In this document: positions 1-64,000 of the stretch, in pieces | How positions within the stretch are numbered: position 1 is the first letter of the stretch | Layout: every line of letters starts with the position of its first letter | Assembly (NCBI RefSeq): GCF_037042905.1 | Contig: NC_087245.1 | Coordinates: 14,138,001-14,202,000, forward strand | DNA length: 64,000 nucleotides | Source: Lytechinus pictus | Lineage: Eukaryota | Direction of reading: 5' to 3' | The notes under the pieces: model-generated | What the model was told of the DNA's origin: nothing | What the model saw: only the letters and a program-made list of their open reading frames with translations | The model's database searches: none | Made by a program: the position numbers and the translations under genes

Positions 1-540
1 GGCTGCTATTACTCAAGCATTTATTTTGCTTATATAGTTTGCCACTGCATTTGTTTTTCACTACTTTGTCTTATCCTTAAATTGTATTCATGTCTAAATT
101 TTGTTATGACACTACTATAAATTTGTCACATTACAATGTACTTTCATGTCATACTATGATTATGTTTATGTATTGTAAATTTATTTTTGACTTTACAATA
201 AATGCAGAAACTCCTGCAAAAAAAATCAAGCATTCTTGAACATTGAACCGCCAAAGCACTATATAATTTTCTAAGTACCCCTGCCAAACATCTGGCTTAT
301 GTTTTTAAATGCTGTTGGAGCGCAATAAAGTTTGGCATCACCGGGTGCTTGGCTTTAAGGAGTGCTATTGATGAAAATCAACCTTAACTGTGGAAAGCCA
401 GTTGTGCCCTTATTTGTCTTTTTGGTACAGGAAAAATGAAAGCAATTGTATGTAAATCTTGATAATATTATCTTTGATATGCAATATAATACTTCATATG
501 AATCAGGTTCATCTTTTTCTCTCTCTCTCTTTTCCAACAG

Positions 541-642
541 ACTTCTGATCTTGGCATAACAGAACACATAGAGGGTGACCATTGTAAGTTTGCTCTATGG
601 ACGGGTAGAACGCCATCTTCAGACAATAGAATAGTACTCAAG
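541..642 (+). CDS. TRIO: Trio/kalirin-family RhoGEF exon, C-terminal part of PH1 domain (TSDLGITEHIEGDHCKFALWTGRTPSSDNRIVLK)
   Basis: Pyrimidine tract plus caacag acceptor ending at 540, gtaagt donor at 643; 102 nt, phase 0/0. The translation closely matches the Trio/kalirin PH1 motif as I recall it (TSELGVTEHVEGDPCKFALWVGRTPTSDNKIVLK). Confidence 0.95.
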
Positions 643-828
643 GTAAGTCCAATTTATTATTTAAAGAACTGGGGAGCATTTCATAAAAGGACTTGTCAGA
701 CGTTTTATCCGTTAACATTATAACATTAAGAGACCAGTGCATATCTGCCAATCCAAAGAAAGGATATCACTGACGATTTGTCATTGCTAACAAGTTTGCT
801 TGCAGATGTAGTATATTTTTTTAATATA

Positions 829-2613
829 CAGTGCGTCCCCAAAAAAAAATATACACTTTTGAAATTGCTGCCAAATAAGAAATATATCACTTTGGGGGAA
901 GAGACTTATATATATGGAAAGCCAATACAGTCAACTTTCAAATGACACCAAAAACTTGGAAAACTATTTATGCTTGAGCGAGCACTGCCCACTGAAACAA
1001 AGGGTATGAAAATTAGGGTGGGCTGGAATTAGCCTCCCAATTTCTTTCAGGCTTTTTTATTTGGTACTTGCAAAGTTGAGGGTTATTTGGTGAATTAATG
1101 ATCAGTTGTGATCAGTTTGTTGTTTGTGAAAATTACATGCATTATCAAATTGAAATTTAATGCATGAGTGATCATGAATTGCAATTTTTAGTGCAGCATT
1201 TTGACTTTATCATGTTGATCTCAGCAATGTGTTCATGAGAGTCAGAAGAGTCAGATGAGGGGATAATATGACTTAGGTAGGTGAAGTACGTTGATGGGAT
1301 AAAGGTCAACAGAACATTTAGCAACCCCTCCCTCCATCTCTACCCCCCCTCCACTTCTCTCCTGAGAGACTAAGCTCGACTAGGCTGGGCAGGTATTAGC
1401 CTTACAGTTTTTTTTTTAGTGGTTAGTCCTTTGGAACTTGCAAAGCTAAGGGTGTTAAGCTAAATTAATGAATGAGATAACTTTGGTTTCTTAGGCAAAT
1501 TTTATGAGTTACTAAATTAAAATTTAATGCATGAGTGAACAGGAATTGTAATTTTAGTGTAGCATATTCATCTTGTTGACCTCAAAAGTGTGTTCGTGAG
1601 AGTCAGAGTAATGTGATGGTACCTGTTACAAGCAAAAGGGCGAGATATGCTAAGACTTGGTTAAAAGGGCATTCCTCTTCTTTTTGTCCTTTTACAAATT
1701 TAAAGTCATACGTACCGTCCACCTCCATTTCCCAGTCCCCCTCTCTCTGTGTCTCACTTCCTGGATTGTAGCCTATTCAAAGCTTAACTGCCAAGTGACC
1801 AGTGGCTGATGGTCAGTTTTTTTCATTGAATGATTACCAAGAAATTTACTGATTATGATGATTAATGAAATAATTTATTGAAAAAAAAACCTGAATGTTT
1901 GATTGATCACAATACACATAGAATGAGTTGGTTTACTAATAATTTTTTGATTTAATGATTGATAGGAAAAAGTTGATGCCCCAATTCAGAATTTATCATT
2001 AAATCAACATTCTGCTCTGGACTTCACTCGTACATGACAATAGCCATCAATCTCTCAACAGGAGGGGAGGGCAGTAAAGAGGAAGGGGTCAGGAGCTGAA
2101 TGTTCTGTTGACCCTTATTCCATCAACCTACTTCTCCCACTTAAGTCCTATCTCACCCATGAACACATTGCTGTGATCCACATGATTAAGTTGAAATGCT
2201 GCCCCAAAAGAGATCCAAATGATAAAATTAAAATGCTGCCGAAAAAGTGTAAAATTTGTGTTCACTCATGCATTAAAGTTCAATTTAATAATTTATGAAA
2301 TTTGCTTAAACAACCAAAACTGGTCACGGTTGATCATTAATTTATCACAACGCCCTTAACTTTGCAAGTTGCAAAGGATTTGCCTCTCAAAAACTGACAT
2401 AAATTGGAAAGCTAATTCCAGCCCACCCTAATTTTCATACCCTTTGTTTCAGTGGGCAGTGCTCGCTCAAGCATGAATAGTTTTCTAACTTTTTGGTGTC
2501 ATTTGAGAGTTGACTTAATTGACTTCCATATATGTAAGTGTTTTTCCCCAAAGTGCTATATTTTTCATTTGGCAGCCATTTCAAAAGTGTATAGTTTTTT
2601 TTGGGACGCACTG
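829..2613. mobile_element. Non-autonomous Tc1/mariner-type DNA transposon with very long (~500 bp) imperfect TIRs
   Basis: TA|CAGTGCGTCCC...GGGACGCACTG|TA ends. The inverted match can be followed from ~829-1330 to ~2090-2613. No transposase ORF. Confidence 0.9.
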
Positions 2614-2721
2614 TATATTCATGCATGTAGAGTAGTTTTAATTTCATTTTATTACAACTTTACCAAATGAATAGGCAAATCTGCTGTAACTGTGTGCATT
2701 TGTTTTTGTTTGTTATTTTAG

Positions 2722-2803
2722 GCTCAGAATATGGACAACAAGCAGGAATGGATCAGGAAACTGAGAGAAGTCATACAGGATAGGCAGATCCACCTTAGAG
2801 CAG
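2722..2803 (+). CDS. TRIO: Trio/kalirin exon, PH1 C-terminal helix (AQNMDNKQEWIRKLREVIQDRQIHLRA)
   Basis: ttatttttag-type acceptor ending 2721, gtatgg donor at 2804; 82 nt, phase 0 to 1. Matches the Trio ..NKQDWIKHIREVIQER.IHL motif. Confidence 0.95.
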
Positions 2804-3306
2804 GTATGGTATCTGAAGGGCTCGGAAACCTTTGTTATTTGTACAAAATGAAATACAGCCAGTAGTTAAGGTCATCCAGCCTTCATCATGATATTTAGGC
2901 AACTCCTTTTCTAGTTAGGATTCATCTGCATTTGTCAGGAATCACATTTTGGCATCTATGACAACAGCACGCCTGCATTCTCCTCCGGTTTTTTTAATGC
3001 TGAAATAAGAGGATTGTAAGGAAAAAACAAATGGCTTCCTGTAGAAAGACGCTTCAATTTTTTTTTTTTTTTTGGGGGGGGGTAAATTCTTATGCAATTC
3101 TTTCTTAATAAAAGATTGTTCCACTTTGAACTATCTTGATAAAAGTTTATTTCATTCTATACTAACGTGACTACCATGATTTAGAATCATTCATTGTCTG
3201 CCTCATTGATGTTCCTATCCATGTTTTCCTGTGATTGAGGAGGATAAAAGAATTAGATCCCTAAAATGTTACATATGCATGTATCTGTCTTTTCTTTTTT
3301 TTCCAG

Positions 3307-3394
3307 CTCTTATTGATACAGTAAAGTTCTCAAAATCGTCCTTCACCCAAAGTGCCCCATCCACCTCTGGTAGTCTCAGTCAGAAATCCAGCAG
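3307..3394 (+). CDS. TRIO: Trio/kalirin exon, Ser-rich linker (ALIDTVKFSKSSFTQSAPSTSGSLSQKSS)
   Basis: Strong acceptor (long T tract + ttccag, ending 3306), gtaaga donor at 3395; 88 nt, phase 1 to 2. The frame is open and phase-compatible with both neighbours. Confidence 0.85.
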
Positions 3395-3879
3395 GTAAGA
3401 TGTCAAACCTTTCATTATCCTTTTTCTTTCCATGGTTATCGCTGATAGCACAAATGAAAAGCAGGTTTTTATCATCCTTGGGTATAAAGCTCATACAGCA
3501 TATTCAAGATTCAAGATATTTTGTTGTCTTATACCTCGTTCACTTTATTTGAAAATTTATATTTTAGCCATCTTCTATTTTAAGGATTGTATGAATTTCA
3601 AGAAAAAAAAGCAATGGAATATTCAATGCTTGGACCAGAATGCAATGTCTTTTATTGAGTTCATAGTAAATATGCGCATGCAACTGTCAATAATTCATTT
3701 TCTGGTGGTCATTTTGAGCCTTTTGGTCCCATTATCAATCTTTTGACAATTAGAAAAGATAAGAGTTGTAATCTTATAAAGAAGTGATAGACTAATTGAA
3801 GGCAACTTTGTGCACTTATTGAAGAGAGATAACAAACCTGTTTAAAGAAGAGCTTTTTAGTTTCAGGATGGTGATTTAA

Positions 3880-4671
3880 CCCTATCTTAACTGGGCTATT
3901 TCGGAGTAGTATATACGGGGGGGGGGTCAATTTGACTCCCCCCCCCCCTCAGATCTCGGCCGCTGATTGCGCAATCGCCGTGAAAATTTGCAAGCATGTA
4001 GAGCCGGATTTAAACTACAAGAGTGTATAGTAAAATTTTCAAATTTTTAAAAAAATATTTTTTATTATTTGATTATGCAAATAAGCATATGAAATTTGCC
4101 ATAAATTTGTTTTTTTTGTGTATGTATTTGCCTTTAACTCAAGTTCTATAGCTAGTTGAATGCTAATTTTTGGTGGGAGTATCAATTATTACATTTCTAA
4201 CAAATACGTATCTACAAAAAAATAGCAAAAATATAATTAATTTCTTATGTATTTTATTGTTTTTTAAATTCTTATGTATTTCTTTTTTTTTAAACCTTTG
4301 TTTTTTATTGTTTTTCCCGATGAATTTTGTCGAGGACCCTTTTCCGATCATAAATAGCATAAAATAAATCCATTTAAACCAACAAACCTAAAAATAATCA
4401 TACATTTATGATTTTTGGTCGAAAAACACAATTTGCATTGACTTTTTACACTGAATCACGTATTTGAGCAATTTCTGGTCTGACATGCACTTACAAAAGG
4501 TTGCGTAATTTTGGAACCTCGTACCTGGGCGTCGTAAATTTGGTCTAAAAAAATGCCCAAGACCTGAAAGTAAAAAGTCAGTGAGCGGCGCAGTCAAAAA
4601 AATTTGTGCGACAGCGTAGTGACAAAATTTGTTGAGGGGGGGTCAAATTGACCCCCCCAGTTTAATAAGGG
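3880..4671. mobile_element. Non-autonomous piggyBac-type element
   Basis: TTAA at 3876-3879 and 4672-4675 flanking CCCTATCTTAACTGGG...CCCAGTTTAATAAGGG. Subterminal G-run/GGTCAAwTTGAC/C-run palindromes at both ends. Confidence 0.85.
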
Positions 4672-4894
4672 TTAAGGAAGAGGGGACATTCAAAAAATAT
4701 TTGTAAAGGAAGTAAGCAGATGAGAAGAGTAGGTTGAGGATGAAGGATGCACTGAATCATACAAAATGGAAGAAGGGGGGGGGTGGATATGTGCTGTGGG
4801 AGAGAGGATAATCTAGCCCTATGTGTATTGTGACTAAATAGATTTTACAATTTTGATCTATTAGTGACGTTCATATTCTGTTTTTCTTTCATAG

Positions 4895-5009
4895 GAGTTA
4901 TAATTCGGAAGAAAGTCTGAATGATGAATCTTTGCTGGAACGATATGACAGGAACTCCATAACCTCAGTATCAACAAACAACACCAATTATACAGATAAC
5001 AGTGATAAG
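4895..5009 (+). CDS. TRIO: Trio/kalirin exon, linker ending ...NSDK (RSYNSEESLNDESLLERYDRNSITSVSTNNTNYTDNSDK)
   Basis: tttttctttcatag acceptor, gtaagc donor at 5010; 115 nt, phase 2 to 0. Ends in SDK, like the vertebrate Trio/kalirin segment before the SH3 domain. Confidence 0.9.
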
Positions 5010-5079
5010 GTAAGCTGATGATGATTGGATGCTATAGTTTGACTGGCTTTGGGTGATTTCAAGTTCAGTGTTTAAAGTC

Positions 5080-5570
5080 GGTGTTCATGTCCAGGTACAA
5101 CTAGAACCAGGCACATGAATCTTGTTTGGTGTTTGGACATTGCTAGTACCATCCACAACATCAATTCTAAAATGAAGTTAGTGCTGGTGTTTAGAATTGC
5201 TAGCATCAGCCACAACACCAAACAAAAAAGAAGAAAAAACAAAAGCATTAAATTAAGATTTGCGTTGGTGTTGAGACACTGCTAGCACCAGCTGCTACAC
5301 CAAACCTTAAATGAAGATGGTGTTTGTGTTCGACATTGCTAGCACCAATATGCTACACCAAACCGTAAATGAAGATGGTGTTTGCGTTTGGACATTGCTA
5401 GTACTACATGTATCTCCAACAGCAAACCTAAATTGAAGCTGGTATTGGTGATGGAGTTGGGACATTGCTAGCACCATCTCCAACACCAAACCTAAATTGA
5501 AGCTGGTATTGGTGTTGGTGTTGGGACATTGCTAGCACCAGCCAATTCACCACACCTAAAATGAAACTGA
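5080..5570. repeat. Degenerate minisatellite, ~55-80 bp unit, about 7 copies
   Basis: Recurrent AAATGAAG..TGGTGTT..GGACATTGCTAGCACCA..ACACCAAAC, with TGCTAG cores near 5141, 5199, 5280, 5337, 5396, 5466 and 5530. Confidence 0.85.
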
Positions 5571-8025
5571 TGCTGAGGATTTGTGTTAATGAGTGTTGAG
5601 TTAACCAATTGAGTTAAAAATTTCCTCTTGTCAGTTTGAAGATAAATCTTGATCAAGGAAGAATGCCGTAGCATGAAGAAGATTATGATGTATGAGTATT
5701 TGGTAACTGATTATTAAGAATGTCATCTGAAGATTGATTGGCCTGCTTAATACTACTGAGAAAAAATAATAATGAAATAAGAAAAAGAATAAATAATGGT
5801 CATTTAAATTGTTTTAATTGGATTGATGTCCAGAACAGATGTATGATTCTCTAACTGATTGGAATGATGATGAATGTATATGTGATGATTAGCTGGTAGA
5901 TTAAACATGATGTATCCAGCACAAAACCATAGCATGAGGTTGATAGCATGATAATGCTAACTATTTCAGGGAAACTAGGTTGAACAGCTATAATAAATCA
6001 GAAGCTTAATGAGGTTAATTAAGGTTATTAATCTTTTATTTTTATATTCATTGATGAATGTGGGTGCTGAGTGGAAGGCTGCATTGTACCTAAAGTTGTC
6101 ATCAAATTTAAGTGATGTCATTAGCACTGGTGGGGGCACTTAGGGGGGTGGTTTGCTTGTAAAATTTTTCCTCGGAAAAATGTGCCCCCCGTTTTGGAAA
6201 ATCTAATTCATAACAAAGAGAAAGATGGAAAAGATAATTAGCAAATGAAAAATAGTTAAATAAATACTGCTGACACTGCAAGTCTCCGAGTGTATATATC
6301 ATGCTTGGTATTGAAAAAAAATATATAAAAGACATGCACGCATTACCATGCGAGTTTCCATCCTTTCCATGAAGTTACACACGCAAATGTGCTTTATTCA
6401 AGTGAATATCATTTTATAAAATATACATGTGATCAGTTATCCCTTTATTAGCTTCTTCATTATGAAGATTATAGCATTCTTAAGTTTGGAATTGAATTGT
6501 TTGACTACTCTTTTTTGCATCAACATAATGTCTGAATGTAGAGACTAGAAGTTTTCTACACAAGTACACACTTGACTGTTTTTTAACCTTGTCTACAACA
6601 CTTCTAAGAACCCTTAATGAACTACAAAACACTGCATGTGAATGCAATTGGTTCTTACTTCAACTACAGACAAGACAATCTACATGCTAGACTCTTGTTA
6701 TTTAGTTTGATATTATGAGCTCTTTGTATTGGTGATGCCATGGGGATGTGGGATGTTGGGCACCCACCCTTATGATTTTTAAAGTAATGGGAAAAAAAAC
6801 CATGACAAACATGTAGGAATTTGAATTGCATTGATATCTTTTGTTTAGTGCTGAAAAGAAGATTTCTTGAATTGGCATTGTGATAGAAAGTTGAAAGTGT
6901 CTGTTTTCTTTGCCAATGTCTTACTCCTAAATATATTTTAGTTAATTGATATTTATATCAGGAACATGAACTTCCCCCAAAAAATAAAAAGAATATAGTG
7001 CTGAAAAACTGTATTGGTTTTGCCAATTTGAAGATGTAAGTGATCAAATAGAGATTTGAATAATTCCCTGTATGAATGAATGTCTCTATTCAGAGGATTC
7101 AGATGTAGGCCTACAGATATTTATTTAGCATCTTATTTCTTTTGAGGAAAAAATAGTTATTCTTATGTCACTGTTTTCACATCTTCATTAGATCTCATGT
7201 CATTCTTCTGGTTGTCTTGAATCATTTGTAAATTAGACTGATTTCATCCATATCAGTACTGTATGAACTTTCTAAGATATAAACAACTAGTTTACTAATT
7301 AAAGAATTAATTGACTTACTAAATAGGAAATCGAACCCCTTTTATGACTATCATCATTTGGGTTTTATAATAAAGGACTGATAATTCATTTCTATATATT
7401 ATTTTGAGGCACGTAATCCAATGAGTTCACAATTCTAAAATCAGACACAAATATTTAATGTTTTTTTGTGATTTCAGACATTATTTTCCTTCTCATTCGT
7501 ATCCAGAGAAAAGATATCTAAGGTGAATTGTTAACTCTGCAGTCATAATTTGCCCTGATCATGATGTTTTGTTCATATACCACACAAACATGCAAATTGT
7601 TTTTTTTTTCTTCCTTTTTTTTGTAATTGGGCTTACATATAATTCAATGATTGACATGCTAATTAAAATCATAAGCCAGCACCATGTTATATTGCATGTC
7701 AAGAGTCAAAGGTCAATGTTTGTCATTTGCTAATGCTAAAATTCCAAGTGTGATATTTTGGGAAGATGATTTGATTATGCCAGTCTTCACAATTTATCAA
7801 CTCAAAAATCTTAGTGCATTGTAAGAATGTGATTTAATTAAAAATGTCTTCAAAATTCTGCCATCTGTAAACTTCCAAGTGCATTTTCAGCATATATGTA
7901 CATATATATATATCTATATATAGTCTAAAGTAGCAATTCTCCAAATTCTGCATACTAAAGAATTTTAAGCAATTATATTCAGAATGAAGTATATATTCCT
8001 AGAATTTGGTCCAATCTTCCCCAAT

Positions 8026-8719
8026 GGGCCGTATGCATAAAAAGTAGCAATTGCTTGTGCTAGCCTTTTACTTGAATCCGTATGCATAAACATAAGCAAT
8101 TGCTTGCAAGCAAATGCTTTTGCTAGCAAGCACAAGCAATTGCTTGATGTCCGCAAGCAATTGCTTAAAGATCAAGCAATTGATTAAAAACGTATGCATA
8201 AAACGAACCTTTTGCTTGTCTTGATAAGCAATTGCTTGCGTTTTTTCAAGCACCTCCAGACCAGCTTGAGCTCTTGCTTACTCATGGCATTCTCGTTTAA
8301 GGATTAAATTTTCATACTGTTTCAAGCTCCATATTCCAGAGGTTATGTTGTGATTTCATATCTAATCAAATTCCTGTTATTTTAGACTTTTTACGGCAAT
8401 TTTTGTCCATCGATCTACACAGAAACCCCCCTGATGCTCTGCGCTGTTTTCCCCCTATTTTCGTAATAAAAAATACTTCTGCCAGGTCGGGAACGAAGCG
8501 TCGTTGTCCTACTGTGCGATGTTCGCACAACCGTATAGATCCTTTGTCCAACATATAAGCAATTGCTTAGGCAGTGCAAGCAAAAGGTTTCAGCACAAGC
8601 AAAAGCTTGTGCATACGAATTTTAGCAATTGCTTGAACTTGCCCTTTTGCTTGACCAGCTCTTGCTTTTGCTTAAAGCATTTGCTTATAAGCAATTGCTT
8701 GTCTTTATGCATACGGCCC
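8026..8719. mobile_element. MITE with GGGCCGTATGCATAA TIRs and internal AAGCAATTGCTT palindromic subrepeats
   Basis: 15-bp perfect TIR flanked by AT on both sides (possible 2-bp TSD, PIF/Harbinger-ISL2EU-like by inference). Many AGCAATTGCT copies in both arms. Confidence 0.85.
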
Positions 8720-10344
8720 ATTGTCTCTTCAAACTAACACTCATTCCTTCTTTTTTTTACACGTATACATTAGTGTGCTATTTATAATGTTAGGTTTACT
8801 TTGTATGCTTTATGATTTACTTTTGTTGTAATTGTATGTGATTTTTATGTGTAAGTTTTTAATGTCATCACTCATAGGCCTATTTAGGCTGGCCGTCTGC
8901 TGACCGGTGTGATTTTTTAAATAAAGAATAAACTAAACTACTACTACTCATTCTGCGCACGTCCATCATGTAACGTGACACTATGGCGAAACATGCCTGT
9001 GGTAACCGGAAACCCCCAAGCTGACTTGACCTCCATGACCGCCGCATATATATCACTCTTCTTTCTTTTCGTCTTCGTAGAATGGTGACAGGATATTAAC
9101 ATATTCTGTATACATACTTGCTTATTAGCTTTCACTGTGTGTAAATGACTGCTGCTGTGATTCTTGTATTATTTTATTTCAAATCTATTGATGTTATTTG
9201 TCTTTTCTGTTTCTGTCATTGACTGATCCAACTGAGAGAAGTATACAGTCCTTCAAAAGCCTTTATCTAAATGGTCCCCATACATTTCATTAAGTATAAT
9301 GTTATCCTCTTTTCTTTGTAGACCAAGAAAACTTTTGTTTCTTCTTTGTTATTTAATGCTTTGAATTTCATTTTATTTAGTAATTTCAGGAAATGACTCG
9401 ATCATCATCATACAAGATTTATTTATGAAATTGTTGCAATTAACAAGCCTCTGTTGTAATATTTAGCTTACAAAAAAAAAACATTGATAGAGCTGTCAAT
9501 TTTTTGGTGTTTGGTGGCAACTTTGACAATTTATTGCTGTTTCTTTTAATTTCTGTAATTCAAAATAATTTCTTTGAGACCTTATACAACTCTCATAATG
9601 AAATTAGAACATTTAATGTTTAATATCCCTCTCCAATAGGAATTTAACATGACATACAAGTGTTATAGTGACTGGTCTATGTGAGAGGATGCTTGATTTC
9701 TTAAAGCCACCTACACTTTGACATTTTCATTCATAAGGATGCTATTTTCTCAAATGCAGTGTATTTCAATACGTCATGCACAAGAGATGAATCTATTGGA
9801 TGCAATGAACATGGTATATGTTTGTGATAAACCACTCTTCTTGATATAGATCTGAAGCCTTCTTGGAGATCACAATTATTTGATAAACTTGCAAATGTTC
9901 AAAATGCTATTGAGTGCAAAAAAAAGAATAAAATCAACCACAAAATTAAAATGAGATAATATTAGAGCTTATTCATACACATGTATGTGTTGCAGTTTAA
10001 CCAAATTTGATATGATTTTGTTTTTTGTTTTTACCTTTTTCAAAGTTTAATGGAATGATTAAAGTTTTTTACTTCTTATTGTGAATGATATCTTATACTA
10101 AATTAGAGCTAAAGATAATCATAGAATTTATAATATTTCTGAGTTTTTTCGTCAGTTCATTTTGTTTTTTAATGAGCAAGATTCATAAGGGTGGAAAAAA
10201 GAGGCATTTTCTTTTCAGGTACTATCCAAAGTATAATGCTTCATGCAGAATATACATATACATTAATTTCCTTAGTATGTCATTTCCAGCGTACATGATA
10301 ACAGTCTAGACACTTATAAACAGACCAAATCCCTCTATTTAGAC

Positions 10345-10615
10345 TTCTAAGGAGGAATTTGTTAATTTTGTTCGCGCTGGTGTTGGTTTTCTCGTTGTAA
10401 CCCGAACCTGATCCTGCTTTGAGCAGACTAGTCTTGTCAGCGTGACGAAGTCTCGCGTAAATTTCGGCCGGTCGCAACCACCTGACGAGTCCAAATTACA
10501 CAAACCTCGACACCCCACCGACTTGTCCGATCTAGCGCTTCGTAACCTTATCTCACCGTTTTTCTGCTAACAAACCCTAGGGGAGTTTTACTAGTCTTTT
10601 TTCATACCTCTATGA
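10345..10615. mobile_element. CpG-rich probable transposon fragment ending ...ACTAGTCTTTTTTCATACCTCTATG
   Basis: Abrupt GC/CpG-rich island in AT-rich intron with a CTCTATG-type terminus. No matching opposite end found. Confidence 0.35.
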
Positions 10616-13600
10616 TAGGTTGAAAATGCAAGCAAGATTAAATGAGTTTGATTTGGGTATTTGCATTTATTGCTATCCAATACAACCAACTTTTGAATTA
10701 TTGTATTCAAAAAATATTTTTCATAACCCTGTTATATTCATTTCGTTCTGAAAATAAGCAGTATAAATACGTTAGCATTTGATATTTCTTTTTGTTCCAT
10801 CTTTTCTAGCACTTTTTTTCTCTAGTGAAGAAAGGTAATGAATCGACCATCATAATTTTTTTGTTGATATGGACATTTTCATCATCAATGTGCTTAAAGA
10901 AACAAATATGAAAGTTCAAAGATTCATGTTATTTATTGTGTGGCCATGTTTCATTTGTAAATTATTACCAGTTCTCATTTACAAAATGTAACAGTTTGAA
11001 ATCATTCCATTTTCAAAGAAATATATGGCTATTACACTATTTTATCAACACCTGAATTCCAGTCTATCTTGAATTTTTAGTCTGTTCCTTAACTTGAGAC
11101 TCTGATAGAGCCATCAAGTTTAGGTGTGAAGTACAGGCTAATGCTGTAACTGTGGAGGAGATCTTGTTAGCCTAATTAGTCTACAACAGAGTCTGATTGA
11201 AGTATTGAAAGTAGGGATTTCAAGGTGCTGATAGGTGAATATAAGGAAATAGTCTTGTATTTAAGACTTAATATTTTCTTTTCTAGGAAAATGGAAGTGA
11301 TTGACTTTTAAGAATAGAAAGAAGTGTAATTTTCAATCCTGGACAAAGCGGACTGCCATTAATATGATTGATGTATTACTATTAAGCACATTTCAAATGA
11401 GGTTGCACATAATGCATGAGGGGAGGGGGGGGGGCACGCTAAACTGTAAGCCCACATTGTTGAAAGTAGATTAATTCAAAATACGTATAGGCATGACCAA
11501 CAGTTATCCTAAAAAAAAGGGTCTGGATTGTAGTCTAATGCTCCATAGCAACAATCTGAGCAGCTTCTGAATAGGTTTTGATTATGGATTAGCAAAATTT
11601 GACAAACTGACAATTTTTTTATCCAGATTATATACATTGGGTGAGGTGTTTTATGATGATGCAGATTTGAGGTCTGAACCATAGCCTAATCTTTTGAAGA
11701 AACGGGACAGTACACTCGGCGGGTAGCCCCCTGACGTGATCAAGTGCGTGTATCGCTGACGACCATCATGCTTGCGCTTGCGTCACGCGTGCTGTTTGTA
11801 CGCAGAACGCCAAAGAACACAAGAGCTCTCATTTCATCGCAGCCGGATACAGATGATGCGGAACATGTGGGGTGCGAGTTAACTGATGATGGGTGAGGAA
11901 GGGAGATGGGGACATTAGGGAGAAAGATGGTGATTAAAACTGGCACCTATTTTTTCATTCTCCAGAATGTTTTACCAAAAGTTGTTACTATGAGATTGAG
12001 AAGGTCTTTTCCAAGATTAATCATTTCCCAAGAAGGATTACTGAATGAACCTTGAGGCCTGTATTTCCTTGGACTCAGAAAATTTGGTTAGGAAATACAT
12101 GTACATGTACTTGGGTTTGTTCATAATTAATGTGAAACTGTAACTTGTTGGTTGAATTGATTACCTATATATTTTGCACACATTTTTATTTCAAGCTACT
12201 ATTAATACATGGAGGTTGATATTTGTAGCCAAACATTTTATTTAGGGAGAGTGTAGGTTCTACTGTTGACAACACCTTCAAAGAATACTTTGATTCTCGG
12301 AGGATAGATTTTTTTTTAAGGGAAATAATTGGGAGTGAAAACCCATCTAATGAAATATTACTTTATTAAATGACAATGCCTTCCTGTCGACAAAGCCTTG
12401 TAGATTCCCTTTTTTAAGATGAAAAGCATGAGAACAGGACAGGCCACCACATGATACATATAGATCATCTAGTCAATATAACAGAATAGCACCTATTCTT
12501 CAGACATCACGATACATCATCTGACCTCATAATAGCAAAAACTCCCAAATATCATGGATGGAATAAAAAAAAATTACCAGGTAAAAGGCAAAGTTGGAAC
12601 TTGACATGAGGCCAAAAAGCAGTGGATGGTGACTCCTCTCCCCATTCACGTCTCATTTAACAGTGGTTGGTTTCTATGGAAACACCTAATCGATATCCAC
12701 CTTCAGAAAGGAAGTGCTGATTATGGTTGAGTGAGTTTCTAGAATTCCACCCTTACTGTCACTATGTTATCTTCAATATCCTGTTTGTAAAGAGTCTTGT
12801 ATTGTTGCAAGGAACCTGTTGAATACCACCACACAATCCTGATGCACACTCACAAAAGTTTTAACCAACCTTTTATATATCAAATTGGCAGCCATTGGTC
12901 AAAACAAAATAATATTTCATCAAGAAGGGTTTTTATTTTAATCAGCAATTGCTAATTTGCTATTGTTTGATATTATTAATCAAACTATTTAATAAATTAG
13001 CTAACATTAAAAAATTTACAGTCCATTATTTCTATCCATGTTGTTTTTATTGTCTTCATAGCAAAGCATTATGCAACATGTGAAGAAAATAACATGATTT
13101 GATGGTACTGAAAACTGATATTTGACAATACATGTATGTTATTTTACCAGTAATATGACTCTACGGATGTAGATTGAATATGATATGGGTAATATTTTTT
13201 CTTTGTTCAGTTATCTTGTGTCCTGTTTTTGTTCATCTTTTTTATTTAAAGCAAATCCTAAAATAGTGAGCAAGTTTTTTTTTCATACAAAATGCTTGGT
13301 CATATTCATTCCTAATATTTGATTAACTATAACCCATGAAATGATGCCCTTTTATTTGTATAAATCCTTCAACAAAAACCTACTATATTCACATCAGCTT
13401 TAGATTTCAGTATACATAATAGCCCTTAATTTTATGTTGAATTTTTGAAATGTGATTGAAATCCAGTGATTACAACAGACTGCGAGTTTTTTCCAACCAT
13501 ATGCCCATTTCACAAGTTCAAAGAGTTTTAAGCTACTGAAATAATTCAATTTGATTTGCTGATAGTAAACTTGTGATAGAGATTATGCAAAATATGACCC

Positions 13601-13954
13601 ATGTGTGGATTGGTGATGAAGAGAAAGTTCCCATCACTTTCAGAGGTGATTTTTACTTAAAATTAAATCTCGTATCGCGGATTATGTCCCACTATCACTA
13701 AATGGCATCATTTTAATATCACGATCAACAAATAGGCCATGTCAGATTAAGGGATTTCGAAAACTGTATATGGCCCAAACCTTTTGCAATATTCAGGGAT
13801 GTACTTTTCTTTGCTCTCTCTTTCACTAAAAAAAAAAATTCAAAGGCAAGTTACGCTTTACCTTTTCTTGGATGAAATTAGACACTTGGATGGTTGTATC
13901 ATACATGTACACCTGTTTGGTTTTAGCCCCCCCCCCAAAAAAAAAAAAAAAATC

Positions 13955-14225
13955 AAAATAAATAAATAAATTAATTAAATAAATAAATAAATGAATGAAT
14001 GAATGAATGAATGAACAAATGAATGAATGAAGGAATGAAGGAATGAATGAATGAATGAAAGAAAGAAAGAAAGAATGAATAAGAAAGTAAATGAATAAAT
14101 ATATAAATAAATAAGTAAATAAATAAATACAAATAAATAAATAAATGAATTTAAAAATAATAGATAAATAAATAAATAAATGAATAAATAAATAAATAAG
14201 TAAATAAATAAGTGAATAAATAAGT
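13955..14225. repeat. Compound (AAAT)n/(GAAT)n/(GAAA)n microsatellite
   Basis: Directly visible tetranucleotide arrays. Confidence 0.95.
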
Positions 14226-14335
14226 AAATTGATTTACTGGAAAAAAATTGATCGAACTGAATTAGTTTTTAGGAAAATGTGTTTTGTATGTGTGTTGGTG
14301 AAGGGGGGAATACAATGAGAGGGGTGTATTAGTTA

Positions 14336-14751
14336 AGGCGACCGCACACCTTACGACTGGTCTGCGACCCGATTTTGGAACAAATCACGTTTTGCTCATT
14401 TTCTGAAGATGTGAATGGAACATATCATTTTATTTGAGGTTAAAATTAATTGAAATAATAATATTATAACAATTTTGAAAAATTGCAAGCCCTTATTTTG
14501 GAGTAAAGTCCAAATTAGTTTCAAATCGTAGCCAATCGTAAGACTGCTATGACGTCATTACGACTAGATATTAAATTTGCTTTTATTCTAAGAAGGATGA
14601 TAGCATAGTCACAAATTTGATCATAGGTTTTCGTACGATGATTTCGAACATTACACAGTAACTTATTCCAAGTCTCAATATTAGCATCAAATTCTATTAC
14701 ATTTTATTCTGAAATCGGGTCGCAGACCAGTCGTAAGGTGTGCGGTGGCCT
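14336..14751. mobile_element. PIF/Harbinger-type MITE
   Basis: TTA|AGGCGACCGCACACCTTACGACTGGTCTGCGACCCGATTT ... AAATCGGGTCGCAGACCAGTCGTAAGGTGTGCGGTGGCCT|TTA: ~40-bp TIR with 3-bp TTA TSD. Confidence 0.9.
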
Positions 14752-15380
14752 TTAGACACCTCCCTCATGGCAGTAAAAGAACTATTTGTTAAGGTGTCCA
14801 ATTATCATGAGCAAATATTCACATTGCATTAGTAAACCCACTAAACACATAAGCATGTGTAATCAGAGTATGTATATATATACTCATGACATGTGTGCTT
14901 CATGTCGTGTGACACATGTCGAGTCTGGAGGGAAATCAACGAAAGCGGAATTTCGAAGAATTGTTGTATTGTTAAATGTAAAAGCCATCTGTTCCCACTT
15001 CATTCTTATCGCACCAAATCAAGTGTTAAGGTGAAAGAAGTCATCAAGAAATAGTTTAAGGTGGTCTGGTCATACTTGATGGTGCTCTTGAGAATTGGTA
15101 GAAGCATTGATTAAAAAAGTATTTTTTAAAAATAAAAAATGAGACCTACATGGACCTTTCTACAAAAAATTAACTTCCCGCCACACAAACATGTATGTTA
15201 GGGACTACACATCATTTTAAGCTTCGATGTGGACTCACAACTAACTACCAATATGCTCTATGTCAGACTTGTCCCTTTTTTTAGTCACTAAACATTAATT
15301 GGACATACTGTATCGTAAGTAGACATGATCAACTCTGCTTGTAAAGAGTGATTTGTCCCCATAATGTACATTTGCAAGTA

Positions 15381-15700
15381 CAGTCAAATCTGTTAATAGT
15401 GCCCACCTGTACAGAAGGACCACCTATCTGTAAAGACCAGTTGCCCGTAACACACAGCTTAGCAATCATTGTAGAACTTTTTTTTTTTTTTGACAATTGA
15501 TTGCATTGACTGCAATGTACAATCAATCGTGAAAATCAAGCACACAATTAATTGCTAGCCTTTGTGTCACGGGACCTGGATGCATGGTTTACCTTGAACA
15601 GTTTTCCCCCATGCAACATGTGAACATATCCATAGAGACCATCTGCTTATAAAGACTATTTTTCTTGTCGCCCCTTGGGCAGTCTTGATATACAGGTTTC
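15381..15700. mobile_element. Degraded Tc1/mariner(pogo)-like MITE relic
   Basis: TA|CAGTCAAATCTGT start, repeated (A/G)GACCA(C/T)CT motifs, decayed right end TACAGGTTTC. Confidence 0.4.
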
Positions 15701-15909
15701 TCATGGAACATGTGGAATCATGAGCATTGTGACATTTTGTGATTTTATACAGAGCTCCGTTGTTATTCCTGTTTGAATTTGAAACATTTGCATATTCCTT
15801 TGATTTGAAATAAAATATTTTGAGGGACACCATCAGTGCAGTCATTTGATGTAAATATTTTGTGAACTTAAGCCAAACTTAAATTGCCAATTTTTTTTTT
15901 CATTTCCAG

Positions 15910-16147
15910 GACTCGACAAGGATGAGCACAGAATGCGGAGTGGTCATAGAAGACTTTGAAGCAGCATCCAGCCGCGAGCTATCGGTTACTCGAGGACAGA
16001 CAGTCGAGATCCTTGACCAGCCGTATGAGAACCGAGACTGGTACCTGATCCGGACGCTGGCCCAGGACAATGCCACGCCCATAGAAGGAATGGTCCCGGC
16101 TTACTGTATCCGACTTGCATCTCAGAGATATAGCTCAAGCAGTCAAG
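15910..16147 (+). CDS. TRIO: Trio/kalirin exon encoding the first SH3 domain (DSTRMSTECGVVIEDFEAASSRELSVTRGQTVEILDQPYENRDWYLIRTLAQDNATPIEGMVPAYCIRLASQRYSSSSQ)
   Basis: T-tract plus catttccag acceptor ending 15909, gtatgt donor at 16148; 238 nt, phase 0 to 1. SH3 hallmarks D-F..., EL.V.RGQ.VE, W.L.R and G.VP are present. Confidence 0.95.
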
Positions 16148-17477
16148 GTATGTGGCATGCTGTTGTGGTCGTTGTTTAGTTTTTTGGTGTACTTTGTATT
16201 TTGTTTTGGTTGTGTTGTTGTCATTGTTTCTTTTCTATTATTCTATAATTTCCATTATATAGTTATTAAAGGATTCCTACAGCTGTACAAATAAATTTAG
16301 AACATCAGTTGAAATTATTAGGAAAATGTAAAATATAATACTCAAAGATCTTTTATGAAGAAAACTGAACAAAATTTTGAAAATTGAAAGAAAAAGAAAC
16401 ACAGTCAGATTTTTGCATAAGTCATGCAAGGCCTGTACTGATTTTATTTTTATTTTTTATTTTATCTCTGGGAAGTAAGGAAAGACCTGTCTATAAATGA
16501 TTTTAATTCGGTGATTTTTTTTCTTTTAGTTGATGGCAATAAATTTTATTTGTTCTGTTTTTTATTGTGCCAAGTCTTGACAAGTAGCTTATCAATATTT
16601 TATCCCCACATGATAGAGCTTGCTACGACATCACTCCTGATAGCGAATGACCTATAACCCTTATCCTAGCAAGCCTCCCACCTCCAATGTACACTTCATT
16701 TATGAGTGTTGTTTTTATTGAGTGAATGATTGTTTGGTTGATTGAAAGGGTTGTTTTTTATTTGTATATTCATATGTGAATGTAACAATTTTATATCTGT
16801 TTGTTTGGTGTTTGTATTCATTTTATTCATTTGTTATTTTTGTTGTAAGATGTCAAACTACTTCATTTGTTTTCATATGATATCAACATTCCCCAACCCT
16901 TCCCATGAATTCAAGTTGTGTAATATATGTGTTGTAGTATTTGTACATTTCATACAACAAAGCTGATGAAGCCTCATTCAAATATGTTAGAAAGCTATTA
17001 AATCAACAATAAAACTTTTCACTATTTTTGAACGTGACAAGACACATAGCTCCAATTGTCCAAAATTGCAATATAATGATTTCATCCTGACGTTTTATCT
17101 TGTCTTTCCAGTGATGCCTACAATTAATATGGCAACTTTTGGTTCTGTGGTAGGATTTCATAAGTTGTAAACTGAAGTATGGAAAAATCATTTTACAATT
17201 AAACTGATGTATGTTTTTGATTCATCCAGGAAGAAATACAAATTACGAATAGAGATCAATCTGATCATCTGGACTTACTGGTTTGAAACGGAGAACAGTT
17301 TCACGTCACATCATTTTACAATTACACTAACATTTTTTTTTAAATATCATTTTGCCACCTTGGAACAACAAAAAAGTCTCTTTCCAGTCAAATTATTATC
17401 TCTCAGTGATTCATATATCCATAGCCTTTGTAAAGAAAAATATATTGAGCGTTATTATGCTGTATCTGAATGAGGTA

Positions 17478-17880
17478 AATTGCCATTCATCCACTCACCA
17501 CATTGTCTACCTTCATTTAGTCTAATGCCATTTCGTCCATCAACATTTCATCTAACAATCATTTGGTCCAATAACCATTAAGTTCAATCATCGCTTCGTC
17601 TAATCACCAGTTTGCTATGATCATTTCGTCTAATAACCAGTTGGTGTGATATTCGTTTTATTTTCATTCATTTTGCCCAATTAACACTTACTGGAGTGTA
17701 ATTAGACCAGATGGTGTATGGACTAAATGGCTATTGGACTAACTGGTTATTGGACGAAATGGTGAGTGGACGAAACCGTAATTATACCATGCCGATATTG
17801 GACGAACTGACGGTAGACCAAATGATAGTATACGAGTTGGCAATTGGACGAATTGGCATTGGACCAAATAAAAATAAACC
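17478..17880. mobile_element. Foldback-like element built of ~15-17 bp tandem subrepeats in inverted arms
   Basis: Left arm repeats CATTT(C/G)GTC(C/T)AA; right arm repeats the complement TTGGAC(G/C/T)AA(A)TG. Confidence 0.7.
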
Positions 17881-20800
17881 ACACATTCTACATATATATC
17901 TCCCAAATTACCTGAGCACTGATTATATTAAACTTACTGTTTTTACTTGTTTGTTATCAGTAGTAGATGTGAAACAATTATCTGTTATCATGAATCACTT
18001 ACCTTCTTTCTACCACCTTCATTGAGAAGTACATAGTAATGAAATTAAATCATCATGCTCTCTCATCTTTGCATATTATTAACCCCTAGTCTAGTAAGCC
18101 ATCATGTCACACTCTGTCTTGTTCTTTCTAACCTTGTGTACTGTTATTATTTCTTTAGATATAATTTTTGTTTATTTGTTTTCAGAGGTAGATGTGAAAT
18201 AAGTGTCTTTGTTTTCATAAGATGTAAATTTTGTCCTTCCCCTTCGCTTCACTAAGCTGTCATTACTCGAGAGGCAATTTTAATCTCTGTACTCCTTCAG
18301 AAATCATTAAAAAAGTCTTAGCGACAGTTCCAACAAAACTAACTCTAAACCATCTGACAATTTGTCATTGTAAATTACCTAATTCTCGGTCTGGAGTTCG
18401 ATTCACTGTTGTGACTGCAGAATCAGTATGTTGGCTAGTAGAACCAGTTGACCAGCCTTTCAAGAAAGTATATTGGTTAATAGACTCTTGTTATGGTTTC
18501 ATGTAAATGATCATGCCACCAGGTGCATTCTGGGATTTCAGATGCCTGATGGAATCATGGGAATGATTCATTACGGTTCAATTGAGTTTATTGCTCACCG
18601 GAGCTTGATCACGCTTGCATATATATCTCCAGGCTATTCTGTAGGTGTCATGCTATTGGTCGATGTTTTATTGAATAATGTTTTTCCCCTTCTCTTTTCC
18701 TTGTTACTTTGGAAATTCTCATAATAGTCCTATATGTCATTTCTTGCAACAGGTGGAGCATATTGTGTACATTATGTTTGCATCAATGTATGAGTTATTG
18801 AAATGCAGTTGCTTGCATGATGTGCTTTGAATAATTTCATATTAATTTTTTACTGCTTGTAATAATAAGTTATATTTTAATTGAACAAAGGGCGATCAAT
18901 AAGTATATTATCTCTATCATATTAGTATCATATCTAGCTGGGAATACATCTATTATAATAGGTATCTTGTTATAATCATCAAATGCATATAAATTGCCCG
19001 ATTTTGGTTGGAAAGCCCTTGGCAATTTAAGAAGCCATTTGAAAATCAATCTGCCATGCATTTTATCAGTGAACGACCTTTTGTTATTAAATACAATTGC
19101 CATCTACTTCAATTTTCTTGATCACTTTCCTGGTAGGATTTTTTTTTTTTGTAAAATGAAAATATTACTATTATCTTCCATAGAATTGACCTGATTTTCT
19201 TGGTGAAAGGGGGGAAACCCCATATCTTAATGACCGTGGACTTATCTTTGCAAGAGTCCTCCCAGTTAAATATTTGTTCACTTGCATTATTATACTACAG
19301 CTTGAATTATTGATATTTGCATGATCCAAGACTGTAAATATTGACTTTGTCATGGAAAATCCCATCATGAAATATTATTTGCCTTGGAAATAATTTTGGT
19401 TGATATGTGAGAAGACAACGCTCTTACTTTTAGAATTGTTTTGTTGTTCAATTGTTGTTATTTTTGGTCTCACATGCTCTTAATTTTGCACTGCACCGCA
19501 TATAGGTAGACATGGTATGGTATTTGTGAGTTTTCCATACATAGAATTTCACGTGAAGTTTTGTTGAAGATAGAAATTGGAATGAAATGGCAGGGAAGAC
19601 TCAAGAGAAAAAAAAGAAAAAAGTAATGGAATAATAAGGAAAAGAAAGAAAAAGAAAAATTAAAAAAGAAAAGAAAAAGAAAAAGGAAGAACATGAAGTA
19701 AGTAGAAACTTGGAGAAATGGTAAAAGAAAAAAAGAATATAAGCATGATAACTGTGAAAATACATACCTGTTAGTATAAAGTAAGCAAGATAATATGTAT
19801 GAGTATCTGTACCAGGAGGCAAAGTTCTTGAAGAGAGTAAAAAATAGTGAATTGCAACATTCTTGATCCCTTATGAGAGGTAGATGACTAACTTTAATCC
19901 CGATATCATTGACACTGCAGTTGAGGGACCAACAGAAATCATTATAGCCAGCATTGGCAAATTAACTTGCGTTGACATATTCCTTCCTGTCTAATGCTCA
20001 CATATCATTGTATGAGGTATGCATTTCAAACCAAAGGGTTGAAGTCGTATATCACAAAGATGAGAAATTGATCATAGCGCTGATTTTTATAATTGATTGC
20101 ATTGAGCATCATGTGCAGTCGGTCATACAAATTTATTTTTAAGTTCTGTGTTATTAGGTCCTGATCATTGCTCTGTCATAACATACATGTATGTCCCTGG
20201 TGAGCACTGGAGCGATGGCCTGACATATTTGTTTTATCAACATTGTAAGGTATATCCTTGCAAACAAATAACAAATGAAATCAGTACCTCCAGATATTTG
20301 CAAGGATAAAAAGTTGTAGGTGATTATATTGAAAGCAAAGAATTTCATTTATGGGGGGGAGCAGTGATCGTTGATTTCAGAACTATTATTATTATTTTTT
20401 TTAATCTACTCATATTTTTAGCAGAACAGATATTAACGTTAAAAAGTTGCTAATGTTCTCTCAAGGGAGTGGATGAGAAATAAAATCACTCTTCCTTTTC
20501 AGAGATGTGTCCTTTAAGAATAGTCCTGAGATAAGTGAAAAAAAATACTTAAAATCCACCCAATTTGTGATTTTGTTATGTAGATATATTTGCCTTCATT
20601 TTTATCACCCGAAGTGTTGCATGTTAATGTAAATAATTGTAAATATGTCTGATACTTATTCAAGTAGTGCATGTACATTATTTTATTTATATATAAAGGT
20701 CACAGGGTCACACAGCAGGTAGGTAGAACATTTTGTTGTGTTTTACTTTGTACTTCATTTACATGGCTTTGCGAGACCAATTTTGCATTCTTGAAATCGC

Positions 20801-21160
20801 CTTTTAGCAGTGTCTTTCAACATCTTCGCCTGATGCAGAAAAGACCTTTCACTCCATTGAATCCCTCCCATGTCGTACCAGAGAAGATGAGCGAATATAG
20901 AAGTTGACATTTGAAAATAACTTCCTCGATATTCTCTCTTTAGCTTTTCACATTGTTATTTTCTCTCGTTTCACCTTTATTTGACCTTATGCTCTTTTAG
21001 CTTGATAAATTGTGATGACGTTTTACTGTGCATTTGTTCTTCACTTTAAATCGCTTCATTGAAGAAAAAAAATATTTTAGGCTTGTGATTGTTGCTTGGT
21101 TAATTCATTACCATTTTAAATATCCTTTTATTCTTATATCACTTTGTAATTGTATATCAG

Positions 21161-21295
21161 GGCCCCATCTTACAAATAGTTGGACGGCCAGCAACGTCAA
21201 CATCTATTATTCATGTTTAAAAAATTATGACACTGATGGATTTCCATAGAGTTACAATTGATTGGATCAATCGTAACTCTTTGTAAGACGGGGCC
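21161..21295. mobile_element. Short MITE, CAG target duplication
   Basis: CAG|GGCCCCATCTTACAAA ... TTTGTAAGACGGGGCC|CAG. Confidence 0.85.
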
Positions 21296-21457
21296 CAGAA
21301 CAACTATTGAACAAAAGATGTTTAAACATTGAGATGGGAAGAGTGAAAGTTTTTGAGGTAGAGGTTAAAAAAGGAGAAGTTAGGTTCAAGAGCGTAATCC
21401 TCTTACAATCGAGCAAGGACCTCATTCTTTAAGGGTCTCTTCTTTATTGTAGGATGG

Positions 21458-21471
21458 GTTGCCATGGTAAC
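21458..21471. promoter_or_regulatory. RFX X-box motif GTTGCCATGGTAAC with adjacent CCAAT (21475)
   Basis: One mismatch from the palindromic X-box GTTGCCATGGCAAC. Function not shown. Confidence 0.5.
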
Positions 21472-24400
21472 AGGCCAATGGGAGTGATCATGGCGACTCC
21501 GGGAGGGACGAGGTTGACTACGAGTGCTTATCAATCCATATATCATGTGTACTCAATAGAATCATAGCTCTTGTGTATACACACAACTTTGAGCAGTGTG
21601 ACTGAGTACGTGGCATGTTTTAGAGTAGCATGGGCGCAGTTTTGCATGTTTACATGTCAATGGGGGAATGGATAAGTTTTTAAGAAGACACAAATTTTCC
21701 AAGTTAGACTAGGATTTTATTTGTTGTAATGTGTAGTACATGATGAGTTTTTTAAACCATGAATGAAAATGTAATTTAAATAGTAAGAAAACTCCTCTTT
21801 TACTCAAATTGGTATTTGATTATTCTGTGATATCATTCTCATCTACCATGCTTTTCCTGATTCAAACTTTACGAAATCCCATCTATAATTTCATGTCCAT
21901 GAATAATGTTTATTGAAAGTGATTGAAGGGAGTGGTATTAATGTGAGGTAAATAGGAGGGGATGGTAGGAGAGTTTGTAGGTGTAGGAGACAAAAAATTT
22001 ATAAAGAAGGGACGAGGGAGAGGTGCAGGGGCGTATTCGGAGGGGGGGGGTAAAAGAAAGAGGATTAAAGAGATAGAGATTAAGAGTGCGGATAATCAAA
22101 CGATAAATCAGAGTCTTTGGTAATGATTTTAGAAGAGGCAGGCACAATGACAGAGAGATATGATAGGATGGATAGAAAGAGAGAGAAAAAAAAACTTCTT
22201 TAGGGTAAGATGGTTGGTACTTGTGGTGTAAGTCTGATGGGTTGAATTAATTGTGCATGGGCGGAAGATGCACGGAAGTGACTTTGCTGGAGGCGCAATC
22301 ATCGGAGGCCTCTTGAACATCAGGCAGACAGCAGAGGAAAGGAGGGAGGGAGAGGGAAGGTGTTGGAGAAAAAAAATGGTACTCGTATGATATGATGTAT
22401 GGAAAATAGAAGATGATACTGATTGAATGATAATGGGTATGGTAGCAAGTTACATTGTCCAAGATGCTATGATGTTCTCGTGTTTCATTTATTGATGCTT
22501 ATTTTGGTAAAACTTCTCTTGCCACAAAGTCCTGGCAGCAGCACCAGTGTTTATGAAACATAAGTATAAATCATTGCATGCATTTCTTTTTGGCAATTAG
22601 TTCTTCATCATTGAAACATGAGTATATTTTTTAGTTGTAAAATATTCATAGCAGTCACAGTCAATGTCTGAATGGAAAAGTATGTAGTATAATGTTGTAT
22701 TGTAAAAGGTAGAATAATATTTTCAAAAAGCAGTTAAAGCATCTAGAGAAAATAAAAGCAAGGTTCCACATGATTTATCCATATCGATTATTCAGTACTT
22801 GCTGCACAGAAACATTGTTTGTGTTAACAACGTTTCTTTGTGGCCGATAGAGGTATTTTACCTGTCTTGTAAACAAACAAAAAACTCCCACTCGTGATTG
22901 CCTGAATTAATTTGTGCAATTTTTTTTTAAATCTTGGTAAGCTCTACAATACACTTCTACATAAAAGTGAATTTGCTTGATTTTTCCTAATTGTTTTTGT
23001 CAAAGTTGCCTTTGACATCCTGATAAAGGGGACATTTCCTGTACCTTCTAGTTGTTTCTGGAAATGAAAGAATTCAACAAACACTCTTGAATGATATAGA
23101 TTCCTCATCAAATAATGTCTGTAGTGAAAAAAGAGGCCATCTATTGACAGAGGGAAGTCTGTGCTTGTCTTGTAGTCCTCCATGATGACAACACCCTGAA
23201 ACTGAAGTGAAATATCTGTTAATAACTGCCATCAGGCCTCTTAACTGATTGTGTCATCTTCAAGATGCAAGCAGCAAGGAGAACTTTAGCATCATAAGTT
23301 TGAACTGTGGAGGCGGGGAAGATGGATTAAGAAGTAAAACAGGCAAATAGCATGTTATTGCCATGGTAACTTAAGATCGTTTGATCCTCACATGTATGTA
23401 GAGGATAGGCAGGTGGAAAATATGTGTGTAGGGCATACCTGCAGATCTGTAATTTTGTAGTGTCTTAGAATATTTCTTATGCTTGGGGGAAAATGGCTGA
23501 GTATAGCATATTGCTTCCTTGAAGTTAAACAGAGGTTTAGGGAATCTTATAGAGGTACATGTATTGGAGATAGGGAGTAGTGCAATAGGGGAGAGTGGAA
23601 TAACAATGTCCTCATGATTTCCTCATATAGGTGTTGACTTGTCGGCTGAGAACACAGAATATAGAGAAAGGGGAAGGTGGTTAAGAGGCAGTTGCCACAA
23701 TTCATAAAATGGAGAATGGAGTAGAAGAATTAAGATGTGATGCTAGAGGCATTTCCTTTCCAAGTGCAATTAGTCCGCCATGGGAGTACCATTTTCTCTC
23801 TCCTTTTCTTGCCGTGCTCCCCTTTGCCCTCGATAGGCAATCGTACGATAGTGAAGCTTTAACCAAATATGCTCAGCTTTTCCCCGCGCTCCTTGAACGG
23901 AGCCTTACTTTGATAAAAGTCCTGCTTTCTGTTGTTTTTGCTTCAACATATTCTGTGCTTTCTCTGCTCTCCTTTGTTTTTGTTTGTTGTTTCTCCTCCA
24001 TTGGACATGCCTGGAATGTACCTATTCTCTTTCATGGAAGAGAAACTGGATGCCCCATTAGAAAGTTCACTTGACCATTCCTCGTGCAATTTCAACATTA
24101 ACCCTTGCTCTGGTAGCCATCACAAAGAGAATTCTAATAGAATCCAACAAAATAACCACCAAGTGTTTGGAAGCAAACATGAACATGCCAATCAATTTTG
24201 TAAGATATCAAGTTATTGCTCAGTAATTACCAAATGTCTTCCCCTCTTTATCTGTTTATGCAAATCAGTGGGTTTTTTTCTTCCAATCTTTCATCAAATA
24301 TGCACCACTTACAATCACACTCAGTAAGAAATTAACCAAAATGTAACATTATAGACCAATTTATGCTGTTTAACAAAATTGATTAATCTCCACGCTCACC

Positions 24401-27400
24401 CCCGATTGGTTGTTCCTCTCCTTTTCTACTAAACCCCCTTTCTCATAATCCTGGATCTGGCCCGTGACCGTGTATTAGAATTTAAACATTTTAACTTTCA
24501 CAAATTAGAGGATGAGTACCAAACCTGCATTTCATATGACCCATCTCATTTGCATAGATGACATCCAGGCCAGTAGAAATATCATGGGTTCATGTTTATT
24601 GGAGATGATTGCTTCTCACTCTGCCAACTTGAGAGTCGCCCCTTAACTCCAAAGATAAATTTGTGATGCAATAAAGGCAATATAGCCTTTGGGGTATATT
24701 CATCTTTGAGATGGGACTGTAATTGCAGTTTTTTTTTCTTCTTCTCCATCGTTTCTTTGCTCGCAAGGAGCAGCGTGGTGTAATCAATTGACTCTGTCCA
24801 TGGCTTGGATCTTAACATGTCTTTTTCTGGGATTAGAAGCATTCATAGAATGACGTTACTCAATTGATTTTTGAACTCCTGAACATTGATGCCGCGAATG
24901 TTTGGGGATTAGGAAAGGGCAGATGGAGGGGAAATTGAATCAAAGGGAAAAATATAAAGAATTACATATATATCTTTATTCGCTAAATAATATAACATTA
25001 ACATATGCAGTTATGTGGCACTTCTATAAAAAGGAGAAAAAAAGAATTATACCCATAAAAACAAATTAAATACACATTTTGATACTGATACTGAAAATGA
25101 ATAATGAAAAAAAAGATATGAAAGAATGACATTGCAAATAAAGGCGGGGAGAATGAAAGATTCACATTAAGAAAGATAGATAAATAGAGAGAGAGAGACC
25201 TAAGGAAAGAGGTAGGGGGATGAAAAGAGGAGAAAGGGAAGGGGGCAGAAAAAAGGAACACCAAACAGTAGAGTGAGAGGCAAATAAATGTGATTGATTA
25301 TGCATGGTTTGATAATCTTGTGGAATGAAAACAAATCAATTAAGAGTATCAACGCTTCTCAGTGGTTATTAATTTAGTTTCAGACTCCAATCAGTCCTAT
25401 TACATTCCTCTTACATGGCATCTTCATTTATATTTTTTCTTTCATCATTTGTTGAATGACAGTCACTGTATTATTTGTTTAAAATGTAAAATGCTGTTAC
25501 AATACAGTATGTCTTATTGTACACCATCATACCTTGTACAACTGTATGGGTAATTGTAGTTATGGTCATTTATCATCATTCCAGTGGCACCTCAGATCCT
25601 CTGGTAGAGACTTAGCCTACCCATAGTGCATCACCCCCATCAGCCGATCAGCTCAAGAAGTCGCATCAATCCAGGTTAAATATTCCTACCCAGGCATTTA
25701 TTGTTTGAGGGGCTGTAGGGGATGTAGATGTCTTTTGTTCAATATTTATCCAACACGTCACTCCAATGGGGATTCAATATCACTATTTCTCTCTGTCACC
25801 CTCAAACCACAATAATATCTAGTATTGCAATCTAACATGGTGTTTTCATCTATGGAGTTCAAGTAGGGATGTTTTTGTGCAGTCTTTACCTGCTAGAATT
25901 TCAAGTGTGAATGGCAAGTCAAAGAGCTGATAAAAAAACCTTGGTTATTGCAGAATATTTCAACTGAATCTCCCCATTCCCCCTAATATATCAAGACTTC
26001 GCACTTTGCAGAGTACTAAGTGTTTCAACCTAAAGTTTAAGATGAAGCTGTATGACATAGACATGGGCCAATGGCAGGGTTGTGTATCTCTGAACCAAAA
26101 GTTCAGAACAGTAAAGATGATCAACATTATGTTTCCCGCATACATGTTGGAGTTCGATAGAATCTGTGATAACATGAGATTACTTTTGCTCTAGTTTGAG
26201 GCGATCAATTGAACAGCAGCACATGGCTCATCAAAAAATCATGAGAAACACGTTTGGTCGTCACATCCGAATCAATATGTGGAAATGTGTTTTCAACGTT
26301 CTTGCCCTTGAGTTAGGAGACAAAAGAGACTAGAGAGAGAGAGAGAGATTTGGGGATGGGTTTTTATAATGTTGAATCAGTATGTTTAGATTTAAGTAAG
26401 TAAAGGTGGATTTTTTTCTCCATAGAAGCAGTTGTACATTCATAGAGCAATTTGGAATGCAGTTTTGAGCTCTGTAGTTCAACTATATTGCTGCAGCTTA
26501 GTATACATCGGATTTCAATGACATCATTTACATGTATGGTGGTTTTGGGGTTTGTTTTATCAATCTTTGCAGAGCTCTTTATTTCTGAGGATTAATTTCC
26601 CAGAAGTGAAAAATCAATTTCCCCTTTTGGTTTTTTTTTTCATGTTGTATTCCTTTCTTTTTTTATTATAAGTTTTGGAAAGCTGTGTCACTAAGTTGCT
26701 TCTTATAAAGAATTCTTATGAAGAAAATGCATTGTTCAAAATGTTAACCTACTACTGATTTCTTTATCTCCCATGGATTTTGTACATGGATCAACCATTT
26801 CCAGGTGGGAACAGGTTCAGTTCCTTTTAGATGAGGTTTGGGTCTGCCTTTCTTTCTATGATCCTTTAAGCATTTCAGAACTTTTAGATCAATAACTTGC
26901 CTATTTCTATGCAATTACTACTATCATATTTCTTTGTCTGCAACTGGATCCTTTTTGACTTCATGTCTATGTCCATTTTATTTTGTTTTCTGTGGAGTAA
27001 TATCAATAATGACGTGCTTTCACTGCTGCTATCCTAGCCTTTGTAAATACTGCTAAAAGGTGTTGATTTTTTTTTATCTTGGCCTGGGTCCGAACCTCAC
27101 CATCTCCCATCCCCGTTGCCACTGGACTGCGAAAGCTAAGTAGAGGATGTGATGATCTTCTTGGCCAACGAATTCTCCCTGATGAGCCGGCAAGACTAAT
27201 AAGCAGGAACCGAAAGTGGAAAATCTCGCTGGAGAGTGAAGGGAATTGCCAATTTAGCAGGCTATGTCAATTGGAAATGTGATCTAAATTTAGCACTGTA
27301 TAGCCGCGATAGCGATTGCTTTAATCATTTGAGGAAAGAGTACTTTTTCCTAGAGGGGCGGGGATATGTCCAATTTTAGTGTGTAATTTCCTCAAACGAT

Positions 27401-27503
27401 AATAATATGGTTGGGTTATTTTGTAAAGTTAAGTTGAAGAATGGAAGTTCATTCTACATGTTTTGTTATTTTAAAGATCTCTCATTGGTGCATTAGTGTC
27501 CAG

Positions 27504-27667
27504 GGGCCGTTTCATAAAGCTGTTCGTAAATACGACTGGTGATCCTTTCTTGTGGTTAATGATATTTACCTTTAAATGTTCATTAGTGATTATGTAGTGC
27601 GTAAAAAGGTTCATCAGTCATTCTTAAAGTTGCTCTTTACTTACGAACAGCTTTATGAAACACCCAC
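27504..27667. mobile_element. MITE family A copy (GGGCCGTTTCATAAAGCTGTTCGTAA ends), CAG TSD
   Basis: CAG|GGGCCGTTTCATAAAGCTG ... CAGCTTTATGAAACACCCAC|CAG. Homologous to the copies at 29770, 36620 and 46788. Confidence 0.9.
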
Positions 27668-29569
27668 CAGTCCAGTCGAAACATGAATTTACTATATCAA
27701 ATTTAAAACTGGGGCATCTTTTCAAGTAACTCTCTTTCCAGGCAGTTCAAAGGCAGTGCGGTAGAGAGACTATTCAGAATGATGTTTGCAGTCAGTCTTT
27801 ATGCCTTTGTCCTTTAATCCTCCGCAAGACTAGAAATGTCAGCAAAGAATTAGGGCTGGAGATCCGAGAGGTTATTACTTTAGATGAAACTATGAATTCA
27901 AATTCATGTGCTGCTCTTTCCATTTGTATGAGGCCATGTTGACTTGCCTATTTCTTTATCACACCATTTATGTAGAATTAGCCATCTATTGAAATAGGTT
28001 TGAATGTCTTTAGTTACTTGTTCCCCCTTTTCATTTTTTTTAACTTTACACTATCTTTCTTTCCCTCTTTCCCACTCCCCCTCTAAATTGGCTTAATTGC
28101 CTACAGTATCACTAATGATTTTTCAAGGTATTATTTTTTTGTAAATATTCCTTATTCTTCTTCTACATGTCTCTCTCCTTAGTTTTCTTTTTTTCTATAT
28201 CATTTAACATTCCAGTTTTCTATCCTTATCTTTAGTATTTCAGTCCCTCTTAGTTTTTTTTCTTTCTGCAATCTTCCTTCCTTTGTACCCCCCCCCCCCT
28301 CTGTCTCGTCTATTTTCCTAGCATCTGTAGTGCGTAATGCAGTATTATGTCAAGCTTATTATCTTATCTGTCTGATATACAAATCTTCTGTCATCACTGT
28401 TTAAATTCATATCTCATGCACTCTTGGTCCTATTTTATTCATTGTTGTAGCTACTTTTTTTCTCTTTTTTAAAAGTGATTTAAAGGTACATATGTATACT
28501 ATCACATAACATTTATCAGAGCCCAAATGGCAGCAGTAAATATGTTATATCATTTATTTAGACATATGAATGTTATTACAAATTATTGAATTTCCGGCAA
28601 ATTCTGTAAAATTGAATAAGATATTTTTAAAATGGTGATATTAGCTTGTCAGTGGCACCTTATGCTGATTGACAATGTTAGTATGAAGACACCCATCATT
28701 TGCAATCCTGAAGCACTGTTCTGACTAATTTTCTGGGATAGCTAGGTTTCCCGTATCAATGTGAAATCTAACTCTGTTGGGAGTCCCTTTACACTCCTTT
28801 CATTGGGTCCATTCCTGAAGCACTAAGATCTGCACAGCTCCAGTAACTTCTGAACTGTAATGAGAAGATTGGAGGCCCGAGGTGACATGACTAGAGGGAA
28901 GGTGAGGCATGCAGGAATGGAAGGACGTTGGTTCAGGGTGGAAGAAGTCAGATAGAAATAAGGGGAAAGGGTCAGGGGAAACCAGAATAAATAAAGGGTT
29001 GAAAATAAAGAGCAAATGATGAATTTGAATGGATAGGGATTTTTTTTTATGTTATTGAAAAAGAAGAGAGAGAGAGAGAGAGAGGAGGTCAGAAAGAGTG
29101 ATGAAAATGAGGAATAAGATGTTGAGGAACAAAAGAATGAGGTTAAGGAGAATGAGGATGAGGAGAATGAGGATGGGGAGAAGAAGAATGAGGAGGAAAA
29201 GAGCAAGAAAATTAGAATGTTGGAATTGGAAGTTTTACTTGGCAAAATAAAGAAAAATAAAGGAATATTAAGTATTCAGAAAAAAGGAGTTGTAGTGAGA
29301 GAGAGATACTCTGAATTTAGATACACCTTATTAATAATCTCATAACTATGCCGTGTTCTCCTCACTTCCCGTTTGATATCGCTATTGGTAGATGTCAGAG
29401 GAATAACACTTGATATTCTCAATACAAATGAAATGTAGCATTCTACAAGTCAAGCTTGAAGCAAAGGGTGTGGCTACATTTATAATGCCCTTATTTCTCT
29501 CTTCAATTGTTGTACATGTTTTATTCAAAAACGGGCAAGTGGGAAGAATTTGCTTTTAGCTGCAATCTA

Positions 29570-29977
29570 CTGCCTCTAAATTCCAAGGATTTAGAATAAA
29601 TCCAGAAAGGCTGTGAATAGTGACCAGCCAAATATAAGATTTAGATTTAAACCTTGTTGATATAAATATAAATCTAAAAGATTTGAATTTAAATCTTTCG
29701 AGATTTAAAAGTTAATCCTTAAGAATAAAAACAAATTAAAAATTTGGCTGGTCACTCACAGCCGATCTGGGGGCCGTTACATAAAGCTGTTTGTAAGTTG
29801 AGAGCAACTTTAAGAACAACTGGTGATCCTTTCTTACGTGCTAAACCATCGCCAATGAATATACCATTTACCACAAGAAAGGATCACCAGTCTTTCTTAA
29901 AGTCGCTCTTAACTTACGAACAGCTTCATGAAACACCTACCCGAATTTATTTTAAATCCTTGGAATTTAGAGTGCAG
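29570..29977. mobile_element. MITE with CTCTAAATTCCAAGGATTTA TIRs, interrupted by a family A MITE
   Basis: Left CTCTAAATTCCAAGGATTTAGAATAAATCCAGAAAGGCTGTGA..GTGACCAGCCAAAT is inverted at the right end, where it is split by the insert at 29770-29940. Confidence 0.8.
29770..29940. mobile_element. MITE family A copy nested in another MITE
   Basis: GGGGCCGTTACATAAAGCTG...CAGCTTCATGAAACACCTAC, flanked by CTG/CCG (decayed TSD). Confidence 0.85.
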
Positions 29978-31580
29978 TGTATAATGTTTATCAGGATGAT
30001 GTTGTTTCATCAAATAATTTCATCACTAATTATTTTTCTTTATGCCTGTATTACTCTGTAATTTATACACAAGATTTCATTATCAATATAATAATTTCAT
30101 AAGGCCCTGATTACATTAAAAGCTAAAGTAGAATTTAACAATATTGATGAATTCAATAGATTTTTAAGAGAAATAAAATACTTGATGGACATAACAACTT
30201 GACTAAAGGCACTCACATGAAATAGATTACAATACAGACCTAAAAGACTCCAAAGGCAGCCTTTATAATTACAGATTTGATAATCCAAATTTATTTCAAC
30301 AAAATATAACCAAAAGCTCTTTGTGAACAATGATGCGAATGATTGGCCATTTCAATCAACATAGTGTACATTTATCTACTAAAATAAACTTATTGTTAAC
30401 CCCTCCTGGCACCTAAACCCTTGAGAGAAAGGTATTAATTTTAACCTAGAAAAGATTTATTTTGAGAATAGCATTTGCTATAGAGAGGACATCGTACATG
30501 ACCTCTCCTATTGTTTTTAGTACTTGCTCTACACAAATTTCTTTACCTTTAGGCGCTATGGCGTAGGTAAGACGCAATATTTGCTTTTAGTAGTTGACTA
30601 ATTTACATTTCTTGTTGCATTCAGAATCTGTTATACAAACATTGAATACATACAGTAGGAATAGGGATATTTGGGCCAACGTTAAACAGTGCATCCATTT
30701 CATAATGCTTCTTTAAGATTTCCTTTAATTAGTATCTCTTATCTCTTCTCTCTGCTGTATTAAATATGTTTTTCTTCTGTCTGTGATGGAAGATGGTGTC
30801 TCAAACATATATAAATTGCCAATTTCCCATATTTTTTACACTGTCATTTGTTGAAAGACTTGATTTTGTTTCTTTTTTTCATATCAATAACGCAAATTCT
30901 ACCTTTTTTAAATTGCTGAGTAATACCGTCTTAGCATGATAAAATGTTAATAGTTTTTCTAAGTTTCTATATCCACAGTAAGGTTTCTTTCAGGCTGAAG
31001 TATATTCAGCTACAGAAATCACAGTCTTTTTAATACATACAAAAGGGCCAATACCCGGTGAACTGTATGCTCTTTATTCTTAGCGCTATCCCTGTATCTT
31101 ATGTCCGAAGGACTGCAACGCTAATTATTAGCTGTAATGGAACATTAGTGACCTGCATTGTCGGAACATGGTGCCAGGGTGTCTGTGAAAGTAGGTCCTG
31201 TCTTGTGGCTAAAACCGAACAGCCGTCAAGCGTCACGGCTTATTAATTTCTCCTCTGCTCTCTGGGAAAACCACCTGACTCTTTAAGATCTTGGACCATC
31301 TGTAAATTAATTCATAAGACAATATTTTTGGCCGCGGGTGCCCCACAAAGAGTGCGTGAGGTCACAACCATATAGCAAATGGACGAGCCCTGAGAAGACA
31401 GTGCGTGTTCCAGTTTTTTTTTTCCCCTGTGTTTTTTTTTGCTCAACCCCTTGGGGAAGTGGCTCCTCGTTGCTTGCATGTCCTTATTTATGCCCTCATG
31501 TGCACGTTATGAGCGGTATTTGCTGGTGCATGCAAACAAATTTCTTGAGCAATTTGAGAAACAAGCAATATCCTCCCGAA

Positions 31581-31734
31581 TACCTTGGTCACATTTGCTC
31601 TACAGCGGCCGTACGGCGAGTCGAAAACAGCCGTTTTATTACTTTTAATTCAAACCACCTATATGTAGTTGGAAAAAAAAATGTTGAAACAGCTGTTTTC
31701 GACTCGCTGCCATAGAGCAAATGTGACCAAGGTA
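31581..31734. mobile_element. Short Harbinger-like MITE
   Basis: Perfect 22-bp TIR TACCTTGGTCACATTTGCTCTA plus an inner inverted GCGAGTCGAAAACAGC. TSD not conserved. Confidence 0.8.
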
Positions 31735-34115
31735 TTATAGTGTGATGAAGAGTGCCAGAGTTGAGAAAGTAAGGTGAAAAGTTGACGAGAATTTAATGGA
31801 GTTGGGGAGTTTGGGGCTAATAGATTTTGTTGAGATGAGATCATTATCTTTACCTTTTTTGTCAAGTTTGTATTAGATTAATTAAAATTAAGGTCTCAGA
31901 AATAATTTTAAAATATGATGAGTTGATTCTAAAGAAAGTGAAGGATTGAAAACCAAAGGGTATCTTCTATGAGACAAAATGAGGCTGAAATCTAAAACTG
32001 ATGATAGTTTGTTTTCCAGCATCTCTCATTTCTTTGAGTGTATCATCATCCATTTTGTCAGGTATCTCTGGCCCTGGGGAGCAAGCATTATGATTCTGCC
32101 GCCAAAAGGTATGCAAGTATCAAATTGCTCAGGAGTCAGAAAGTAGTTCATGGTTATCCTAGTCTTCCTAGATGCATGTTATCTTTCTCATGTCTTCTTT
32201 TTAGGTTGAACACGATTGCAACAACCTGCTTTTTTAGGGGGAGGGGGTAGGTCTTGCCAAGCAGTTGTATTTTAGAACTGTGGATTAGTCTGCATTATGC
32301 GATGGTATATTATTTTTAACGATCTGGAAGCAGGTTGGTTCAAGGATTCTGCTTCTTGGAAAAGCATTATTAATGCTTACTTTGTAAAAGCCTGTATATC
32401 CTTACCCATAACTGTAAAAAAAATTGTAGTGTATAAAAGTTGCAGAGTTTTTCCTATTTCATTCAGCTTCATGCATAAACATGATTGTGAAATTTAAAAA
32501 GTTTATCTTTGAACTTTGACGGTTTTGGTTTCATTATTGATTTTACTACTTTTTCTTATGCCAAATGGAGAGTAAATTCTTCCCATGATATACGGTATCC
32601 AATTTGAATATTCTATGATAGTATATAATGATTGGAAGATTTCCTATTTATATTTATCCTTTAAAATTTGATACATCATCAAATGTATCTTTCTTGGTAG
32701 AATTTTTGGGTAAAAGATTAGTCACTTTTACATAATGCATGTGACATTGACACTATAATTGAAAACAAGTGTGTCAGCTATCTAATTTTTATCTTCTGTG
32801 GATAAGCAAACATGCGATCTAAAATTAAAGACTAATAAACGAAAATGGATTATATTAATGATATTTCTTTTTTTTTCGAGAATTTTGTTCTGTGGTAGTT
32901 AACTTGGAAACAATAGTCCTCACCTTTCTATTGTACACCATTGTGATACTCCCTTTTTCTCCCCATCTTTGTTCTATTTAAAAAAATTTTTTTTGGTGTG
33001 CACCATTAATTTTAATTGCCCCGTATATCCCTGTGAATATCCTCTGGTAGATCTTTACCCCCCCCCCCCCTTTCTCTCTGGCCCTCTCCCTGTCACTTCA
33101 TATCATACCACTCCTCTCCGTCTTTTCTGTTCATCACCCCCCCCCCCCTCTCTCTGTCTCTCTCTCTTTCTTGCACCACCTACCATTAATGTTTGTCAGT
33201 CTGATTTTCAATCTCCATGTTTCAATCTCTCTCTCTCTCTCTCTCTGACTCTCTGGCCTTGCATGGTATGTAAATGAGGGGCCCTTTTTCCTTTTCCTGT
33301 CGTTTCTCCACCACTTATGGACGTGTTGCTTCAATCCGATTCATGAGTTTTGTCAAATGCATTAGCCAGGCCCCTGCATATCATTAAAGCTAAATAGATT
33401 TTGTCAAGGGTGTGACATGAGATTGATGTTCAAAGAGACAGGTCACATCTATGAATTGATCATCATTTGTAATAGATTGTGATATAATTGCTGGAAATGA
33501 CTATGTAGATTATGATAACTTTTAGAAATAAAAAGAGAGTCAAGATATGATAATGATGTTAATGACAATAATCATTTTCTATAAAGCACAAATGTTGATC
33601 AATCTGTTAAGCAATTGATGTGGGTTAAAAAAAAGTAATAATCTTAAATTTACATTTTTTTAATGAATTTGCCTGCCTGCTGTTGAATTTCTTTTTCTGT
33701 TCTCATGATTTATACTCTGTAATAACATTCTCTTCATTCATGATGTATCATGTAATGTGGTTTCCAAATAGGATTTTTATCATATTTTTTCCGTTGGTAC
33801 GATTCATACATACATTCAATCCCTCCCCCCCCCCCCCTCTCGCAATCTCTCTATCAGTACTCCTGCCCCTTTGTTCTGCATCTGCAATTGGTCACCATTC
33901 TCATTTTACCTTCACCCTCTCTCCCTATCCTTCTCTTTCTCATTAATTTCTTCTCACGAATTTCCCTTTTTTTATCCCCCTGACAGTATATATAAATGGT
34001 TTCTTCCTTTGCAATCAAGCCCCTATGAAATCGCTGTGTCTTTTCTCTTCTTCACTGTGCCTCTCTTGGTGTCTCTATCTTCCTGTCAAATCTTTCATTT
34101 GAGGTCAATTTCTCT

Positions 34116-34318
<203 letters not shown>

Positions 34319-35780
34319 GTCTGTCTGTTATCAATCTCTTCACTTATTAGTAGCAGCTTAATCATCATTGCCACCACTATTTTGCACATTTTTGTAATAA
34401 TTTTGGCTGATACTTTATAAAATTTATACTGTATTTTATTTTAATATTTTCCAACATCCCTCTTATCCCTTAAACACATTTTTTTCCAAGACAATTTTCT
34501 TTAATATGCTTTGACACTTTCATCAATTTCCCTCGCTTTTCTCTTCCTTATATCTTCTACAAAGTTCCCCAATCTCTTTTGTCCCTTTGTGATACTTATT
34601 TTATATCAAGTCTTCTTGATACTTATTTTGCATTTACTCCTAATTTAAATCACTTGCTTATGTTAGTCTCCCCCTTCTTTCTTTCTCCCCCTCTCTTTCG
34701 TTTTCTCTTTCTCTCTCTCACTGTCACTTCAACACCAAATCTCCATGATCCTTTTATCTCCATTCTTTCTCTCTCTTTCCCTCTCTGCCATCTCTCCATC
34801 TGCCTGTGATCAGCACCAATCCTCACTCTGTTTCTCTCACGCATTATCATCCTCAATTCCTGTTCAGTTGTGTGTGTGCTGTCACATTAGACAGTTCCTC
34901 TTTCTACAGTTCCTCGTTGGGTGTGTGGCATGTTGTCGAGCCCTAAATTTGTTTCTCTTTGAAACGGATCGTTGCCCAAACAGATCACAACATATTCTTT
35001 GACTCTACTTTTCCAGCATCTTTCATATAATACCCTTCACCACAATACCAGCGTTGCTATCCAAAATTTTAACAGAAAAAAGAAACTGTTTTCTTTTTCA
35101 TCTGCGTGACAAAAGCTCTGTCGGTAGTAATTTCAGGAGACATTTACTAGGATTTACGACTATTTGATCGCTTGGTGATTTCAAATGGTCAAGAGGTCTT
35201 GCAAGAGGATTTTACGAGAGACGAAAAGTGCAGCCATTGCAATTACTTTCCCATCCTAAAGGCAATCAAGCTGTTTAAGGTGTGACCAAGTGATTTCTGT
35301 CAGGGCAGATTGTATTCTTTACAGTGTGGAGTAAGGGTTCAACTGGATATTTAAAAGTCCTTCACTTGAGGCCGATTAAAGTGATATTCAAAGCAGTTTT
35401 GGAATACTGTAGGACTACTTCCAAAAGAATATCCATTTAAAGGTATATTTTTATTCATTTTATAATTTGATTGGTTTATCTTCAAAGAATTTGCTGTGAT
35501 TATCGTTAATGTAGCTGTGAATATTGATGTCATTTTCATGTATGATTTGGATAATAATCAATAGTAAAGATGAGGTAGGTAGAACCATTAAAAGTTCTTC
35601 TGGGCATTTTTGGTTATATGCTCAAAGTATTGTAATTAGTTCTATTAAAATTGTTATTTTGCTAACAGATTTTGAAATTTTGTAGGCCCTGTACTGAAAA
35701 TAAAAACATTCTCAAGATATTGGTACAGTTCAATAAAATTGTTTGAAAGTGGGGGAGATCATTTGCACAAGGATGATCAG

Positions 35781-35936
35781 GGGTCCATTTCATAGAGAGT
35801 TACAACTGTTGTAACTTTGCCATTATGGCAACTACCATGGTAACAGGGCTCAGCAGCCAATCAGAATCAAGGTTACCATGGTAGTTGCCATAATGGCAAA
35901 GTTACAACAGTTGTAAGTTCTTTAAGAAACCGGCCC
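35781..35936. mobile_element. Near-perfect palindromic MITE flanked by CWG
   Basis: Arms TTACAACTGTTGTAACTTTGCCATTATGGCAACTACCATGGTAAC and its exact reverse complement surround an AGCCAATCAG-containing loop. Confidence 0.85.
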
Positions 35937-36619
35937 CTGTAGCACTTCAAACCAGAGATCAATACTTATTTCATAAATCCTTCAAATGTATATATTGCTA
36001 AAAAAAGAAGTAGCACACAGATTTCTGGAAGAAAAAGTAGAAACCATTCAGGATGTGAGCCAAATGCTCATAACACAAACTATGCAGCATTGTAAAGGTT
36101 AAGGTCATGAACATAATATTAATTGAAAGAAGATTAATATGAAACTGGTCAACCCATTGACAATTGAATTCTCTAATACTCATATAGAGCTACCATCCAA
36201 TACGTTTTTGCCGTGAATAATTTTTTTTCCCCTCTGAACCTACGATTTTAATAACAAAAAATAATACCCTAGTATTTTATTGAAAAAGGTCATCTCTGTA
36301 TTTCTACTTCTTTTTAACTAACACAATGAATAGGCGATTGGATGAAATTAATTTTAAGTTACTAAGCTCAAGGTCAAACCGTCACAGGTCATTTGGGGTC
36401 AATATTTCGAAATACAGATTTGGGGGATCACTGAATACAGTTTTCTCATTCCCAGAGATTGGCAGGTTGGGTTCTTAGATTACGTTTACAAATCCCTTTT
36501 GTTTGTTGGAATTCCTTTATTTTTTTTTGTCATTATGATAAGTTTTTTGGGGTTGCACAAGTTTTGCAACTCTGCTCATTATATTGGCTGTGTAGAGGGA
36601 CCACCCAGCTCCAGTCCTG

Positions 36620-36791
36620 GTGGGTGTTTCATAAAGCTGTTCATAAGTTAAGAGTGACTTTAAGAATGACTGGTGATCCTTTCGTATGTGGTAAATGATT
36701 TATTCATTGGCGATGGTTTAGTGTGTAAGAAAGGATCACCAGTCATTCTTAAAGTCGCTCTTCACTTACGAACAGCTTTATGAAACGGCCC
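36620..36791. mobile_element. MITE family A copy (opposite orientation), CTG TSD
   Basis: CTG|GTGGGTGTTTCATAAAGCTG ... CAGCTTTATGAAACGGCCC|CTG. Confidence 0.9.
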
Positions 36792-39700
36792 CTGGTACTC
36801 CAGTAGGCAACATGCTAAGTGTATTGTTCTAGCCATGTTTTGATTAAGTTTCAGTGTAGAAATGTGTGCAGTTATGGTTTAGTAAAGAATGAAAAAGTGC
36901 TTTAAATTTTTTTTTTGCCTTGTCATTTATCTGCAAAAATGAGAAACCCCATTTGTGGGGACAAAATGGATGAAAATTTTGGTTAGTCAAACTTGTTTCT
37001 CAATCCTGAAAATGAAATTTTGAGGCCTTGGAAACATCATTTTCTCTTTTTTTCAAGCAAATGATGAGAACGTTGAACACGAACCCTTTATTCTTCGGGA
37101 AAACCACGTTGATACATGATACTTGATAGAGGAAACTTGATGATAATACATGGAGGTTTGGTGGAGGGGAAGCAGGAATATTCTCAAAGCTCTCATCTTC
37201 TGCAATGCATGCTTGAAATAATTCTCTCCTGTATAAAGGCTTTTGAGAAGCTCTGAAAAGAAATGGATTGAAAAGACAAACAGGGATGAGAAACGGTAGG
37301 AAAGGAATGCCGGAATGAAATATGCCTTCACAGGGGGGATGTGATGTGGAATGATGAAGAGAGGTTAGGATCAGTTCATATCTAGACTGGATTTAATGGC
37401 TGGAAAAACACACAGTCACATTTACCAGCAGAACTCATATTACTATATCATGTACCCATAGGATTTCAATGACAGTTTTCCTAATATTTTCATTATATTA
37501 TTATGACCCTCAATCACAAATAAAAAAAAATACAAGCATTATTGTGTTTAATCCATACAGTAGGATTAAAATTACCAATTTTGTGTGAATCGTGGCTGTA
37601 TTTTGATATTCTGAGACTCGCCATTACAAAAAGAAAGTGCAGTAAGGGTGTAGTAGAATAATATTGCGTGATATTTGCATACTAAAGGATTTCAATTGGA
37701 TTTCTTCATCATTATTAATTAGAATATTTACAAGTTTGTCACATTGTATTCGGATCAGATAGTATGTACTATTCTTTCAAGTTTCAATGGAAATCCCCTT
37801 CTTTATCCATTCAGATATTTAAGATTGATATATTCTATTACCATCTTTTCTTTAAAATTTTTGGTCATTGTTAGTTACTAATCTTGTTAATGAAAAGATG
37901 AAATTTCTGGGTTATTAATGCTTTATTACTGTGTACTGTGTAAAGATCTACAAGCATTGAAGATGACTTCTTTTACAAATTATACATAATGTATTTAATG
38001 TGTTTCACAGTTTTTGTTTTTGTTCTGCTTCCATGCTGCATTTTTTCAAGGGGGGTTGGGATAAATTTCCACACTGCTAACATTTTGTTTTTTAATGGTG
38101 TGCCATACCTATTTTTGTAAAGCAAATGTACTTATAAATGCAATTTTTATCATTTCTGCTTTACTTCTTTTTTTAATTTGGCAAGTGAGTGAAAAAAAAG
38201 ACAGATCATTATAGAGATGAATGAATTACAGGTAATGATTATTTGTCTTAGCATTTTTAGCATTCTTACAGAGATATTCTTAAAGCAGCTTGGTTATCCA
38301 AAGTTCATTTGATTTAAGAGAAAGAAAAATCAATTCATGTTTTATCACCATCAGAAGTTATGTCTACTTTCATGCTGTTACATGTTGTTTTATGCATGGA
38401 TACTTAGTTCAGGAACAGGAATTTTTTCTAATCAATATGAATCAATGATAATCGACCTATATTATTAAAATCAGTCTTTATGTTCAGTTCCTCAAATTTC
38501 CTTATTCTATAATAACATTAGATATTAAAGGTACATGCATCTTTACATTAGTGTCTAAAACTCAAGAGTATGTTTTATCTTTACAGCAAATTGTCCTATT
38601 CAGTTTCTGTAATTATGACATTTTATTTTTTACCATCCCAAGTATTTTTCAAAATTAGAATACAACTCTAACCAATAAAATTCAAGATTGTGTGACAAAT
38701 GAATCACTACTGACAGCAATTTATCACACTTATGTATCATTTATTGATATAAAAATTAATATATTGCAGGGGATTTTTACTTCCTTGATAGTATACAAAT
38801 ATAATTGATAGGCCTACATGATAATTGACATAAATTTATCATGCTGGGCATGTAATATCATTACAACAAGCTTCTAGAATTTCATTAGAATTAACAAATT
38901 TTGAAAACATTTGCTGGTACCACAAAATGCAATGCAGTCAATGTGATTCATTTTCATATCGCTTCAGATGTTGAATATATTTTTCCAGATAGTTATTAAA
39001 ATATCTGAATCCCTAAGAAAGCGCTTTGTGGGTGTCTAACGTGGGTTGCCGTGTGACTAACCTATATCGTGTACACTATATACTGCAACAAACAAATTCT
39101 CTAGGGCATACATATATTCTCCCCCTCAAACTACTACTAACTAAAGAAAGAGTTTTGTTCTCTGTGCTTGTGGTTTTGCTTTTCTTTTTCTTGATTTTGT
39201 ACTTGTCTTACTCAGTTTATAACAAATATGTCAATTTGGTTACCAACCTACTTTTTTTTGTAAGTATTTTTTTTTTACACAACCGTTGGGGGATAATGTA
39301 GTTGTTTGTTACTATTTCTGTATTTGATTTACTTATATTATTCTAGAAAGTATTTCTCTTTTGACACAATATCTGAGGGATGGTATTTATTTGTTTTGTT
39401 TTTTTGTCTATAATTGTGTTGAATCTACTTTCCTGTGCTTTATTTCATTCCTTTTTAAAACCTTTTTATTTCAAAACATGATTGACAGATGCCAGTATGT
39501 TATTATGGAATTCTCACACAACAGTCAGAGTTACCCCTGCGACTCCCATAAGACTTTGGTCATTTTCACAAAGTTATTATTTTTGTTTTTAACATGTTCA
39601 CCATAATATTGTTGCCAATTAATATACCCAACTTATGTAAATAGAATATAATATAAGAATAGAATATTAATAGAATGGCTTGAATGGTAGGTGACTACAG

Positions 39701-40556
39701 AATTTTTATGAGATACATAAGATCTAGAAGCATTCTCTCACCCTCCCCCATTTTGATTTTGATTTCTCAACCTCTTGCATATCGACTTCTGTTATTGCCA
39801 TAGACTTTCAGTCACCTTAAATTCCAGTGGGCAACAGGTTGGTTATATTCTCCTACTATCGATGAAATCTTTTTATTTTAAAAATTCTGAATTATATCAT
39901 CTGTATCTAGAAAAAAAAGCAATAAAGCATGACCATAGCATAGGAGACTCGGAGTTGTTTTTCACCCTTTAACATTAAAGATTAGTGGAAGTTTTTAGGA
40001 TGATGCACATAAATGAATGCAAATCTAGAAGGTAAGCACCTGCTTTGAGGAGCAGCTGCACCTGCCTGACTGGTCTATATCATATCCAATCAACTTCTAT
40101 ATCCTATCCTTTTCATCCTCATTTACATATCTCATTGGAAACGTTCTTTTGCTGTTCTTCAGTTCCAGTGTCTTCACCTTTAGTGGTAGAAGGTTGTTAT
40201 GAGATACATGTATGCACTGCCTATAGGTCCCTCCCATCTTGATCTTTGGATAAGAAATCTTTTCTCTCCTTTTCTTTAATCCGACATGCAAGAAGTAACA
40301 AGACATTGGCGTGCTCTTTAAGACTTTTCAATAACCCTTTCTCTTTTCTCTATTTGGATTATTTATCAGTAAGCCTTACTATTTAGCTTACTACTACTAT
40401 TTTTTGTCAGTAGTGGACTGCAGACCATGTACTTTTACAGTAAACACCCCCCCCCCCCATTCCCATTCTCTGTAGAGGAAAGTGCCCAGACTTTTTATCC
40501 ATGGGTTTCAAGTTCATATTGTTTTCTGAAGGTAGATGAACAAATCTAAATGCAAA

Positions 40557-40868
40557 GGCCCGTATTCTGAAGTCGGGTTTAACTAAAACTCAGGTTTAAA
40601 GTTGTGGTTTAAGTATGGACAGCCAAAAGTATCAATTTTTTTTTATTAAGTTGTATGTTTCTTATGTTTACTGTGCTCTTTCCTGATTCATCGATGGTGA
40701 AGACAATCATCTATTTATACTTCCTACACAATTATGAATGATTTGAGAGCCGAATGAGCTGAAGTTTGATATCTCTACCGTTGGTTATTATGTAACAATT
40801 GGCTGTCCATACTTAAACCACGAATTTAAACCTGAGTTTAAGTTAAACCCGACTTCAGAATATGGGCC
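40557..40868. mobile_element. MITE with ~70-bp TIRs
   Basis: GGCCCGTATTCTGAAGTCGGGTTTAACT...AAGTATGGACAGCCAA is inverted at 40799-40868. Confidence 0.9.
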
Positions 40869-43800
40869 AAAGCATTCAAGGAGATTCTCCCATTGCAATC
40901 CATGCCATTAGTAACTAAAGATATTTAAACCAAATCCAACCACAGCAATCTCTGAAATGAACAGTCTCTGAAAGTTGAGTTTCTTGGGTAAAGGAGGGTC
41001 AATTGAACACAGCCTATCTTCTGCCAAATCTCAGCCAAGATTCCATCATCATTTCAGAGTTTGGAGTGTAAGCAAGTATACGGGATAGATCAGTGGAATT
41101 GAGTTTTGGTGACAGCAAAGATCCTTCAATTTTTTTCTTTCATAATTCCCAGGAATGTCTTTTCCATTCCCTGGCTTCATGAAGAGAATGAAAATTTCAG
41201 AAGATTTAAAGAATGTCGGATATTCAAGATGTGGAAATACCTTTATTACTTATTAATTTCGCTGACAAATATCAGTCTTTGTACGTGCCATGTTTTGTTC
41301 TGCTTATATATTTTTTTTAATTAAAAAAGACTCTTATTTATATCCATTTCAATGAATTTTCAACTTTGAGCTTGTTTCATTTGCTATATAAATTTGAATC
41401 CATTTAGATTTCCCCCAAACTGACAAACAAAACAAGTATTAAAGATAAATGTTTTTATGTACATTATACATTTTTCCTCTGTATTTTGTTATGCATTTAT
41501 GAAATTTTGAGGTCTTTCCTTACTATGAATATTAAATTGGTTCAGCATGCATCTAAATAAAAGGAGTGCAAGATATTTATAGATCAACTGTGAAAATACT
41601 ATGAGTCTGAAAGAACAAATTAAAACCATTTCAAGATGGCTGTATTTTCAATCTCTTGTGCATACATGGCTTGAAACCCCTTGAAGACTTCCCCATATGA
41701 CTGCTTAAAATTTCTTACATTGTACTTGTAATTGTGACTGTGCGTGGATTATCCCAAGGGTAATATGTCATAATCAATCACTGTTTGACGTAAACAAATC
41801 ATCAAATAAATTATATTAGTTTCGCTGAAGCTTGTTTAATTTAGCGAAAGTTCTCTTTATTCATAGCAGAATGGATTAACTCTATTGGTAATCTATTTTT
41901 TGTCAGGTGAAGTTTATTATGTCATGTTTAGAACTATATGTAGTTGATTTACTTTCTATTGGCGTAAATCTCAATAAGAAATTCTTTAAATACTTTCATG
42001 TAATGATTTGATACATTGATTGAATAGTTCAAGGTAAGTGAAATTTTACTGTTTAATAAATTTTTATTATCAAGATATACAGATTACTTGAATATTGATA
42101 TGTGTGGTCAACCTTATTAATGTCAATCTTTTTAGTATATATCTTCATTTTTTCTTTCATTTAAATATTTATAATCATTTCATTTATTATTATTTCTTCA
42201 GCTTTCCTCCATGTCTTTCATTATCTGTCTTAGATTTATTTATTTATCAATGGATTCATTGTGTTTTTCCTTCAATCATTATACATTTTGGTTTTGAAAA
42301 TCTGCAAATGGCAAAAATACAGTGACAAGAAATGGCTTGTAACATTGAAATTACTTCATCGGTTCCCGGTTATTTTTAACAACAGGTTTTAGAATAACAT
42401 CATTTCTTATGTATTACCAGACACCTTGCCCATTGAGTAATGTATTGTGAATCATACCTGATCATATACTGGAATGTATTCTACCTCATTCACTTATCTT
42501 TAGAACATGTCAATTGATAAGCAAGACATATCAAGAATACCATAGATAGCTACATCCGAGACGACAATCACTCTAGATAAAGTTCCATGTTATTCGTAGG
42601 ATTTCTGTATAAAGGTGATAGGTGTGCCCCCGATTCCTCATTGAAAAGTTAATCGACTGTAGGCTCCGTGTCATACAAGCGGGTGCTGTGGAAATGATTA
42701 TTATTTTAATGGAAATAACGCCAGAAATTTAGAGTGTCCTGATAATTGAAACTGATTATTGCTCGCTTGTTGTGCAGCCTTAACTCACACAAGGGAGCCG
42801 AGGGGGGTTTTGCCATAGCTTAGTATACAGCTTGTTTCCATTTTGTGGGAGAATTCAATGAGAAGTTTATTTTGAATTGATTTACATATATAGGGTTCAG
42901 CATTTATGATATATTAGAAATGGGGCATGGCAAGAAGGCAGGCATCAAGAATGGAAGCAAATTAGTCCACAGAAAGGGAAATTATGATTATGGAGAGTGT
43001 ACTATATTTCAGTTGATTGACACAGACAGGGTTCAGCATTTTTTTATTTTTGTAATGGAAAAATAGAAAGAGAAAAGTGGCACTAATAAGAAGCAGAGAA
43101 ATATGAAGGGAGGGGGGCTTGAGACGATATATAATTGCCGAGGATCCTCTTAGTTTACCAGTGGAATGAAGAAAAAAATGTAATGATTAACAAACTGAGA
43201 AGATATCTTCAGTAAACATGTCCTCATATTGTCCTATTATTAAAGTTGTGTGAATTTGAATGACAGATTCTCATAATAAATTACATTTGGTTCTGCTTTT
43301 ATTTTGGGATTGTCACTGAAAGCACATAATGAAAACATATCATTTTGGTCTAAAGTGTGATATGAATGATATGATTTTATCAGTTTTCAAATGAAATGAA
43401 TTCGCAATGAAGAGAGAATAGATCCCTTATGGCTTTAAGAATTATATTCATTTATTATTACTCCCACTCCTGGCATTTCTGTTGGATTATAAAAAGAATT
43501 TCATCTTAGCCTTGCAATTCATCATCTATGAATAGAATAGCTGTCATATTCTATTTCTGTTTTTTTTTATGATTGAGAAGATTAATGACTGCTATGCATG
43601 TTTTGACATGCAAGCTGATGTATGTGCGTAAGTCTACATTTATTAATGATATGGATAATTTCAAAGATAGTTTTGAATTTATCCTTGCTTTGGTCATCTT
43701 AGAGCATCAAGGCTGTTTAACATAAAGCGTACAGTTTATCTTACAATTAGTGGTAGGATAAATGTAAGTCTGTACTAGATTATTAAAAAAGTATTTGCTA

Positions 43801-45013
43801 TCATTTATTATGAATATGAATCTCTTAATGTCACAATGCTTGGGTACCATTTTTGTTTCAGTCATGGTATCTGATAGATTAATTACAAAAAATAAAAATA
43901 CGGGTTAGCAACATTCCTTTCTGTGTTATCATATCTAAATGCTGAATTTAATGAACAAAATAGGATAGGGTTCAACCACAGTAGACCAGGGATAATTGAA
44001 ATAATGTAAGCAAAGCGTTAATTTATTGGCATATAAAGTTATGTGTATGTTTTCAACAAAGCACAGTGCAAATCTTTGAAAATTCAAGTTTAATTATATT
44101 CACACACAGAAAGCGGAACTCATCGGTCTTTAGAAAAAATATTGAACCTTTAGAAATTGCTTGTGGCTAGAGAGATATCAATGAGGAGACTTGGGAATGA
44201 TTAATCTTTAAAGTGTGATTTCGGTGGCAAAAACAAGCCCCAAGATCCAGGAATTCATTCTTCTTCCGTTTCTCTTGCCTGAAGCTCTCTATAAACATTC
44301 GTCTGATTTACGACGAAACTCAAGCAAGCTTCTCTTCCTCTTGTTTTTATTCTCACTTTGAAAAATATCACATATTCCGTTTCTTCATCTACCTAAGTTG
44401 CTATTAATTCAAATTCAAATTGGCCTTGCAATGATATATTACTGTATAGCCATGAGTCTGGTCTGCAGTCGCGGTTGTGATTATACTATTGGGAGAGAGA
44501 TGTTAAGAAATGTGTTGTTTTTTGGTAGAGACTGACCTGGGGGGCATTAAAATAGAGCAATAGAGAGAGTAGTGCAGAGAATGTCATTTATGGATTGGGA
44601 AATGTTATTTGATGATCATGACTTGAATGGGATGTGAACGGAAGAAAGAAGTGGTGTAGCTGAAGTCGATTTGAAGATGGAGAGAGAGCGCAAAGGAATT
44701 AACAGGATGAAAGAAAAAAGGACAGAACTAACTATCAACAAGGGAAGACAAAGAGTTGGCTGTAGTGACTAATAGAGGGACCAAAAGAAAAAAAAAAGTA
44801 AGAGGGGGAGAGAGAGAGAGATACAGATCTACAGTAGATATGAATACACTCCTATTTTCCTGCATTCTACTTTTTCAAGATTAAAATAAAAATCTGAAAA
44901 GGATTAAGTAATCTAGAATTAGTAGCTCTTAAGATGTTTTCTGTTTATTTAAAATTAGGAATTTCAAAAATTGTTTTGCAGTTTTCACTGCACGAAGCTT
45001 TAAAAATAACTGA

Positions 45014-45240
45014 GCCAACTGGAATGTTTGCTGAGTTGGTAGAGCGTCCGTCTCACAACCGGGAGGTCGGGAGTTCAAACCCCGGCCATGTCAGACCAAA
45101 AGACATTAAAAGATGGGAGTTGCTGCTACCCTGTTGATCTGGTGCTGTACAGTGGCTGCCAGGCCCACAATCAATTGGGCAAAGCAAGTTTTCAGAGTAT
45201 TTCATTCATGTCTATTTGGAACATTAAAATATGGATTTTT
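45014..45240 (+). mobile_element. tRNA-derived SINE (decayed)
   Basis: Pol III A-box-like GCTGAGTTGGTAGAGCG and B-box GGGAGTTCAAACCCC at tRNA spacing. The acceptor stem is imperfect and the sequence continues into a non-tRNA body. 3' boundary approximate. Confidence 0.75.
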
Positions 45241-45952
45241 TGGTATTCGTCCTTCATTTTTCATTATAGTTACTTTAAACAGCTTGTTTCAATTCTTGTG
45301 GAGTTTTTATTGAATGTAAATCAATAAGGTATTGTGATTGTATTTTAGTGATGGGTTTATTGATAATGATTTTGTATTTTATTGGTTATGACAGTTAAAC
45401 AGGTGATGCAATAAAAAGAGATATTTGGAAAGAATTTTGTCTTCATCCTTACGATCATCACCAGTTTACTGCCCGCCCTGCGATCTCTCGTACCTCGATG
45501 TCAAGTATGGCGAATATTATAAAGTCATCAGCATATTTGCATTCATCCCTCGACAGCAATGCATATTTACTCAGTGTTCAGTTCCAATCCTGACATGCAA
45601 ACAAACTAGAAGAACGAGAGTAGAAAGATTGGAATATATTAGATCCTGTCAAAGCCTATGTAATTAGATGTCATGGAGAGATGGAGAGAGATAGAAAGGT
45701 GGAGTCGGGTGTCTTTGTCGCCTAATATCTTGTTGTTTGTTTTACACATCGAGCGGTGGTGAAAAAAGAGAAGTCTAAGTCATATTTCCTCCTCTTTTTT
45801 TGATTGCAGCTAAAAGACAGTTGAATCATACTAAACACTGAGGCAGAGTCTTTATTGCTCCAATCAAATGGTTGGTTTGTAAATAGAGGGAAGATATCAA
45901 AATGGTGATGGAATTTGAAAGTCCTGTACAGATATACTTGTTTGCTGTCATA

Positions 45953-46456
45953 TATGCTTTTCACACTGTACTTTTTTGCCTTATCCCCGGGAAATTGGTG
46001 GGGCTAAGGGGGGGGGCCTTAGACCCACCAATTTCCCAGGGTTAAGCTTAGCCCCCTTCGTTTTCACACTACGTTTTAGCAAAGTGGGCTAGCACGGTAA
46101 ATAGTACGGTACTATCTGGCCCTGCAAGAAAGCAGGGTTAGCCAGCTTATTGTGGTGCTAGCACCACAATTGAGGTGCTAAGAGATCCAGTGTGAAACGA
46201 AACTGGGCTAAGGAAAAGTGGGGCTAAGCAATAGCCAATCACAGAAGTCGAAATTGCACGTTAATCACGCTCCGTATGGTAAAATCATCAATATTCATGA
46301 GCTGTGTGATTGCCCGGGGTTAAGGCGTTAACCCGGCTAAGCAGATAGTATGGGGTTAAGAAAGACAGTGTGAATTTAAAAAAAATAGTATGGGGTTAAG
46401 GATAGTCCGGGGTTAAGGATAGTATGGGGTTAAGGAAATGCAATGTGAAAAGCATA
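45953..46456. mobile_element. Harbinger-type MITE with GGGG(T/C)TAAG subrepeats
   Basis: ATA|TATGCTTTTCACACTG ... CAATGTGAAAAGCATA|ATA (3-bp TSD). Confidence 0.85.
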
Positions 46457-46787
46457 ATAATGTGTAAAAGATGCTATGCATCCAGGGTATAGTCCTCATT
46501 TAAAGGGAAGGTCACTCCGGGAATAACTTGTTTCAATGAGAGGAGATTATTGATTGCAAAGGAAAAAATATAAACAAAATTGTGAGATAAGAGGAAGTAA
46601 GTTTTTTTTTAATGTTGTGTTTGAAGTTTTCAAGTTCCTTTTTTTTTGGGGGGGGGGGTTCGATCACATTATTAAGATCTTTGTAAACTCTTATTTTCAA
46701 TCACTATTCTCCTCAGTGTTAACTTCTTTTGATTGCATTTTACCTTGCTTTCTCTTTATGATAAGTAATGCTTTCCAGCATGACCTG

Positions 46788-47526
46788 GTGGGTGTTTCAT
46801 AAAGCTGCTGGTAAAATACGAGCAACTTTAAGAATGAATATTAAATGGTGAATATCATTCACCACAAGAAAGGATCACCAGTTGTTCTTAAAGGACAAGT
46901 CCACCCCAACAAAAAGTTGATTTGAATAAACAGAGAAAAATCCAACAAGCAAAACACTGAAAATTTCATCAAAATCGGATGTAAAATGAGAAAGTTATGA
47001 CATTTTTAAGTCTCGCTTAATTTCACAAAACAGTTATATGCACATCCTGGCTGGTATGCAAATGAGGAGACTATGACGTCATCCACTCACTATTTCTTTT
47101 GTATTTTATTATATGAAATATGAAATATTCTAATTTTCTCCTCATTGTCAAGTGATACAATGATTAATCCCTCCCTGAACATTTGGAATTAGCATTGTTT
47201 AATACTATATGGTTCAGTCAAGTTGGTCCTTATTGTCAAATCTATGAAAAATGAAATATTGTATAATTCAAACAATAAAAAACAAAATAAATAGTGAGTG
47301 AGGGACATCATCGACTGAGTCACCTCGTTGTGCATATCACTGTTTTATGAAAAATAAGCGAAACTTTAAAATGTCAAATCTTTCTTATTTTACATCCGAA
47401 TTTGATTAAATTTTCAGCACTATGCTAGTTTGATTTTTTACTATTTATTCAAGTCAGCATTTTCCTGGGATAGACTTGACCTTTAAAGTCACTCTTAATT
47501 TACGAACAGCTTTATGAAATGGCCCC
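46788..47526. mobile_element. MITE family A copy split by a TTAA-inserting element
   Basis: CTG TSD on both sides. Removing the insert restores GTTCTTAAAGTCACTCTTAA, as in the other copies. Confidence 0.85.
46892..47482. mobile_element. Kolobok-like non-autonomous element (TTAA TSD, AGG...CCT ends)
   Basis: TTAA|AGGACAAGTC ... GACTTGACCT|TTAA with long imperfect inverted arms (AAAATTTCATCAAAATCGGATGTAAAAT and its complement). The superfamily is inferred from the ends only. Confidence 0.8.
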
Positions 47527-49105
47527 CTGATCCTGTGTAATTATTATCCATTCATCACTAATTTCTTCATGGGTTCATTGATAGAGAAACCATAAGATTA
47601 TGATAACTTTGGTAATATGACTACTACCATGCATGGTAAAAGGACTCTGCAGCAAATAAGAAAAAAAATCCATGCTTTTAATTATCATTGCATCAAAGAT
47701 GTTATACTGACACATGGGGGCAACAATGTACTCGGATGAAGAGTTTGCCAACTGACAAAAAACAATTAGATGACAGTCTTTTCCGATTTGCACACATTTC
47801 CTATTCTTTGATCAATTTAAGATCTCAAATAACAGGACCTGCTGCTGGTAAATGATCTCTTCATTAAAAGAGGTTTATGGGTCCCTTTACTCTTTACATT
47901 AGATGCCTTTTTTCTTTATTGCAGTAATTGGTAAAGAGGTTTGGAGCAACATTCAAACGATGGGATGGCATCCTTTGATGGCAGCCTTATACATGTACCT
48001 GATACACATGAGAGTGTAAACCCTAAATGTGACAAAATTACAATTGCTAAGCTGGTTTCAATCTAGGTGCCACTAATAAACATGTATGGTTGGACCTACC
48101 CCTTATTGACCACCTAATTATCTAAGCACGGTATTTTGGGAAAAATTATTAACAGTTTTACCTAGTTTTTGTCTCATTTGTGCAGAAACTTTAGCTGATC
48201 AGAATGCCATGTTTAGATCGACGACTCACATTATATGCACATAGATATCATCAACCAACCAATGTGACGATTTCAAATTTGCTCATTAACACACCTTTTT
48301 AGGACCGCGACCACCCGCCATTCACTAATTTTGCGGCCGATTCTTGTCACACTGGCGAAATATTTTCACTCTTCCAAGTCAGTTCTTTGATATCATCATG
48401 CTGGTTGATTGTCTCGCTACTTCCATCGCGAGCTCCGGCAAGTGATTTGATGATTGACTACAGATATTGTTCAAAAGCCATTTCTTAACTGATTTCTTGG
48501 TATGAAGAGCTATTTTGCAGCGGGGTTTAGTTCTAGTCAATACATTTTGATAAATTCTACAAATTTGCTACCTTTTTGTTCTTCATTTTCTCCCATAAAA
48601 TCAATTCTTATTGTTCTTATGGACACTGCCTACTCTCTCTTGCGTAGCATGTGTAATACAAAATTATCTTAATGCGCACAAGGTGGTCGATTTCGAAAGA
48701 GGTGGTTGATATGTGGTGGAATCACTGTACAGCTGGAGGGTGTGGTGGGGACAAGACCGGATGAAGGTGATGTGAAGGTCAATTCAGACCACATATTGCA
48801 GCTATCCCTAGTCGTAGATGGTAGTACGAGTATAGTTGATCTCCACCAAGATTATTTTTGTGGGGGGGGGGGGGTGAGTCACTTCTGACCTTTATCTGAA
48901 TTATATGATTTAAATTACCCATTTGAATATCTGGGCTCGTTCTCCAACCGTTTATAATCCGTCATTTAAATTTACATCTTTAAAATTTCATGAATGAATG
49001 ATAACACCTATCCAAGGGAGATTCTTTACATCAGCAAAGGGATGGGTATTTATTGCTGGTCAAATGTCTTTCACAAAGACTGAAGGGAAATTTACCAGAG
49101 ACTGA

Positions 49106-49723
49106 TACCCCTTTCATATTGCGCCTTTCACCGGCGAACTTCACCGGTGAAGTTCGCCGGTGAACTTCTCCACCTCTAGAGGTGGCGAACTTCGCCGGCG
49201 AAACTGTTTCACCGGCGAAGTTCGCCGGTGAAAAGGCCAGTATGAAAGCAAACCGGAGAACTTCTCCTCTTTAATGACGTCAGAGGTCAATTTTTTTCTC
49301 TCCCGAAGTCCCCTGTACCGAGATTCCGCGCGCGATAGTTGCAAGCTCAGCTGAATGCTATGGCCAAGTATAGATACCCTCGAACATTATTTTTTTTACT
49401 AACAATATTTATTAAAAAGCACTTTTTACATGTATAAAATGCGCTAAGATATAAAAACAAGGTGATATTGTTTGTTTTTATCGTAATACTTCCAAAATAT
49501 GTTGTAATTAATTTTTTTGATACCTTTTTGTAATAGGTAAGAAGTAATGTTTACAATTTTCTTTCGTTTGTTCTGCAATCGCCCGTTGACTTTCGCCGGG
49601 GAAGAAATGTCAGTGCGAAAGGGTACATTTTTTTCTTCGCCGGGGAAGTGAGGAATGCGAGGCGGAGAAGTTTGCCGGCGAAGTTCGCCGGTGAAAAATG
49701 AAGAGGGCAGTATGAAAGGGGTA
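49106..49723. mobile_element. Harbinger-type MITE with CCGGCGAACTTCGCCGG palindromic subrepeats
   Basis: TGA|TACCCCTTTCATA ... TATGAAAGGGGTA|TGA (3-bp TSD). CpG-rich, so probably young. Confidence 0.9.
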
Positions 49724-52700
49724 TGAGTTAACATCAAGACAAAAAGTCTATGTTAAAAAAACACAACCTGCAAGGTCATTTGGCATGATTCTGGTTGCTA
49801 GTTAGCACAGTGGCGTGCCTGTAATCAGCGTTAAATACACAAAACGAGGCAATGGATGGGTGACAAGTTGTGATTAGGCACGGTCTCCCTCAGCGCCACG
49901 ATGGCATGTAGGCCAACCATGTGCATTTGAACAAACAATGTGGGAGTAGCTAATGGCAGCTTGTTGAATAGTTAGCCATCAAGGGTCTGTAAAATAACAT
50001 CAATGATGGTCATTTGGGTCAAGAGAAAGTTTGGGAAGTGGTGTGATTGATTTAAATAAGATCAACAATGGGAAGGAAGTGATGTCCTTTCGAAATAATG
50101 CAATAATTGTCTTCTTTTTTTTAAGCCATCTATGGTTTGTGAAATCAAAGCAAGGATAGTTGCTGTCCAGCAGGAAAGTTTTTTGAGGAGAGAGAAAGAT
50201 TGGGGAATAGGGTGATTAATTCTATTAAAAATCATTGACATATTTTATTATCTAACTTTCACGGTGCTATTAATAAATTATGTGTGCTCATATTTGGATC
50301 TTTGATTTGACCAATCATCATGCTCTTTTCTTTTTATAAAGACAGTGCATTTATAAGGCTTGATATTCGATTATGACGTTGCTTGCTTTCCATATTAAGA
50401 TTAGTAGATTTGAATCCATTACAAGTTATCACAATAAAAAAAAGGATTTAGAGTATTAAATCATAGTAAAGAATTAAATTGGTATTAAATAATTTAGGAA
50501 ATGTGTAGATATGCAACATAAGAAATTGAATTGATAGAAATGGTCGCAGAAGGTTTAAAAGTGTAGCATTTTTTAAGAATGTATCATTGCAAAAGCTAAA
50601 GTTTGTTCATTACATGTGATAACATTGAGGAGTAAGAATTGCTATTATCGCATTCCAAATTGCAGTGAACTTAACCCCTTGTGCTCCATCATGGAAATCG
50701 ATGTATCTACATTAAGTCATGAGGCAATCCTTAAAGCAGGGAGCTTTTTTTTATCAAGAAATACAGAATTATTCGGTTAAATCACTCAAGATTGCTCAGA
50801 TGTTCACTGGACCATGTTTCTCAAATGCCAAGGTCAGGAGTCTTCTTTTAGAGCTTCCTACCTCTCTAGAATTTTAAAAATTCCGAACAGCTTGACAAGA
50901 AATATATTGTGCCCCTCATCCACATGTTAAAAGGTCATCTTTCAGGATAAAACCCTATGCACAAGCATACCGAGAAGGCATGTTACTTACTCTCCAAAAG
51001 CATTGTACTTTTTTCAGGCTTGTGAAGTTGATTTGGCAGTCAAAGTGTTCTATTTCTGCAATGAATTAACTTTTGTTTAGTTATCTTTCGAATTTCAACA
51101 AAGGTTGTTTTTAGCAATGTAGAGGCTTGCCAGAGATTTTACATGAATAGCTTTAGTTGGGTAAAAATAATGTATGCAAAGTTAAAGAAAAGAAGGAAAA
51201 AAGGCCAAGGAATAGCATGATACATCTAGAGAAGAATTGCATCATTAATTTTGATGCCTTCACATTATTGAACTGGCCCATGGTGCATTTATTCATTGCC
51301 CTTCAATCATGATGTTTTTCATAGTAAAATATTATATGAAAAAATAATTTTTTAAATTTGGTCATTGATGCAATAACACATCGTCCATCAAATATTAATA
51401 TTAACATGTCAATATTTACCAGTATCTGTACAGGTGTTTAATGAGATTAACAAGAGTGTTGGTAAGCATTAGTATCACCTTTGCATGATTGGTTTGGGCC
51501 ATTATTTTTTTTTTAATGCCATCGAATACCAGAAACCCCATCAATACAAGTATGACATCAACACCATGCGGACCTGCTATTTTAGTAATAATTGTAGTAG
51601 CAAACATTAATATTATCAATTCCTCAATGAAGGAAACTGAATATCTTTCATCGAAACTTTGAAGAATCTATTTATGTGAATAATTCTTTTATATGTGACC
51701 ATTTAGGGAAATGGCATTGAGGCGAAACTAGAAAAAGTGGAAACATAAGCCTGCAAGATGGATTTCTTTTAATAGAATTGGATAGAACATTCTTCTCGAG
51801 TGTCGGCAGCTTTCCAGGGCATACCTTTTTAGTAAGCATTCCCATGATCCAAACAGAAATTAATTTCCCTGCCCAGGGATGTGAAATTTGTTCTCAAATG
51901 AGGAAGAGGGGGGGGGGGCAGTCAAAGAAAGGGTATTGGCAGTGGTGGGCCTCCATGAAATAGGAATAGCCTGAAAATGATTTTTTTTTCTTCACTATTT
52001 TTTATTTGCAATGGAAGCATTTAATGATTTACTGATGTATTCAGTGCTATGAAATGGCAATGAATAAAATATGTGTTTATTATAATATTATGTTTTAGGC
52101 ATTGTAGGTTATTCTTTAATATTAAAATGTTTAGGGAAACATTATTGCTCAGCTCTCACAAAACAAAACCCTTAAATATGACCAGCATAAAGTAATGGGA
52201 AAACGCTGTGGAAAGTCATTCATGTCGTTTTGTACGTGTATGTGTGATTTCTGTCAATAATTAGATGTTAGATTATCCAAATCTGGCATCCAACTGATAA
52301 TTTCTCTCAATTTTTTCATATTCATATAATCATGGATAGACAGCTAACATACCTAAAAAACAGGTTTATGAAAGAACAAATTAAAAGGTAATGAAACAAA
52401 TCAAGTAAATAAAAGTTTATTTATCCAAAGACTGTAATTCATTTAAGAGCCAGAGAAATTATCTTACAAAACGTAGTTGAGTGATAGTTGTGCTAGATGT
52501 AATCCTTACATTCCAAATAGGCAAATAGAATGTAGTTTAATAAGAGGGCATAAATGTCTGTAAAGGTTTCCTCCACCAAGGTAACTCTACGAGCACCTGT
52601 ACTTTGTAACTGATGTAACTATATATCATTTTATTGCGCGATTGTCGTATGAAGCTAGCTCCCTGAGCCGTCAATCTCCTCCAAGTGCATCGTAGAGAAA

Positions 52701-53384
52701 AATCATTATCCACTCGTGGCTGCAATTACATGAAGGGGTCTAACATGAAAATCGCTTCATTAAGAAGATGAAGCTCTTAGCACCCCTTCTAAGACATATC
52801 CTGTGCCGTCTCTTTTTCTCAAGATCTGTCTATCTTTTCTTTGTCTTCTAAATCTCATCTGCCCCAAAGTGCTATGGGTTTGGATAGATGAGTTTGCTGC
52901 TTACACAAAATAATGCAGGTATGTGTTATTATGGAGGGGAAAAAATCAAAGAATGAATTTCATTAGTTTAATTTTAGACCATGCATATTCATTCTTGTGC
53001 AAGTACTTTGGAAAAAAAAAGCCAACCAAAACTGGTCTGTATTGATTCGTAGTTCTTTAGTAATCAGAGTTCAAGTTGTAAATTGTCAAAATCATATTTT
53101 ATGTCTCTCTCTCTCATGTAAAAATACTTTCTTTCAATATTGAGATTCTTGCAGAACTTGGACTAGTGTGTGCCACATGAATGAGGTACATGTTGCATTT
53201 TTTTTTACAAGTTGGAAGTAAAGTAAGAGCAGTATTAGACTTTGCTGCTGCTGTCTTTCTTCAGTTGGAGACAAAGGCTTTGACTGATTATGCTTGGAAA
53301 GTGTTCGCATTGTATCGATTGCTAATGCACTTCATTTTAAATTTTGGAATACGAGTTTGCCTTTTCATATTCAATGATTGGTGA

Positions 53385-53740
53385 TCACTGATGATGATAT
53401 TCGTCCTTCACTTGCGAAGACGTCCACAACTTTGCAAATTATTGTGGGTGAGAAGATGACTGAATAGACCAATCTTTGCCTGAAAATATCTGGTGTAGTG
53501 TGGACAATCAAAAGCCGGTAGGGGGGCAGGCACTGCAATGGCGTTTGCTCTGCCTTTTTGATGCTGGCATTTTCCATTACTGCTTGTCCACAGACTAGTA
53601 GCCTGACACACCAGCCCTAACCATTGTGCACCAGGCAGAGCAGTCCTCAGCTGATTCTTTTGTGCTGGCCTCTGTATCTCCAAACTTTCAATCTGTAGGA
53701 ATTGGTTTGGCCCTGTACCCCTCTTTCATGTAGCTTGTTG
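53385..53740 (-). mobile_element. 5'-truncated, decayed RTE-clade LINE 3' end
   Basis: The minus-strand ORF ends in FDCPHYTRYFQAKIGLFSHLLTH, a degenerate C2H2 finger typical of RTE ORF2 C-termini. A short 3' UTR and an (ATC)n-like tail follow. Confidence 0.75.
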
Positions 53741-55313
53741 AATCAAGGTTTCTATCAATATAACCTTTGATGGTTAGACGGAATAGAGGTCCAGGTTTGA
53801 ACTTAGTTATCTCTCAGTAATTATGAATCAAATATGCTTCCACCTATTTAGTATTTGGATGTTGATATTTTGTCATTCTTCAAGCATACCTATTCATGGA
53901 AATCAACTCTTACCATGAAATGCAGTCAAATAACCACTCCCTCTATACTAGTTAATCAACAGAGGGCTCACTTTATGAATCCACTGCAGAGCCATTCAAT
54001 TTTCCTTCCTGACAACCCAAGGAACCTGCAATAACTGTTCATTTAGGGTATGTTACCTTCCCAGAATTGGAGTAATGCGATCCGAAGATCTCCAAACTTG
54101 ATTAATTGGCCAATGATAACACAGATCATAGTCAATATTGGCCTTGCTGTCCGGGAAGTCATGGTACAAGTGATATAGGAGGAATAGCTACGCAGCCAGT
54201 AAAGCCTGTCATGCATGTCAGTGCTCTGGCAGACCTTTGGTTATAATATCTCTGTGGGTTATCAAAGTTAAAACTAACTGTATATTAAAAAAATAAACTA
54301 TAATGTGATCATGGTGATTAAAGGCTCCAGTCATGGTTACATAATAAATTATCACAGTAGTAACATATTAATGTATATGATCATGAAATACCATCCTTCT
54401 TAATCATCTTTAAATGTAATTTTCCTTGTTCAAATTTTTAATCCCAGCACCCCCCCCCCCCCCACCCCATCTGAGATTGATGTTTGTACAATTTTACATT
54501 GCCTTTAAGAAAATGATAGATTTCTAATATACATGTCACATGATCATGAATTTCGATTTCTTCATTACTAATTTTGTTTTCTTTTTCGTTTTGATCGTGA
54601 TGACGTAGTCGTAGTGGCACCATTGCGCATTGCATAATTACAAAGTTCTGTACTGTAACAAAATTATTTTCTCCAGATTTTTCATCAATTTGTCTTCATT
54701 CTGAATGATAATGACTTTTATTGTTGGTTCTATCCTGTACCTTGCTCGTTCATCTCTTACCCACTCCTTAAGTCTATAATCATATTCTCCAGGTCTTTTT
54801 CTATCTCAACTACTTGTCAAGAGCATAATTCATATTAAGTGAATGCATAGAGTATGCATAGAATTAGACCGCATCACTATTTCTATGCATTTTTTTCTTT
54901 CTTGTGCATTGCTTCTTCTCCCCCACCTTGTCTTGTGTTTATTCCTTAATTCCTTCAACACAAACCCCTTTTTTCCCTCTTTCTTTTTCCCTCTTTCCAC
55001 TTGCAAACTCTCTATTCAGTTGTGCGTAGATATATAGATAGGGATCATATGCTGCATGTTTATGCGGGGTAATTTAAAATTCCATCCGTCATATCTCTTT
55101 TAAATCTATCTGCCTCCATTACTGTGAGGTCAGAGTAAAGCAAGGCTGGCAAAGCAGAGCAAAATCTCATCTTTCATTTTGTTTGCCATGAAAAGGTGGA
55201 TTTTTCTTTCTGGATTTTGACTCACAAGCTTTGTAGCTGCTACTACGGCTACTTCATCAAGAGACGTTTAGTAGTGGTTGAATAGTGGAGTGTGTGTGAA
55301 TAAGACGTGAACC

Positions 55314-55365
55314 ATGTCTGGATGTATGGAATGGTTCTGGCAAACCTGTTATACAGGAGAAGAAG
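55314..55365 (+). CDS. Candidate alternative first coding exon of a short Trio isoform (MSGCMEWFWQTCYTGEE+1 nt)
   Basis: accATGt start context, 17 open codons, then AAG|gtaaca donor in phase 1, the same phase as the intron after the SH3 exon. Inr-like TCAGTT at 55016. Confidence 0.55.
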
Positions 55366-55741
55366 GTAACACTTTTTATATTCATCTTGTATTTTAGTAC
55401 ATCAACAATCTGGGGTGGATTAATTAGATAAGTTGCATATTTGTGCAGTAACTTTCAATGGTTTTCTGTGTGTGTTCCCTTATTATGTTCAGTCGCAGTG
55501 CTCTGATTAATTCATATAATTATATCTTTATCCAGGCCTCTTACTTCAGCCCCCACAAATGGGAAAGTTATACATCTCTGTTTGTCTCTGTTGTATTTTA
55601 TATTTATGTATGATCTTTTTTGTATGATCTTTTTTTCTTAATTCTTGATAATTAATTATCAGATATTCCTCTTTTTACTGCTTTGATTATCTTGTTTTAC
55701 TTTAACCCCTTTCTCTGTATGTCTGTCTCTCTGTCTCCCTG

Positions 55742-55746
<5 letters not shown>

Positions 55747-55811
<65 letters not shown>

Positions 55812-55828
55812 ATATATATATGTGTGTT
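55747..55828. repeat. Compound (CT)n(AT)n(GT)n microsatellite
   Basis: Directly visible. Confidence 0.95.
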
Positions 55829-56296
55829 TCTATCATATCTGTAAGTAAACGATAGCATAATAATCATGATAAAGAAATTTAGGCAATCTGTTTTTGTGTG
55901 TGTTTGTGATTTTCTTAATTTCTCTTTCTAATACGTTGCCTGTATGTTATCTTATAACCCAGGTTTCTGCACACCATATTTCTAATTAATGCAGATCCTA
56001 CATTGCAGTCTTGTCTCTTTGGTTCCTATGTGGCATTGATAAATATTTATGATTACATAATAAATTAAAATTGTGAAAATTGATCCTTGCAATTGTGTCA
56101 AGCTAGATGCAATCTAATTCATATTGCCTCTTTTTAGCCTCTTTGCTTGTTTAAAAAAAAATATATTTTCATCGTGGTTCCTATTTTTTGTTGTTAATTC
56201 TAAATTACACTTTGTATTGAATCTGGTAGCAATTTGCTAGGCTCTTATATAACTTTTACAGTAAAGTTGTTGAATAACCTTTTTATGATGAAATAG

Positions 56297-56731
56297 CAGG
56301 GTTCCCAGCCCATCAGGGAAATCAGGGAAAATTGTTTTACTTTTTTCCAGTCAGGGAAAAATCAGGGAAATTGATAAAGAAATACCTCAAATCGGGGGAA
56401 AATGCTTTGAATCAGGGAAAATCAGGGAAATTTGATCGGCCCAAAAGTCAAAAGCACGGTAGTCAGTCAGACTCTGTTGTATTTTGTTGCATATCAAAAC
56501 AACATCCATTGAATTACTGGTTATGGTGGTTATGGGTATGGTGGATGGCTGTATAGGGGGAAGGGAGGCTATCACATGCCTGTGCAAATAGTAGTTTTAT
56601 ATTATTGTTTTTATACTGAAAATACATGTAATTCACTGCAACAACTTAGAAAACATGCGAAACTGGGAATGGGTTTGAATAATTATCAGCAAATTTTGAC
56701 TTTTTGTTTTCTTGAAAAGCTGGGAACACTG
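56297..56731. mobile_element. hAT-like MITE
   Basis: CAGGGTTCCCAG ... CTGGGAACACTG TIRs and five subterminal TCAGGGAAA repeats. No intact 8-bp TSD. Confidence 0.7.
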
Positions 56732-56942
56732 AAAAGTCCTTTATAACAATCATTGATTAATATTTTACAATTTCAATTTCCCTCTTAGTTTTTCATGATA
56801 TAACCACCAAGAACAAGTTTTCTATATTTTGGAGAAATCATTATTTGTGGTATTAGTGGCCTAGTCATGTGGATGGTGTTATGCAGTCATTTGTTCTGAC
56901 AAGGAAAAGGCACTGAATACCAATTTTTTTTATTAGATTGCA

Positions 56943-57083
56943 TGAACTTGCTAAAACTGAAATATTAAATGAGCTATTGAAAGGTTCAAGGAATAAAAAT
57001 CTTTTCCAAAATTTTATATATTCAACATTGCATAAAGCTTGAACTTGCTAAAACTAAAATATTAAATGAGCAAATGAAAGGTT
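56943..57083. repeat. Local 44-bp imperfect direct duplication
   Basis: TGAACTTGCTAAAACT(G/A)AAATATTAAATGAGC..TGAAAGGTT at 56943 and 57040. Confidence 0.85.
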
Positions 57084-60000
57084 GGAAGGCTGCATAAATC
57101 TGAATCCAACAATTTAAGTGGTAAATGCAATATTTGGAAAAGTTTGTCATTCCTCCAGCCTTTCAATTGCTCATATAACATTTTAGCATGATGTTGTGGA
57201 CTTAAAATCCCCAGAATTTGCCTTTTCTTTTTCTGTAGAAAATGTTGATTCATATAAATCTTTTCAAACATTGTAGGGTCATGACAAAGAAGTCCCGGAC
57301 CTTGCATTTACACAAGGATGACTAGAGCTGTCATCTACTTTCATAAGGGTCATATTAGCCCTGATGGAGTTGCTTCCTCCAGCTATCTGTAAATCTAACA
57401 TTGATTTAACATATGTTTGCAGGCCATTTTCTGTCAAATTTCTGGTTTCACTTCTACATAATTATTCCCTCATACAACATGGCAAACCATTGGACTAGTT
57501 AAACTTGACCCCTGCTTTAACTCACTGAAATCCAGTCAGAGGCCTGCCAATGTGTTTAGCAGACAGGGGAGTGATAACGGGCTGTTGGTTACAGTCTTAT
57601 TCTAAGATTTCGCTTTTCTGATTGGAACATCGATTATTATCATCAGAATATCTCTCTCCAGATGATAAACTCAGTTTTAAAAGGTATTAAAATTTAGTTG
57701 AAAATTTAGTTATCAACATCAGGATATTATACAAATAGTGCACCGACTTTGAACAAAAAGTTCCAGCCTCAGTTTTAAGAACAACCTTGGGAAAATGTGC
57801 TTTATGATTTTTTTTTTGTGAGAGAGAGAGAGGCCCGACTAAATATGGTAAGAAATGTGATTTCTCAAGTAGTTTTTTGGTGCCAAGATTCTTTGAGACT
57901 GACAGGACCAATGCTTTGTAGACATCTTATGAAGACAGACACTCCCTTTCACTATTCATGTATACTGCCACCTATTGTTAAGAAATGGTAAGGCTGAGTG
58001 TCGTTGTTTTTTAATGCTTTGTATGCCATCCCCACCCTAACACAGAAGGACTGATTTCCATATTTCATGAAGCGAGTTTTTGGGTTTGAATTCTGCTGAT
58101 AGCTTTTGTGAGGTTTGTAGAGTGATGTGATACATTGTTCATGCCATCAGTGCCATATGAATAAGCAGATTGGAGATTTTTAAAATCTTTTATCATGTCC
58201 TAGCTATCAGTCCTTTTTTCTCTCTCCCTTTCTAACTCCTTACTCATTTCTCTCTTTCTATCTGTTTCCTTTACCCCCCTCTCCCCTTTAACATCTTTCT
58301 CCTACTCTCGCACTCTTTCTTCTCTGAATATCTTATATTATTGCTTTCTTGAGTAGTTATCTGTTATATTCTTTATCAAGAGTGCCATGTTTTGATCTCC
58401 TGCAATGGCAATAATTTCTAATAATTACATTTCGTAATATCTCAATGTCATCTTGTCGGATGTTTATTTCCAAATTCTTTTTGCCTTATATTTTTCTGGT
58501 TGTGGTTATATTTATATCCCCCTTTTTAACCCTATATCTTTCTACTTTTGTAAAATCATCTATCAATCTGATATGTATATAATTCATAGATTGAGAAATT
58601 AGCATTTTATTCATTGTTGCATGTTTCAAAATTTAAAGGTTTAATGCTGTGGTAAACTTAAAAGAAATAGTTGAGAATATTCAAAGGCAGGACATTATTT
58701 CTCATCCATTCTAAAATTTAAAATTGATTATGAACTATGGTCCTAACTCTATGTTCTATTGCCAAACTAAGGAGATTGATAATTGCTTACAATAGAAAAT
58801 AACATGTTAGTACTAAACATGAAAGTTGTGTATAATTTGTATATACTTGACATGCTAATACTACTCATAACTATTCAGTAGTTCTATTGCATCATTAGTG
58901 AGTCATCACCAGGACACGATTGTTAAATTCTTCCATGTATCTGTAACAGTCATACCACAACAATATCTTCAATATTTTTAGTGTTCAGATATATGCCACA
59001 ACAAATATGGCTTGATTAATATGGTAATACATGTACATTATGGTTGGCATCAGGCTTTATAACAAAACTTCCTAAGATGAGGCACAAAAAACAAACCCTG
59101 GTCTTGAAAAAAAATATGCATAATAAATATCGACTCTATAAGAGGGGTTGGGGGGATGGGGGTTCAAATTGTAAAGACAAACGCTTGATATGATATTTTA
59201 GACTTACATTACAAGAATTGCAGTTTTGAAACTATGAACTTCAAACCATTTTTTAAGCCAGGAGGGCAAAAAAATTATCCTGCTGCAACTCTTTTTATGC
59301 CTCAATATCCCTATGACTTTATACACTTTTTCTTATGAGACCCGGGTTTAACTTGTTGCTTACATACTCCTGGGATCCCTGTAGGCTTGTATAGGAATTT
59401 TCCATTTGCCAAGAGACAGTTGGTTAATAAGAGTAAATAATTTGCACTGGATTAGTCATGAAACTAAGAGAAGAAGTGGTTGGATCCGTTGATTACCTGA
59501 TGTAGACTTAACCTATCCTACTCACCTTTCCATTAAACTCCTGCCACCCAAGCCCCTTCTACATCCATCATCACCTCCTTGGTAGGGAGTATGCACGGTG
59601 ATGAGAAGAGCCTGTATTGGTTAGGAATTATGCATTAGCCAGCCCAGTGCAAGCTAGGGAAGAAAGAGTGAAGACTTATTCCACACTCTTTCTCTCCTCG
59701 CATAAGTGTATGCGGAGAGATCTTGCAGACTTGGGTATCGCCCATGCTTTTATGCGCAAGATGCGAAATGGCAGAATCTCTGCATCGTACGTAGCCTGCA
59801 CTCCCAAAGACCATGACGGAATGAGTTTATGGATGCTTATCATAATGATGTCCTTGTTAACATCTTCAAGCAAATGCTGAAACTAAAAAAAAAAAATCTC
59901 TGTTTTATATTGTTTAAAACCATACCCTTAATGGGTTTCTAATGTAAGCATCATATTCAGATATTGTAGCTTGATATGACATTTGAATTGAACTTCTAAG

Positions 60001-61965
60001 ACCCTCTTTGTAGTATAAAGAAAATTTATGTTTTCAGGTTACTTATCTTATGTTGTTTGTCAAATCTCTTTTGTATAATATTTGTTTAATAACAAGTACA
60101 AATGCATACAAATTTTAATTATAGATCAGAAGTGGTGAGTGGATGAAATTAAATATATGAAGAATAATTCAGTTAGATGTTTTTATTTAAGGACAAGCAA
60201 ACATATAAGTTAATTTTTGTAACTCTGTACTTTCCTTTCACTTTACATTTTAGCAAAAAATCATATCACAAAATACAGATGATACAAGAATTCAAGCAAT
60301 CTTTATATGAAATTAATAATTACCATAAAGAATGATATTTCTGCTTGCGTAATCATTGACTTGTATGAATACTACATATTTGATTTGAGTTAACAATGGT
60401 TTGTATATACTTATTTTCTAGTGATGTGGAATACCCATAATGGTTATGATTTATAATTATTTATATTATCTCTGGTTAAAAAGAGGATAATTGATTGTTC
60501 AGATTTCTTGCAGTATTTACATTATGCGACCTTGTCACAGATTGCTCCAACCATAGACCACATTAATCCTATTATCGCCTTCAAAACGAATCCCTTAAAT
60601 CTAGTAATCTTTTCCTCTTGAAATGCTGAAAAATATTGCTCTTTACAGTTAAAAATCCAAGCATCATCCAACTCTCTTTTCGAATACACGTGTATATTAA
60701 GGGTATGATATAGGCCTACATATTTGTATGTTTTACTATTGAAAATAACAGCAGTCTTAATAAAAAAAATTGTAATATTTTATAGAGTATTTTCAGGATA
60801 TGAGTTTGCTCTGAACTCAAGAAAATAGTTCTATGCTTTCATTTAAAGAAAGCCCAAGTTCAGGAATTGATTTTTCATATATTACCAGATGTTGAAGTTC
60901 TTTCATAAATTACTTATAGCTCCCAGCTTTCACCACTTTCATGAAATTAAGCCAAAGTTTTTTTTATCATAAATATGAAGTTCCTAAATAGGGAAGATAG
61001 AAAAAAATTGGTTTGGATTAAGAAATTAATATTGATCATCTGAATTAAGTAATGTTCCATTCATTATGGGGCCAATGCACAGCTCTCATGTAGCATGTGT
61101 AATGTCCTCTTGTTAAGTTATGTAATAGTTAATCAAGTTCTTAACTTGCCATACTTCTTTGAAACTAAAAGATGGGTCACCCATTTGGCACCATACCAAT
61201 GGTCAGTTAGTGGTTTACATTGTAGCAGGAGTCCTTTTAAAAGACATGGTATAGATTTTGCTACTTGGACAGCCCTGTGAAGAAACAATCACTTTATGAT
61301 ATTTTGTGGAAGCAGCATGAACAGAAATTACAAGTAGCGTCTTATAACTATAATGTCCATAATGAATTATTGTTTCATAATGGTCACCGAATGTGTCACA
61401 AATTAAGTCCCAAAACTGAAATTACCCCCATAATTTAGTTTAAAAACCCTTTGTCATGTGCCTAATTACCTCAGCCATTCTGATTATTTGAACATTAGAA
61501 ACCATCTAAGAATATAATGGCAATTGATTAGGAAATGAAAGGAAATTGTTTAGAGATCAGCTTGTGTTGCTTCCAAGACCATGTCCAGGAAATGATGATG
61601 CCAAGAGGATACCTTGAAAGCCATCAATAAAACAAGAGAATATGACCTCAAAAACTAACACCCACAAACATTATACAGGAATTGGATGATTAGTCTAATA
61701 CTACCCAAGGTTGGACGGAAATAATTGTATTCTACTGGATATCCCAATCTACATGATATATATTCAACAACATTCATAGACTTGGTGACTATTCACATGA
61801 TGCATGACTCACTTGGCTTATGTTACATGCTGCTTAGCTCGTTCCAAAATTGATTATGTCTTAATAGCCTGTTGACTATTAGCTTCTGTGGTTCCTGTAC
61901 GTTTTGTACAGAAATTGTACAGTCTTAGTAGGTAATGGGTTAATATACATGCAAAATGATTTTCA

Positions 61966-62083
61966 GGGGCCCATCTTACAAAGAGATCCTATAGGAGTTA
62001 ACTTCAAATTCTAACTGATATTGATCTTAAATTGTATAGTTAAAAGTATGAATTAAGATCATTGTAACTCTTTAGGTGATCTG
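61966..62083. mobile_element. Decayed relative of the 21161 MITE
   Basis: CAG GGGCCCATCTTACAAAGAG left end and a degenerate GTAACTCTTT right end. Confidence 0.5.
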
Positions 62084-62139
62084 GTGTTAGTGGGATTGAT
62101 GTTTATCATGTGGTACTAATCGTAGTTTTTAGCATGTTA

Positions 62140-62512
62140 ATCTTGGCTCACACCTTTGCATTCTGGGCTGCGTAGTATCGCTGCGTTAGCCGAATGCAGT
62201 CTATTGCAGCAATAGGCATACGCAGCTAAATATTCTCTAGCAATCACACTTTTGCCTATGAGCTCATTGGAGCTGGAACGTTTTTTTTTAATAAAATGAC
62301 GGCCTACGGTTGCCTGCAGCTGCCTATGTTGCCTTTTACCTCGCTCTAGCTCGCATCTGCTCGTAGCAGTAAGATTCATTACGAAGTTAGCTCGCCACTC
62401 TACGTGCATACCTTGTTCGTTACTCGCTAGCCACTCGCACTGTCTGCGTTCAGCTGCGAATTGCCTGAACGCTGATAATGCAAGCCCAAAACGCAAAGGT
62501 GTGAGCCAGGCT
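62140..62512. mobile_element. Harbinger-type MITE
   Basis: TGGCTCACACCTTTGC TIR core at both ends, TTA/TAA flanks, GC-rich interior. Confidence 0.8.
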
Positions 62513-63298
62513 TAAAGATGAAACTTTTTTTTTCAGAAGCTTATCAGTTTTCTGATGTAATAAAGAAAATGCCTGGGTCTAGATTATGTTAAGTGTGTGT
62601 TAACGAATAAACGCAAAAAGAACACACCCCAAAAAAAAAAATATATATATATAATAATAATAATAATAATGATAATAAATTAATAAATAAATGAATAAAA
62701 AATAAAAGTGTGACAGAGAATTGTCACTTCAATAATTAGAAAAGAAATTTTGAATGGCTGTTCAAAGAATGAATAATTAGATTGGCATTAAAAAAAATTA
62801 TAATAATAATAATTCCACAGATACATTTAAAAAGGACTCTACAAACTTTAATTCATAATATGTTCATATCTATTTTAGATGAAAAATTCAATTTACAGAA
62901 GTCTAAAAAGAATGATAATGTTTACAAATAACATTAATGCTTGCTTTATAGTTAGCCACCATAGTACAAGTCTTTTGGCATCTTTCACTTCTAATCTTCT
63001 GATTTCAAAATGGACAAAACAATGGAGAAAGCAAGCAAATTATTGTGAAAGATGCTGAGAACAGAATACTGCTAACAACCAGCAATGCTGTCTTTTGGTT
63101 TTTGGTTAGGACAGAATTTTGGTTAAAAGTAAGGATATTGTAACATCTCATTTGATTTTTTTTTATATAGATAGTTTGCATTCATGATGACAGATTCTTT
63201 GAATCAAGACCCAAGTCAAGGCTACGATCGACTAAGAAATCTTCAACTTAGTTGAAATTTGACGTAGAAGATGTAATTAACATGTTTTGCATATTCTC

Positions 63299-63434
63299 GG
63301 TTCCATTTCATAAAGACTTTATTAACAAATGCAAGATTTCTATAACAAATTTACTATCAGCCAATCAGATTGATTGATTTCTGTAGTTTTTATTGTAAAT
63401 TTTTTATTAAAACAGGTTTTTATGAAATGAGACC
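63299..63434. mobile_element. Decayed CWG-type MITE
   Basis: CATTTCATAAA ... TTTATGAAATG inverted ends and a central AGCCAATCAG, as in the 35781 element. Confidence 0.55.
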
Positions 63435-63524
63435 CAGGTCTGAAATAAAGCTTTGGGTTAGGCGATCATTCGACTAATGGAGGGTGGACTTATGGAAAGT
63501 CTACCTATTTTTTAGTCTACCTAT

Positions 63525-63750
63525 AGTGCCGCTGCAACTCTTTATCAAGTGACGTTATCAGATAATTTTCGTCACTTGATAAAGAGTTGCAGCGGCACTC
63601 GAAAGCTTGTGAACTTGTAAGCTAGTGAACACTTTTTGCGAGAGTGATCACGAATTTCCTAGAAAGCTAGTGAACACTTTTTGCGAGAGTGATCACAAAT
63701 TTCCTTGTTGACCATAGTAGATTGTGAGACAAATGAATACCCTCTAGCGA
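63525..63750 (+). mobile_element. Penelope-like retroelement terminal-repeat remnant (inverted + direct repeats)
   Basis: Perfect 30-bp inverted repeat (63525-63554 / 63570-63599), a hammerhead-like motif, then a 42-bp tandem duplication (63619-63660, 63664-63705). 3' boundary approximate. Confidence 0.65.
63572..63612 (+). ncRNA. Minimal type I hammerhead ribozyme-like motif (U3-A8 variant)
   Basis: TCAC-TTGATAA-A-GAGT(tgcagcggc)ACTC-GAA-AGCT-T-GTGA: stem I TCAC/GTGA, core UUGAUAA...GAAA, stem II GAGT/ACTC, palindromic AGCT stem III. Confidence 0.6.
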
Positions 63751-64000
63751 TTAGATAGTAGTACTTTGTGGATTTTGTCTCAATAAAAAAATATTGTTAT
63801 TCCAATATTTATCAGCATGAAAAGGGTTGAACACATATATGTAACTAGGATCTCAACTAAAGTGATTTTTGTGAAATACAGGCAGATGAATAGAGTGTTC
63901 ATAAGATTAAAGTGGATGGAAGGTCTCAGATTCATTTTTTTAATGTTTGATAACACTTCGTGTGTGTTGGGTTTTTTGCCAGAGAAAATAAAGACTAAAA

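Follow-up and report, generated by a model that had tools for sequence, protein, structure and literature searches.

The window, by which we mean the whole 64 kb stretch of DNA that was analysed, lies within a sea-urchin Trio/kalirin gene that runs on the plus strand. By tblastn, five exons correspond to the stretch from PH1 through the linker to SH3 in S. purpuratus kalirin (P0001) and in Holothuria Trio (P0206), and their order, with GEF1 PH exons followed by SH3-1, is orthologous to that of Trio/kalirin:

541..642, plus strand: Trio exon, PH1 domain (tblastn to P0001 and P0206; splice sites read)
2722..2803, plus strand: Trio exon, end of PH1 (tblastn; splice sites read)
3307..3394, plus strand: Trio exon, PH1-SH3 linker (tblastn; splice sites read)
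4895..5009, plus strand: Trio exon, PH1-SH3 linker (tblastn; splice sites read)
15910..16147, plus strand: SH3-1 exon with a phase-1 donor, opening the intron that holds the candidate (Pfam SH3; tblastn)

The SH3 exon matches Pfam SH3 and shares 87% identity with S. purpuratus kalirin P0001; an SH3 search among the protein representatives gave 157 matches, mainly single-exon fragments. Beyond this exon the window holds no match to the downstream parts of P0277, P0271 or P0206 at E<1 by tblastn, and since no later Trio exon lies within the window, the SH3-1 intron is longer than 47 kb and extends beyond the window end. Read through the SH3 donor (16148-16300), the frame continues as GMWHAVVVVV and then stops, with an AATAAA near 16290, and S. 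purpuratus P0001 (11 members) and P0023 likewise terminate soon after the SH3 domain; such SH3-terminated forms are either truncated, Kalirin-8-like isoforms whose tail is short and hydrophobic, or the result of gene models being split at the long intron. The window also carries ordinary microsatellites, the tetranucleotide arrays TCTA x56 (34116-34337) and AAAT x68 (13956-14229).

Inside the intron that follows SH3-1, 39 kb after 16147, lies a candidate exon that an earlier note on this DNA had proposed to be the internal promoter and first exon of a GEF2-type Trio isoform. Every feature it had described, namely the CT tract, the TCAGTT at 55016, the leader, the accATG, the peptide and the phase-1 donor, is present where it had been placed. 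In the list that follows, the twin motif at 34860-34872, the upstream ATGs and the conserved core are additions to that note:

34860..34872, plus strand: twin Inr-like motif behind another CT tract (extended motif TCAGTTGTG)
about 54871-55011, plus strand: CT-rich tract 5' of the putative start (82% C+T in its best 120 nt)
55005..55140, plus strand: putative core promoter and 5' leader, the best-conserved core (by conservation), with the Inr-like TCAGTT at 55016-55021
55016..55313, plus strand: putative 5' leader with short upstream ORFs (ATGs at 55049, 55056/55062 and 55188)
55314..55365, plus strand: coding part, MSGCMEWFWQTCYTGEE plus a phase-1 G, with Cys4, Cys12 and W7-F8-W9 (from the sequence)
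55366..55371, plus strand: weak 5' splice donor GTAACA (2.7 bits)

We take TCAGTT to resemble the initiator consensus. The leader is 298 nt long, and the accATG, with its A at 55314, opens the 17 codons of MSGCMEWFWQTCYTGEE, which are followed by the phase-1 G at 55365. Some 400 nt 5' of the putative start, at 54580-54635, there is a TGACGT motif with a palindrome-like TTGCGCAT site, both presumably similar to bZIP sites; none of the four runs aligned below reaches this far.

From the window sequence alone this candidate is not above chance. Scored with a rough matrix of approximate frequencies, its donor reaches 2.7 bits, a value equalled or bettered by 71 of the 2589 GT sites in the intron. 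Four of the host gene's own donors score 5.3-7.4, two further entries that were out of register by one base being left aside. The intron contains 39 ATG-open phase-1 frames within 1 bit of the candidate donor, and TCAGTT occurs 26 times on the plus strand of the window. It is conservation across species that raises the candidate above chance. Four of 24 listed runs were aligned to 54470-55700 at 80% likeness: the contigs X1 (organism A), X12 (organism B) and X18 (the closer organism C), and the raw RNA run X23 (organism A). Substitution counts given here are of listed differences only, with 29 difference rows and 9 gap rows outside the listing. Two contigs of organism B align, one at 55005-55318 (27 differences in 314 nt, with 18 gap letters) and one at 55323-55368 (4 differences in 46 nt, with zero gaps), so that the coding rate of B equals that of its leader; these four coding differences are unplaced, and the state of the cysteines is therefore visible in organism C only. 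The conserved block in B thus spans 55005-55368, beginning 11 nt before the Inr-like motif and finishing 3 nt after the last base of the exon. Both contigs continue as unalignable sequence, with a pyrimidine-rich flank on the 5' side and an intron-like stretch on the 3' side, and as such the limits of the block are set by alignment and not by coverage. Each end lies at most 5 nt from the limits in the earlier note, which were set blind to these data, and the naive chance of both ends matching within 5 nt is about 2e-4. The donor of B keeps GTA and scores 3.7 bits, with the alignment stopping directly after it, and the ATG context and GT donor are retained in both B and C.

In organism C the alignment covers 55005-55445, and the CT tract is not alignable, 158 other letters replacing 171. 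The earlier note had staked its reading on conservation of the peptide in relatives, and in C the coding part carries a single listed change in 52 nt, which is synonymous (at 55358), and no listed gap, with Cys4 and Cys12 unchanged. Listed substitutions in the core at 55005-55140 number 1 in 136 in C and 2 in 136 in B, the value for C being lower than that of its intron (14 in 159; Fisher p=0.001). RNA structure was considered as the content of this core and rejected, as its fold showed nothing notable (z=-1.0). Exact-pattern scans of metagenome contigs for the coding motif and for the core promoter gave 0 stretches each, a result that carries no weight because such contigs are not expected to contain sea-urchin DNA. 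A second short block, at 54729-54833, 5' of the CT tract, also aligns in C and is a possible proximal promoter element. The upstream ATGs preceding the coding ATG, which the earlier note had passed over, belong to short ORFs (55049-55220) that may possibly exert translational control. Those at 55049 and 55062 have no change among the listed differences, that at 55056 is altered in B, and that at 55188 is altered in X1, B and C and is therefore an allele of this window only. An extension of the coding frame to the 5' side was rejected: the window has stops in this frame at 55218, 55269 and 55308, and B and C have gaps, although X1, B and C each carry a change in the 55308 stop.

The exon to which the candidate could be joined was sought through protein models, with acorn-worm and sea-cucumber Trio as stepping stones to the GEF2 search. 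The best 120 of 1039 matches in the first GEF2 search were all long forms, and among the best 120 of 1777 matches in a search for short GEF2 proteins two were named as urchin models. These are P0277 (L. pictus kalirin-like X1, 1045 residues) and P0271 (Diadema, 1004 residues), both GEF2-only. The first 26 residues of P0277 and the first 12 of P0271 are unrelated, and both proteins then continue with ELEGG...KKWLTSP, which indicates that urchin annotations already use alternative N-termini at the ELEGG junction. In both of these two models the common downstream exon begins with Glu, as read from the proteins, the acceptor DNA lying outside the window, and a Glu-starting ELEGG exon fits the phase-1 G at 55365. 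The donor phase at 16147, at the end of the SH3 exon, is also 1, in agreement with the proposal that the candidate donor is compatible with the exon after SH3, and the phase agrees in vertebrate Trio as well (read-through P0008 compared with spliced P0281). P0277 and P0271 most likely come from the same locus and use the same acceptor exon as the candidate. Tblastn does not find their N-termini in the window, the best match having E 0.053 and falling on the opposite strand, neither N-terminus resembles the candidate peptide beyond chance, and neither model carries MSGCMEWFWQTCYTGEE; the candidate would therefore be a further start exon, and it may be present in an existing automatic annotation. 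The best matches of P0277 are TrioC 6D8Z (E 4.5e-106) and p63RhoGEF 2RGN (E 8.8e-97), and its alignment includes the PH extension ALQSPIxY. The downstream DH-PH is of the GEF2/Galpha-q type as judged on this related model, the exons of the candidate's own locus lying outside the window. Precomputed Pfam lists contain no kinase domain for either urchin model. The N-terminus of P0277 (1-26) has three Cys including a CC pair, that of P0271 (1-12) is polybasic with a net charge of +6 and a helical moment of 0.74, and in sequence each looks like a membrane cue.

We consider it very probable that 55314-55365 is a coding exon of one kind or another, and probable that 55016-55365 belongs to a set of several alternative first exons and yields a Duet-like GEF2-only isoform of Trio/kalirin. 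The limits of the conserved block, the retained ATG and donor, and the phase-matched urchin models all argue for the first exon proposed earlier, with a splice and a transcription start that are putative. As to function, the likeliest is a GEF2 first exon with an S-acylated aromatic membrane anchor, a putative role that we would place a little short of an even chance. The peptide MSGCMEWFWQTCYTGEE has a net charge of -3, two single Cys, no basic patch and no Gly2. Its description as amphipathic was unsupported, the helical moment of 0.30 being ordinary in comparison with shuffles (reached by 387 of 2000), and an amphipathic helix was rejected on this ground, as was N-myristoylation, since residue 2 is Ser. 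It contains an aromatic membrane-interface patch, W-F-W...Y, and has the best 10-residue interface score among six N-termini (-3.7 kcal/mol). The acidic charge, the lack of a Cys cluster and the ordinary moment make an aromatic patch with S-acylation likelier than an amphipathic basic helix. The same properties would suit a real GEF2-only first exon whose peptide is no lipid anchor and leaves the protein cytosolic or serves as a binding or regulatory tag, for which there is precedent in p63RhoGEF619 and GEFT, GEF2-only forms that can be cytosolic (PMC5105084). We regard such a first exon without an anchor as unlikely though well worth weighing, since two Cys and W-F-W...Y occur within 17 residues and are retained in organism C, and since among 312 background peptides of 10-25 residues drawn from the same intron just 2 contain at least two Cys and at least two Trp.

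Transcript data bear on whether the element is spliced. No junction from 55365 occurs in the four aligned runs (the X1, X12 and X18 contigs, of unknown library type, and the X23 RNA), and the candidate exon is accordingly a putative member of the Duet type. In X23, of which about a quarter (1934 million letters) was covered and for which the stretch offers no positive-control exon, there were 0 reads on the exon; four partial reads fell on the CT tract and continued into unrelated sequence, so that their origin is elsewhere. X1 (95-99% alike, and only guessed to be RNA) spans 54714-55546 and is unspliced across the donor, as is the X12 contig, and its bounded patch around the putative start is what either unspliced RNA or a promoter-enriched DNA library could give. 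A conserved non-coding element, either an enhancer or the promoter of an unspliced RNA, with the ORF and donor incidental, would be in keeping with aligned contigs that are all unspliced, with an X1 patch shaped like a bounded peak and with the absence of X23 reads from the exon. It would also be in keeping with the location of the best conservation in the non-coding 55005-55140, and with a coding part that in C is not significantly better conserved than the leader (p=0.31) or the intron (p=0.12). We nevertheless think this element improbable, because conservation in B stops 3 nt past the exon, at the GT donor, in the sole phase that fits the gene, and because the coding part has no listed gap in B or C compared with 18 gap letters in the leader of B, a difference that is not significant alone.

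The CT tract and TCAG at the candidate can also be read as a 3' splice site, a point absent from the earlier note. The same coding exon would then be internal, with an acceptor at TCAG|TT (55019/55020) and, further upstream, a first exon without coding sequence, for instance 34864-35442; the promoter claim alone would fall, with the peptide left as it is. An AG does stand immediately after the pyrimidine tract, and Drosophila trio M contains a 5'UTR intron (PMC11321036). The region of the second CT tract (34611-35442) offers possible donors at 35279, 35330, 35442 and 35574 with no ATG-led phase-1 frame. In contrast, all five real acceptors in the window are followed by a base other than T, the same TCAGTTGTG motif stands behind both CT tracts, and conservation extends for about 120 nt downstream of the motif, which is a better fit to a core promoter. 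The extended motif has 2 matches in the window where 0.01 are expected, for a pattern chosen after both sites had been seen, and the 34860 region is possibly a second internal promoter with a non-coding exon. An internal position of the coding exon thus seems to us quite doubtful. Very improbable indeed is a terminal exon of a GEF1-only Kalirin-8-like isoform, in which the SH3 exon would be spliced to 55020, for although the phase-1 frame from there is open for 17 codons, to a stop at 55070, and Kalirin-8 terminates after the first SH3 (PMC11630257), both listed changes in this frame (55043 in C, 55056 in B) are non-synonymous, AATAAA/ATTAAA is absent until 56059, and the end of conservation at the donor would be left unexplained.

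If, as we prefer, a GEF2-only isoform begins with the candidate as an alternative first exon, a TATA-less promoter consisting of the CT tract and the Inr would start transcription near 55018, and 55016-55365 would be spliced in phase 1 to the common ELEGG exon outside the window. The product would be a protein of about 1000 residues containing the linker, DH2-PH2 (GEF2) and the second SH3, and devoid of Sec14, the spectrin repeats and the Rac GEF1. In the muscle and neurons of worms, signalling from Galpha-q to RhoA passes through GEF2-only Trio forms, and such forms are also present in flies and mammals. Family knowledge and the alignment suggest that GEF2 would activate RhoA, with the PH extension mediating the action of Galpha-q. 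The W-F-W...Y patch may provide the first membrane affinity, with Cys4 and Cys12 putatively S-acylated, and the outcome would be a GEF held at the membrane next to Galpha-q, as p63RhoGEF is.

Anchoring of p63RhoGEF by N-terminal cysteines, which the earlier note had drawn on as background, is in agreement with PMC3722567, where the first 29 residues are enough to target the plasma membrane provided that their cysteines are present, and the PH extension binds Galpha-q. According to PMC5105084, p63RhoGEF stands alone among RhoA GEFs in its membrane anchoring by palmitoylation, and ARHGEF25 is restricted to vertebrates, having probably separated from Trio or kalirin. Like the product predicted for the candidate, p63RhoGEF580 (vertebrate ARHGEF25) has a short Cys-containing N-terminus, a KKWLTxP linker and a DH-PH of the Galpha-q type, the DH-PH of p63RhoGEF being 54% identical to the urchin GEF2. 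Unlike the candidate, which is an internal exon with two Cys, a net charge of -3 and putative palmitoylation, p63RhoGEF580 is the product of a separate vertebrate gene, has five Cys and a net charge of +7, and is palmitoylated by demonstration; its basic Cys-cluster character (CxC...CxCC, net positive) is not found in the candidate. Among 390 proteins, 23 have the Cys-rich p63RhoGEF N-terminus and 12 the TRIO alternative N-terminus, with a homologous linker following both. In the candidate and in p63RhoGEF alike, Cys-Tyr stands four residues ahead of the junction. The junction-anchored score between the two is equalled or exceeded in 14 of 1000 shuffles and by 5 of 418 peptides from the intron, this comparison being one of eight and picked after the motif was seen, and the local score is reached by 395 of 1000 shuffles. 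Because the local score is ordinary and the anchored comparison was post hoc and one of eight, the sequence likeness to the palmitoylated p63RhoGEF exon is a weak hint that falls short of establishing homology.

The same junction, the same phase and the position of Cys-Tyr do lead to a speculative reading, which we hold to be improbable, in which the p63RhoGEF design, a GEF specific to RhoA that is anchored by lipid and gated by Galpha-q, would predate vertebrate ARHGEF25 as an internal-promoter isoform of the ancestral deuterostome Trio. The urchin exon and the p63RhoGEF N-terminal exon would then be of common descent, and ARHGEF25 a duplicate of the internal unit. If this were true, the urchin intron would offer a choice of three or more start exons, each sending the same GEF2 to membranes by its own cue, aromatic-acyl for the candidate, di-cysteine for P0277 and polybasic for P0271. 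Were an echinoderm to have a conserved start exon rich in Cys and Trp, it would be a small, testable case for anchoring via Trio internal promoters outside the vertebrates, and would bear on the origin of ARHGEF25 from Trio/kalirin. With no anchor, the candidate would be one further alternative first exon in a place where such exons are expected.

The vertebrate TRIO short forms (P0278, P0282), C. elegans UNC-73E and Drosophila Trio M are GEF2-only products of a Trio locus, as is proposed for the candidate. P0278 and P0282 join the homologous downstream exon, and the TRIO alternative exon itself is unlike the candidate, the score between them being reached by 412 of 1000 shuffles. The literature passages covered describe no lipid anchor for the TRIO short forms, UNC-73E or Trio M, and in a literature search that left most subscription papers outside we found nothing on the candidate exon or on an acylated invertebrate Trio isoform. 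That loci of the Trio family make GEF2 isoforms from internal promoters, as the earlier note had assumed, is established in the kalirin, worm and fly literature. Worm GEF2-only isoforms arise from internal starts (bioRxiv 10.1101/2021.05.08.443256), and fly Trio M is a GEF2 product of the Trio locus that retains an SH3 domain (PMC11321036). Kalirin internal promoters are noted in PMC12198301, whose available passages do not cover the candidate exon, the Kalrn Duet promoter lies within the intron before exon 35 (PMC3541206), and human DUET has several starts (PMC11630257). KALRN DUET (Kal Duet9/Duet12) is like the candidate as interpreted here in that it has an internal start, before exon 35, and everything through GEF1 is missing (PMC3541206, PMC11630257). 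DUET transcripts have been demonstrated by RACE and long reads, whereas the urchin candidate is known from its DNA only, and it is by position and phase, with the Duet N-terminus outside the comparison, that the candidate resembles the Duet start exon.

Follow-up and report, generated by a model that had tools for sequence, protein, structure and literature searches.

The 41-nt motif at positions 63572-63612 of the window, by which we mean the whole 64-kb stretch of DNA that was analysed, is very likely of a known kind of ribozyme motif, namely the minimal hammerhead found in the terminal repeat (pLTR) of Penelope-like elements (PLEs), in the form that pairs U3 with A8, and the copy in the window is sense-oriented, truncated and most probably non-catalytic. 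The motif class is not new, as a U3-A8 minimal hammerhead of PLEs was published in 2014 (Cervera & de la Pena 2014, PMC4209133).

Layout of the motif and chance expectation

The motif is of the minimal type-I kind and is made up of the following parts.

63572-63612, forward strand: minimal type-I hammerhead motif of a PLE tail, recognized from sequence, from alignment with families B and C, and from the genome-wide pattern row C1:14201576-14201608
63572-63575 with 63609-63612, forward strand: helix I, 4 bp, TCAC/GTGA
63576-63582, forward strand: core, U3 U4 G5 A6 U7 A8 A9
63583, forward strand: unpaired A between A9 and G10.1
63584-63600, forward strand: helix II, closed by G10.1 (63584) and C11.1 (63600), with the U at 63588 bulging out, GC/GC pairs further in and AGCG as its loop
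63601-63603, forward strand: G12 A13 A14
63604-63607, forward strand: palindromic A15.1-G-C-U16.1 (AGCU), in place of helix III
63608, forward strand: H17, a U, with the cut predicted between 63608 and 63609

Read in order, the letters of 63572-63612 are TCAC, TTGATAA, A, GAGTTGCAGCGGCACTC, GAA, AGCT, T and GTGA, and helix II of this copy can be written out as GAGT-T-GC-AGCG-GC-ACTC. A preliminary description of the sequence had proposed a stem I, a UUGAUAA core followed by an extra A, the arms GAGT..ACTC, a GAA, an AGCT and a U before 63609, and each of these elements lies where it had been placed. The invariant U4 G5 A6, A9, G12 A13 A14, A15.1-U16.1 and a base other than G at position 17 are all present between 63576 and 63608. 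Positions 3 and 8 form a Watson-Crick U-A pair, and the canonical C-G is absent there; G10.1-C11.1 closes helix II, and both the unpaired base and the palindromic 15.2-16.2 are present as well. U at H17 is a permitted hammerhead base. Among 35 sampled copies this position is U in seven, the window copy included, and C with the same motif in 24, while the remaining four carry other changes. When folded in isolation, the 41-nt motif adopts the hammerhead shape with a minimum free energy of -10.1 kcal/mol.

We compared the occurrence of the motif with chance expectation using two descriptors. The relaxed descriptor, which accepts a CUGANGA or UUGANAA core, stems from 3 bp upwards and a helix III of any kind, was run over both strands of the window and finds two places, compared to a mean of 0.74 in 100 dinucleotide shuffles; because 53 of these 100 shuffles contain at least one such place, the bare motif is not beyond chance. 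The strict descriptor adds published features of PLE minimal hammerheads: helices I and II must each reach 4 bp, G10.1-C11.1 must be present, and helix III must be a palindrome of 2, 4 or 6 nt. It finds a single place in the window, 63572-63612, and no place in any of the 100 shuffles. The second relaxed match, at window position 5727, has a CTGAAGA core, a 3-bp helix II and a non-palindromic helix III, and we judged it to be a chance match.

It had been anticipated that standard searches would overlook the motif, and Rfam indeed gave no hammerhead family in the window, neither at the gathering score nor at E<=10. Searches of the window, of its local 701 nt, of three loci from family A and of as many from families B or C (families defined below) likewise gave no hammerhead, and returned only sub-gathering matches of a generic hairpin-like or snoRNA-like kind. 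The Rfam models also overlook family C, which has a canonical core, and for this reason their silence on the window motif carries little weight and the Rfam test has little power for forms that lack helix III.

Comparison with published hammerheads places the motif more closely. The minimal hammerheads of PLE terminal repeats are described in PMC4209133 with a helix I spanning 4-5 bp, a helix II that can reach 7-8 bp, a conserved G10.1-C11.1 pair, a base that lies between 9 and 10.1, and a palindromic 15.2-16.2 for helix III. The same account reports a U3-A8 core covariation for the Cercyon elements of S. mansoni, with about 1,300 matches, and, for the D. virilis hammerhead, a base that bulges out midway along helix II. 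Each structural feature listed there (helices, bulge, palindrome and U3-A8) is found in the window motif; the palindromic helix III and the U3-A8 core, both singled out in the preliminary description, are thus present and had already been described for PLEs. The window motif shares with the metazoan PLE and Cercyon hammerheads of that paper its terminal-repeat site, its type I architecture, a 4-bp helix I, a long helix II and the U3-A8 pair, and it differs from them in its host and in its helix sequences, the comparison having been made by text description. In the Penelope element of D. virilis, as presented in the same source, the usual extra base stands at the 5' end and a 2-nt palindromic insertion forms a minimal helix III, which is likened to the window motif. 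The D. virilis hammerhead differs in having a helix I of 2 bp and an intron that ends at this helix, and its core is not reported as U3-A8 in the part of PMC4209133 that treats it. Canonical type-I hammerheads (newt and schistosome satellites, non-LTR retrozymes; Rfam Hammerhead_1) share the catalytic core positions and a short palindromic helix III that implies dimers in tandem transcripts, but their core is CUGANGA, their helix I runs to about 6 bp and makes loop-loop contacts, and their helix III, though short, is a real one.

A Penelope-like retroelement as carrier

The motif lies within a repeat that corresponds to the end of a PLE.

63552-63753, forward strand: last 202 bp of the PLE (pLTR/3' region), 5'-truncated and without the optional 31-bp 'tail' extension
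63614-63703, forward strand: two 45-nt tandem repeats in the pLTR, 93% alike, whose number varies between copies (sequence, RNA-read joints)

The repeat at 63552-63753 has 88 scored matches at 87-100% identity, from 704 candidate places in the 812-Mb assembly, and all 29 further loci that were compared match it at 95-99% identity along roughly 195-205 bp. It also aligns to both pLTRs of a full-length copy, L042, at 126-327 and 2992-3193. The PLE family to which it belongs, family A, is young and high-copy. Its uniformity (97-99% identity) resembles that of the D. virilis Penelope, which is described in PMC4209133 as a recently active family with high copy-to-copy conservation, and is unlike the heterogeneous S. 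mansoni sets of the same paper.

Longer family A copies carry, on the same strand, an ORF resembling a reverse transcriptase with a GIY-YIG domain, which ends about 190 nt upstream. The frame in L042 spans 832 aa from stop to stop, or about 825 aa from the first ATG. Residues 338-518 match Pfam RVT_1 at 32.7 bits, above the cut-off of 29.6, and residues 697-764 match GIY-YIG at 12.5 bits (E 0.19), below the cut-off of 22.6; the translation shows both a YVDD reverse-transcriptase motif and a VVY-x10-YIG string. Look-alikes of the ORF in the Atlas, which we treat as a lead only, fall into RVT_1/HTH_animal/DUF8422 clusters of about 800 aa, mostly arthropod and some with GIY-YIG, the share of the latter being given by one figure, 27% of the members of one cluster. 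Among solved structures there was no sequence match to the ORF. A protein search found the motif downstream of the ORF, and on the ORF strand, in 30 of 30 ORF-bearing loci. Its position in the PLE tail at all of these loci bears out the retroelement origin that had been suggested for the motif, and the linkage to Penelope ORFs for which the preliminary description had called is likewise seen, above the cut-off for the reverse transcriptase and weakly for GIY-YIG.

Four of the 30 ORF loci (L042, L043, L047 and L050) combine a frame of 830-832 aa with enough upstream DNA, and each of them carries two motifs on one strand, 2866-2867 nt apart. The arrangement is pLTR-ORF-pLTR, with a unit about 2.87 kb in length. 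In 15 of 35 sampled copies the end is formed by the optional 31-bp extension, which is the first part of the following unit together with its ATG; an optional 'tail' of 30-40 bp is presented as a PLE signature in PMC11167929. Directly upstream of 10 of the 35 sampled copies there is an inverted piece of the tail, with varied break points.

Within the element, the motif lies about 24 nt downstream of TATAAATAG, a TATA-like box, with a CCAAT-like stretch further upstream, and the predicted cut site falls 160 nt before the ORF ATG. The CCAAT-like box and TATAAATAG stand ahead of the motif in this way in full tails (L042:2980-3011, L028:1380-1500), and together they look like a pol II promoter which, in tandem copies, would be aimed at the downstream ORF. 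The window copy breaks at 63552, just downstream of the TATA box, and the promoter-like stretch is absent from it. Downstream of the motif, each of the 45-nt repeats holds GAAAGCTAGTGAAC or GTAAGCTAGTGAAC, echoing the 3' half of the hammerhead (window 63614-63703; L042:3063-3127).

This arrangement resembles that of Poseidon (PAc) from Anolis carolinensis, for which PMC11167929 describes a pLTR hammerhead near the start of the ORF and the optional 30-40 bp 'tail'. As described there, the PAc hammerhead has a C3-G8 core and overlaps the start codon, with a cut 26 bp after the ATG, in contrast to a cut 160 nt before the ATG here. Cleavage of PAc has been shown experimentally in that work, where it is protein-assisted; for the window family the cut is a predicted one. 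A preprint links animal retrozymes to PLE terminal repeats (bioRxiv 10.64898/2026.07.22.740005), and this link fits the many short non-coding copies in the present genome.

Covariation across families and the question of cleavage

The protein search returned further PLE ORFs at 62-63%, 60% and 57% amino acid identity, and we compared their tails with that of family A. At the same tail position, and equally far behind the ORF, family B (57-60% amino acid identity) carries TCAC, TTGACAA, A, GTTG-A-GC-AGCA-GC-CAAC, GAA, ACGT, C and GTGA, and family C (62-63%) carries GC, CTGACGA, A, GTCT-A-GC-AGCTT-GC-AGAC, GAA, ACGT, C and GC. An alignment of 13 rows, of which 12 are distinct, covers three lineages, the rows within a family being near-identical. 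In this alignment 91% of cells pair, compared to 75.5% in column shuffles and 16-50% with slid partners, and two-sided change is found in seven of the 13 pairs, namely the 3-8 pair, three helix II pairs, the palindrome and two helix I pairs.

Over the 12 distinct rows the 3-8 pair is CG in seven and UA in five, and in none is it unpaired. Helix II keeps G10.1-C11.1 in 12 of 12 rows, changes on both sides in three of its six pairs, and pairs in 98.6% of cells. In families A and B helix I measures 4 bp; most rows of family C have just 2 bp, and one family C locus, L070, has a helix I of 5 bp with a 1.1-2.1 mismatch. The extra A precedes G10.1 in every one of the 13 rows, family A has AGCU as its palindrome while families B and C have ACGU, and the invariant core bases are fixed in all three families, with one old family A copy showing a change of G5 to U. 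The covariation of homologues that the hammerhead reading had predicted is accordingly seen in helix II, in the palindrome and in the 3-8 pair, but it is weak in helix I, where 72.9% of cells pair. Beside the family C element, L070:976-1032 on the reverse strand partially matches metazoan SRP RNA in its 5' portion, the Alu domain, at 22.9 bits (E 0.0039), below gathering, and is possibly a 7SL-derived SINE.

Because the alignment compares only three lineages, we added two genome-wide IUPAC pattern searches. A pattern with a canonical or U3/A8 core and S at 10.2 and 11.2 gave 960 matches, compared to 56 for its reversed control. Among the matches listed, the helix II arms include GGCC/GGCC, GGUUGC/GCAGCC, GGUAGA/UCUACC, GCUUGC/GCAAGC and GG(A)CAG/CUGCC, the palindromes include ACGU, AGCU and AAUU, and the extra base is A or C. 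The second pattern combined a U3-A8 core with W at positions 10.2 and 11.2 and matched 742 times, compared to 154 times for the reversed control. Among 100 listed of these 742 U3-A8 matches, 64 belong to family A, that of the window included, two to family B and 14 are ungrouped, and three further U3-A8 families account for six, four and 10 rows; the helix II arms of these three families are unrelated yet complementary (GACG../..CGUC, GUCCAC/GUGGAC and GAAUU/AAUUC). Many family A motifs stand in head-to-head pairs on opposite strands, 100-700 bp apart (e.g. C1:4483209/4483779 and C2:17837769/17837887). Many dispersed singles, together with head-to-head pairs on opposite strands at this spacing, are also described for the minimal hammerheads of S. 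mansoni in PMC4209133.

To follow the tail at the RNA level, three raw RNA runs carrying the same species label (X21, X22 and X23) and one contig set were mapped on L042:2450-3350; a search for sequencing runs with window 63300-64000 itself had listed no RNA run. RNA reads cover the family tail 80-230 deep in each orientation, about equally in the two, and both RNA depth and DNA contig depth are much greater in the final ~190 nt of the tail than in the part before it. In the three RNA runs there is no pile-up of read ends at the predicted site, L042 3048/3049, with a threshold for listing ends of a fifth of the local depth, and depth is smooth across it. The libraries look unstranded and most reads probably derive from dispersed monomeric fragments; the lack of an end pile-up counts weakly against efficient cleavage in bulk RNA.

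Several joints were also observed in these reads. One skips 114 nt, L042:3047-3162 (window 63607-63722), and begins one base before the predicted cut; it is carried by six reads in X21 and four in X22, is found neither in X23 nor in the DNA contigs, and may represent a deletion variant among copies or an event at the RNA level. Other joints skip 45 nt or go back 45 nt, indicating that the number of 45-nt repeats varies among expressed copies. Finally, 27 reads in X21 and 36 in X23 diverge at L042:3011 (window 63571), exactly one base before helix I, into another, fairly consistent sequence on the upstream side, with an agreement of 0.78-0.79, and X22 contains a similar group of 26 reads with a different sequence and an agreement of 0.97 that breaks off at 3001. 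The diverging reads suggest a subfamily that shares the hammerhead and the downstream part while having another leader.

These data bear on whether PLE tails might conserve the motif as a structured RNA or DNA element, hammerhead-shaped but no longer cleaving, that acts instead as a folding or binding platform for the protein of the element or as part of a promoter or 5' leader. We regard this as unlikely. The metazoan PLE minimal hammerheads treated in PMC4209133 are presumed to be dimeric and have very low activity in vitro, even as dimers. For the Anolis element, PMC11167929 reports that cleavage needed protein, that hammerhead mutants were without effect on insertion in vitro, and that RNA-seq reads neither started nor stopped at the site of the cut. 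Ends do not pile up at L042 3048/3049 either, and the motif lies just downstream of the CCAAT/TATA-like stretch. Against a non-cleaving element stands the pattern of change itself: precisely the catalytic bases stay the same from one family to the next, N7 and the helical parts are free to vary, and a difference between families at position 3 or 8 always involves both partners. A pure protein-binding site would not require such a pattern.

The truncated copy and its host gene

The copy in the window has a peculiar 5' end and lies downstream of an exon of a recognizable gene.

63525-63551, reverse strand: inverted 5' piece, the reverse complement of 63573-63599 (sequence, RNA fold)
15883-16176, forward strand: SH3-domain exon of a Trio/Kalirin-like host gene (Pfam SH3_1 4.6e-07, weak SH3_KALRN match)

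Repeat identity together with the upstream inverted piece delimits a 229-bp 5'-truncated PLE tail at 63525-63753. The inverted piece gives rise to a perfect 30-bp inverted repeat, with its left arm at 63525-63554, a 15-nt loop at 63555-63569 and its right arm at 63570-63599, and the palindrome is one of the family's inverted-piece junctions, of the kind counted above in 10 of 35 copies. The RNA fold of this repeat reaches -60.6 kcal/mol (z -10.8) whereas the hammerhead pairing in the same context reaches -9.8 kcal/mol, and both the catalytic core and helix II fall within the right arm of the hairpin. No second piece of the family A element was found in the 64-kb window. Given that the core and helix II are held in a 30-bp hairpin and that the window offers no partner copy, the window copy is most probably non-catalytic. 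Directly to the left of the inverted piece, at 63498-63524, an 11-nt direct repeat, AGTCTACCTAT, occurs twice with TTTTT between its copies. Inspection by eye found no target-site duplication of the window insertion, and no matching duplication to the right of 63753.

The host gene was placed by a RhoGEF family search combined with exon-wise comparisons. The best solved-structure match of the SH3 exon is the TRIO chain 7sj4_A (1.2e-13). RhoGEF exons on the forward strand 2.5-3.8 kb before the window match Kalirin/TRIO GEF1 best (about 1e-30), and further RhoGEF exons on the same strand 57 kb after the window match ARHGEF25/TRIO best (about 1e-10 to 1e-11). As the SH3 and RhoGEF exons are all on the forward strand, the PLE fragment lies in the sense orientation between exons of a Trio/Kalirin-like dual-GEF gene, and judging from these flanking exons the copy at 63525-63753 is most likely intronic. 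The motif had been assigned to the sense strand of a Trio intron; its sense orientation to a Trio/Kalirin-like gene and its location between the SH3 and second-GEF exons are upheld, while its intronic status retains the likelihood just given.

The strength of the hairpin raises the possibility that it, and not the hammerhead, is what matters here, as an endo-siRNA or miRNA-like precursor directed against the PLE, with the hammerhead likeness being incidental at this site. Its z of -10.8 would suit such a role, as would the complementarity of its arm to hundreds of PLE tails, and generic miRNA-precursor models score 35-46 bits on it. Nonetheless, for the mir-42, MIR5649 and MIR1120 models tested these matches are far under gathering (45.6 vs 70, 44 vs 100 and 35.5 vs 86 bits), and MIR5649 scores alike on both strands, which together argue for a generic hairpin and not a miRNA family. 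Inverted junctions are, moreover, common accidents in this PLE family, with varied break points (10/35), and we consider a small-RNA precursor highly unlikely to be the point of this locus.

We hold it to be extremely unlikely that the copy in the window acts as a ribozyme and cleaves the Trio/Kalirin-like pre-mRNA in cis. It lies in the sense orientation to the host gene, the isolated 41-nt motif folds as a hammerhead at the energy given above, and its U at H17 is allowed; however, the perfect 30-bp hairpin competes with this fold and exceeds it in stability by about 50 kcal/mol, the copy is a monomer without helix III, and the 64 kb contain no second copy. In the experiments on monomeric minimal hammerheads described in PMC4209133, no cleavage was detectable. 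With the hairpin, the missing partner and the inactivity of published monomers taken together, self-cleavage of host RNA at this locus is very unlikely, and the idea put forward in the preliminary description, that of a working self-cleaving unit in the host pre-mRNA, is not supported, in view of the hairpin (-60.6 vs -9.8 kcal/mol), the single copy in 64 kb and the RNA reads, which show no read-end pile-up at the predicted site of the family tail. We give virtually no credence to a foldback or MITE-type DNA transposon with long terminal inverted repeats and a chance match in one arm, a reading first adopted from inverted pairs with 9-bp target duplications (L003 with TAAACAAAT, L006 with TGATACATA) and compatible with most copies being short and non-coding, but dropped because longer copies carry an RT/GIY-YIG-like ORF: the unit forms the 3' terminus of an element that encodes an RT and, in 30/30 loci, follows the ORF on the ORF's strand, its ends are not inverted terminal repeats since one bears the start of the next unit, and the motif covaries across PLE families.

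Returning to the preferred reading, a PLE minimal hammerhead preserved in a truncated copy, the following course of events may be proposed. By analogy with published PLE hammerheads, two copies of the motif would pair via their palindromic AGCU and thereby build helix III. The paired motifs may then cut after C17 or U17, possibly with help from a protein of the element, judging from PMC4209133, PMC6765202 and PMC11167929, and such cutting would trim the element's RNA. The window copy itself would be a by-product of retrotransposition, namely a tail of 229 bp, truncated on its 5' side and bearing there a copy of its own first bases in inverted orientation. This tail would have been inserted in the sense orientation, most likely in an intron of the Trio/Kalirin-like gene, with its core and helix II buried in the hairpin.

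A broader role is conceivable but quite unlikely in our estimation, in which U3-A8 minimal hammerheads are catalytically competent in vivo and intronic copies nick host pre-mRNAs in trans, or hairpin copies feed silencing small RNAs. If this were true, hundreds of dispersed sense intronic copies could pair in trans via AGCU and nick, for example, the Trio/Kalirin-like transcript; alternatively, hairpin copies such as that of the window could feed small RNAs that silence the element. For the host gene the insertion is of little consequence, as it is a dead fragment whose main local effect is a 30-bp perfect hairpin in a likely intron. The case does indicate that a reading of the sequence by itself can catch a genuine non-canonical ribozyme motif overlooked by Rfam-based annotation. 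It also brings to light one genome in which Penelope hammerhead families of the C3-G8 and of the U3-A8 kind occur together and in which the compensatory changes are clean. Because at least five U3-A8 families and several C3-G8 families share this genome, they offer a test of the 3-8 tertiary pair that nature has set up with its own internal controls, and they would be useful for testing how far this pair tolerates change or for building a better covariance model of hammerheads that lack helix III.
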